From Hydrolagus colliei (Eukaryota), in assembly GCA_035084275.1 (NCBI GenBank), contig CM068768.1, forward strand, positions 2,914,001 through 2,978,000: 64,000 nucleotides of DNA, read 5' to 3'. Under the pieces are notes generated by a model that saw only the letters and a list, made by a program, of their open reading frames with translations, was not told the DNA's origin and ran no database searches. How positions within the stretch are numbered: position 1 is the stretch's first letter; every line of letters begins with the position of its first letter. The translations under genes and the position numbers were made by a program. Positions 1 through 64,000 of this stretch are shown here, one piece after another.

Positions 1-172
1 TTAGAAAGCGGATGATTTACTTACGATCTACAAGCCGTCACAGTAACAATGATAGCTCACAGTGAAAACAGAAATTATGCAAATTAACTCAGAGATTGAA
101 AGATTCTATGTCTTCTAACAGACAATATTTCGAATTTGAAAGGAGAAAGTTTGCTGAAAAAAGTGCCATATT

Positions 173-204
173 TTGGTAAAATCACGTGATTATACGTCAT
201 CGCC
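173..204 (+). promoter_or_regulatory. Hox-type proximal promoter motifs (palindromic E-box) in front of the HoxB12 relic
   Basis: TTGGTAAAATCACGTGATT contains the 12-bp palindrome AATCACGTGATT (180-191), just upstream of GCCATG (ATG 205). CACGTG boxes also occur at the intact HoxB7 and HoxB5 promoters in this window. Confidence 0.45.
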
Positions 205-961
205 ATGTCAAGCATAAACTGTCTCGAATTCTCCTTCGATTGTGAACTCGGATTATAAATAACTTTATAAGATATTTTTCCATATTTTCCTAAAGATGTA
301 TTCAGTCTAGTTTTCTTTTTATCTTTTAACTGTCACATCCAACTAACTCTATGAACCGACAAGAAAACCCATGGCTTTAATGAAGTAAATTTCATTATCT
401 TTGCACTAAAGCTTTGTTTCCCCCGAAAACAAAATCCCCGAAGGACTTCTCTACCCATCAGCAAACCACCACAGAGTCAACAGCCGCCAACAACAAACGG
501 CTTCACTGGACTGTGATTGTCAGCAGAGTTACCAGGACGGTAAACATTCTCAAAGAGTGGTAAAGAGTGGCTTTCAAACGCTTTTCAGAGCGACAAATAA
601 ATCCGACAGGAGAATGCGCCCAGGGAATAAGTTTTAAGTCTGGAGCCGTTTCAAGGTTAGGAACTCCGGGGGGGAAAAACAATAGAGGAAAGGGGAAAAA
701 AACTTGAGAAGTTCAACCATTTGTGGTGTGTTGCCTCCAGGATACGCTAATAAACAGCTCAAATCACCAGCAGAGCTAGTTAATTTGCAACAAAATCTTC
801 CTTCCTTCCTTCCCTCCTTGCTTTTAAAAGAAACAGAATGTGGATTTTTGAACCAAACAATATTGACATTATCTGAAGACGTCTTGAACTTTGCAGTCAC
901 ACAAACACATCCATGATCAAGTACAATGTACAGCTAGGGATGGTTCCATCCTTCTTTGTAG
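205..961 (+). pseudogene. Putative HoxB12 pseudogene, exon 1 relic (stops and frameshifts)
   Basis: ATG at 205. In-frame D-I-F-P-Y-F-P-K at 271-294 resembles PG12 D-T-F-Y-F-P-N at nearly the same offset (66 vs 63 nt). Y..R-Q-E-N-P-W at 350-374 resembles SYPRRDN..W. LSEDVLNFAV near 870-900 and P-S-L at 950-958 resemble the HoxD12 exon 1 end. Paralog sequences are from memory. Confidence 0.55.
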
Positions 962-1064
962 GTCTTCTTTCGTAAACTTTGCCGGCTAACAAATGACAGG
1001 ATTTCATTTAAAAAAAAGCATAAATTTAATTCTGCATTAAAATAAACCATGTTCTCGGTTGCAG

Positions 1065-1329
1065 GTTTGTGAGAGGGTCTAAATATATAAAGAGGTATTT
1101 CTGTAGGCGTTCTACATGCGGTGTACACAGCAGCCAGACAGTTTATGGCCTGTCTGTGTCAATTTTATGTGAGGACAGACTGCAAGCTGACAAAAAAAAC
1201 TCTCTGCTAACAAACACCAAATCGGTAGAGAGGGGGTGGGAGAGAAATCAAGCTCTTCCGAGCCTGCACAAACAAAGGAGAAAACGACAGCAGCTTTTAA
1301 CCCGGGAATCCGAAGGTAATTGCAAGTAA
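1065..1329 (+). pseudogene. Putative HoxB12 pseudogene, exon 2 (homeobox) relic
   Basis: Acceptor TTGCAG|GT TTG TGA (cf. G|GLPW). QFMA at 1139-1150 (cf. EF[LM]). DRLQADKK at 1174-1197 (cf. DRLNLSDQQ). Ungapped HKQRRKRQQLLTRE at 1267-1308 (cf. QNRRMKKKRLLLRE), then 6 codons and a stop, the same tail length as PG12. Confidence 0.6.
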
Positions 1330-1489
1330 GTAGGTTTCCTTTCAAATAATCGCTGAGTGAAAAGAGAAAGGGCAGATACATATTCAGTGTTGTGACTGGG
1401 TGAAAATTTGCTTTCAGGTTCGAAAAATATAGCAACATAGCTGTCGGCCACTGCAATAAAATGAATCACTCTACACACAGCTATCATTC

Positions 1490-1506
1490 GTGTGTGTGTG
1501 TGTGTG
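1490..1506. repeat. (GT)n microsatellite
   Basis: Direct reading. Confidence 0.9.
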
Positions 1507-2586
1507 TCTGTAGTCTCCAACCCCCTCCCCCACCCGCGAGAAACGATCGAAGAATCTTTAGATTAACATTTCTGGAGTTGTTGATCCATCTATTTAAACG
1601 ATTAAGTATTTCATATTGTTTTTGAAATATTTCTAAACAGACGTGCTATGTGCGCAATTTAACTTCATTCTATTCACATTACTTTATATGTCACTGGGGC
1701 TGCAGTTCAGTTGAACTGTGTACCAAAGCAAAGTAAGGCCATTGTATGCTATTCAAATCAATACCAATGTATTTTGTGTGGTGTGCTACAACAGTTGAAA
1801 ACAAACTGGGCCTTAACTATTAACCTGAAAAGTAATTTTGAAATGCATTTAAGGTGCAGTATATATTAACATGCGACTTACAACACACTCTGCATTTTTT
1901 TTCAGTTTACTATTGAAAGGGTGTGCTCTATACTCCATTTTTAACAGTACAAATGGATACTAATATATTTGAAATGTTTAAACGTACGAAAAAAGTACAA
2001 AAATGTTGTTTCCGAATCTGATTTGGGAGATTCACAACACAGTCACCTCACTCGTCCCCTTCAGCCTTCAGTTAATGAAACAACTCAATGCAACAAAATC
2101 AATTCATAAAGTAAAATAATAAATACACTTGCTGATGTGTAAACATTTCAACCAATTCAATTTTGATGCTTATTTCATTTCCAATACGGTTTGTTTTTTG
2201 TGAGTTCCAACACAAGATTTTTTTTAACAAAGTTAAACCGCCACTCCGAGATTTCCCTGGTATATTGGAATGAATGTTAAGTTATTATTATTTATAGTTG
2301 AGTCATTATTACTATGTCTTCGTATATGATACGACTGGAAAATACAAATTCAAGCTTATTTAATAATACATTGTCTGTATTATTGTGCAGAACTGGGAGA
2401 AGAACTAGATAATTTGCTTCATTTAAAACATTGATTGTATTATAGACAAAATCATTATTTTGCCAAACGGTCTCTTTTCGTGTGTACACTTGCTTTTGGT
2501 GGTTGACATAAATTACTTGCACCATATACCAAAAATTAAGAGTACTTTCTGTTATTTTGGTAAAAATGAACGCAACGTTAGCGTTG

Positions 2587-2655
2587 GAAGCGCTCTGAGA
2601 CGCCATCCGGCGTGAAGGGCGCTGTATAAATCGAAGTTGTTGTTGTTGTTGTTAT
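2587..2655 (+). mobile_element. SINE/LINE-derived 3' tail fragment
   Basis: GAAGCGCTCTGAGACG...GTGAAGGGCGCTGTATAAAT followed by (GTT)n. The same tail recurs at 9817, 24905, 33139 and 50082. Confidence 0.7.
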
Positions 2656-2939
2656 TTAACCAATATTTTAAGGAATTCTGATTTCAATATATCTCTTGAT
2701 CTGTAGCACATTTTAATAATTCACTTAAGAAGTTATGGGCCGCAGCTCTGTTATTAACGATATTGGTAATATATAGGTCAAAGACAAAACCTTTTCCATT
2801 CGCCCTTAACTTTTATTTGGGGGATTGTTGGCCAGAGACCAAAATAAGCTTTTCTTCTCTATTTGAATAGTGTCATAGGGTCTAACTGAACCCCCGTCTA
2901 ACGGCGGGAGTGGGTGGGGTGGGGAGGGGGGTGGGGGGT

Positions 2940-3100
2940 GTTCAGTTTAACTTCATCCGAAGGACAGCAGTTCTAACAATTCAACACACCCCTTGCTCTG
3001 TATTGGAATGTTATGGACTCAATGATTTTCAATGCCCGACGTGGGGCTTGAACACCTAACCTCTTGACTCAGAGACGAGAATGCTTCCCACTGAGCCAGG
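2940..3100 (-). mobile_element. tRNA-derived SINE 5' portion
   Basis: The minus strand reads TGGCTCAGTGG (A box, 3088-3098) and GTTCAAGCC (B box, 3045-3053), followed by a GCTGTCCTTCGGATGA body. No full cloverleaf, so not a tRNA gene. Confidence 0.7.
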
Positions 3101-5938
3101 TGACACACCGGGTATTAGGTGAAACATTCTTTGCCAGTTCTGGGGACCACAATAGGAGGTTTTGCATACAATTCAATCTGTTAGGTTGAATTCAGCGGAT
3201 TTTTGTATTCATATGCAAGCCTTAAAATACAAATAATGACACATTCAAAAGAAGTCTAGCATCGAGTTGTGATATAGAATTAAATCAACTCATCCATGTG
3301 GATGTCCTGAAAGATGTAGGATATTACAAACTGCTTTTACAGTCTTTAGATTATTATCAATATTACAACAGTTATTAATGAAGCAACTATATTAGTTGGC
3401 CTATTATGCTGGAAATTGTAAATAAATACATAAATCACGACACACACAACGGCAATTTCCTGTGAACAACTTTGAGGGTTTGCGACGCTGAAAGCGCTGT
3501 ATCAAATTCAATGCATTTTATTATAAGGTTACTGGTCTTCTCCACAACTTCCCTTCGCCTGGTACTAACTGCACTCCATCAGTCCAACTGCCAATAAGAG
3601 GTTGCATCCGGAAGGTTATCCTTCTTCTCACTTTCACAAGCCTCGTGAACCACTGTGCATTTCCTCCACTGTCGTTTCAGCATTAATTATACAGAAAGTA
3701 ATGGTTATGGCCAGTGATAGAAAGTGGTGTTATTACGATCAATGTTAGGTCAGTTTGTCCTACCACATTGTATAGGATTGCAATAGAAATATAATTTAGT
3801 GATATATTGAAATGATCGGCAGTTTTGAACATATAAACTAACCTACGCAGTCAAACCATGGGTTTGAGTTGTTTTTATTGGAACGATTGATGTAAGAAAA
3901 TGTCCATTAAAGTGCCATCCATTTATAAATGGAAATAAGCGAACTAGTGTTTGTGCCCAATGATAATTAAATGTGGGCGCAAAGTTATTTGCTGTATGTA
4001 ATGTCTGATGTTGGATACCAATATTCTACGAACGGGTTATCGTATTGTCCAACATTCGCTTTACAAGAGTAATCCCATCGCAACGTTTGTGATGCATGCG
4101 ATTTAAGAAAACAGCCAATATTTAGATGACTATAACTTAGCAATGTGCACCGCAGCTTGAATTTGAGCAAGATTTATTAACGAAAAAGTTGTTTTTGGTA
4201 GGAAAACTAGGGCATAGTAAACGAGAAATAGGCAATTAAATGTTGTCTGTTTGACACGCAGACTCTGAAATGAAGTGGTTGTTATGTTCCGACTTAATGC
4301 ACAGCGTTGGCCAACTGAGGAAATATGTAGCTAAAGTTTACTAATTACAAATGATGCCCCGTGGAACTTGCTTTTAAATAAAGAGATTAATTGAACCAAC
4401 GTTAATTAAATTTATGAAAAAGTTCTAGTTTAATTTGCTCAGAGCGAATAAGGGAATCTGCAACTGTCGAGTGCTCCAGTTAGTGACCATAAAAAAAACT
4501 CTTTGTGTGACCATTAGATAGCGGAGGAAGACGGGCAATGTGCCATCGAGGGTTACATAAAGTTCCGGGTGCATTTTAAAGTTAAACATTCATGGAAATC
4601 TAAGCGTTTTATCACTTTTCTACATTAACATCTTTATTATGTTTGCAAAAGTGGGTACACGTACAAAAGGAACACCGAGTGACACAAACAGAGTATCAAG
4701 TTAAGGAGCATAGCAATCCGTATCGACACAACTAATAGGAATCTTAGGAATGAGTTTACAACTGCAAAAACAAATTTTAGACGAATATTTTAAGTGAGCT
4801 ATTTCTTAATTCTTAATCTTGCCCTTTATGTTTTATGTCTGGTGTAATTTATTTAAACAAACCGGGTCTTTTATAATGAGAACCGGCAGATCTGGATCAG
4901 AATCCTGGGCTTGATAAACTACAACCACCCCCCACCCCCGCCCGCGCACCAGACATTCCAGTAAATATCTTTGTTCAATAACACAAATGAAAATAACTTT
5001 GTACATATTCCTATTTACCGCAAAAACGTTTTCTTTTCATTCTAAATACCTGCAACTGAAACATGCCATCGTACAGTTTAGTACGATTTGCATGTTAGGG
5101 ATTCACTCTGGAAATAGGGGACAATGAATAACAAAAGAAACACGGTTATAGTAACTTTAGAAACTTATTTTTCGTTGAAAGTCTGAGCAAAGTCTGGCAG
5201 AACATATGCTTTTACTAAACATATAATTCTCACGAGATATATATCCCTGCACAACAACTCCTATTGTATGGAATGGAAGATATAATAAGGATAATAATCC
5301 TTGCATTTAATATAATAAAGTTGTTCCCACGAAAGAACCCGATTGTCCCGTCCTCAGAGAGCAGAGCAGTGGATATGTTTTTCCTTAAAGCTTTGACCCA
5401 TTCTTGGTTTTTTCAAATTGACGTTATGGAGCAACAAATACTTTAGGATGGATTTTGAAGAGTTACATTGACACAACTGGAGCAAATCCAATTCGTATGG
5501 TGTGCCCCTAAAACCAAATGTTTGAACTAACTAAGCAATATTAATATTTCTTTGGTAAAGTCATATCTGCGTAGCATGTCTCTCTTTGTTGTTTACATAT
5601 ACAGGAAGGAGAAGAGCCTCCCACTTGACCTTGTAAATAGATTACAAGGTTATCTTACAGATCACCAATAAACAAAGATGCAATGTAAAGCAGGACCAAC
5701 TTCAAATTGTGTCACGGATCCTTATTGCTTTCGGATCTGAGTCCACGCTTATAACAAACTGTTTGAAAGGGTTGTAACGGATTCCTTGTAGGTAGATGTT
5801 TATGACCTTGTATATTTAAAAACTGGACAGCGACAAGTCAAAATGCTATATCCTGACCGCAAGCCGCTTATCAGCGCTTCTTTTTCCTTTCTGTTCTTTT
5901 GCTGAATGTTCATTCGCTCAACCAGGTTGCCACAGATA

Positions 5939-6000
5939 CATAAGAACTTAAGAAATGCCAGACGAAAAATAACCAAGGTCCATCTCGTTCGCCTTCCACT
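5939..6000 (-). mobile_element. Degraded CR1/L2-type LINE 3' end
   Basis: CATAAGAACTTAAGAAAT...GGTCCATCT is the reverse complement of a (TTCTTATG)n-type CR1 tail and the adjacent 3' UTR. Confidence 0.45.
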
Positions 6001-6370
6001 TTTCTGGTGGTCGCATAGTGATAGGATGCTGTAGGTGACTAACATTCAATATACCGGACAAACGAAGTCTAGATTTTCCAGAAGCAGAATAGCCAAATTT
6101 CGAAGATTGTATAAATAGCAGAGTAAACAACATTATATTATTTAGGGAGGCAAATTATACATTTTGTTCAGATGCCCAAAACGAAGCACAGGCACGGAGA
6201 CAGATAGTTACCTAGAAAACCTTCCATCTGATTCACTTTTGGAAGATTTTATCTATGGTGGATTCTGGAGAAAATCCTCTCCTCATAAAAATGTGTTATT
6301 TTAAGATTGACATTCAGACTTCAGTTTCAAATTTAGAAAAATATTTTCCTTCTAGATCACTTGTATAATT

Positions 6371-7272
6371 ATGAGTTTTGTCTACTTTTTCTGATTCCGC
6401 TCATCTCTTTCTTCCGTACTTTCTTATCTTTCTTCTGCCACGGGGTCTCTGTCCTACCTCACACTCGCTCTCGCTCATTCTGAATCCTCTCCTTCTCTCA
6501 GACAAACACAGCGCCTAACCATCCCCTCTGGTCCAACAATTGCTGTCTTTGAACTTCCGTCCGGTCAAGGTTACCTTTGACCCCGAGGTCATTAGAAACA
6601 CATTCCATTCACTATACAAACTTCGAAACCTCCCCCCGGAAATGGGTCGATTTCGCAATCCGTCATCCTATATATCCCCCACCCCACCCCACCAAACCAC
6701 TGAAGATCAAGCCTTCAAACTTGGCGTGGAAAGGGCGGGGGCTTCATGGCTCACCTTAGAAGAAAGCAATTCTGTGTAGAAAATGTCTGGTTTGGGGGGC
6801 GTTTTGGGGTCTAAATGATGCAGGGAATCAATGTAACATTGCCATATTGTAGCAATAACAGGGTCCAGCCGTTGTCATGGACACCGTTATATATCACCTA
6901 TCCTTAATAAGATTTAATGGCTGGTGTTTTGAGGCGGGCGATTGGCATTAATCCAATTTCGACCAATTAGATAGAAATTTCATGTAACCCATGATTTCAC
7001 ACAAACATTCAAAGGGTGACAACGACCTCCGGGGAAACAAACATGACATTTTGATGCCAAACAGTAACAGGGCAATCTACATAATCCGCAGGATGGCGCA
7101 ATCAACGTCCACTCATAATCGCAGTAAAATTGTGCAGAGTGTTATAAAATCCCCCAACGCATATCTACACACAGGGAGGAAGGGAAGGAACAGAGGTGCG
7201 GAAGGCATGGTCACTGTGAGACGCACAACACACACAAGACACGCTCTCCTCAACACACTAACAAGCCGGCAG
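6371..7272 (+). pseudogene. Putative HoxB11 pseudogene, exon 1 relic
   Basis: Ordered PG11-like motifs: SFSQT and WSN (6490-6537). In ORF 6540-6779: RPVKVTFD (cf. QPVREVTFR[DE]), RNTFHSLY (cf. HoxC11 RNSYSSCY), LPP, PTP and QAFKLGVERA (cf. QAFDQFFETA). Ends at a strong donor GCAG|GTAAGC (GT 7273). The 5' boundary is uncertain. Confidence 0.6.
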
Positions 7273-8043
7273 GTAAGCGAGTTTGGCCTGTACACTTTCA
7301 AATACTGCCGTTCTCTCAAAGGAAGAATTCAATCGTGTGTGTTTTTGTTTTACTTGATTGAAGTTTTCTTATCTTAACTCATGGCGAAAGTTTATTACGA
7401 TCACAGAGGAAACCCTGGGGAAAAACGAAGTTCGGGGTTTTAAAAAAAAGTGGATCCAATCTCTGTCAGTTTGAAACCTCGCTTTTTGATTTGCAGAATT
7501 AGCGGCGAAGGAAGTTTGGTTCGCTTCATATTTTTCTTGTGATTTAGGTATTTCGTTTCACTGTCCCGCATTAGATAGAACTGCATGTAGTATATGAATG
7601 AATGTATATTTGCCTCAGTCTAATGAAACGTGGTATTATGTTGTCGTTATTGTTCAGCTTTTCTCTCCAGACATATAACTTTGACTGTATAGCTAATTGT
7701 GAGCATCAGCATATCACATACCCTTTCCACAAACTAACTATTTACTTTTTTTTGTTTGGATACATACATACCGTTAGTTACGTTCGCGATTGAACATATT
7801 TAAATGTCATAATTTTGAGAATTATCTCTATTAAATGTGGATGCATTCTGTGTGTTTTTATTAAGTAATGCAGTTGTAGAAAAAATAATTTAGGTTGTTT
7901 TCCTGCCGCTTATAGTGCTGAATTGTTTATTTCAATTTCCCCAAATGTATTTTATTCTTGGTTCCATAACCAATTACGTGGGAGCTACTTATCAACGTCT
8001 ACAGGAAGGCCTACATTCTATTTCGTGTTTTCTCTTCTAACAG

Positions 8044-8330
8044 CAATATCTTGAGAAATGCCATTGACTTTGGAAATTCTGGCTCTTTGTGGAATTATAA
8101 ATACTTCACATCGAAAATTGGTGTATGTTTGAATAAATGTAAAATGCGGTTCTTCAGTAATGGTATTGACTCTTTTCTGTTGTTGTTTGTTTGGTTGATC
8201 TCAAGCTTAAAGGAACAGGAAGGCAAAGCGGAGAGTTGAGATCAGCTAATTGGAAAGGCAGTAAAGAATGAAAGACAGTTTAATGCACAGACTGGCATTC
8301 AGTCTCTTTACAGACCTGTCTGGACTGTAA
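8044..8330 (+). pseudogene. Putative HoxB11 pseudogene, exon 2 (homeobox) relic
   Basis: Strong acceptor TTTTCTCTTCTAACAG| (8043). AAATAC-tt-CAC-ATC-GA-AAA-TTG-G at 8099-8121 resembles the codons for the PG11-diagnostic KYQIREL. FFSNGID at 8150-8170 (cf. FFFNVYIN). TGG...AGA ATG AAA GA at 8251-8275 (W...RMKE). GAC TGG..CAG..F-T-x-x-x-x-L-stop at 8290-8330 (cf. DRLQYFTGNPLL-stop). Confidence 0.65.
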
Positions 8331-8850
8331 CTCAAAACTATATGAAAGCCAACGTCTATCACTGCCACTTAGATAGCACAACTTCATTAATGATCAAACA
8401 CTGCTCAGGAAATATTTCAACTCAGAGAAGTTAAAACGCAACTTGTTTGTATTTTCCTCTTCAAATATACACGATGGCAATCTCTTTAGCAGCGTGCCTC
8501 GGTTTGTAAAATGATGTTAAAGTTTGGGATAAACCTGTGTGAAAATGAAAAGATGCTCATTGAGAATTTTCCTTTTGAAAACAGTATCGTTTCGACCATC
8601 AACTAATAATAGGATGTTCGTTGTTTGATCGTATATGATGCAAATCATGAATGCCTAAATTCGTCAAAATATCTAGATTAAAGTAACATTCTAAATTGCA
8701 TTATCCGCAGTAAATAACATTTTGCTGTTAACAAATGATAATGTTTTAAAAATATCAAATGGGTAAAAAGTAACTCGTCAGCCTTGGATCTAACCTGAAA
8801 GCAGTCACAATTCAAGTCCATGGTACCCATCTCTCAGTTTGTGAGGCAAC

Positions 8851-8884
8851 AGTGACATCAAGTGGTCATTGTGGATGACTGCAG
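8851..8884 (-). promoter_or_regulatory. Candidate CTCF site with upstream module
   Basis: The minus strand reads CTGCAGTCATCCACAATGACCACTTGATGTCACT: a TGCAGT upstream module at normal spacing and a core with 2 mismatches to CCACTAGATGGCA. Confidence 0.5.
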
Positions 8885-9816
8885 TCTCTGTTTGCAGACA
8901 TTGAGTCAGCTTTGTGTCATGCAATGTAAGAAATAGAAAAGATTATTTTATGTACATTCAAGTATAATTTTAGTTCTTTTTTCAGTAGAAGTAAAGAAAA
9001 ACCAGAAGAATGTCCTTTGTGTATAATACATTTACTCTGTTTATTTATTTATTTGAAATATTCATTACACACGCTCTTTCCATACGTGCAGAAAATTCCT
9101 ATGACATAATGAAATAGCGGTTAATGAGCATTTATACAATAATCTTAAGAACAATTGCAGAATTTTCCAATTTTCCAACTATTTTCTCAGCATATCAACA
9201 GAGGCAAGGATACGTCTGTGCTTTATTCGAGTTATTGAGAATAGACTTTTTGTGTTATTTTAAATCGTTTTATCCAAAGGCTTAGTTACATCTCAAAGTG
9301 TTTTATTAAAGTAGATGTTTTGATTTACAGAAACCAGCCAACTCACGTAAAGGCGCCATTTCAAATTCACGTTGCCAATTCTGGTCTTTGTGCGTAATTA
9401 TTGACTGAGGATTATATTTCGGGAACTGTGTGATTTATAAGTCATTTACAAACATACATTTTTATCTAAAACGCGATCCTGATGTGAACCCAATCATCGA
9501 ATGTCGAAATTATTAGAATATTAACGAATAATTATAGATAATAATTAGATAAAACATGTCTTTGCCTTTGTTTTCAGAGAGCATATGATTCTTCGATAGG
9601 ATTCATTGATATGTCGATCATAAAGCGATATATTTGATTTTACACTTAATTGCGGTTTCATTTTCTTTTCGCTCCCCAACTCAGACCCAGCATTAACACT
9701 ATATTTAAGTAGGTCACTGTGATCAACTCAGGCCTATCCCAAGTAAGATGGCAGACGAACTGACGCGAACAATTCTTTTCAACGTCAACTAAAATATAAA
9801 CCTGGACAGTATATTC

Positions 9817-9885
9817 TGTGAAGCGCTTTGAGACGTGTAGAAGACGTCAAGGATTCAAGAATTAAATTTAAGGATTGTTATTATT
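9817..9885 (+). mobile_element. SINE 3' tail fragment
   Basis: TGTGAAGCGCTTTGAGACGT...AAGGATTGTTATTATT, similar to the minus-strand copy at 24905-24975. Confidence 0.6.
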
Positions 9886-10151
9886 CTTGATGGAGAAAAA
9901 ATGAATAATATTAAACGGGCAGAAAAATAATATTAATTTAAATCAATTTTAAATATATTGAATGTTATTAATAACGATATAAACCGCTGATTGTTTGATT
10001 TCAATGAAATTGAAGAATGATTATTATTATTTATTATTATTTTCTGCCCACTACCTTTCTTATCTATCTTTTGACTACATTGTTCGTTGAATTAACCTCA
10101 GTCGTATTGTGGCGTTCGATTTTTCTTCAATTCAAGCAAAATAATTATAAA

Positions 10152-10392
10152 TTTTTTCACTCAGCGAGTTGTTCGAACTGGAATGCATTGCCTGAAAAGG
10201 TGGTGGAGGCTGATTCGATAACAACTTTTAAAAGGGAATTAGATCTTTATTTAGGGAGAACGGGTCTATTAGGCTATGGGGAGCGGGCAGGGCAGTGGGA
10301 TTGAATCGCTCTTTTCAAAGAGCCGGCACAGACTAGATGGGCCGAATGGCCTCCTTTTGTGCCGTAAAATTCTATGATTCTATGATTCTATG
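10152..10392 (+). mobile_element. 5'-truncated CR1-clade LINE (ORF2 C-terminus, 3' UTR and tail)
   Basis: Encodes FFTQRVVR/WNALPEKVVEADSITTFKRELDLYL with a 1-nt frameshift. The 3' UTR contains GATGGGCCGAATGGCCTCCT and ends in (ATTCTATG)x3. Confidence 0.9.
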
Positions 10393-13382
10393 TGACTTTT
10401 GTTTGAATAATTTATTAATCTGCGTTTCCAGCGCCAATATCAATCTTGTAATTCCTTATTTAAAAATCAGATTACTTAAAAAATATTCGATCAGATTTTT
10501 GTGCGTCAAAATTTGTTATGTGGCTTGCAGTTATGTAAACGTGTTTTATTTCGGCAATTTGGTGAACAATGTTTGACCTTGTATGTGATGCTCTGGCGCA
10601 AACTGTAATTAAACGTTGCAATGTATCAACTTGATGATTTGTACTTTGCATTTTGAGTTCAACGATTTATTCAGCCACCTCTGCTCACCGCTATATTATC
10701 CAGCGACCTCTGCTATATTTGCAACAAGGATTTTTAAAATAATAATTCTGATGAATTAGCAGGTTTTTATATACTGGATAATTTGGAGGTAATGGAATTG
10801 TTTCCCAAATGGAACGTTTTTTTCGGAATTAAGATACCTTGACCTTCATAGGGAGACAGTGGGGGTGGGAGAGGTTGAAGCTCGATAAGACTTGAGGTCA
10901 GAATGTTACCCTTATTCGCTTGCAAAAATCGAAGTGAAGCTATGGTTTCTTCAGATTAACATTTTAGATAGCACATAGTAACATTATCAACCCTCTGCGT
11001 ATGACATTTGTTCAAATGAAACCACTGGGTGACGTACTTATATACACATGATCATTTAAAGAATCCCCAACATTTTTTAGGGCGTTGACGAGCAGTGTTT
11101 CACTGTGTCTGCCTCCTTTTTTAGGGGCATTCGGGGTTCGTAACTGTTAAGAACTTTAGGCTATAGTTCATGGATTGACTGTTATTAAACTACCTGCGGT
11201 GTGTGGAAAGTGAATGAAACAATTCGGAAGCAAGGCTCTGTTTCATGCCTTCGAGATAGCGATAGAAAGGTACAGCAATTCATCCAAACATGTCGTAGCA
11301 TCTTCAACATGTGGAGAATCTGAATGTATTTGCTAATTTAAACCGATGGAGAACGTATTGAGAAGACAATTTGCTTGTTAATTCATTGTTATTCACATTT
11401 TCAGGAAAGACATAGCTGATGATAGAATATTATTAAAACCTGCTACTTTCTATTCATTCGGCTGCAGATTGAGAAGTATATATTGCAGATAATTCTTTGT
11501 TTCGATGTGACAACTTTGGATTGGCGTGGTGTAGTGTATTGTTATTCGTAAAAAGGAATCATCCCTTTTCTTGCTCAAAGCCTTAAAGATTCTCAAATTA
11601 TCATTTTAAACCGTGAGAAGTACAAATTGTGTCGCTGCAGATTGTAAATATCGAACTGTCCTCCTCCGAATTCCGATAATTTTTAACTGAATGTTATTTA
11701 TTGAGTTGCCAATCGTTTCCAAGCCAGTCGAAAGGGAAAGTAAGCGCATACTCTATTCGGGAAAGGCAATTCACAAACTATGAAGGGATAGCCTTTAAAC
11801 GTTTTTATAAATTTAGATAAAGACTATATTATTTTAGTTGCTGCTGAAGTGGTTGGTTTATTGTTTTATTTACCGTTTGTGTAAGAAAATTGAGTTTTCA
11901 AAATGCAGTATTTGGTTCCATTATCTCCAGTCTATGGTGGGTAGAGAATAGTCCAACAAAATCATCTGAACTTTATAGATTTATTAGAAAACAGCCCCAA
12001 ACTTGGACTTATTCGTATTGAAACAGAAAATAATAACGCTTCTACGTCTAACGCGCAAGAGATGAATTTGTAGTGTGTGTTTGTATAATCTTGCTCACTA
12101 TGTTATTCATTTATACAATGAGAGATGGATGATTTTTTTTAAGAAATAAGCCAATTCTTGCCATTATCTTAATTGTAATTATGATCCTTTGCGGCAAATA
12201 ATATATTATACCTTTTTTTTGCACACACAGATCAAACATATTCTCTGCACAGAAATGTAAATATACCAATTTTCACGTGTATAGATATACATTCTCACAT
12301 ATACATATCTACAGCCATATACGCGTACAGTCTGAAATATACAATCCAGGGTTGTATAGACTGTGTGACCTCTATCAAGATATTTCACCAATATTCCATT
12401 TGCAGCGAGATCTGGTGTCTTAACATGAACCAGAGAGTAATGTTTGGGTGTGGTTTCTGTGAGAGAGTTATGGCTGAGATTGCTAGTGCTGTGTATGTTG
12501 GTATCCTGGGAAGCAGTGAATCTCCATTTATTGGGCCGCCAAGAAGCCGTATTTCAAATGTGTCCGAAACTGAACCCAACACTTTAAAAAAAAATCTTCC
12601 TTTAAGCGTTGCAATCGTTTTGTAAAAGCGCCATAAATTAGTAGTGTGGGTTTGTTTCTGTGTAGTTTCTGCCACATTTATTATATCAAATCTGATTTAA
12701 ATATCCTAGAATTACATATGGGTCATTTCGCACGAAGGAGCCACCAGGATTTTACCCACACAGCAAGTTCATTTATAACCTAAGTAGCTATTGATTGTTG
12801 CTACCATTCTTGCAGATTCTCCGGGTAAGTTGTGAAACGTGTGGCTGTAAATCGAATCGAATGGATTGAACTGTTTCAATTCAAAACAGGATCACTCATT
12901 GTAACATTTGTAATGCAAGCATTGTTGTCATGTATCACCTATATTCTAAAATATATTGAATGATAATTGGGCGCTTTGCATCAAATGCAACCATTTATTA
13001 ACGTACATCTCCAAACTATGGATTATTGAGTACATCATATTGTTCTTTAAAACACTAACATATCTATTTTAACTCCATCTAAAGCAGCCGCCCTTTAATA
13101 AAGAGTCCGAAAAGCACAATTTTTTTCATGGTGAAATACAATTAATTACTATGGATTCGTTAAATAGAGATCAAACGTTATCATTGAATTTGGATAACCC
13201 GGTTATTTTGTTTGAATAATTCTCGTAAGATACAATGTAAAAAAACCCCGCAATTATTCACAGCTATTTGTTTCAATGCGCAGAGTATGCTTTCCACAAT
13301 GTTATACATGCAGCTGTAATAAAATAAAAATGTGTCCGCTTTTAATATATAATACTTGAAATATGCAAATTATATACAAATT

Positions 13383-13407
13383 CGCGCGCGCGCGCGTGTG
13401 TGTGTGT
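13383..13407. repeat. (CG)n(TG)n alternating purine-pyrimidine tract
   Basis: CGCGCGCGCGCGCGTGTGTGTGTGT; Z-DNA-prone composition. Confidence 0.85.
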
Positions 13408-13996
13408 AGGTAGGTTCAGATATGAATATTTGGTCAATAATTATATACATAAACTCCTTCAGATCATATACATTGGTTTCTTGTTTATCTGGGGGATAGC
13501 AAGCAATTTGCTAAATATATTTCTACTCATGGAAAATAGTTGAGTACCTTATTGATTCCTTCTCTTTCTAAAGATTGGAGGTGATTTAGTAAACCTCATA
13601 TATAGATGTACTGAATGCCCCACCCCCAACACATACAGGCGACACATACACACAAGTCCATATACGTGCAAAATGAAGCACATACATACAGACAGACATC
13701 GCTTTGTTTCTCTTCTGAGCTGAAAATCATTTTCTCGTGGGCCTCGTAATTGAGCAGAAGACAGAAAACAGAAAATCTCAGACTATTTTCACCCATGCAA
13801 CCGACCAGACATTATACGCAGAATTCTTACTGTTCTGGGAGAGAAATGTATCTTCAGAGCATGCCCTCCCCCATGTGATAGTTTCTCCCTTTGCCTTTCT
13901 CAAATATCATCCAGTTTTGAAATGTTATGAAGGCAAGCATATCGAATTCCTTTCGTTTGAGAACATGCATTTTTTGCCCTGGGAGTGGGAGTGTGT

Positions 13997-14040
13997 GGGG
14001 GATGGTGGGGGGGGGGGGGGGGGGGGAGGGGGGGGGGGGG
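13997..14040 (+). repeat. Poly-G tract
   Basis: Direct reading; exact length may be affected by sequencing error. Confidence 0.85.
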
Positions 14041-15578
14041 TGTTGGTAGAGAAGGGGGAATCTCAAATCCCATTTACACCCTAATCCGATAATCGCAAAG
14101 CAGATGCTTACCGAGCTCTGGCCACGGATCCAACTCAGAGGCCTTTGTATTATTGCTATTTGGAGCACTGGAAATATGATCTGACATTGCGACTCAGCTT
14201 TAGCCAGGAAAGAATTTCATCCAGGATGAAAACAACCGTTTCACAAAATCTGCAGTTCGTTAGCCGTCAATAAAAACTTCCTTTCTGTCATTCAAGATTT
14301 AATCTTTCTTGAAATATATAAAATCCACAACATGGAAAATCCCGTGCAGATGATTAATTGATAAAATGTTTTAGCACAAGTATGTATCCACAATTGTCAC
14401 AGAAGGAAAGGTAAGTTGTTGACCACGCATCAATTTAACGTTAGTTCAAGTTAAATAATATTTGTAGAATATGCAAGCAATTATTCTGTAAATACAAGGT
14501 ACATTGGGATCACTATCTTCCTGGGATTTTAGGAGAAAATATGTATTGTGTATTGTATTTATCGGTTCTTGGAGCTCGAATACTTATTCTGAATGAAATC
14601 AACAATTTAACTGCGTATTTCCTGTGAACCCATTTATCACCAAGCGTGTAAGTGCGCTTTACACATTAATAACCCAGGTCAGTATATTCATAGACATAGC
14701 GGTTGATATTTTTTTGCGTGTTTCACCGAAACAAATCAACGATAAAGTATGGCAAGTAAACTTGACCACTTGTTGTGAGAAAGCGAATAATGAGGGATTG
14801 TGAATGAACATGGGGCAAAAAGAATGAAAATATCATTTTAAAAAATCAATAATTCTCATGCTAAAAGAATAACAAGCTATTGAGAAGCATTTAGCACAAT
14901 TAGATGTTTGGTTATTTAGTTTGAACACTCTACAATGTAAAAAAAATCTGTTGAATATATATTCACTGAATGCAAACATGGGTTATATTTCAAAAGTTAT
15001 GAGCTAGATTGAGATGGATAACATTAAATACTTCTAAAAGGAAACTTTTACTGTTAGTTAACCACGACATTATTCTGATTGAAAATTAAAACTACATGTT
15101 AATTGCTATTAAATAAATTATATATTTATAACACTTAGGATGTTAAAATATGGGGTGTTAGAAACTGCAACCATTCCAATGCAAGACAAGTGATACTTTG
15201 ATTAATGAATGGACATTATAGCCTTCAGAATCCTCACTCACTTTCCTCATGGAAAAGGCTCCTGGTATTTGGATATTTTCTTGTTCAGTTCGCCATGAAA
15301 CGGAATTAGAGAGGAAAAAGCAGAGAACTCGTGTAGCTATTTACCGCTCGCCATTCTGTAAAATAAACTGCAAATTGTAACCTTGGTTTGATTTATTCGG
15401 ACACGCAAACATAAGCAGCGATGTTGCCCATTGAAACAATGATTTGCACGTGAAGAGAAAGGATGAAAGCTTGAGTCATATTAATAAAGCAGGATTGATA
15501 AGGTTATTCACAATAACTAGGTGTAAGTGAACATTGCCAATGCATCAATTTTCGACTCTTTTTCAAACCACCAAGATG

Positions 15579-15640
15579 TGGGCGGTTCAGCAGAGGCTGG
15601 CGCGGGTCTGATTGGCTGACTGACAGGAAGTTGTCCGCGA
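15579..15640 (+). promoter_or_regulatory. HoxB10 proximal promoter motifs
   Basis: GC box GGGCGG, inverted CCAAT (ATTGG 15611-15615), TGACAG and an ETS-like CAGGAAGT about 100 bp upstream of the ATG. Confidence 0.5.
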
Positions 15641-15714
15641 GTGCCTTTTGATGAGTGCTGGAGTAATGTCAGTTTGACAATAATCTTTTTCCTCGGCCAA
15701 ATTTAGCTCCAGCT

Positions 15715-16444
15715 ATGTCATGTTCCGAGAATTCTGCTTCCAGCTCGTTTTCAGTGAGCTCCTTGATTTGCCCCAACCGACCGGAACCTTACTGTTCTGG
15801 GGGCTATTTGCCCTTCAGATCGGAGCAGAGCCACGGGTTACAGAATTGGCAAGTTGGCGTTGCACAGCGTAAACAGGGTGGGATGAATCAGCAGCAAGGT
15901 ATAGGCTTGGCTCCACACCACTACGTGCCAGCGATGGTAGGCTGGGTAAATCAGCCACCCCCCAGCCAGCCAGACCGACTCCAACAGACGACTAGCTGTT
16001 CTTTCGCGCCCAGCGTTAAGGAGGAAGGGAACTATTGCTTGTTAGATGGAGACAAACACCCGAAGACGCCACCAAGCGTTTCTTCTTACCCGAGGTTGTC
16101 GGAAATTTGCTCTGGTGACAGTGGTAGAGTTTCTGTACCAAGGTATTTCCGTCCCAACGCAACCTACGCATCAAACAAGCCCACGGATTACAACCCTCTG
16201 CAGCCGCTCGCTGCGCAGTGCTCGGTTCAATCCAGCAGTTGCTTCAACCCCCCCTTCGCCGCGCCACCAACATTATCCTCTTCAAAACCAGGTGGGAAGG
16301 ACACAAGCGTGACGGTTTCGAGCGATCCGGGCCACGAAGAACCCGCAAAGAATGGAGACGAACGGGAGCCCCACTTCGCAGAAGATGCGTCGCCTTTGCG
16401 GTTTGTTGACGTCGACAAAACTATTTCAGAGAAAGAAGTAAAAG
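15715..16444 (+). CDS. HOXB10: Homeobox protein Hox-B10, exon 1
   Basis: MSCSENSASSSFSVSSLI and SCSFAPSVKEE..YCL are PG10 motifs. Donor AAAG|GTGAGT, phase 1 (730 nt). Confidence 0.92.
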
Positions 16445-17244
16445 GTGAGTAAAATGAGGAAGAGAGGAAGACAAGCGATTACACGGTAATTGCAGTAATA
16501 ACAAGGCTGCAATAGGGTGAATGTAGTCAGGCGTCCCAATGAATTGTCTTTGTCTTCAGCACAAGGATCCCAATGTTCAAATTATTACCTGAGGTAATTT
16601 ATAGTACTGGCCCATTCGTCAGGGTAAGCTACAACCTAATTTAAACGACTCTTTAAAAGATCAAAACCGCGGAGTGTTTCTGTTCTGAATGTGACTGATT
16701 TCTCGACATTAGAGGCTGCCATAAAAGCCCCCAATATAAACAACCCACCTAGGCAAAAAGAAAGGTCATTCATAATGCATACGTGTTTGAAAAGAGAACT
16801 TCAAAGTACATTTTATCATATGAAAGTTAAGGTATCAAGCAAAAGCAGCTTCAGAGATAGTGGCACGTAAAGAATATGTATCATATCTATCTAAGCGCGA
16901 AAATAATATCATTATGTATGTAGAGCATATCTGAATACAAATTCAATGTAATTTAATTTTCAGGCTGTATAAGGTTACATGTATATCGCACACGAAACAT
17001 ACATGTATGTGAGTGTAATTAAATGGCTATTTATCTAAAATACTAAGCGTTTGTTTTAGAGTTAGGTCGTTTGGTAAAGAAAATAGTGAAAATAGGCAGC
17101 AATATTTCAATGGCCATTGGTATTGTGGTCTGTGGAGGCTAACAATGTTCCTCGAACATGTCTCAGGCACGGAATTGTCCCAAGTTCATCAGTTGACGCA
17201 TGTATAAAAACAGAGCCGAACCCCCAGGAAAAAAAATAAGTCGT

Positions 17245-17370
17245 TCACTTCATGGTTATGTGGGACATTGGTGTTCGCAAGTTGAGTGTCGCGTTCGCCC
17301 ACAATCTCACAGTTACTACACTTTACAGTAGATCATTTGAAGCACTTTGGGTGTCTTCCCGACGTATAAG
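17245..17370 (+). mobile_element. Degraded SINE in the HoxB10 intron
   Basis: TGTGGGACATTGGTGTTCGCAAGTTGAGTGTCGCGTT...TGAAGCACTTTGGG resembles the reverse complement of the 24960-25040 copy. Confidence 0.5.
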
Positions 17371-18958
17371 GATTTTTCGTATATTCCAAAAATTGCATCA
17401 ATGAATTCCGCATCTTCAGAATACTGAATGTAATTTATTTAAATCCTGTAATATTTACACGATCTATGTTTGTTACTAAGAGCTCTGTTAAGGCACCGAA
17501 TGAAAATCGTGTTTTGTTGAAGCTGAAAATTATTTGCTACGTTATTCCTTTGCACCTCGACACATAAAGTTAACCAAACAGTCAGAAGTGACATGGTAAA
17601 CTCAGTTAGTAGTCAAAAGTTCCAGTTAGGGAAAAATATTGCGTTTGTTAACTTTTTTTTAAGATAGACCAATTATTTAAAATATAATTTAAAAACTCAA
17701 AGTTTCAATGTTATGTTTTAAAAGTTGTTTCAAGAATGTATTGAAATTTTGCTCATGCAACAAGTCATCAATATTTTAGATACATGCATAAGATATATTA
17801 AAGGTACGAATTAAGGCAATTAAAAAAATACAATATCCATTTAAGGTATCATTGTTGTATTGCAATAGAAATAGGATGACAATTTCGTTCCCTATTCATG
17901 AAAATATGCAAACATATTTTCCTTGGTGATTCTGCCTTGGTGATTAGGAAGAAAATAAAAATGCCTCGTGTTTAAAGATGTTTAAAGAGGACATTCATAA
18001 TAAATATTCCCCGAGTGAAATATTCATATTTTTTGTAAGAGAAAATCGAATGCTTTTTGCATTCCAAACGCTGTTTTACTATGAACTGCATCGATCCCTT
18101 ATTCGAATGGTACCGATACTAAATCAGATTCAGATTCACTTCATCGCAATTCCAGGTTAAAAATTATTGGATCTATGGGCTATATCAGATGGTTAAATAG
18201 ATGGGGGAGGACTGAGTCCCTCACATTTATACTGCAATTTCTGGTTTGCATTCTCCAAAGTGTGTATATACTAACTTATCATTTACTGTTTGGCGTGAAG
18301 ACATTTCTCATGCAATACCAAATGCCTTTTCAAACACATATGATTCAACATATTTTAAAGCAATACAAAACAACGATTACTCAATTGATCATTAGCAAGC
18401 TTTGTAAAGGTGCATGTTTGATTCATGTTTTATTGTTCAAACTAAGCCACGAAGTCGTTTTTGGTCGCTTATTTCTTTCCAAACTTGCTGCTCTTCATTT
18501 GGCCTTCTTTTGCCATTTGCTGCATTTGAAAAAGGCCACATGCCATTGATCTAAGAAGTTGCATAGTTAAATTGCAAAAACGAAACCAAGAATGTTAGCA
18601 AATACACAAATACACAAATTATCAGTGTGGATAGAATTCAAACAGTATCAGAGAAATTTATTTCTTTCCTTTCCTCGAAAGATTAGAGACCAAAATGAAA
18701 GAGAGTGTAACCAGGAAATGCATGGCAAGTATGACCTTACAGACACAATATTAATTTGAGGACCACAATACTTTCCTTGTACTGTTTGCGACTATATTTT
18801 CTAGGTAGGAATGTGAACTGGTATTAAAATACTGTTTATTAGCTGGTACATACAGTAATAATTGTGAATCTTTATTGGTTAAAATCACTGAAATATTATT
18901 ATCAGATTTAATTTGATACAGAGGGTCTCGTAATGCTATACTTACTGTAATGACTTTG

Positions 18959-19006
18959 GAATTTGGTTTCCCGCTAACCAGAACAGAATTTGGTTTCCCG
19001 CTAACC
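18959..19006. repeat. Perfect 21-bp direct repeat, period 27
   Basis: GAATTTGGTTTCCCGCTAACC at 18959-18979 and 18986-19006. Confidence 0.95.
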
Positions 19007-20887
19007 GAGCAGGAGTATTATTATGATGTAGAATCATACAGTTATACAGCTAGTCCTTGTTTTCTCTGCTTGAGCAAACTAATCAAGACTTATACTTCGC
19101 TCCTTGCGTCCTTTAAAAAAAATATTAATTTTATTGTTTCTATAAACAAAACAGTATTGGTTTTGTGATTCAATGGTAACAAGTGAAAACATTCAATTAG
19201 TTTTCAGGTTTAAGGCACTGTAGTGGACATATCACTAGATCACAACATATCACCTTTGCGCAATAAGGATCGATTTTTAAGATGACGTTTACGAAGAATC
19301 TGGAATGGATTGTTTGCTTGGGTAAACATAGAACATTTGCATTATTTCTTTATTTCTTCTCAAAATGTTAAACGTTCCTCCTGTTGAAACTGCAATTCAA
19401 ATACATTACAATAATCAGATCCATTATTTTTCATCCTAACCGTTATTATATCCAGTCAATTTTCACCTAAACCGAGCAATGAAAGTTTATTTGAAACGTA
19501 ACCATAAAACCTTCACAGAAGACTGGTTAATAGACATTGAATTATAATCCTGAGATTTTGTTTTCACTCTATTTACAAGCCTCTCCGATTTTCAGAAAAT
19601 TTGTGTTTTTACTTGCAAACAAAGACATAGTTTTTTTTAGCGCATTTACAAAAACGAATTCGGTGTATTACCTTAGTTGAGCAACTTTTCGCGCCCATTT
19701 GTGACAACTCCTTTGGCAATTAACAAACAATCGCTGTGTAAGTCTGATACTTTGCGGCGAGACAGTTCCTGCAGCTTCCTGTGTGCATCAGTCGTTAAAT
19801 ACAGAGACTTCAATCTGACCATCTAACTTTCCATTAAAAGATGAATAAATGAGTGTAAGAGGTGGTGGGAGAGGGTGGGGTGTGGGGGGGGGGGGGGGGG
19901 GGGGTGTTATTTGGAACTATCGATACTTTACAAATTGAAAAACGAGCAGCTGGAAGTAAGAAGATGAGGAATTCCCCCAAAGGAAACAGTTCCAAGTATC
20001 CGAGTGCTTGCCATTTCAAAACGACATTATTCCATCCATGTATAAATCATAACCTCCGCACAATTCAGTGCATGAACTCCTTATTGTGTGCATGGAGGAA
20101 AAGAACCTTCCCACTAACAACTGTCGCGTGATCGACAACTCACAGTGTAGAAAAGCTATTTGGTAATGCATCCATCCAGTTAGAAAAGGGGGTGACATGA
20201 TTGTCCAATGGATATTAGTCACTAAAGGAATAATGCTTGTCAATGTGGTCTCGCTGATAAATACAGCTTCGATATCAATTAGTTTAGGTTTATTTTATGC
20301 GCGCACGCACACATATATATAATACTAACGCCCTGCTTTTGTTAGGCTGCATGGGCCGCGTGTGAAGGAACATGTACAATGATTCCGGCACGTTCTGTCC
20401 ATTCACTTCACTTGGAGGGCTGTTGTCATAGGGCTATATACAAAGGCTCTCTCTCATTGATATTTTATTGCAATAGATTTCATCTCAGTAACTTTTAATG
20501 TACAGTACTGTAGGTACACTGACTTGATGTATTTTGAAAACATTTCGAGTTAAGTTCAAAGTATACAACTTTTGGCCCTGTCGCAACAGAATTCTCTCCT
20601 CCCCGCACCCCAGTCCCCAACACACACACACACACACACACACTCCCCTGGACCAAACCAACTGTGTGATTGAAAAATAAAAATAGGTTCCACTGATTTG
20701 ATGTTCAGCACCTTGTAGTTTTGAAACAGGAAGAATCGCGGATGGTTCACGCTAATTGACCCTTCTCTCCCCCTCCTCAAACGAGAGACCCTTTTGAATC
20801 TCGGGTCACGATGCTGTTGGGGTTAAATAAAGAAAGAACACTCTTATTCGGCAGTCCATTTGACAATTTGTTTTTCCCGATTGACAG

Positions 20888-21159
20888 AACACACAAAGAC
20901 GGAGAATGCGACAAACTGGCTGACTCCGAAGGGCGGGAGGAAGAAGCGTTGCCCATACACTAAACACCAGACCCTGGAGCTGGAAAAGGAATTTCTCTTT
21001 AACATGTATTTGACTCGAGAGCGCCGACTGGAGATCAGCCGGGGCGTGAATCTGTCTGACCGGCAAGTCAAAATCTGGTTTCAAAACAGAAGAATGAAGC
21101 TGAAAAAGATGAGCAGGGAAAATAGAATTCGAGAAATGCCAACCAATTTCCCCATTTGA
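20888..21159 (+). CDS. HOXB10: Homeobox protein Hox-B10, exon 2 (homeodomain); spliced protein 333 aa
   Basis: Acceptor TTGACAG|[44 protein letters not shown]...RENRIRE is PG10; the HoxB assignment follows from the neighbouring genes. Confidence 0.95.
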
Positions 21160-23894
21160 TTAGCACTTATTAATCGATAGTAGATACAACCACGTCTTTT
21201 TTTTCAGAAGTCTAGACTCCAAAACAATATTGACAGGCCGGGGGTAATAGTGGGGTGGAGCTGCAAGTTCACAAGTCTAGTCTCTAAAACAACATTGAGC
21301 CAGCGGGGTGTTAGGGAGTGGGGGAGGGTGAGGGGGAAAGGAACAAGATGGAGTCCAGAGTTTGCAAGTTCAGAATGACTCAACCTCAACCTTTTGGACA
21401 TGCTTGTTAACTTCACATGAAGATGAAAACTGACAGAATCTCCCGAAACCGTGCAAAAGTGCCATCGGTGAAATGAATTAATTTAGCGACACTAACTAAT
21501 CATAAGCAAAATAACCGAAAAAAAATGAAAACAAATATTTACCTCGGATGATACTTTCATCGTTCTCCTTTGTGGAATTCGGTTTGAATTGCATCTGATG
21601 AAAATGGGTGCATAGTTGGTGTCACACGTGTATTTTACGCTTAAAAATATAACCGTTTTTAAATCTACGACTTGAGTTTATGCCGGGACAATAGAGCAAT
21701 TTTCATACTTAGTTTACATCCTAGAGTAAGCCATTTGTGCACCTATTATTTCCTCTAACAATGTCTTTTTTTTGGCATTTACTTGCTACCAAAAGTAACC
21801 TAACCGGACAGGAAACAATTCAAACAACCATGTTTGTCATAAATGCGGTGAGCATTGTACTCGACGTGGTGCAATTGGAGTAACGGGAATAAAATTGGAA
21901 GTATTTTTTGTCTGTGGAGAGATATCAGGGATAGATCCACCCCACTGTTTATTGAAGCAAATCCAAGTTTGCTCGTAAAACGGAAGACGATCTGATAAAG
22001 GGTAAAGAAAACCTTTTGTATAGTGTTTGTCCCTGGTTTTAATCTCCACCAGTAACTGCTAATTCTAGCTTCCTTCCTATTACAGATACCCTGCGAGTTG
22101 TTTTATCGTCCTTTTGTTACAAAGGTAACAAAACGTGAACATACTCTTTTGCTTCAATGCACGTTCAATGGGTATTGTTCTCCACACAGTGTTCAATCTA
22201 TGTGAACGACATTTTAGGAACCCCCCCTCCCAATTGTCGATATTACCTTTTCAGTATAGCCATAGTTCACTGGAACTGAGTTTACGAAAAAGTTGCCTTC
22301 AACAGGTTCAAAAACTGCATTTCTGGAGGTCAACAGATTTTTAGTTTGAATCTACTTAAAGTGAAAACCTGAGGTGTTTACTCCACTAAATATCAATGGA
22401 GACACCAACAGCTGTTGGATGCCTCTGGGATTTTTTAAATGAGGATTACAAATGTCAACTCGGATGACTAAATCTTAATGTGATGCCATGAAGGTGCAGG
22501 ATTTTGCTTAAACCAGTGATGTTTGTACGATGTGTTGATTAAAATCAGGTAATTGAAATCATTCGTCACCTGACATCAACACCCCCGGAACACTTATCCT
22601 GTGGTACACAATTTGCATAAACTGCCTATAAATACGAACTTTTTATGATTAAAACCTGCTGTTAATCTATACACCCTCCCACCCCTCCACCGCCCGCGCC
22701 TATGAATACCTCAAACGCTTCGTTCTACTTTGAAAAATATCCTTCACTTTGCAAAATGCTGGAGGACAACATCTTAGTGGGATCCAATTACACCCTGACC
22801 TCATCCACATGTTGCAGACTTAAGCGAATGATTTATTTTCGCCTTCTGATCCACGCAATAGTCCTAATGGCAGGATTTTTTTTTTATCAAGGCAGCACGA
22901 ACAGTGACAGAAAGCGGAATTAATGTGATATCAGTCACAGGATTGCAAACTGAGTGCACCAGCTGATTCGACTGATGAAAAAGAACATTTTCTAAAATAT
23001 GGAAGCTAATTGGGTGGTGGATGGGGCACAAAAATGTGAAAATAGCGGTCAAGTTAAACCCCAGTTTGCCAAACAAGCGAGAATACAATTTATACCTCTT
23101 ACAGCAACATTTCACCTGGAGTAGATATTGTATATTAATTAAATTGTCTTTGTACTTAGTAATCACGTGTCGTGTTACATGTTTCTCAAAATATCTAAAG
23201 TTTATTAAATTTTCATCGTTTCTTCCTTACTTTGCCTTGTTCTGTGCCCATTTAGGGAGATGTTTGTTACACTAGATGTTAGAATTTCGATAAATGTAAG
23301 AAAAAGTCATATTTATTTTTAAAGAAACAAACCAAAGACTATTTACTGGTTTTCTCGTCATTTCTTGTTCACTGCTATGACACTAAACTAACCACAAAAC
23401 CCCCATCGTTTGAAGTAACACAATGTAAATAGTGGACAACGATATTCTGACTGTGATTCCACCAATAACTGTTTAACTTAAAATATTTTCATTTTCCATT
23501 GTGTATTAAATGTTTTATATGGCATGTTACAGTATTTTTTACGGCTAAAAGTCGTTGTATTAATTCGTTAGCCTTGTTGTAGGGCTCTGTTAAATCCAGA
23601 TTTTAAATAAATAAAGATAAGTTCTAATTGTTTGGACTTCCATTATTTTTTTCTCCCCTCCTCGCAAAATTCTAAACGTTCATTAGGATCATTCACTCTG
23701 TGTTGATTCTTCCTCGGGGTCTGGCTCGTGGACATCACGGAAGATGGTTGGTCGATTTTGAACCCGTGAAATTGACCTGAAATGGACAAGTTGATGGGTA
23801 AAAAGAGAGCGAGAGAGAGGAAAAGAAAGGGAGAATATACAAGCTTCGTGTCTCAAAGAAAAAAGCCTGTGGTTTAAATTTATTTGATATCCGG

Positions 23895-24005
23895 TGTGGG
23901 TGATTTAAATACTATCTAGACAGTCGTAATTTGACTATGAGCAGTGGCGGTGTATTACGGTCGACCGCGTCTGCTTTTATAACATTTTATGGCTTGTAAA
24001 TATGT
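23895..24005. promoter_or_regulatory. Cluster of Hox/Cdx-type sites upstream of mir-196
   Basis: TGATTTAA, GTCGTAA, TTTTATAA and TTTTATGG within about 110 bp. Confidence 0.4.
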
Positions 24006-24629
24006 TTGGCAAGTCGCTGTCATGTAGGAGCAGTTGGATTTGGACACTGTGGTTGGGAGCAGCGTGCCATGCAACACAGCCTTCAGACCAGGGAAATGCC
24101 AAACTTGCTTTACAAACTTCAAGCGGATTTTAGGCAACTGTTGCTCAGACTTGGCTCTCAGACAGACCTGGCAACTTTAAAAGGATAAGAACGGAATGGT
24201 AGGATATGTTATTTTTTTACACCCATAATTTTGCAAACAAACTTTTACAGGAAAATGTAATCGTAGCTGCATTCAGCTGGATTCCATAGATGTTGGGGAT
24301 TAATTTGTGAGCTAAATAGTCACGTGATTGACTTGGAAATTGAAACCTGTGGTAACTGTGGCATTGGTGGTTTCATTTTATAAAATATTTTATTCACCGA
24401 TTCACAGGACCGATAGTGTTAAGATAAGCAACCTGCACAATATTTAGTTGAAATAGTTGAACAGAAACAAATGCAAATTTTGGAGTTTGTGATAACGTGT
24501 CCTTTCTGATTCAGAATTCATACAGCGTTTTTTTTGTGATCGAAAGAAAACGTTTTGCAAAAGGTCTCTAATTTGCGATTGGGACTAAACTACATTCATT
24601 GGGTGCAAGCTTTGGTGAAAGTTAAATGC

Positions 24630-24713
24630 AACTGTTGTGTGATTCAGGTAGTTTCCTGTTGTTGGGCTGCTCTTTGTTCACAGTGACAAGAAACTGCCTT
24701 TATTACTCCAGTT
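24630..24713 (+). ncRNA. MIR196: mir-196 precursor hairpin; predicted 5p mature 24645-24666 CAGGUAGUUUCCUGUUGUUGGG
   Basis: 21/22 identity to miR-196b with seed AGGUAGU intact. The 3' arm CAGTGACAAGAAACTGCCT pairs with it and the AACTG/CAGTT basal stem closes the hairpin. Canonical position between PG10 and PG9. Confidence 0.95.
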
Positions 24714-24904
24714 ATTTTCATCGCAAACTTGTCGGAATTTAATTAGAAAGTGGATTGCTTTCCCTCCAGAAGAAATGCTATTAAAGTGGCTCACAAAGCC
24801 CCCATTTTGTTGTGCGAGTGTGCTAGTTCTGAAACTGGCTGTTATGGATACTAACTGCTGACAGTATCGTAATCTACTCATAGATAGATCTGTACATATG
24901 CCTG

Positions 24905-25040
24905 TATTATAATAATCCTTGCATTTGATGTAGTCTTTGCATCACGTCTTTGTGACGTCTCAAAGCGCTTCACAGAATGTACTGTAAAGATAATGGACTG
25001 TATTTTCTGAGCGAAATGCGGCAGCCAATTGCGCACAGCA
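24905..25040 (-). mobile_element. SINE 3' half
   Basis: The minus strand reads TGCTGTGCGCAATTGGCTGCCGCATTT...TGTGAAGCGCTTTGAGACGTC...AATGCAAGGATTATTAT. Confidence 0.75.
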
Positions 25041-28000
25041 GTGTATGAAAGTATACGTGTGTGAGTTTGTTTGCTGTGCAACCTATACAAATAGTTTAAA
25101 TGTATACCTTCTACTAAAAAAAATCAGAATTTGCAATTGTTTAATGTATATTTGCATCAAGTATACTGTGTATAATAATTATAATTAATTTTCTTTCTCT
25201 TATATGTTTTGTTGATTGAAAAACGGATGAATAACCAGAGACAGACAGAGAGACAGAGCGATTCCATTAATCTAAGTGTTTAAGAATGTTAACTAATATT
25301 CGCAGAGTATCCCACCGAAATAGCTTGTTGTTGTTTAAGTATTCCAGGATTTCTATTGGTTAATAAGTGTTTGAAAAGGAACAGGAAATGATTTGAGGAA
25401 GGGAGGATGAACCGACAAATTAAAATTAGTATATTTGTGGATTATAAATGGATTTCGTTTGATGAGTTCGCTTTCGTTTTCTCTCTCTCTGAATTGCGTT
25501 CTAGTGGAGAAGGTGGACCACAGGAAAGGTAGCTCATAAACATACACTTTCTTGTGTTTTAAGCTTGTATTTGCATCGAGTCCGAATAAGTATTGTTTAA
25601 AATTAGCATTGTTAATTCATCCAAAGAAGCTTTTATGTAAAATATTACTGTGGTAGCCAGACAAACTTGCTCATAGATTGTAGATTTGAATTCATTTGTT
25701 TAATGGACGAATCATTTTCTAACTGCAAAAACGATTTCCTTCCTTTTTTTCATCCATTTCCTTGGGAAGTGGGGATTTCTTTCGTACAATTTCACCGCAT
25801 CCTGGGTTCAACTGTACTCTATAAATGACCAAACTTTATTTCGAAACTTTACGAAATATTTAGTTTACTTGCAACAGGGTTATTGCCGTCGCATTAGTAC
25901 TTCATATTGGGCGACTCTTCAAAACACACACAGACACACAACAGAGTTTTGGTTCCGTTTAAACCACTGATCGAATCGGGGCAAAGGAATATTCCCAAAT
26001 TTCCGTGTTGCATCAGCCTTTCTTTCAATCGGCCTCTGCAGACGAGCGCCGATCTATTTTGTGATATACAACACGCTTTTGGTTTACCCAAGGTTGATTA
26101 TTTCTCCTGTGCATCCGTTCTGGTTGATCGGATCTTGAAGTGAGCTACACTAAAACATGAAAATGCTTTCGAGCTGTTGAGGAGAGTTGCCACCGCACTA
26201 AGCCGATTTGGTGAATGTACGATTGGTCTGTGGTGTTTTGTGTAAGCTCAGTATTGTCACACATTGTTATACAGTTAGGCCCGAGGCAAGCTTGTCACTG
26301 ATAAACCAAACGTGCGGGTCCCACCTTAACTGGACTGCAGCGACCCCGACCGACAGGACTGCTCTTGTTCATGACCAAATCGCTCTGGGATACATTCGCC
26401 ATTTTCTATTGAGACCGCTTTGCCCCTTAAAAGCACTTTTTAAAAAGCCATATCATTGAATTCGAAAACGATCCTACAATTTCCTTAAAAATAACCCCCA
26501 ATAAACGCAATCGGTGTTGTAATATATTTTAAAACATATAATGGAAACACTGGCCGTTAATGGTATTTTTAGTATAGATTTTTGTAGTACTATTTGCCTA
26601 TCACTAAAATAAAATTCACGTTCGCTATTGTACTGAAAGTTCGCTTCTTCAACATCGAACCAAAAACAGACACTTGTTTTGCTCCAGGATAGTGTTTCGT
26701 TCAACAATTAATGAATATTTTAACTAAACTACCAACTGTTGCCGTTTGCTAAATCACTTTCAAATGCAAGTTTAACTGGAATGTCGCTGAACCTATACAC
26801 AATGGACGATTTTCTAACCCTGAATTAGCATATTTATTGCTATATTTTCTTTCTTAGTTTAAAAAAGACCAAAACATGACAAGGATGTGGCGGAGATCGA
26901 ATAGGGAAACTCCAGTAAACCTGGATGTATTGTCGCATTTCTTCCTTGATAAGATTGCATTCGAAATGAAAGGAATATCTGTATTCTGGATTGTGTTGTA
27001 CAACGTAAATTTACCATTTACAAAATTACGCAAAGCCAGATTAAATTTCCCGAATATCGAATGGACGTAGAAAAAAGCAAGAGTCGCCTTACAAAGCACT
27101 TTTTGAATTACTATAATTGAAATTATTATCTAGAAAAATATTGTATGCCTAAGGATCATTTTAGTTTCATCAAAACGTGCTTGGTACAGCCATGCATATA
27201 CACGATTGCATTGTCTTACACTTAAACTACCTGAAACGAACTCTAACTATAAATATATCTAGTGTGTTTATCGTATTATCCCTTTGAATCTCGTCACGTT
27301 AGGTGATGAGTTGTGCGGTTTCAACACATGTACCGCAACACAGAAGACATGTTGAAGAAGAATTTGCCACAATGAATATAACATAGAGGAATTGCTGTGT
27401 GAGCAGTATGTAGAGAGCAAGGCAATCTCGCTGTTTAGTTTGTATAACACATTGGCTGCTGCAGTTTCCCGTTCTTTATAAAAATAAAATAAATATAAAA
27501 ATCTAAGATACTTTGAAGACATTTAAGTTTGAAGTTGTGAACAACATCTGAACAATATCTGATCAGTAATATCATACCCCCAAAGAGCTTTAATTTAAAA
27601 AGGATGCATTCAGTCATTTATGCAATTTCAACCATAACTGACAACAATATAACTGATACCAGCTATGCTCAGTGATACCCGCCAGTGGCCTGTCATTGTG
27701 CTGAAATAAATCTGCTTTAAAATATTTCAAGTGGTTCCCTACAATTTTTTAAAAAAACCTTCGAAAAGTTGAATTTTATTCTAAGCGTTCGGATACGAAT
27801 GTATATCTTCTCTCATGCAAAGTGCATTAGTCACATAAATTGAATTCTGGTAGCTTAAAATAGAAGGCTGTTAATAACAAAAAACATATTATGTTTAATC
27901 GCCAAGATGAGAGGTCCCCAAAATTAAAATGTAAAAATGTACAGTTTTTTCCTTAATATTTTTCATTCAAAAACAAAAGTTTATGAAATAAGGTAAAACC

Positions 28001-29349
28001 TTGTTGGTCTGGAATAAAACTTTTCTAAATTTACAACCTGTTAGTCAAAAGAAATCTTATTCCGTCTAGATAGGGATAATATTCATTGTTCTTACCTTCA
28101 GTTTCCTGATTATCTTTGGCAATTTGAAAAATAATCACATTTTCTTTCATAGACGCTGATTGAGTTTCAATCTTACTGTTTAGCCTATGTTCCCGTGTCA
28201 AGTCCAGTTTTAATTCGTTTTTGAAAAAATCAAATTTAGCCTCAACTCCCATTGTAAAAATACTATGAATTAATGCAACGGATGAACTGTGTTCAAATAA
28301 ATATTCAATAATAATATTCTGCTTTCGATTTGATATCTCTTTGTAAATCGCACCATATTGTGTTCACGTTTATGAATTGGCGCGGTGCTTCGGGAGGTCA
28401 ATTCAGAAAGTATTTTCCAGTAGGTGTGTGTTTATGGCCACACAATATGTTTTGAACAGTGTTCGGTCTTCCTGAAAAGGATGGTAGTGAGATAACATAA
28501 ATATATAAGCCAAGTTCAGCATTTCCAATTCTTTCCAAATGACGTACTATAACCGTTTGTACGATTTTTTCCCCTGCATTTAAATCATTGCTTTTGAATG
28601 AAACTGCATTTCTCTAAAATTGTTTGAAACGTCGCTTTGAAAAGGAGACAATTTGTAAAACTTAATTTCGCAAGTAGGGTCATTAGCTTTCCCCTGCCTC
28701 TTTCGGTAGCAAAAACAAGAGCTGTTTGTGCAAGTTTAGCGGTTGGAACATGGAGCTTTGTAACATGGAATTGATTCTAGTTAGAATTAGTTTCTGCCCA
28801 AAATAAAATTTGGTTAAAAAAAGAGTCGAATTGGTATATTCTGATTTGTGAGACGTCTATTTTCATAACAAGTTATTGAGTTCTTAAAAGTTCACACATT
28901 CGTAAGCATTGCAAGCACTTTGCTTCCATAGCATTAGATCCTTCAGGTTATTACAAACTGAAAAGTTGACGCGTTTATTGGCAATCTCTCAAGGCCGAGC
29001 CTCTGTAAACCGCCTGGCCTTCAAAGTAAACTTATCAGCGCCCACAACACCCATCGAGGTTTAAGAGTTGTCTACTGCGAAAATCCTATTAGATGTTCTT
29101 TTATGTAACTTGTTAAAATAAGGCAAACAATTATAAGACATGGTGTGGGAATTTGCCACTCTGGAGAAGATTAATTAGGGGGCAAAATAGTTCCTTAAAA
29201 TGCTGAATTTCAAACCTAAATCAGGCTTTCGTGTTCATAAACATAGTCATATTTATATGTTTGCTGGTGTTCTGGTTGCATAAATATGGATATAATCATC
29301 AAAAGATACTTAATGTGGGATGTATGTTAATTGTGTAACCCTCCCTTTG

Positions 29350-29406
29350 CGGATTGATTTACGTTTTATTGTCGCTCTGTCGGCCACATGAAAACTTTAA
29401 CCAATC
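29350..29406 (+). promoter_or_regulatory. HoxB9 proximal promoter motifs
   Basis: GATTGATTTACG (Pbx-Hox type), TTTTATTG, CACATG and CCAAT (29401). Confidence 0.55.
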
Positions 29407-29516
29407 GTTTTGCAGATAGCCCACAACATATCAGCTAACTCTACTTTGTTGGTTGAGAAGTTGGGGGAACAATTTCTAGCCTTACATATATTTCCCAATG
29501 AGTACGATGTTTGAAA

Positions 29517-30036
29517 ATGTCGATCTCTGGGTCAATTAGCAATTATTATGTGGATTCTCTGATAAGTCATGAAAGTGAGGAGGCATCTTCAACTAAGTTT
29601 ACTCCCGGGCAATATATAGTCTCTAGACAGACGGGGCACACTGAACACCCCGACTTCTCAGCTTGCAATTTCCAGCCCAAATCTCCTGCGTTCAGCACCT
29701 CGTGGACTCCCGTGTACCCGCAAACCACTGGCAATGCCTCTGCAGTGTACCATCCCTTCGTCCAGACTAACCCGGTCTCCTCCGAGAGCAGGTACATGCG
29801 GTCCTGGCTGGAGCCCATGCCCAGGACGGTAGCTGTACCGGCGATATCTCCCAGCAGCCAGGATTCAGTGAAAGCAGAGTCAATGGTTGGTCGTGGCGGG
29901 GAAACGTTACCGGCGCCGCTGCCAAAAATAACCTGTTTATCTTCGGATAACGAGGCCATCGATTCCAGCAAAGCACCGTATTATCAAGACAATAACATAC
30001 GTGAAACCGCCGAAGACAAAGAGACGAGACATCAAA
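29517..30036 (+). CDS. HOXB9: Homeobox protein Hox-B9, exon 1
   Basis: MSISGSISNYYVDSLISHE, CNFQPK and RYMRSWLEP. Donor CAAA|GTAAGT, phase 1 (520 nt). Confidence 0.95.
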
Positions 30037-30598
30037 GTAAGTTACAAGCCTTGAGAACTATATATTCCCCCCCTTCAGAATCCGTATAGATAACGAACGT
30101 CATATAAAAAAAACACGCCCGCAGCAGGTCCTAATAAAACAGTATAATTTATTTCCAGTTTAACCGCAAGTATTTAATTCGCTTTATCCTGCATGTTATT
30201 TTACGTCCCGCAATTGTATTTTATTGGCTCTACAAAACAGCCACCTGCGAACGTTTAATGAGTTTTGTTTTCCCACTCTATCTACCAAGAGGCAATAAAC
30301 AAATACTATTTTGCAACGAGCGGATTTTATCTTGAGCGGGGCTGGAAACTTGTATCGCAAGACTTTAAAGTGAAGTTTTTTTTATTTTACGCGGTTGGAT
30401 AATTTACTGTTAAATTGCAAACATCCGGCGAAACTTTTACAAAATCCACACATCACAATTTGGTAGCGGCTCACACTGAGCGGCAACGGTTCACGCTATT
30501 TCTGGCTTCCTGGCTGTAAATGGTCAGCTGCATACTGAAACAATCTGAAAATATAGCAAATGCATAGCATTGTAACATTATTTTTCTTTTCATTTGCT

Positions 30599-30670
30599 CC
30601 CCACCTCCCCCCACCCACCCCCACCCCCCACCCCAACCCCTCCACACACACACACACACACACAAACACT
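30599..30670. repeat. C-rich (CCCA)n tract plus (CA)n microsatellite abutting the HoxB9 acceptor
   Basis: Direct reading. Confidence 0.9.
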
Positions 30671-30688
30671 CCAACCACAACTCTGTAG

Positions 30689-30921
30689 ATAATCCCTCCG
30701 CAAATTGGTTGCACGCTCGATCGACAAGGAAGAAAAGATGTCCTTATACGAAGTATCAGACTTTGGAGCTGGAGAAAGAATTTCTATTCAATATGTACCT
30801 CACCAGAGACCGGAGGCACGAGGTGGCTCGTCTTCTCAACTTGACTGAAAGACAAGTCAAAATATGGTTTCAGAACAGGAGGATGAAGCTGAAGAGACTA
30901 AGCAAGGAGCACGGCAAATAA
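30689..30921 (+). CDS. HOXB9: Homeobox protein Hox-B9, exon 2; spliced protein 250 aa
   Basis: Acceptor CTGTAG|[21 protein letters not shown] and the HoxB9-typical [13 protein letters not shown]. Confidence 0.96.
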
Positions 30922-31770
30922 TACCCAGTCACGTATCTGTTGGAAACGGAACCTTTCGTGAAATAATAACGGTTACACATGCAATAGATCCTTTAAACGT
31001 GGTGAGTGGAGACCTCGCGCGACATTCGGGGAATCCCTGAATAGGCAGAACGCTACGTTTTAACATCCAGCTATTCGGCAGTTTAATTCGAAATGATCTT
31101 ACTGCATTTATTCAGGGAATACAGTCACGTGTAAAGGATTTTATTGCAGGATATTAAAGGGTACCACTTCCTCTCATTCTGACCAACTATTCCAGTCATG
31201 CACACATGATCTTGTTTTATTTTGGCTGCGTCTGCCCTTTTTAGATAATCTTTTAGGTTATTTATAAATTATTAAAATATCTTTGCAACGCTTGCAAGTA
31301 TCCATCGCTTTCTTCATTCCGTCTCGCTAAACGTGTTGGAAAAAAATATCTTTTTTTATATAAAAAGGTTCGAAATATATATTTTTAATCTTGTTTTGGT
31401 TTAGAAATGATTTAACGTTACTTATCTTCACCTGTTTACGTGTATAAAAAAGGATGTGTTGTAATTCATGTTTTGTTTAAAAAACGTTCCATTTTTATGC
31501 AACGAAATTACGATTTTTTAAAAGAAAACAAGACAAGTCTTCCTGTCAAGTTTTGTATCTCTTTTCCATGACTTGGCGTGTACCTGTTTTGGGGGAAAGT
31601 GTACTTACTATTTAAATCAGTAACATAGTTTTGATATTTAGCTGTGTTTAGTGTGTACTGGTTTGCAACGTGATACCTCTCAAGGTTTAAATTGGAAGCT
31701 TTCACGATTCGGTGTCTTCCCAATATTACCAGTTAGCAAAGCTATGGTCAGAATGCAATGAAACTATGTT

Positions 31771-31810
31771 TTTTTATTTAAAAGATGGTTTTTTTATTTA
31801 AAAGAAGGTT
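31771..31810. repeat. 20-bp tandem duplication
   Basis: TTTTTATTTAAAAGA(T/A)GGTT twice. Confidence 0.85.
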
Positions 31811-33138
31811 GTTATTGTAATCTCCGCATGTATTACTGTGGTGAAAGTGAAACTTTAACGATCTGTAATATAGAAGTTGATGACATTTTAGAAATAAAAT
31901 ACTGTTTTAGAATAATCTGGGGGAGGGGGCTCGCGTTGTGATTGGCTACCAAATTGAACAAAAGAGGGAGACAAAACCAGAGCCACACAATAGGAAAAGT
32001 GTTAGCTCAGGAGTCTTCCAGATCAGCGTTCAATATATCTCTCTATCTCTCTCCCAACTGAAGTTTGCAATCAGGCTGCTACTTTTATATGTTCCAGTTT
32101 GCATAAATGGTTCAAAATTAAAGTCGGGCCCTTCCTTCAGTAAAGCAGTTGCATTGTGATTTTTTTCAATGAAATAATGGTGGACACAATTAGTGATTGA
32201 GGCATTTTCTTTTGCACACATGGAAATATCACTAGTACGTGAGCTTTTCACACTAACGGATGGGTGCTTCCATCTAAAAACGTATATTCTAAAGATATTT
32301 AAAAATCAATTTGGAAAAGGGAGCACAAAATAATGTTTGCAGTTTCAATCGGAGCAAAGAATCGAAGTGTTTATCTTGAATCGAGACTGAGCTTTCGGTA
32401 TTGACAAACGACACAGCTTGAGAGAACATTCATGGAGGTACAAAAGAAAAAACGCGATTCGGTCATTTTCTTATCTTAAAGTTCACATAAGTTTACCAAT
32501 AAACTGCATAGTAATAGTACATTCACTTGTCGGTCGTGGATAGCATATAATGCAAAGAAATACGTTCAAATATGTGCAATGAGAACAAACATAAATTAAA
32601 TACACTAACCTATCATATGCCGAGAGAGCCTGTATTCAGGATGGAGCCACCTTAACGGAGTTACCGAGCTCAGTGAAACACATTCCCAATACAGCATCTA
32701 GAGACACGATGGGGTGACCGAGTAGGAACTTCAGCCAGATTTACTCCTTAATTTGCCTTCATCACAGGGAAGCAACAATTACTGATCTGCAAGTGGCCTG
32801 TATTTCTTCTGAGGGTCTTTACGAGGAGGATTTCCGAGCCCTGGGTTACCCGTTATTTGCAGGTTCTTTTGACGGATTAATTAACTCGCCATAAAACAAA
32901 ATATATTTTAAAAATCCTAACCTGAGCTTTTGTGTTGCTGTTCACTTCTACACTCTGCGTATTTTATTCTTGAACGTTTTAGTACACATCATAAAATGTT
33001 ATTTATTGCTATCCACTCAGTGGGTCATAAGTATCGCAGTTATTTGAATAAAGTCAAAATGCACAATAAATTCGTGTATAACACTCCGACAGAAATTATA
33101 CTTAGGAAAAAGCTTCGAATTCTGTTATAATCTGCTTT

Positions 33139-33198
33139 AAAGCGCTCTGGGATGCCACACCGTATGAAGGGCATTGTGAGAATGCAAGTTGTTGTTAT
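33139..33198 (+). mobile_element. SINE 3' tail fragment
   Basis: AAAGCGCTCTGGGATG...TGAAGGGC...AATGCAAGTTGTTGTTAT. Confidence 0.6.
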
Positions 33199-34275
33199 TT
33201 TTGCTGTTAAAATTATATTCCAGTCACCGCACAACAATTATATTCTTGCAATAAACGTTATACATTTCAACATGCAAACACTCACGTTTCCCCCCCACCC
33301 ACCAAAAAAGTAAAGTGATGATTGAGTAAATCCTCTTTCGAGATTGTCCACACGATCTGATCGAAAATAGAGAAAGAAAAAGTGTGAAAGAAACAAATCC
33401 AAAAGCTAGTCTGCTGACTCCAATTGAATGGGGTGAGTTGGAGTGGAACGTTATCCTACATTAGTGCCCATCTGGAGCTGATAGCAAAATAATAATCATT
33501 GTGGATCTATCTATGATGTAACAGGCAACTAAATTCCTTACAATCTGATTCGAAACAAATGACATGAAAACTTATTAACTTGTTACACTCGGCACCTAAA
33601 ATTCTGGAAAATGGCATCACAATAATAATTCTAAGATGTGAAGCGTCGCTGAGCCGCCCTCTATAATTTATCCGGGGAAATTTTACTCAAGGACGCTCCA
33701 ATAAGAATGTATGAGATTAAATTTATTTAGCTGACTTATTGAAAGCAACAAAGTGTCAGGAAGACTTAAAACATGTACATCCTCAAATGTAGGCATAAAT
33801 CTTCATTAATAAGCAACATATTTCACGTGGGCTGGAAACGAAAGTTGTGCAATTGATTATCTTGTGAATACTGAGAGACGTTGTTGGGTTGCTGAAAACG
33901 ACTCTTGTAAAGAAAATTCCGATTGGTGATAATGCAGCACGCAGATTTTAAAATACTTTTCTTATAATTGGTTTAAGTGGAACTGGGTTGGAATGGATTT
34001 CTGTTGCCTATATTTTTAAAAATTAACAGGAAACAGGAAAATTGGTCAGTCAAATGTTTTCAAATCGATTGAGGTAAGGGTTACTGGATTATCCACTGAT
34101 TGGATTTTTAAAAATAATCCACTTAGTACAATTTAGAAGCATTAGAGTAGCAATGTTTCGCCTTCGTATCACAGGCAGTACATGCAGTACAAAAAGAAAG
34201 TCAAAATAAGCCTTGAGTTGCCGATGAGGACTTAGGAAGTGGTCTGTCATTAAAGGAAATTCACGGTGGTGTACT

Positions 34276-34335
34276 GCAATAAAAGAATATGGCCATTGTA
34301 AAAGTTTATAGGGTATAAATTTCTGAAGGTTAAAA
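34276..34335. promoter_or_regulatory. Cdx site cluster, probable orthologue of the upstream Hoxb8 Cdx-responsive enhancer box
   Basis: GCAATAAAAGAATATGGCCATTGTAAAAGTTTATAGGGTATAAATTTCTGAAGGTT holds four TTTA[TC]-type sites and closely resembles the mouse element as I recall it. Confidence 0.65.
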
Positions 34336-35008
34336 ATTGAGCCTCTGTAAAATAAATAGACCAAAGGAGAAACTTTCAGGACACATTCAAATAAATTAAC
34401 TGTCAGAAGTGGTCACCACTTTTCTCTTGAAAATAAAGTTGCTTTTTATTTCGAAGGAAATATAAAGCATTTTTTTTTCAGGGGAAACTGTCAGTAATAT
34501 TACAGTGTAACTGGAATGCTTTAGACTCTAAAGCAAGTGACGCCCTCTTTTGTTCCTCTGCCTACCCTTTCCAGGCTGCCAGAAATTGCTGCAATAAAAA
34601 GCTATACAGAGTATGGCGAGACGTCTGGAGCTAAGGCTTTGACTGTGTTTACAACCCTGTGCCAATCCTTGGGACATTATTCTCACACAGAAAGCTCAAT
34701 TGTTTAGTCTCGGAGGTGGGACAATGGAATTCTCAAAGCTTTTTTTCCTCTCTTCTTTTTCTTCTTCCTGTTTATTGCCCCTGAGGAATTGAATGTTAGT
34801 AATCCATTGCACTTCTGCACGGACCGTGTGGTTTATTGGTACTGTCTGTGAGCGTATTTGAAATTGAGAAACTAACATTTGCCTTCGCTGCATTTTGCAT
34901 TTAATGGATTCTTTATAGCGGATTTTATAGCTCTTTGCGCATATTTGCTAATACAGTACTTTTTGTGTCCGTTTTGAAAACGAAATGCAACATTACTTCC
35001 GCGAGGTA

Positions 35009-35024
35009 CCAGTAGATGGCAGTG
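35009..35024 (+). promoter_or_regulatory. CTCF site between HoxB9 and HoxB8
   Basis: CCAGTAGATGGCAGTG is a perfect match to CCASYAGRKGGCRS. Confidence 0.75.
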
Positions 35025-35992
35025 TTGTTCCACTAAACACAGAACTGCCCCTTCATCTCACAACCCAAGTCACACAGCTACAGCTTCCTTTACTTTTCCT
35101 ACCCAGTCCTGTGACAAAATAAAATAAAGGCAGTTTACTAAACCTTTGGCATTTTCATTATATTTTCAGCAAAGCTATCGCAAGCAGAATTTAAAAATTA
35201 TTCTTAATAGCTGATCGTCTCGATTTGTGCAATTTTGTTATAATTTGGAACTAGTTTTGTGAAAAAACTAGTCTTAAAAGACCATCCTCCTGGAGCTCGA
35301 AATTGTAACAGTTCTGGATTTAGTCAAAACCCCAAACAATAGCACTATCCGTTATTGTGAAACTGCGATGTTTATATCACAAAATGCAGTAATATGAAAT
35401 TCCGAAATAGGTAATATACAAACCCACAATTTATATTTGAGAAAAATATTAGACAGCAATTCACCAATTTGAGAGTCTCATAAATTTTAACATTTTACTT
35501 AACTTTCTATTCAGGCTGCTTGAAAATAATGCACGAAAATTATTTCAAAAAATTAAGTGTTGTAAAGAAACTTAAAAAAGAGAAAATCCACAATTCCTAC
35601 CTTACAGATGAAAATGCTAAGCCCTTACGTTTCTGAGATTTCAACGTACCTTTCAAAATAGTTTCGCATTGATCTCCAGTGTTACACAGCTGCTGAATAT
35701 TGCCAGTGAGATCCTTTTAATAATATTCAGATAATCTCACTCTGCAAGTGATTTGTTGAAAATATTGTCTTAGACTTATTTTCAATCTGTGTGAATTCAT
35801 TTTTTTACACTGCGGACTGTATTGGTTGCTTCTATCTGCTGGGGGAAAAATAAAAGATTTGCACGGTCAGTCATTCTTTGCTTATCCAAAGCTGGAGTCA
35901 CGCAAATCTCAGTAGATAGAGGTGGAGAAGGACAAAATAGTTCCATTAAATGAGAATCACAATAGAGCAGGACCGATACATTCAATGAAAGT

Positions 35993-36636
35993 TGCTTTCT
36001 GACTACTACAATGCATAAATAGTACTTCAGTTGAGTTTAGAAACCAAAACTAGTGGTATTTTGTCAAAGTAATAGTAGGAATTCTGCCTATTTCAATTAG
36101 GTCAGCATTGTTACATTTTATGTCATTAGTTTTTCCCCTGTCTAATTTTGTGTATTTAATTCATGAGTGAAATGTCGAATTTCAGCTACTGCACAACAAA
36201 ACACTGGTATTTCAGTTTTCCAAATGTTACAGTTATTGGATTATCTTTCCATTTCCCCATGAACCATGAACAGCATCAAAATAACAACCGGCATAAATGG
36301 ATGTATTTACAGAATAAACTTAAAGTCTGACTCGTGGTTATTATGCATTACATTTACTGTGCATACATATGACACGGATGAATCTATACATTTTAATGCC
36401 ATATATTTTTATGCAATTTGCTCCATTTCTTTTTCCGTCTTTACACTTCTGTGCCTACAATCTAGCAGTAAATATACAACGCAACAGAAGAATTCAGATT
36501 TCAAATGGTTTGACCATGTACTTCCGATCGCCCAGAAAAACATTGAAACATTTCCAAACTAATTTCAGTTATTGTGCTTTCTCACTACTACAATACATAA
36601 ATAGTACTTCAATTGAGTAAGTACTTCATTTGAGTA
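35993..36636. repeat. 44-bp dispersed direct repeat (35993-36036 and 36575-36618) plus a 17-bp tandem copy
   Basis: TGCTTTCT(G/C)ACTACTACAAT(G/A)CATAAATAGTACTTCA(G/A)TTGAGT, 3 mismatches between copies. Confidence 0.9.
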
Positions 36637-38002
36637 AGTTATATGCAAAGGAACATTTGCATTTATCACGTCTGGCCCTCAGTTTTGCTGCAACTCCTGA
36701 TCCATTTTGACATAGCAACCCTATATTAGATCAATAAGTGGGTAGGAATCATCATAAGTTTTAAATATCACTTCACCGTGATGCTGGTTATTTATAAATA
36801 TGACAACAATGCATGTAAACCCAATGACCCTAATGTAATGTGTATGCTGTGTGCTGAAATATACGAAAAGTTGACTATATACCTTGCAAATGCATCAGCA
36901 CAATTTGACTTGGAAATCCTGTTAGAGAGAGGCATCGGGAAAGAAGAGTCGACGGGGGTATTTTAAGTAGAATGTAGAATAGTCCCCAATATGCATGTAT
37001 AGCCAGGAAAGCGTGTTTGAGGGGGAAGGAGTCGAGGGTGGGTGTGGGGGGGTGGGGGGGAGAGAGAGAAGGAACATAACCATATCTGAATACTTCCGAC
37101 AAGCGGAAACGTTAGAAGCGGGCAAATATGTAAAGCAGTTACTGATAAAAAATCAGGACGCAACCGTGTAGGAAATCTATCGAATTGAGGATTTAAATAA
37201 ATGGATTCTCCAACCATCCAACCACGTCACCTCCCCGCCACCTCACACACCAACTATCACGTGAACCATTCACTGGTCTGCGTTGCAATGCAAGGTGTAC
37301 ATCTCACTTGTCTTTCTCGAACAGAAAGAGTTTTAAACTCACGTACGAATAATTAGCCAAATGCAGTGTAATGAGCTATTTTAAAAGCACAGGTTCAGCG
37401 CTTTAACCCTTATTGTATTTATTTACAGTTTGGATTTTTAAAAAATCCTCTTTGCATCACAATGTCTAAGATATTCGTGATATTGTTGAATTAGTAACAC
37501 TCAAAACACTCTCATAACGAAAGTAACTTGTAAAAACAAAAAAAGTGCGAGAAAATAAAGTGTAAAAAATTGTTATATCTATATTAATACTGTCACTGAC
37601 TGGTCGGAAATGCAAAAATGTGATTTAAAAAATATCCAAAGTCTAATCGATTGATTAACTGCAGACATTGATTTTCTTTTCCTCTGGCCATTTCAGGATT
37701 TAGCCTAATTCAATATAATTTTACCCTTAGTATGGTTTTTTAAAACTTGAACAAAATGTATTATTTAAAAAATATTAGGAACAACATTTCTATACAATTG
37801 AACTTATTTTGAAAGTTTCAAAGGTGTTTTACAGACTATTTTTGAATCGCAATTAGGTTGTAACAGGATTGCCTTAGAGCGGTTGAGGTAGGACAAATTT
37901 CACAGAGAGATAAAATTATATCATATATATCAGTTTACTTCAGTTGCCAGCAATTCACTTTTAACGGTTATATTTGCACAATCCCAATCTGTTTTGTGGT
38001 CA

Positions 38003-38058
38003 GAAATACAGCATGTATTTTAACTGTTTGAAATACATGCTGTATTTCAAACAGTTAA
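38003..38058. repeat. Two overlapping perfect 18-bp inverted repeats
   Basis: 38020-38037 pairs with 38041-38058 (3-nt loop); 38003-38020 pairs with 38031-38048 (10-nt loop). Confidence 0.95.
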
Positions 38059-39199
38059 TTAAAAAAGGAAATTTGCCGAGAAAAAAGTGCCAAATATTTA
38101 ATTTGTATCTATTTTATTCTTGCGGAGATCATCATATCTTTATTTTTGTGTTATATTGAATTACCTTGCAATTAACAATTGATTTTCTTTTATGCACATT
38201 ACTTGGTATGCATATGCATGATATGTGTTATATTTGGTTAATTGTTTAAAATACCATGAATAAATGTTCCATTATTCCCTTAAACATTTTACAAAATTTC
38301 AGACATGTGTAATGACATTTTGAAAAGTTTTAAATACAGTATCAGAACAATTTTAAAAAAATGAAAAACTGGTTTGAAACTAACATTGAATGAATCCCAT
38401 TAGATTACTGTAATCCCATTATTTCACATTAATAGCCACGCAGTACTTTTAAAAAAAACTTGACTATTTGGTGTTCAAATTGTGCTAGATTTTACGACAA
38501 AGGTGTGCACATTGGATATGTTTGAACAAAATAAGATTGTTTTGAATAAGTCAAATCTTAGATTCCTATGTTCAACAAGTTAACCACAAATCTGAAAAGT
38601 TGCAAAATTTCTCAACAGTCAATATACATATATTAAAACTGGCTTCTATAATGGCAGATAACATCGAATACGCTGTGTCCATATCTCATAAATAAAGCCT
38701 AACACTTTAAAAATGTCATTAATGTAGAATCACTATAATTCAATATTATGGCGTTCCGTTAGTTGTAATAAGAAAGTACTTTGTAAATAGTAACCCAAAT
38801 TGGGAGTACTTTTCTCAACTTAACGTAGTATTTTAAATACTCATGCTTCGTTTGTTAATTCTAGCAATTTCTGAAAGTTTACATTACATTTGTATCCCAG
38901 AGAGAGAGAATTGATATAATGGTTACTTAAGGCACCTTTCAATACTGTGTTGTATGAGTCTGATATTGGTAATCTTTATACTTCCGTGACCAAGTATCCT
39001 TTGCGTCTGCGTGAAAGTGAAGAAGAATATTATTAATTTAACGAGATAGATTCTATGGTTTCACTGGTCTCTTAATAAAGAATAGTCGGTAATAATTTCA
39101 GCAGCTTATTGTTTTTCTACGCCTATTTTTTAATCTTAAAACACAAACAGGAATAGTCAGTCCACTTCACAAACCTATATTTTACTGCTTTACACACAG

Positions 39200-39278
39200 C
39201 GTCTCGTAAAAATCCTAACTGCCGTTCACCGTGTGTTATAAACAATAACAGGATGTGGTTTTATAGCGCTTTATAGTT
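39200..39278. promoter_or_regulatory. Cdx/posterior-Hox site cluster upstream of HoxB8
   Basis: CTCGTAAAA, GTTATAAA and TTTTATAGCGCTTTATAG. Confidence 0.45.
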
Positions 39279-40124
39279 TCTTAATCTCTTTCCTATAGTT
39301 CTCAAATGACTCTTACTTGTTCCAGTGTCCATCCTGGCACCAGATTAAAAGCTTTATTAATAATAGCAAAACGGATCATTAAAATCTTAAATACAAAGAC
39401 ACCATCTCTCCCTGCGAACAAATGTTTATTTTGAGGGTTTTTGGGGGGATATAATTTGGGATAGACAGCAATAGGACAAGCGGTACGCTGCAATAACTTG
39501 GACGAAACATAGCAATTATACGCGAAGTTGATGGTAATTAGGTTTCAGTTTTGCTACTGTACTTTCGCGTCTTGTTGATGTAACTCTGACCTTTGAAAGA
39601 GAAGCATTTTCTCATTAAATGCTCTGCAAATTAACGTCTGACTGTCTATCCTTTATATACACAGCATGGATACTTCCCAAAATCAATCTTTTGGTGGCGT
39701 ATGTATTTCATCTGTTGTAAAGCGGCTGATATCCCAGTAATGAACATGGTTGAATATATTAATCCGCATATTCCCCCCTCTCTATCTTTCTTTCATTCCC
39801 TCTCTCTCTCACCATTCCTCTTTCACGCGGTGCGGTGTCCGTACGGAGTAAGCGAAGCCAATAGGACGTGGTTGAGGTAATAAATGCAAATTATCATGAA
39901 AAGAGACTGCAAAATATGAAACAACTCATTTGGGCTGAAGTAAATCACAGAAAACTGTTTATGAGGTGCACCTCTCCACAATGATGTGATCCAAGAACAT
40001 TGTATATGGCAATCAATAGGATGAAGGCGTAATTTTAGCGTTTGTTTTTGTTTGTTCGCCTCACAGACTGTGTACCGAGCACTAAGTTGCTTCTTTTGCG
40101 CAGAAACATTCTCACTTCTTCCCA

Positions 40125-40551
40125 ATGAGCTCGTACTTTGTGAATTCGCTGTTTTCTAAGTATAAAAGTGGGGAGACTTTGCGCCCCAGTTATTATGACT
40201 GTGGCTTCACTTCGGATCTCAGCGGCAGACCCACCGTGGTTTATGGCCCCGGCACCGGGGGAAGCTTCCAGCATCCAAGCCAGATTCAGGAGTTTTACCA
40301 CCATGGACCATCTTCCCTCTCCACCTCCGCGTATCAACAAAATCCATGTGCCGTGACGTGTCACGGGGATCCCGGCAATTTCTACGGCTACGATGCTTTG
40401 CAGAGGCAGCCAATTTTCGCCGCCCAACAAGAGACCGACTTGATCCAATACTCCGATAGCAAATCAACCGCAAACAGCTTAGGAGAAGAGGCAGAGCATT
40501 CAGAACAGAGTTCCTCTCCCACGCAGCTCTTTCCCTGGATGAGACCGCAAG
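40125..40551 (+). CDS. HOXB8: Homeobox protein Hox-B8, exon 1
   Basis: [26 protein letters not shown] and the [12 protein letters not shown] hexapeptide. Donor CAAG|GTGAGG, phase 1. Confidence 0.97.
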
Positions 40552-40922
40552 GTGAGGTTTTAAAGCCGAATCGGAGAGGGAGAGGGAAGACAACAAGAGG
40601 GGAAAAAAAACGTTTTAAAAAAAACACAGAAAGGGCATTTCCTCAGCCAATAAGGGAAACAGTGGATTTTTACTGTTTTATGATTCTAAACTTCAGCACG
40701 TGAATTACTTTATAGTTTTAATGATCCTGTAGGCGTATTTTAAATGTGTTATATTGCGTACTATTTGTAGTTTTATTGCACTTTTATGGCGTATTTTACC
40801 TACGGTGATGAATGCTGCTTCAGAAGCTTCCGTATAAGAGTTACAAAAGCCTCACACAGCTCTCTCTCTCTCTCTCTCTTATCCCCTCCTCCCTGCATTT
40901 CTTTCCTCTCTTTATTTCCCAG

Positions 40923-41206
40923 TAGCTGGAGGAAGGCGAAGGGGCAGACAGACATACAGCCGCTATCAGACACTAGAACTTGAAAAGGAGTTTTTGTTCA
41001 ATCCCTACCTGACCCGCAAAAGACGGATCGAGGTATCACACGCCCTGGGACTGACCGAGAGGCAAGTCAAAATTTGGTTCCAGAACCGACGAATGAAATG
41101 GAAGAAAGAGAACAACAAAGACAAGTTTCCAAGCACCAAGTCTGAATCAGAAGACACTCCGAAGGAAAAGGGGGGTAAAGAGGAACCAGAGGAAGAGAAA
41201 GATTAA
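40923..41206 (+). CDS. HOXB8: Homeobox protein Hox-B8, exon 2; 236 aa (235 aa with the distal NAGNAG acceptor at 40926)
   Basis: CCCAG|TAG|[69 protein letters not shown]. Confidence 0.97.
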
Positions 41207-41550
41207 TAACTCAAACATTTAACAAAATTGGTGATAATAGAATGATGTAGACAGATTTTAAAAAGAGAAATCCGAACAAATTTTATTGATTGCCGTTTGA
41301 TACTAAATATTGTATGAAAATGTATTGAGGTGTATGTAGAGTAAACGAACATTTCAACTTTTTACCAGGTGTATGCATTGCGTAGTGTAACATGCTATTT
41401 GTTTTAAGTGTATTCTTGTAACATCGTTTAACGTGAAATTTTTGGGAAGCGTGTGCTAGTGTGTGTTGATGCTTTGACTGCTCTAGAATATTCAAGCCAA
41501 GTGTGCACTATTACAGCTAATAATCATTAGCTCAAAAGAGAATAAAACAA

Positions 41551-41572
41551 CCCAACAACATGAAGCTGCCTA
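41551..41572 (+). promoter_or_regulatory. Extensively complementary miR-196 target site in the HoxB8 3' UTR
   Basis: CCCAACAACATGAAGCTGCCTA pairs along all 22 nt of miR-196a, with G:U wobbles at miRNA positions 5 and 8. Confidence 0.9.
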
Positions 41573-42529
41573 TTTAGATTTTCTAGATTGTGTTATTGTT
41601 TACGTCTGTACTGTATTTATAAGAATGTTTCCAGTTGGGATGTGCAAAGTGGAGATAGTTTTTTTAAGGAAAAAGGTGATCCTTAAAATTTTTAACTGTG
41701 AGAAAAGTCTACTGTACACGTTACTTGCTTTTATTGCGAGGGCCGGTGATGCATTATTGTGATACATGAGGTCGGTCTGTTGTTTGAACGTGCAAGCGGC
41801 GGGAAAGGACACAATAAACTTTACAACCGAAAACCTAACTGAAATTGCTGGCTGTTTATTAAAAAACAGGAATTTCTGCTAATCTAACTGATGGTCGAAA
41901 AAGCCTAAACCAGAAGAAGTGTTGGCTACACAGGCTTGGTTACAGTGCAGTACTTTATAGATGGACATGTTGATGAAAATGCTTATGAAAACACAAACAC
42001 AACTCCTTCCTCCGTCTAAGTCAATCAGCCTTCGCCACGTTATAATGTAATCCATTAACATGTTAGCGATTTACCTGACTCATTCGCATTCATAATCTCC
42101 CCCTAATAAAGACCGAATGTCAACACAAATCTCTTCTATGGTTATTTCTTATAAATATAATTGTGTGTTTGTTTTGTAGTAACTATTATTATTGTGGCAG
42201 TGTTAATAAAAACACCATTTATCGGACAAGCAGTTTCCTCGTGAAGGTACCTATTACTTAAAGTTGTAATGCGCGCAGCGTCACAGTGTAAGAGGACAAA
42301 AACCTCTTTTGACAAATGCATTGTTTCCTCAGAGCCCAGCTACAGAGAGCCAATCGATATACATATATATACATATATGTTCTGCTGCAAAGTACTTAAC
42401 AATCTATCCAGTTTTTAAACTTAATCTGTTCTAATTCAAGTTCTCAGCATCATTAGGAGCTTGGAAGAATTTTGGGGGGATTATAGAATTTTTTAATCAT
42501 CCAGAAAAGAACCAGTGGGAAGCCGAGAT

Positions 42530-42655
42530 TTCATTGGGCCGCTGCGTCACGTGCTGAAATCACGTGTAACGGGAGGAAAAAGGGGGTTCTTTCGGTGTAA
42601 ATCTGGACTCTAATTCCGTAATATATCACCGTACCTCGTAAAACCGACACTGAAA
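42530..42655 (+). promoter_or_regulatory. HoxB7 promoter / conserved 5' leader
   Basis: ATTGG, two CACGTG (42548, 42561), TAAATCTGGACTCTAATT and CTCGTAAAACCGACAC, typical of PG7 promoters. Confidence 0.7.
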
Positions 42656-42685
42656 CGTCCTGGCCCACAAATCACCGGCCAAATT

Positions 42686-43085
42686 ATGAGTTCATTGTAT
42701 TATGCGAATGCTTTATTTTCCAAATATACAGCTGGAACTTCTGTTTTTCCGACCGGGGTATTTTCGGAACCAACTTCTTGTGCTTTTGCCTCAAACTCCC
42801 AGCGACCGAGCTATGGTTCGGGATCTGCATCCTTTGCAGCGACCATGCCGGGTCTATACAGCTCAGCTAACAGCATCCACCACCAGACCCCGACCATGTA
42901 CACGTCTGCCTACGGTCTCAACGCGAACTCCTTTAACATGCACTGTTCCTCTTTCGATCAAAATATCTCTTCACTGATGTGCGGTGCTGGGGATTCTTAC
43001 AAGCAGAGTTGCAGCAAGTCAGAGCTGAGAGAGACAGACTCCCAGTCCGAGAACTTCCGGATCTATCCCTGGATGAAAAGCTCAG
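42686..43085 (+). CDS. HOXB7: Homeobox protein Hox-B7, exon 1
   Basis: [34 protein letters not shown] and NFRIYPWMK. Donor TCAG|GTATGT, phase 1. Confidence 0.97.
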
Positions 43086-43621
43086 GTATGTGAATGTCGG
43101 ATAATAAAACCTCTTGTGGGGTCTGTGAATTACTTTATTGCATTTTCCGATGTCGTGTTTATTTATGACGCTCACTGAAAGTTTTTTTTGGGGGGGTGGG
43201 CGGGTGGTGGAATAAAATGCACTTCTACTGGCAATCAATTCGTTTCTGTTGGGGTATTTGAATGGGTCGCAATGCAAAACTGTCGAATCTACTCGGGGTT
43301 TAAAAAGCAAAATGAGAGACAAAGCCACACGATAAGAAAGTTGTACATCCTCAGTTGTATAGACCACCGATACGAAGACTAGGTGGACTGCAATACACAT
43401 TATTTCCTCTGGAAACGATTGTATTGTCGTCCACCTAGTCCCGGTGACTATTGCTGCCACAGACGAGCCGCGCAAACATAAGGTCTAAACTGCTTAGATC
43501 AACTCCCTTGTCTTTCCGCGTTTCCATTAAACACGGTGTTTACGATTATCCGGGTTGAAGTTTTTGCCTTTATTTTTAAGTTTCTTCCTCCATTGGGTGC
43601 CATGAAAACGGGAAGGAAAGC

Positions 43622-43706
43622 GGGGGAGGGGGTGGGGAGGAGGGGGTTGGTGGGGGTGAGGGGGGGGGGGGCGGGGGGGGGGGGGGGGGGGGTGAGGCGG
43701 GGGGGA
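43622..43706 (+). repeat. Long G-run tract (G-quadruplex-prone) in the HoxB7 intron
   Basis: At least nine runs of four or more G in about 85 nt. Confidence 0.9.
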
Positions 43707-44538
43707 GCAGAACATATAAATAGCAAGCGCGTGATAAATGGAAACAGCAAAAGTGCAGAAAAACTTCCATTAAATATTTAGAAAGACGCCACGGATTAAA
43801 GGGTAGTTGTTTAAATGTGAACGTGTAACCTTGTTTTTTTGGTGGCCGGGGTTAGCATATGTGGCAGTTTGTACCGTATAAAATACAAAGGGCTTTTTCA
43901 CCATTTGTCTATTTCCGCGGCTCGTGTGTCCAATGCAAACTAATAGGCAATTTCCACACAGTTTTGCCCTGTCCTCAATGTTTGCTGAATTTCAAAGCCG
44001 CAGTGCGTGCATTGGTTGTGTTTGGAGATGATCTGTTCTCACAGTAAAAAAACCAGACACAATGCACCAACGTGTTTTTTTTTCTAAAAATCAATCGCGG
44101 CCTCATTTCTAAGCTACCTGTCAGTTTCAGGTTACACGCATTAATTCCGAAAATCCTAGAAACTATCTCGGGATAGAATAACGACCATCTTTCAATAGGA
44201 CACCTCTGCTTAAAAACCGCAAATACAGATATTTGCTTCCCTTTTTTAAAAAAAACCCTCCAACCGTAATTTAAGGCGGGACATTGTTTAGAGTTTTATT
44301 AGAAAAGAACGGTTTATAGCGTAAGTATCCTGGAAACAGTTACAACCCCCTCCCATAACTACACAAAGTCTGCTATCCAACCTTCCATTATGGGATTTTA
44401 ATCTAAACTTAATGTTAATTATGATTAACTTTTTTCAGGATACTTGCACTTATAAGTGCATGATACTTTGGATAAAAAAATGGAAAAATATTGAAACGCT
44501 CTAAACAGAATACTGTACAGAACTTGTTTTATGAATGA

Positions 44539-44817
<279 letters not shown>

Positions 44818-44913
44818 AGAAAAGTGATCCATGAAATACTTTGAGGCTGAAACTGAAATGACTTGTACTAAATGGAGTGATATACTCTTCATTTCTTAAC
44901 ACTGAAACAGAAT

Positions 44914-44921
44914 ACTACCTA
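44914..44921 (+). promoter_or_regulatory. miR-196 8mer seed site in the HoxB7 3' UTR
   Basis: ACTACCTA about 100 nt after the stop codon. Confidence 0.7.
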
Positions 44922-45635
44922 AAATGTAACTTGTGTTTTATTTTTAGTTTGTTTTGTACAAATTAGATGGAATAACCAACTGAAATTGTACAACTACAGT
45001 TCTATATTGTCTGTGTATTTGTGGTCCCACAGTGGTGACTTGGTTGTTACTGTATACTTTAGGCCCATTTGTTTAAATGAAATTTATTCAGTGACTATAT
45101 ATTTGTTACTGTATCGATGTAATTTCTTGTCAGTGAGTATAGACTAAAAGGGAGCTTAATGTAACCATTGAGTCGTGTACAGATCAATATAAGTGTATGG
45201 TGTAAACTCCTGTTATAGTTATATATAGAACAGATAATGCTGTTTTGGTGGAAGCGTTTGTTGAATGTAACTTTCGTGTACATTTTCATATTTAAATATG
45301 GGCTGATTTGATGTGTTTGCTCCTTAATCACGAAGGGTGTAAACTTTTTTGTGAAATAAATAAAATTAGATTGTTTTCCGTTATTTACACATCTTGTAAC
45401 CTTGCGGATATTCTGCGCAAAATGCCTTCTCTGCAGTAGGAATTCCCAAATGAAATGGAAGATTACAGGCCCCCTTGTTGGCCAAGACCCTTTAGTCAAA
45501 GTAACTCACACGAGTAGAATCATTTCTATTTCTGAATCTCTATTAACCCAATTATATCAAAAGCCTGATCACTCTCCCCCTTCCCTCCATCACACACCCC
45601 CAGTCTCCATCTCTCGCTCGCTCTCTATGTGTGTA

Positions 45636-45690
45636 GATATATATATATATTTACTTATATATATATATATATATATACTTATATATACAC
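45636..45690. repeat. Interrupted (TA)n microsatellite
   Basis: Direct reading. Confidence 0.85.
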
Positions 45691-46687
45691 ACATCAAAAT
45701 TCTATCATAAAAGGTGGAAAATATCCATGTCTATGTATTTACAAAGCTTTCTTTTAATTCTACATAAAGATACATTTGTAACGAGCGAATCGGAAACAAT
45801 GCGTCGGCTCTGAGCCGCAAAGCACGTACTAACTGGTAACAGTTGCAACCTTTGCAACCAATTTAATGTCAATATCTAATTAAACGTATGGAAGTAGAAT
45901 TTATGAAAATAATTAACTGATTGATTTGTCCGGTAATAGCTCGCTTCAATTAAAATTATTTGGTCTTATGATGGACGAGACAATATTTCGTTGTGGTATA
46001 AACTGAAATGGAACGATTCCACATTAACACAAAAGAACCATAGTCAATATTGAATCAGATCTGTTGTAAACATGGTTTTATTTAATGTAATGTTATGATG
46101 TATTCTTCCTCTTTTAGAAACATAAACAATCATTATTCACCAGTCTCTGAAAATCAAAATATGTGCGTTCTTCTCACCGGGATTAACTTGACTTAGAAAA
46201 TCGACCGTTTAATCTTAATAAAGGGATTTTTCAATATATTTCGAGGTGAATATCAGTGAATTTAAAGAGGTAAATGTGCATTTTGCCATTGTTAAACAAA
46301 GTATTCTTCTATGCATTATAGAATAAACCCGAGCGAATTTCGTTCAGTCCTGTTTCTTACCATATATTTTATGAATAATTTCTGTGGCAACTCAAGCAGC
46401 ATTTTCGTGAATAATTCCGCGTGAAACACAGTGAGGGGGAAATGAAGAAAAACACCATCACCTTCGAAACACAGTATATATTTTCCCACAAAATAATTCG
46501 CATTTAGTTAAGGGTGCTGCATAAAGGAGGTGACCAAAAGGTGGAATACGCCAGAGAAGGATGGTTTCATTCATTTGATGTAGAAAATATTGAAATCCAC
46601 TTACTTAAAACGGAGATATTTTTGTAAGGGAAGAAATCAAAAGTTTTTTTTCAAAAAAATATGAAAAAGGCAGTTTCCTTACGCACC

Positions 46688-46890
46688 AAACATGGCGGCC
46701 AGGAGGCTTGTTGTTAGTAGTCATGAAGAAACGCAATAAATTCCTTGTTGTTTTATGAAAATTTACAACTTTGTGATAGAACTTTATGAGTGGATCTGTC
46801 CTTCCATTGGCCGTTGCCGGTCATGTGGATAGCAACCGTGAACATGAACTTTTTATGATTTCCCATGTGAGTATATTGCAGCATTCTTTT
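46688..46890 (+). promoter_or_regulatory. Highly conserved non-coding element between HoxB7 and HoxB6 (probable distal promoter)
   Basis: YY1-like AACATGGCGGC, then GCAATAAATTCCTTGTTGTTTTATGAAAATTTACAACTTTGTGATAGAACTTTATGAG, ATTGG, GGTCATGTG and GTGAACATGAACTTTTTATG. I recognise this as a paralog-shared Hox CNE. Confidence 0.75.
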
Positions 46891-46978
46891 GGCCACTGCA
46901 CCTTGGGTCGGATCTATGTGCTCCTGGGGGCTTCTGTAGCTTTTTAAAAAACTTTGATAGTTACTATAAGAGGTACAT

Positions 46979-47017
46979 ACACACACACACACATACACAC
47001 ACACACACACACACACA
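46979..47017. repeat. (CA)n microsatellite
   Basis: Direct reading. Confidence 0.9.
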
Positions 47018-50000
47018 AAGTAAACAATACTTTTGTTATCTTTGACTTGACTGTCGATTGGGAATTTCAGGGATGACTGGTGAAACGCAAATTTCAATGC
47101 TGTGGATGATATCATTTTTCAAAGAGATTCGGTTCCTGACTTCCAGCGGACGCGAAAACTCTGGAACGATTCGCTGCAGCAGGTCGGCTATCAGAGGGGG
47201 ACAATATTGTCCGTGAAGACAATTGTGTTGCTCTCCAAATGAGGGAAGAGATGATTTAAAAGTCACAGCTGATCCTAAGAGGGTAAGACAAATATTAGTA
47301 TTTCTTGTATATTTGATTGCGTTCTTCTTGTCAATATTTGAAGTGGAATTCTCTTACGAAATCTAGTGCGATTAATAGGAAACTTGTTGACCTCAGTGGA
47401 CGACCATTATTTTATTCAAAGTAATACACAACAAGTATGGGAAGTTATTTGGTCAGTTTTAATGAGCGACGTGGCTTTGGGATTGATTTTTGGTGGTAAG
47501 CTATGTTCCTTCAGACATCTCTGTTGTATAATTGTGTATTCCCTTTACCCTATGGCGTGTTGACAAATTTATCATTGCGTTCGGTATTCTGGTAACGTTA
47601 GACGCGTTCGATAATGTTCATCATTTCTCAGGGGCCATTTATTACGTAAACAATTTTATAAATTTTATCAAGAGATACCAGTAATTAGCACAGTAGAATT
47701 CAATCCTGGTGACGTATAGTCGTATTCCAATTGTGATAAAATAGTGGTATTTCCCTTTTCTGATAAGTGGATTATTATTGATTGTGGCTGAGATAAACAT
47801 TTTGCGCTATGATTGTACACAGAGTGTAAAATGCCATTCATCATTTGTTGCGGTTATTGTGTTGGGAAGCTTCCGACGGTTTCAGTTTACATCTATAGTG
47901 GGTGATATCTCTTGTGATCATATAAGATGGCGTTTAGTTGACTGTGGTCTGAGCGTTTAGCAACGGAAAGGCCCAGTAGCTTCGTATTAATATCATATTA
48001 ATGTATCAGGGTTCCGAGGAGGGGGGTGGGGGGGTGGGGGAGGCGTCGGAGAGAAAGAAAAGATTCGTTGCTCTCGATTGCCATCTAGCGCTCAATCGGG
48101 TCGAACGAGCCGGAAAATGAGAGGGAAAATCGGCTAAACTGGATTTGGTTTAAAACCACAATTATTTGGGGGTCATCAGAAACTGTGGCTTTGGGATTTT
48201 GCAATTGTATTCATTGTTTTGTTTATACCGTTTCATCAGTGCCTTTTACGTATTCGCTTTGTCCTATTTCAACTCTGTCCTATTTCACACGCAATGCTAA
48301 TTGTGATACAATTTTATTTACAAATACTGTATATATATATATACATATCGTCTGTTTTGAAAGATAACATGGTAATAATCCTGACCCTGAGATCCTCGCC
48401 GCGCGGTTGGAATGTGTCTAATACTCCTGCGATAGGTTGCGGTTGCTGTTTCTATTTCCAAATGCTTTGTGTGAATACCAGCCTATTCATGTTAAAGTAA
48501 ATAGCCAAACTCATTGTAACCTGTGGTCACTTGCCGACACCATGGAATATTTTCAATGTTGCATCTAAATTAACTGTCGTGGAGTTATTTTAAACGCGCT
48601 TGGAGACATTCTCCATGTGGAATAATTCTTGACTTTAGGTATGCAAATCTGTACCAAGCCTAGATCGTTTTATTCCTGCACAATTGGGAATTGTACAGTA
48701 TTCCCTGACTGCTATTGTTCATTGTAGGTTCAAAACACCCTAAACGTTTGAGTGTATATATAGTTGTATTTAAGTAATGTCATACATTGATCCGAATCTC
48801 CTTAATTTCCCCCTCCTATATTTCCCTAAAAAGGAGTTCATATATTTTCGCTGACAAAGGGCTGCTGAAATTTGAAATATAATGCAGGTAATGTTATTGG
48901 CGACAATAAACACAATTTCTCCGGCGGATATTCAATTTTTTAAAAATATGTACAACTAAAAGATTTAGCGCAGAGCAATATACTGCATAGAAAAAAACAA
49001 TTGATTTTACCTTTCCATGGATGCTCAAACAAAAGCATTTCTATGATTTGCTCAAATGGAAGTAATGAAATTCTTGCTAATGTAACCAGCGCCTCACTTT
49101 TTGATTAACATATAAGGTTACCTCAAAATGCAATATACCACCTGGTTATATAACTACGATACATTCTTTACACCGAATGTCTCTGTTTCTGTGACTTTTC
49201 ATCAACAAACCGAATTGTGCTCCAATAAGAGAGTGTAGTTGATATGAATAGACAGAACAGGTTTATTAGATACTTTATAATAAATTTAAAACATGTGTGA
49301 AGAAAGTCAAGGTAAAGATAAACAAAGTATTCCTCACAAAGTCCAAACAGTGACAAAGGATAAAAAGGAAACAGTTGAGTTAAATAAACCTGACAACATA
49401 CAATTGATTTTAATGACAATGCTGACTTGCAGTGGATAAATAGGTTTCACTCTAACGGAATGCCAATACTTCCAGGAGGTTCACCGTTTGCCATTCTAAT
49501 GGGCATCTCTCAAAATGAGTCCCTTCGTAAAGTTTATTCAGTAATCTTTAACAGTTTGCTTTGTTTCCCCCCACTGAAATCCACATCTTGGAAAACAAGG
49601 AAAATTGTCGGCATATTGAAACGAACAGACAAGCAGAAACTGTGTTTTCATATCTAGTAACCCTCTCTAAACAATTCAGGATATTCTTAAAACAGATGTT
49701 TAAAACCAGGAAGTGGCGCATTCCTGGAACAAGTTTTTCACAAATGTCATTCATAAATAAAATAAATCTCTGCAAACATTTCATGGTATGAACGCTAAAG
49801 CTATTCCATCATTCTGCCAATTTGTTTTGTTTTCGCAAAAAAAGTCAATGTTTTTGAACTACATCTGATTTGAAATGCTATAAGATTGCACATATGAACT
49901 AGCATTGCCTCTACTTTTAATTAAGTAACATGATATATTTTACTCATCTGAAACATAGAAAAAAAATATTCAAAATATCTCTAAATCACAAAAATTTGAA

Positions 50001-50081
50001 TGAAAGTAGCGAAATATACTATTTCAATGTATTCTTATGTTTTTAAATGTATAGTTTAAGCATACAATAAATCATAACATT

Positions 50082-61300: not shown

Positions 61301-64000
61301 CCATTGTAAATATTTCATTATCAATTGTGAAACACGAGTAGACATTCACTCCCATCACCGATCTATCTCAGATTATCGGCACTCGCTTCCTTTCTGCACA
61401 GAGACGTAAATATAAACGCTTATAGCCGGGATCAATAGTGAACAGTAACATTAATAATTTTACTGTAGTCAAAGAGGTGCCATATATTTCTAATCTACTA
61501 GCATCCATGTATTTGGTGCTGGGTACCCCATAAGCGTAAACATAGGTTCCCCTAATTTTAACTGTGCAACGTAAAGGTGCTATCTTCTCTTTGTCCATAG
61601 GGGAGTTTATTCATTTTAAAAAAATAATCTGGTGGTGCCCTTTTTTAGACAATTAGATGAACCAGGGGACTCAGTACGTGTGTGGATGTAGGAGAAAAGG
61701 AAAAAGCTGAACACAAACACATCACATGCTCAGAAAGGTGTTGAGTACATTGCTGTATCTAATTGCTGGACTATAGATAAAGAGCATACAGATCTCTGAT
61801 AATATTGTGTTCTAAAACAGACTGCAAATATACAGTCTAACTAAAGATAATATAAATTAAGTTGGGGGTCTCAAATCAATCAACACCATTAATTTCGATA
61901 CATCCCCATTTACCGCCCCAAATCCAGATTATTTTAAATAAAACATGAATGGCATCAAGTTGATTATTATTTGTGTTGATTCAGAAGGAGGTTGCTTGCT
62001 TCTCTGTACCTCACAAGAAGCAGATTTAAGTTCCATTGAACAATGCATATATAAACGCGAAATATAGCTTATTGTCTCACATTTTCACTGTAGAGAATCA
62101 GCACAGAGATCCTTGCACAATAAAGAGGGATGGAAACACATTTTCGTTGGATTCATCAAACCTTGACGAATATTCAGGATTGATTTTTGAAGTATTATTC
62201 GTAATATTTAAATTGACTTCCGATTTATATTATGCCACTTTTCTTTAAATTATGTTTCACATATTATATTCACGGTACTGAAATTATCTTAAAACTCTTG
62301 ACAAACACAAACCCGAATAATATGGCTAAGACGACATCTCTTCACGAATCATTGGAAAGCGCCATGTGTTAAATATACTCGGTTTCTAATATTGTACCAA
62401 CGTTTGTTATTGGAACCACATAAAGACAAATTATCAGCGCTTTGCCATTATCCTTCATGATATTTAATCGTTTTACTCATGTAGTAGTAACATTTGAAAT
62501 AAACCCACGATACAGTGAGAACGTAACAGAGATCCGAGGGAGCTGTTTAACATGCAAGTCTAAGACCCACCAGCAGAGCTCGCTTCAGACCAAGTTCATA
62601 GCCATTATACACCTCCTTTCTTATGAATAGCGCCCGCCGTCCTCACTATTGCAGTTGTGCCTTGCAAAACATTGTCCGAGGCGACCGTTTCATTACTCCC
62701 AAAGCCAGCTAAGGTGGTATTAATTTCTAAGTGATCTAGTCAACTGTCTCTTCAAAACTCACCCTTTCGTGTGTTTTTTTTCTTGGCGGATAATGAAATA
62801 AAGTCCCCAAAACAAATCTCGATCCCCAATGTAAGGAAAAAAATTAAAAATTCCTGACGACTTAAAACCCAACTTTTTAAGGCATTCGAGAATTTGCAGA
62901 TAAAAAAAATTAAAATGTGTATTCAGTGAAGCAAAGCTGGGTTAGAATCGAGCCTCGAGGGAAAACAAAACTGTACAGCATTACTGTCTGAGAACTGTGA
63001 TGTTGAATCTGTGCATGAGGACTAGTTAGTACAGCCGGTAAAGCTGTGGGGTCAAAAAGTTGAGGGTCAAAAGTTTACGTCGTGCGTGACTTGGTGTCTG
63101 CATAGATAGACTCAGCTCGATGCCAATGGTAGAAGGATGACTTTGGCTATCGGCACAGATGAGAAAATGATACCGAGGTAAGACTTAGAGGACTAGGATG
63201 ACCTTAATGATAAAGATCAACCTTTATTATATGTAAAATAAGGGAGACGAGAGAGAGGGGGAAAATAGAAGTAGAAAAAGCACCCAGTTATCCTGATCTC
63301 AATCTGTGCAAAAACAGGGAGGATTAATTGATCTCTTTCATAGAACACAGTGCACAATACACAGACATCACCAGCCCCACAACGGAAGGGGTTGTGTATA
63401 GGTTATAAAAGACTATGAAAACACATATGGAGGAGGCAAGCGATCCCTCACCAGATGCAATCAGCTCTCATTTTGAAAAGATTTCAGGATTCAGGTGTGT
63501 GGGAATAGGAAAGATTCATTTAAAATCGTCTTCTTGTAGATACGTGGTAACAAGTAAATATCCATCGATATACGACTACAATATGAATCGAACAGTAGTG
63601 TGCCCTGCACCTTGTATGGTGGAAAATGCATTTGAGAGAAATTAATCTGTAAATATTTGACATGAGGTGGGGGAGGGGAGAGAATAAATGCAGTCATGCG
63701 CATATAGTATCGACATTTAAAACAGGAAGACGGTCCTATGCTCAAAAAGAGATTAGAAAGAGATGCTTATAATGATTCAACTAATTATTAATCTAAATCA
63801 TGGCACAGTACATAAAGCCACACGTTGCTGTGAAATTGTTACTCCGAACACCCACCTTTAAATCCCTTGAGTATGTTTCTTCATTAGATGTCAAAAGCAA
63901 TAAAGTTAAGGGGCTTTCGATTCAATTATGATAAAAAAAAGTGTGAGGCTGAATTTACATCTTCGGTAGGCCTCTAAATGAAACACTTGACATTCTGCCT

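Follow-up and report, generated by a model that had tools for sequence, protein, structure and literature searches.

Pseudogenes of HoxA14 and HoxB14 were reportedly first described in the elephant shark, Callorhinchus milii, by Ravi et al. 2009. The available text of PMC3707753 gives this species 45 Hox genes plus the A14 and B14 pseudogenes, decayed homeoboxes that remain at their ancestral slots in the Hox clusters of a holocephalan. In the slowly evolving bowfin and gar, a dead posterior Hox gene, the hoxd14 pseudogene, has been kept, and a regulatory role has been proposed for it (PMC8423624, accessible part). In the mouse, the spacer between Hoxb9 and Hoxb13 carries CTCF sites, and b10-b12 are listed as absent in amniotes (bioRxiv 10.1101/2024.07.20.604409, accessible part).

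Here we examine the HoxB cluster of the holocephalan Hydrolagus colliei in a window that is the whole stretch of 64,000 nucleotides analysed (CM068768.1, 2914001-2978000). Between HoxB13 and HoxB10, where HoxB11 would be expected, positions 1185-1447 of this window are, in our judgement, likely to be an eroded homeobox left by a dead HoxB11 gene. The candidate shares some features with the systems described above, and differs from them in others: (i) A probable HoxB11 pseudogene would be kin to the HoxA14 and HoxB14 relics of the elephant shark, both of which have H. colliei counterparts. In contrast to these, it would belong to group 11, of which we found no HoxB member described in the accessible parts of the sources searched, and it aligns with more gaps than the A14 relic. 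(ii) As in bowfin and gar, a dead posterior Hox gene would have been kept; whereas bowfin hoxd14 is transcribed and spliced (PMC8423624, accessible part), the candidate is known from DNA sequence alone. (iii) With HoxA11, HoxC11 and HoxD11 (PF00046, PF12045) the candidate has homeobox residues in common, but it has neither an open frame nor a detectable exon 1 of PF12045 type, and carries about 73 extra nt before helix 3. (iv) While b10-b12 are treated as absent in the accessible part of the source on the mouse spacer, in H. colliei a coding relic appears to remain.

The features discussed below, in window positions, are:
164-207, + strand: E-box (183-188) and ATG (205), a proposed start; not supported as a Hox start
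475-939, + strand: non-coding core with the strongest constraint, judged from relatives B and C, lying upstream of the homeobox relic; likely regulatory
1185-1299, + strand: decayed front of a probable group-11-type homeobox, homeodomain residues 1-35, with small frameshifts (PG11 front model, 8.1 bits)
1300-1393, + strand: linker, exceeding that of an intact homeobox by about 73 nt (Viterbi gap)
1394-1447, + strand: helix 3 in decayed form, reading VKICFQVRKI*Q, with its core at 1399-1435 and an in-frame stop at 1430; beyond the span of the earlier note
15805-21114, + strand: HoxB10 (exon-1 match 15805-16449, homeobox 20935-21114)

The HoxB cluster of H. colliei

Four Hox clusters are present in this genome. 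The window covers the HoxB cluster, with homeoboxes from HoxB10 to B5 and miR-196 at 24636-24709, and the HoxB13 homeobox lies about 32.5 kb before its start. B11 and B12 are missing from the 47 kb gap between B13 and B10. The homeobox-like signal is found on the Hox strand, 33.9 kb after B13 and 19.7 kb before B10, that is, at 63% of the way from B13 to B10, to be compared with 60% for D11, 50% for A11 and 28% for D12. HoxC12 exon 1 of H. colliei is 84%, and HoxD12 exon 2 96%, identical to that of C. milii. For exon 1 of both HoxB13 and HoxB10 the nearest paralogs are A-cluster genes (A13 and A10, respectively). In HoxB10 itself the intron, at about 4.4 kb, is unusually long, and exon 1 is divergent (41% to A10, 29% to D10).

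The reading-frame breaks described below are unlikely to be assembly errors, because all of 153 sampled words of the stretch (1.00) are present in two runs of the possible source sample, and 0.90 of them in a second sample of the same organism.

A group-11-type homeobox signal

Exon-2 and homeobox models were built for each paralog group (PG) and scored as Forward sums with a local-composition correction. The natural null was the species' own Hox clusters and their flanks, cut into 6,776 overlapping tiles (1.69 Mb of strand), excluding Hox and Evx genes, the A14 relic and all tiles touching the candidate. With the homeobox-only models PG11 gave 12.9 bits, exceeded by no null tile (0/6,776), followed by PG13 (6.6 bits, 2 tiles higher), PG12 (5.2, 1), PG8 (2.5, 11), PG10 (0.3, 29) and PG9 (-4.4, 210). 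The candidate ranked first among the 376 Hox-strand tiles of the B13-B10 gap for all five posterior models. HoxA11 was the best of 14 single genes tested on it; HoxD11 alone gave 4.8 bits and an A13+D13 model 9.1. When 1101-1400 was compared as DNA with both strands of 200 kb from the species' own A, C and D clusters, with no group-11 hypothesis beforehand, the HoxA11 homeobox again came out best. The alignment to HoxA11 has 94 of 161 bases identical and four gaps, one of 73 nt, while the PG11-fitted alignment shares 20-21 of 60 residues and 97-98 of 180 nt with HoxA11, HoxC11 and HoxD11. These homeobox identities did not resolve whether A and B are sisters.

The signal consists of two non-overlapping pieces, 1185-1299 and 1399-1435, which lie in the correct order on the Hox strand and are separated by about 73 nt more than in an intact gene. 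In the front piece, KHQI resembles the KYQI of PG11, RE its RE, LFRACTNK its FFSVYINK and KRQQL its KRLQL. Here the PG11 model gave 8.1 bits (3/6,776 null tiles higher) and HoxA11 alone 9.3 (0/6,776); the other groups gave -3.3 bits (PG12, 376/6,776 tiles as high), -0.6 (PG13, 88) and -4.9 (PG10, 807). The second piece is common to groups 10-12: the helix-3 models of PG11, PG12 and PG10 all gave about 9 bits at 1399-1435, with 4, 3 and 1 of 6,776 tiles higher, respectively, while PG13 helix 3 fitted only at the level of 69/6,776; in a separate null test helix 3 at 1394-1447 stood at 1/3,499. Frameshifts and stops at 1188 and 1430 disable the frame.

An nhmmer search of 871,464 unmasked bases with a three-gene PG11 profile placed 1208-1298 first of 35 matches (E 0.2, not significant taken alone; about 0.005 when scaled to the gap), and five other profiles gave no match at the candidate. 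Allowing for CpG effects in the model brought no gain (A11 5.7 vs 8.1). Pfam, PDB and Rfam searches gave nothing relevant in the region, nor did blastn and tblastn among the matches listed, including those in 1-1500 when the HoxB stretch was compared by blastn with the species' own A, C and D clusters. A transposon or repeat was considered and rejected: the region had a single match in the genome, namely itself, in a search that skips very common words.

Two relics in the same genome place the candidate on a scale. The HoxA14 pseudogene (G000:C2:51379618-51379755; 70 of 138 bases identical to HoxD14), which served as positive control, gave 17.6 bits with a single alignment gap; the probable HoxB14 relic gave 5.4 with HoxD14; and the candidate, with its 12.9 bits and four gaps including that of about 73 nt, falls in between. 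In simulated decay, the median leave-one-out PG11 homeobox score was 25-29 bits at d 0.4 and 5-6 at d 0.6, so that under this model 12.9 bits would imply about 0.5 changes per site.

The proposed HoxB12 gene at 205-1329

An earlier note on this DNA had read 205-1329 as a two-exon fossil HoxB12 gene. That a decayed posterior Hox gene lies at the locus is probably true, but the group and the anatomy were wrong, and a HoxB12 gene drawn in this way is not supported. Its quoted motifs are all present, but they are spread over three frames and each is a PG12 match at chance level only. To obtain chance levels, 26 HoxC12/D12 proteins were combined in a profile, which was back-translated using the Hox codon usage of the genome and subjected to neutral decay; the level is the number of equally good ungapped matches expected per 1.3 kb of null DNA. 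DIFPYFPK (271-294) lies in frame +1, but 22 matches as good as DIFPYFP are expected; the Y at 350 is in frame +2 and RQENPW in +3 (52 expected); LSEDVLNFAV and PSL are in frame +2 (4.1 for the LN motif), as is QFMA (1.0); and DRLQADKK is in frame +1 (77 for DRLQ). The run claimed as helix 3, HKQRRKRQQLLTRE, is likewise there in frame +1, followed by six codons and a stop at 1327-1329, but 1.45 such matches are expected for 1267-1329 as helix 3. This register of helix 3 plus tail is only the fifth-best within 1-1600, and helix 3 fits 1399-1435 instead. The TTGCAG proposed as acceptor ends at 1064, and the whole chain requires about 51 extra nt between DRL and the claimed helix 3.

The proposed start fares no better. 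A CACGTG E-box (183-188) and an ATG (205) do occur, but the ATG opens only 17 codons, and in the close relative B positions 164-205 are missing, including the E-box and the A of the ATG. Promoter models of 10 Hox genes were null at the proposed start region. Of 13 Hox ATGs tested, 2 (C11 and B13) have CACGTG upstream, and neither PG12 gene does.

Models of PG12 gave the same picture: (i) For the exon-1 model in 1-1100, 723 of 1,422 null tiles score equally high, and none of five exon-1 blocks stands out. (ii) The whole-gene profile does not pick the region by Viterbi and ranks it 68 and 22 of 1,086 tiles by Forward, its best local match being 1399-1440, beyond the end of the proposed gene. (iii) Tblastn with 28 PG12 proteins gave only noise among the matches listed. 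(iv) An nhmmer search with a PG12 nucleotide profile, proposed in the earlier note as a check, returned no match at the candidate. (v) That note had also named beforehand, as refuting its reading, a lack of preference for PG12 over other groups, and such a preference is absent (PG11 12.9 vs PG12 5.2 bits).

Alternative explanations

The main competitor of the HoxB11 reading is chance. No Hox gene, or none traceable, would then be present, and an A/G-rich constrained non-coding element would merely carry runs that resemble Lys, Arg and Glu codons. The top null scores, up to 17 bits, do come from GA-rich low-complexity tiles; many registers compete at the locus, among them a PG11-like one at 1015-1212 (12/6,776) and a nearly gap-free PG12/13 one at 1264-1446; exon 1 is missing, and the strongest constraint lies upstream of the homeobox-like part. 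The width of the model also matters. A tail fit of the PG11 homeobox-only scores puts p at about 0.003 when the 47-kb gap is taken as the search space, and at 0.006 once the choice among five posterior groups is allowed for. The whole-exon-2 models gave 7.8-8.7 bits, reached by 2 of 4,964 cluster tiles (one locus) and by 1 and 5 of 4,384 flanking tiles (1-3 loci); with exon-2-wide and whole-gene models a score of 8.7 bits is attained at four loci of the null, some 1.7 Mb in size, so that about 0.05-0.11 are expected per 47 kb, and whole-gene Viterbi scans did not single out the candidate. The homeobox-only boundary and the two-piece split were chosen after the alignments had been seen, and about 30 models were tried; the statistical support is weaker than the homeobox-only figures suggest.

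Against chance stand two separate pieces on the correct strand, in the correct order and place; local dinucleotide shuffles, none of which (0/2,500) matched either PG11 model, with 5 and 12 of 2,500 for PG12; a group-specific gradient topped by HoxA11; and the absence of any tandem repeat found over 1185-1447. Reversed and complemented controls were negative, and changing to four other parameter sets left the PG11 outcome intact (0 or 1 of 3,388). On balance we regard a chance likeness as unlikely, though it has appreciable weight, and the HoxB11 reading as likely, not proven, because the interval-level p ranges from about 0.003 to 0.1 depending on the model.

A HoxB12 relic in another register, with a homeobox at about 1264-1446, QRRKR as its N-terminal arm and helix 3 at 1399-1435, appears improbable. 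It allows the nearly gap-free alignment, scores 5.2 bits with the PG12 homeobox model (1/6,776) and 5.6 bits on 1231-1530 with a wide PG12 profile (2/6,776). However, its signal comes from the helix 3 common to groups 10-12, the PG12 front being matched by 376 of 6,776 tiles, and it lies 7.7 bits below PG11, a margin seen in 8 of the 223 comparable runs that simulated a PG12 relic; over all runs, relics were PG11-like by at least 7.7 bits in 40 of 1,800 for PG12 and in 881 of 1,800 for PG11. Neither an nhmmer match nor an exon 1 was found for it, and no B12 or A12 homeobox was found elsewhere in the gaps, a trace of A12 between A13 and A11 being likewise not found.

The longer linker bears on a variant of the HoxB11 reading. 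Three origins can be considered for the extra 73 nt or so: an insertion, an old tandem duplicate of helix 3, and an intron. The helix-3 model on 1296-1395 reached only 104/3,499. A donor-like CAA/GTAAGT occurs at 1323-1331, 26 nt after residue 35 (27 expected for a Hox14-type intron), GTAAGT having a frequency of 0.22 per kb in null DNA; on the acceptor side TGG/GTG at 1400 has no AG, and the Hox14-type GT-AG intron sits between residues 44 and 45. The candidate was rejected as a group-14 gene (-9.1 bits; 814/4,964 tiles). It would take a rather improbable history for the HoxB11 relic to have carried an ancestral homeobox intron (74 nt, phase 0, before V45, as in HoxD14) that was lost in HoxA11, HoxC11 and HoxD11 after the genome doublings, its remains being co-opted as a conserved regulatory element at the B13-B10 boundary. 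Least probable of all is a relic of another posterior copy, either a group-13-like tandem duplicate or two overlapping decayed copies: PG13 scores 6.6 bits (2/6,776), A13+D13 9.1, and the second PG11-like register lies at 1015-1212, but B13, the sole plausible donor, scores -7.3/-4.5, PG13 helix 3 only reaches 69/6,776, and the segments show no resemblance to each other.

Other gene parts and conservation

Returning to HoxB11, we looked for other parts of the gene. Exon-1 models of groups 9-14 in 1-1100 fell within the body of the null (86 to 1,051 of 1,422 tiles as high); PG11 exon 1 with its N-terminal domain (PF12045 region) was not detected, which weakens the case for a HoxB11 gene and may reflect erosion, deletion or true absence. 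The PG11 promoter and intron left no trace at the locus. Adding the PG11 C-terminal tail lowered the score from 8.8 to 1.0 bits, and a tail-like stretch at 1174-1212 belongs to the rival register. Several likenesses were tried and rejected: PG11 exon-1 matches found by eye (EPTRKPMA, GFQTLFRA and KDVFSLVFFL; 155 to 1,624 of 6,776 tiles as high), a HoxC11 promoter likeness (E-box plus CGTCATC) that failed as a model, C11 and D11 intron matches (3 and 8 of 220) consisting of pyrimidine and A runs, and a possible second relic at -18.4 to -17.2 kb that was G-run noise. A HoxC11 downstream match stood at 4/220. In frame +1, window 1030-1326 has 99 stop-free codons that overlap the relic; they have no notable Pfam or PDB match and are not unusual enough for a gene.

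Parts of 1-1500 are contained in 17 sequencing runs, of which four were compared, with one repeat piece left out. No RNA run was listed among those containing the stretch, and a run guessed to be RNA covers the same contiguous DNA as another run and is uninformative on transcription. Among the matches listed, relative B has 19 differences in about 1,345 bases of 206-1550 vs 62 of 1,793 in the flanks (p 4e-4), and relative C at 79 of 960 vs 97 of 645 (p 3e-5), so that in these two relatives the block changes about half as fast as its flanks. The slowest part is the core at 475-939, with 2 changes in 444 nt in relative B (475-918; vs 62/1,793 in flanks, p 1.7e-4) and 10 in 242 nt in relative C (698-939). 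The relic itself is covered by 915-1550 in relative B and 1010-1322 in relative C. Exon and intron models were null in the core, with no detectable likeness to a Hox exon 1 or intron. These substitution counts indicate that the block is non-coding DNA under some constraint, for which we infer a regulatory role.

Origin and significance

We propose that HoxB11 would have arisen at the second vertebrate genome doubling, become non-functional and, in a lineage of slow evolution, decayed at its original site, its exon 1 beyond recognition, and that part of the locus may have been kept or co-opted as a cis-element or as spacer DNA. We take the HoxB cluster to belong to the subgenome with biased loss. 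Such a bias, with one of the subgenomes losing more after the second doubling, is described in the accessible part of PMC8302630, and AB/CD cluster pairing is named in a figure legend of PMC1845163, the part available. The closeness of the relic to HoxA11 fits this pairing, as well as the nearness of B13 and B10 exon 1 to A13 and A10. A B11 relic would be more to be expected than a B12 relic, because A12 is absent without trace, so that the loss of group 12 may predate the split between A and B.

In the literature searched, HoxB11 is inferred from other clusters and never seen. PMC4166920, PMC3038165 and PMC12952989, in their accessible parts, hold no B11 or B12 relic, and we found neither relic described in the sources searched, seen in part, a search that did not extend to Ravi et al. 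2009 with its supplements or to subscription papers. If the HoxB11 reading is true, the gene was lost by decay in place and not by deletion; the relic could be used to place HoxB among the four clusters and roughly to date the loss; and it marks a place within the B13-B10 spacer, the region that controls Hoxb13 timing in mice. It also agrees with a history in which group 12 disappeared in the common ancestor of clusters A and B, no trace of A12 or B12 having been found, while group 11 outlived the second doubling. An expected gap would thus be filled and no model overturned.

Other observations in the Hox clusters

The probable HoxB14 pseudogene lies on the Hox strand 20 kb upstream of B13 (G000:C35, about 2861945-2861990; window -52055 to -52010) and agrees with the first homeobox exon of HoxD14 at 33 of 46 bases. 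A decayed Evx-like last exon with an in-frame stop was seen on the minus strand at the 5' end of HoxB (G000:C35, about 2841581; 31 of 37 bases match Evx2). HoxC8, C9 and C10 were not found; because the HoxC11 homeobox is followed at 1.3 kb by a gap of 200 N (G000:C39, about 2320318), this probably reflects an assembly gap. Single-base indels disrupt HoxD12 exon 1, HoxC11, HoxC13 and HoxA9 in the assembly; these lie in GC-rich DNA and are probably sequencing errors. Finally, 245 bases at window 10149-10392 are 97% identical to sequence upstream of HoxC13, and probably represent a young repeat copy.

Follow-up and report, generated by a model that had tools for sequence, protein, structure and literature searches.

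A decayed Hox11-type homeobox between HoxB13 and HoxB10 of the chimaera Hydrolagus colliei, probably a remnant of the lost HoxB11

Introduction

What became of HoxB11, and whether anything of it can still be read between HoxB13 and HoxB10, is the question raised by the HoxB cluster of the chimaera Hydrolagus colliei. The Hox inventories examined for jawed vertebrates do not list HoxB11, as far as the accessible parts of those sources go, and its loss has therefore so far been deduced solely from this absence. A surviving piece of the gene would reveal where it lay and that it decayed in situ, and would also add a fourth group-11 sequence with which the order of the cluster duplications can be tested. 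If orthologues were to date the loss after the split of sharks and bony fish, the Hox count of the ancestral jawed vertebrate would rise by one.

The stretch of DNA analysed, called the window throughout, is 64,000 nucleotides long and contains the chimaera HoxB cluster with six intact homeoboxes, HoxB10 to HoxB5, on the + strand. An original prediction had placed a two-exon HoxB11 pseudogene at 6371-8330 of the window, and it is from this prediction that the present analysis starts.

Methods

Candidate relics were scored with a nucleotide pair-HMM in which a Hox11 profile is decayed neutrally and compared with the local composition. Profiles were made from HoxA11, HoxC11 and HoxD11 and their neighbours of the same genome, together with database homologues. 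A background of 616 kb yielded 616 peaks. It took in 94 kb of upstream sequence and 19 other loci, each on both strands, and the interval itself on its reverse strand. Ranks are given below as the number of background peaks that score higher. The comparison between species covered close relatives only, within a few percent.

The power of the approach was gauged by simulation and with relics elsewhere in the genome. Simulated relics were detected up to a distance (d) of ~0.7 and were lost by 0.9-1.2, with the median for exon 2 falling to 3.8 bits at d=0.9 and 0.9 bits at d=1.2, whilst that for exon 1 was 35 bits at d=0.5 and 9 at d=0.7. As positive controls, the D14 model finds the decayed Hox14 exon between Evx1 and HoxA13 with 22.0 bits, against a background maximum of 15.4, and Hox models find the Evx relic upstream of HoxB13.

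The HoxB13-HoxB10 interval and its genome

The genome, of 1.0 Gb, has four Hox clusters, and exon 1 of its HoxA11 is 96% identical to that of Callorhinchus milii. As HoxB13 sits ~32.5 kb upstream of the start of the window, the gap between HoxB13 and HoxB10 is 48 kb. Some 11% of this interval is repeat-masked, much of it as SINE-like copies 10-27 kb upstream of the window, and within the window repeat fragments lie at 2586-2657, 2811-2883, 3035-3106, 5277-5315, 5940-6016, 9792-9906, 10149-10392 and 13974-14056. A mir-196 precursor is present at 24636-24709, between HoxB10 and HoxB9. A non-coding match of 78 nt (74%, E=0.054) was seen between sequence 3' of HoxB13, ~30.7 kb upstream of the window, and sequence 3' of HoxA13, and is possibly a paralogous conserved element.

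Elsewhere in the assembly, single frameshifts interrupt the otherwise intact exon 2 of HoxC11, exon 2 of HoxC13 and exon 1 of HoxD12 (L018, L015 and L006), and these probably reflect errors in the assembly. Contig C39 carries a Hox6-like homeobox ~9 kb beyond HoxC11, near a 200-base gap, therefore HoxC10 to HoxC8 may be missing from the assembly. The features discussed below are collected in Table 1.

Table 1. Hox-like and neighbouring features, in window positions unless a distance upstream or a contig is given; fractions are background peaks scoring higher
Feature	Position	Strand	Score or observation
Slowly changing non-coding stretch just 5' of the relic, candidate conserved element	475..918	.	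2 differences/444 nt to organism B
Frameshifted, decayed homeobox of Hox11 type reaching from the start of exon 2 to about residue 37; likely HoxB11 relic	1177..1307	+	18.2 bits, 0/616
74-nt segment between the codons for homeodomain residues 44 and 45	1326..1399	+	GTAAGT start, TGG end
Decayed helix-3 motif, then stop codon	1400..1429	+	16.5 bits, 0/616
Probable decayed C-terminal tail	1430..1494	+	13.4 bits, 7/616 with the 3' half model, match ending at 1494
Second Hox11-like homeobox stretch, borderline	5521..5733	+	12.8 bits, 3/616
Exon 1 of the original prediction; probably ordinary single-copy intergenic DNA	6371..7272	+	No signal in any test
Intron of the original prediction	7273..8043	+	GT/AG present, no supported exons on either side
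Exon 2 of the original prediction	8044..8330	+	Hox11 resemblance only in the 21-codon tail 8268-8330, within chance
HoxB10, intact, two exons; next gene downstream	15715..21159	+	
Homeobox-like stretch, 7 kb downstream of HoxB13 (L012)	~25.1-25.3 kb upstream		PG10, PG11, PG12 and D14 models score
Two weak D14-like matches between the Evx relic and HoxB13	~52.0 and 54.4 kb upstream		16.2 and 15.5 bits
Disabled Evx-like homeobox gene, two exons, 5' of HoxB13	~68.7 and 72.4 kb upstream (near 2845300 and 2841600)	minus	
Decayed Hox14 homeobox exon, donor site and candidate next exon, between Evx1 and HoxA13 (L003)	contig C2 near 51379600-51379900		

A Hox11 match at 1177-1494

Between HoxB13 and HoxB10 there is a significant and Hox11-specific match, on the Hox strand and without an open frame. 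The Hox11 exon-2 model finds its best match of the whole 48-kb interval at 1177-1419, with 23.9 bits against a background maximum of 11.1 (261 peaks) and 21.8 bits against a maximum of 17.9 (none of the 616 peaks as high), figures to be read with the number of models and settings tried and with the one background peak that did reach 17.9 bits. Composition gives no comparable score: against the 23.2 bits observed, local Markov sequence (300 kb) reaches at most 16.6, and 400 block shuffles at most 13.4. Two non-overlapping sub-models, for homeodomain residues 1-37 and for helix 3, match in order and ~120 nt apart, each above all 616 peaks; their joint score is 34.7 against a background maximum of 26.2, in a statistic picked after the match had been seen. 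The C-terminal tail at 1430-1494 is not significant when taken alone. The locus is single copy and lies outside the repeat mask.

The first alternative is that this match arose by chance in a purine-rich sequence searched with many models, and that the interval holds no detectable Hox fossil. It could draw on the results at the protein level, where a frameshift-tolerant alignment leaves the relic short of significance (16-22/616), nhmmer gives only E=0.022 with high bias and tblastn does not have it among the matches listed. It could draw also on the want of a first exon, the best Hox11 exon-1 score upstream of the relic being 5.8 bits (65/616) with nothing from the sliding models, when simulations at the decay level of the relic would often show an exon 1 (medians as given above), and on a background that itself climbs to 17.9 and 26.2 bits in two of the statistics. 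Against this, the relic outscores every background, Markov and block-shuffle control, does so in two separate parts, and has all three Hox11 paralogs ranked first, and chance is a very unlikely source for it. A search for paralogous non-coding elements shared with the flanks of HoxA11, HoxC11 and HoxD11 found none at E<0.05 between HoxB13 and HoxB10.

Paralog group of the relic

Among the groups compared (5 and 7-14), PG11 is the one to which likelihood comparisons and simulation bring the relic closest. When single-gene models of residues 1-37 from 16 genes are ranked, HoxA11 (18.5 bits), HoxC11 (12.4) and HoxD11 (11.6) come first, followed by HoxA13 (7.9), HoxC12 (5.0), HoxD14 (3.1) and HoxD12 (1.1), and natural-exon profiles give PG11 a lead of 8.5 bits. 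A PG11 lead of at least 6 bits was reached by 78 of 85 simulated PG11 relics and by only 1 of 199 detected relics of groups 10, 12 and 13. The best fit is to HoxA11, with 27.4 bits at a distance of 0.4, and HoxC11 and HoxD11 give 15.2 and 13.9 bits; the distance between intact HoxA11 and HoxD11 is 0.3. Closeness to HoxA11 agrees with the (A,B)(C,D) tree of the clusters, as cited in the part of the source available (PMC5054437).

A real homeobox of some other group, either HoxB12 or a displaced Hox14, is the second alternative, with HoxB11 then unfound or represented by the Hox11-like stretch at 5521-5733. PG12 models do score at the relic (15.9 bits, with a joint score of 23.8 against a background maximum of 22.6), a Hox11 at 5521-5733 would lie downstream of it and give the order 12, 11, 10, and the 74-nt segment is placed where HoxD14 has its homeobox intron. 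However, the PG12 signal stems from helix 3, which is common to groups 10 to 12, whilst over the diagnostic residues 1-37 the scores for HoxC12, HoxD12 and HoxD14 are those given above, far below that of HoxA11. Relics simulated from PG12 sources no less derived than HoxC12 and HoxD12 gave the 6-bit PG11 lead in 0 of 34 cases, and on this evidence another group is a highly improbable origin. The original prediction had placed its HoxB11 between HoxB10 and a 'HoxB12 relic', which may be this same stretch at 1177-1494; the fit of the stretch to Hox11 is far closer than that to Hox12.

Structure of the relic

The stretch at 1177-1494 is probably the remnant of exon 2 of a lost HoxB11. Its frame is disabled by frameshifts and stop codons. 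Across 915-1550 the alignment to organism B, a close relative, has only 3 gap letters, as against the stray assembly indels seen in HoxC11, HoxC13 and HoxD12. Helix 3 at 1400-1429 is well preserved, with the conserved Trp codon changed to Cys and a stop codon following.

The 3' half of the relic fits two registers, and the 74-nt segment at 1326-1399 aligns weakly to the 3' half of Hox11, that is to helix 3 and the tail (8.8 bits, 99/616). The GTAAGT at 1326 falls at the junction of the homeobox (second) intron of HoxD14, between codons 44 and 45, but there is no AG acceptor, the segment ending in TGG, and the Val codon at this junction begins with GT anyway. The segment may be either an intron, an insertion or a decayed first copy of helix 3 and the tail. 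A tandem duplication of helix 3 and tail found no support in a comparison of its two units, whose resemblance is not significant (442 of 2000 shuffles).

Comparison with organism B bears on constraint. The stretch just 5' of the relic at 475-918 differs at the two sites given in Table 1, against a rate of 3.3% for six further pieces listed (Poisson P ~6e-5), and 915-1550 differs at 10 of 636 sites against the same 3.3% (P ~0.007). The 5 listed differences over the 243 nt of 1177-1419 are not significantly few (P=0.19); two are toward the Hox11 base, one is away from it and two are neutral, too few to weigh. The likely HoxA14 relic lies at a distance of ~0.7 from HoxD14, and the distance of the HoxB11 relic from HoxA11 is 0.4. 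Coelacanth and lungfish retain HoxA14, according to the part of the source available (PMC3038165), and therefore the chimaera HoxA14 died after the split from bony fish. The less decayed HoxB11 relic may be no older, a comparison weakened by the differing paralog pairs and by possible constraint.

The stretch at 6371-8330

The letters described for the location first proposed do exist. The exon-1 motifs start at 6490, 6529, 6558, 6594, 6630, 6678 and 6708 (hand-counted), the GT at 7273-7274 and the AG at 8042-8043 are present, as are the Phe-Phe motif at 8150, the Met at 8268 and the TAA at 8328-8330, and all are in the order and on the strand claimed. Met to stop, 8268-8330, is 21 codons in a gapless alignment, the same as in Hox11, and from the first to the third exon-1 motif there are 68 nt against 69 in the HoxA11 of this genome. 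A place on the Hox strand with Hox13 to one side and Hox10 to the other is shared by all 48 kb, hence it is not diagnostic.

The remaining dimensions do not agree with HoxA11, HoxC11 and HoxD11. By hand count the motifs at 6558 and 6708 span 50 codons against 78 in HoxA11, the motif at 6708 is 565 nt from the donor against 211, and the proposed exon 2 is 287 nt against 233; for a Hox11 gene to fit here, exon 1 would have to have lost ~28 codons in frame and gained ~350 nt, and exon 2 to have gained 54 nt. The stretch 6371..7272 has one match in the genome, and 6355-7026 diverges from organism B by ~2.8%, like its flanks.

Neither exon gave a significant PG11 alignment, and the Hox11 match at 6371-8330 proved no better than background, in tests that scored the exons and sub-models. 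The decay pair-HMM gives -16.7 bits for the proposed exon 1 and -0.4 for the proposed exon 2, with 616/616 background peaks higher in both cases, and the long-gap model gives exon 2 4.7 bits (61 of 261 peaks higher). Frameshift-tolerant protein alignment ranks exon 1 at 145-173/616 and exon 2 at 610-616/616, the 3' half of exon 2 alone stands at 76/616 and the Met-to-stop tail alone at 187/616, and eight sliding 30-codon models of Hox11 exon 1 all gave p of at least 0.37. With profiles of the Hox11 exons nhmmer has no match at 6371-8330, nor has a BLOSUM frameshift alignment to Hox11, Pfam finds no family for the five pieces scanned, and a genome search with PF12045 returns only HoxA11, HoxC11 and HoxD11 above its cut-off.

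As the methods lose power above a distance of 0.9, the absent signal at 6371-8330 is not proof. A pseudogene too decayed and too broken by indels for the models could be upheld by the ordered motifs with their GT and AG sites, the tail of exactly 21 codons and a long-gap peak near 8320, but it has no significant score in any test, its exon-1 score of -14.1 (matching settings) falls short of the 10th percentile of the simulations, even of those at d=1.2 (-8.5), it needs the deletion and insertions listed above and a better Hox11 candidate exists at 1177-1494, so that little credence can be given to it. The stretch is likely to be ordinary intergenic sequence. The match at 1177-1494 lends support to a HoxB11 fossil between HoxB13 and HoxB10, though not to the place originally given to it.

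Chains of motifs are easily found by eye in Hox spacers, and a background is needed to judge them. Our own by-eye reading of 6750-7272 as a Hox12 exon 1, which looked just as persuasive, gave one model its highest peak within the interval, with 87 of 616 background peaks higher, a negative full-exon score and a best sliding p of 0.10, and was rejected.

Other Hox-like stretches

The second Hox11-like stretch, at 5521-5733, fits PG11 best of four groups, and 0.23 such matches would be expected in 48 kb; if real it would imply that Hox11 was duplicated in tandem within HoxB. An exon 1 of Hox11 type read by eye beside it, at 4989-5421, was rejected (209/616), and spans the repeat tail at 5277-5315. 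Rejected likewise was an apparent exon pair at about -14.3 and -13.1 kb, of which the second part is in a repeat and the joint score is not significant. The stretch near -25.2 kb has 1-4 of 616 peaks higher for groups 10-12, which is not significant, and lies at about the distance from HoxB13 that separates HoxD12 from HoxD13; it offers a lead as a candidate HoxB12 relic.

Further 5', the Evx-like relic, which has a stop in helix 3 and scores 22 bits with a Hox model, is probably an EvxB pseudogene. The two D14-like matches between it and HoxB13, barely above the background maximum of 15.4, are candidates for a HoxB14 pseudogene. The decayed Hox14 exon between Evx1 and HoxA13 is likely to be the HoxA14 pseudogene, which the available part of PMC3707753 would lead one to expect at that position.

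A proposed history of HoxB11

HoxB11 would have arisen with the cluster duplications and been inactivated in place, with its decay since then proceeding by substitutions and small indels. Its exon 1 would have decayed or been deleted past detection, and the homeobox would be the last detectable part because its ancestral sequence is the best known. The relic presumably makes no Hox protein, and that it can still be read may owe to a low substitution rate or to overlap with regulatory DNA.

Whether HoxB11 was still working after cartilaginous and bony fish had split, and was lost independently in each line, is a tentative proposal that we consider somewhat doubtful. The fuller version, in which HoxB11 was lost late and separately in each lineage, kept an ancient homeobox intron not known outside Hox14, lamprey Hox13beta and the posterior Hox genes of amphioxus, and left remains that together with 475-918 are now regulatory DNA, is unlikely.

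The literature searched contains no HoxB11 pseudogene, with most subscription papers, preprint supplements and the key elephant shark paper outside that search, and for HoxB11 and HoxB12 there is no title on fish relics among the matches listed. No intact protein named HoxB11 is found elsewhere among the best 120 of 625 and the best 120 of 274 matches listed, nor does the name occur in the 19 representatives examined out of 60, four of the 19 being nameless. The HoxB11 relic is probably new to the literature.

Comparison with known systems

Intact HoxA11, HoxC11 and HoxD11 (L001, L018 and L005) are one close comparison. The relic is collinear with them over exon 2 on the same strand, with 131 of 202 aligned bases shared with HoxA11, and its distance to Hox10 of 14.2 kb compares with 11.4 kb in HoxA and 9.1 kb in HoxD. 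It differs from them in its frameshifts and stops, the lost Trp of helix 3, the 74 extra nucleotides and the lack of a detectable exon 1 (PF12045).

A homeobox split by an intron is described, in the part of the source available, for vertebrate Hox14, lamprey Hox13beta and amphioxus Hox11 and Hox14 (PMC3707753). The 74-nt segment of the relic resembles these in starting with GTAAGT at the second-intron junction of HoxD14 and differs from them in having no AG acceptor; intact HoxA11, HoxC11 and HoxD11 are without such an intron.

A parallel in kind is provided by the chimaera Hox14 pseudogenes, which like the HoxB11 relic are unprocessed and have remained at their original site within a chimaera Hox cluster, and the likely HoxA14 relic of this genome falls in the same score range. 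They differ in group and place, the relic being of group 11 and between HoxB13 and HoxB10. The reviewed Hox inventory, in the part of it available, has 45 genes and as pseudogenes only two Hox14. The spacer between HoxB9/10 and HoxB13 has been described as gene-free, again in the part of the source available (bioRxiv 10.1101/2024.07.20.604409). This is the same interval, and here a coding remnant remains detectable in it, which suggests decay in place and not clean deletion, at least in chimaeras.
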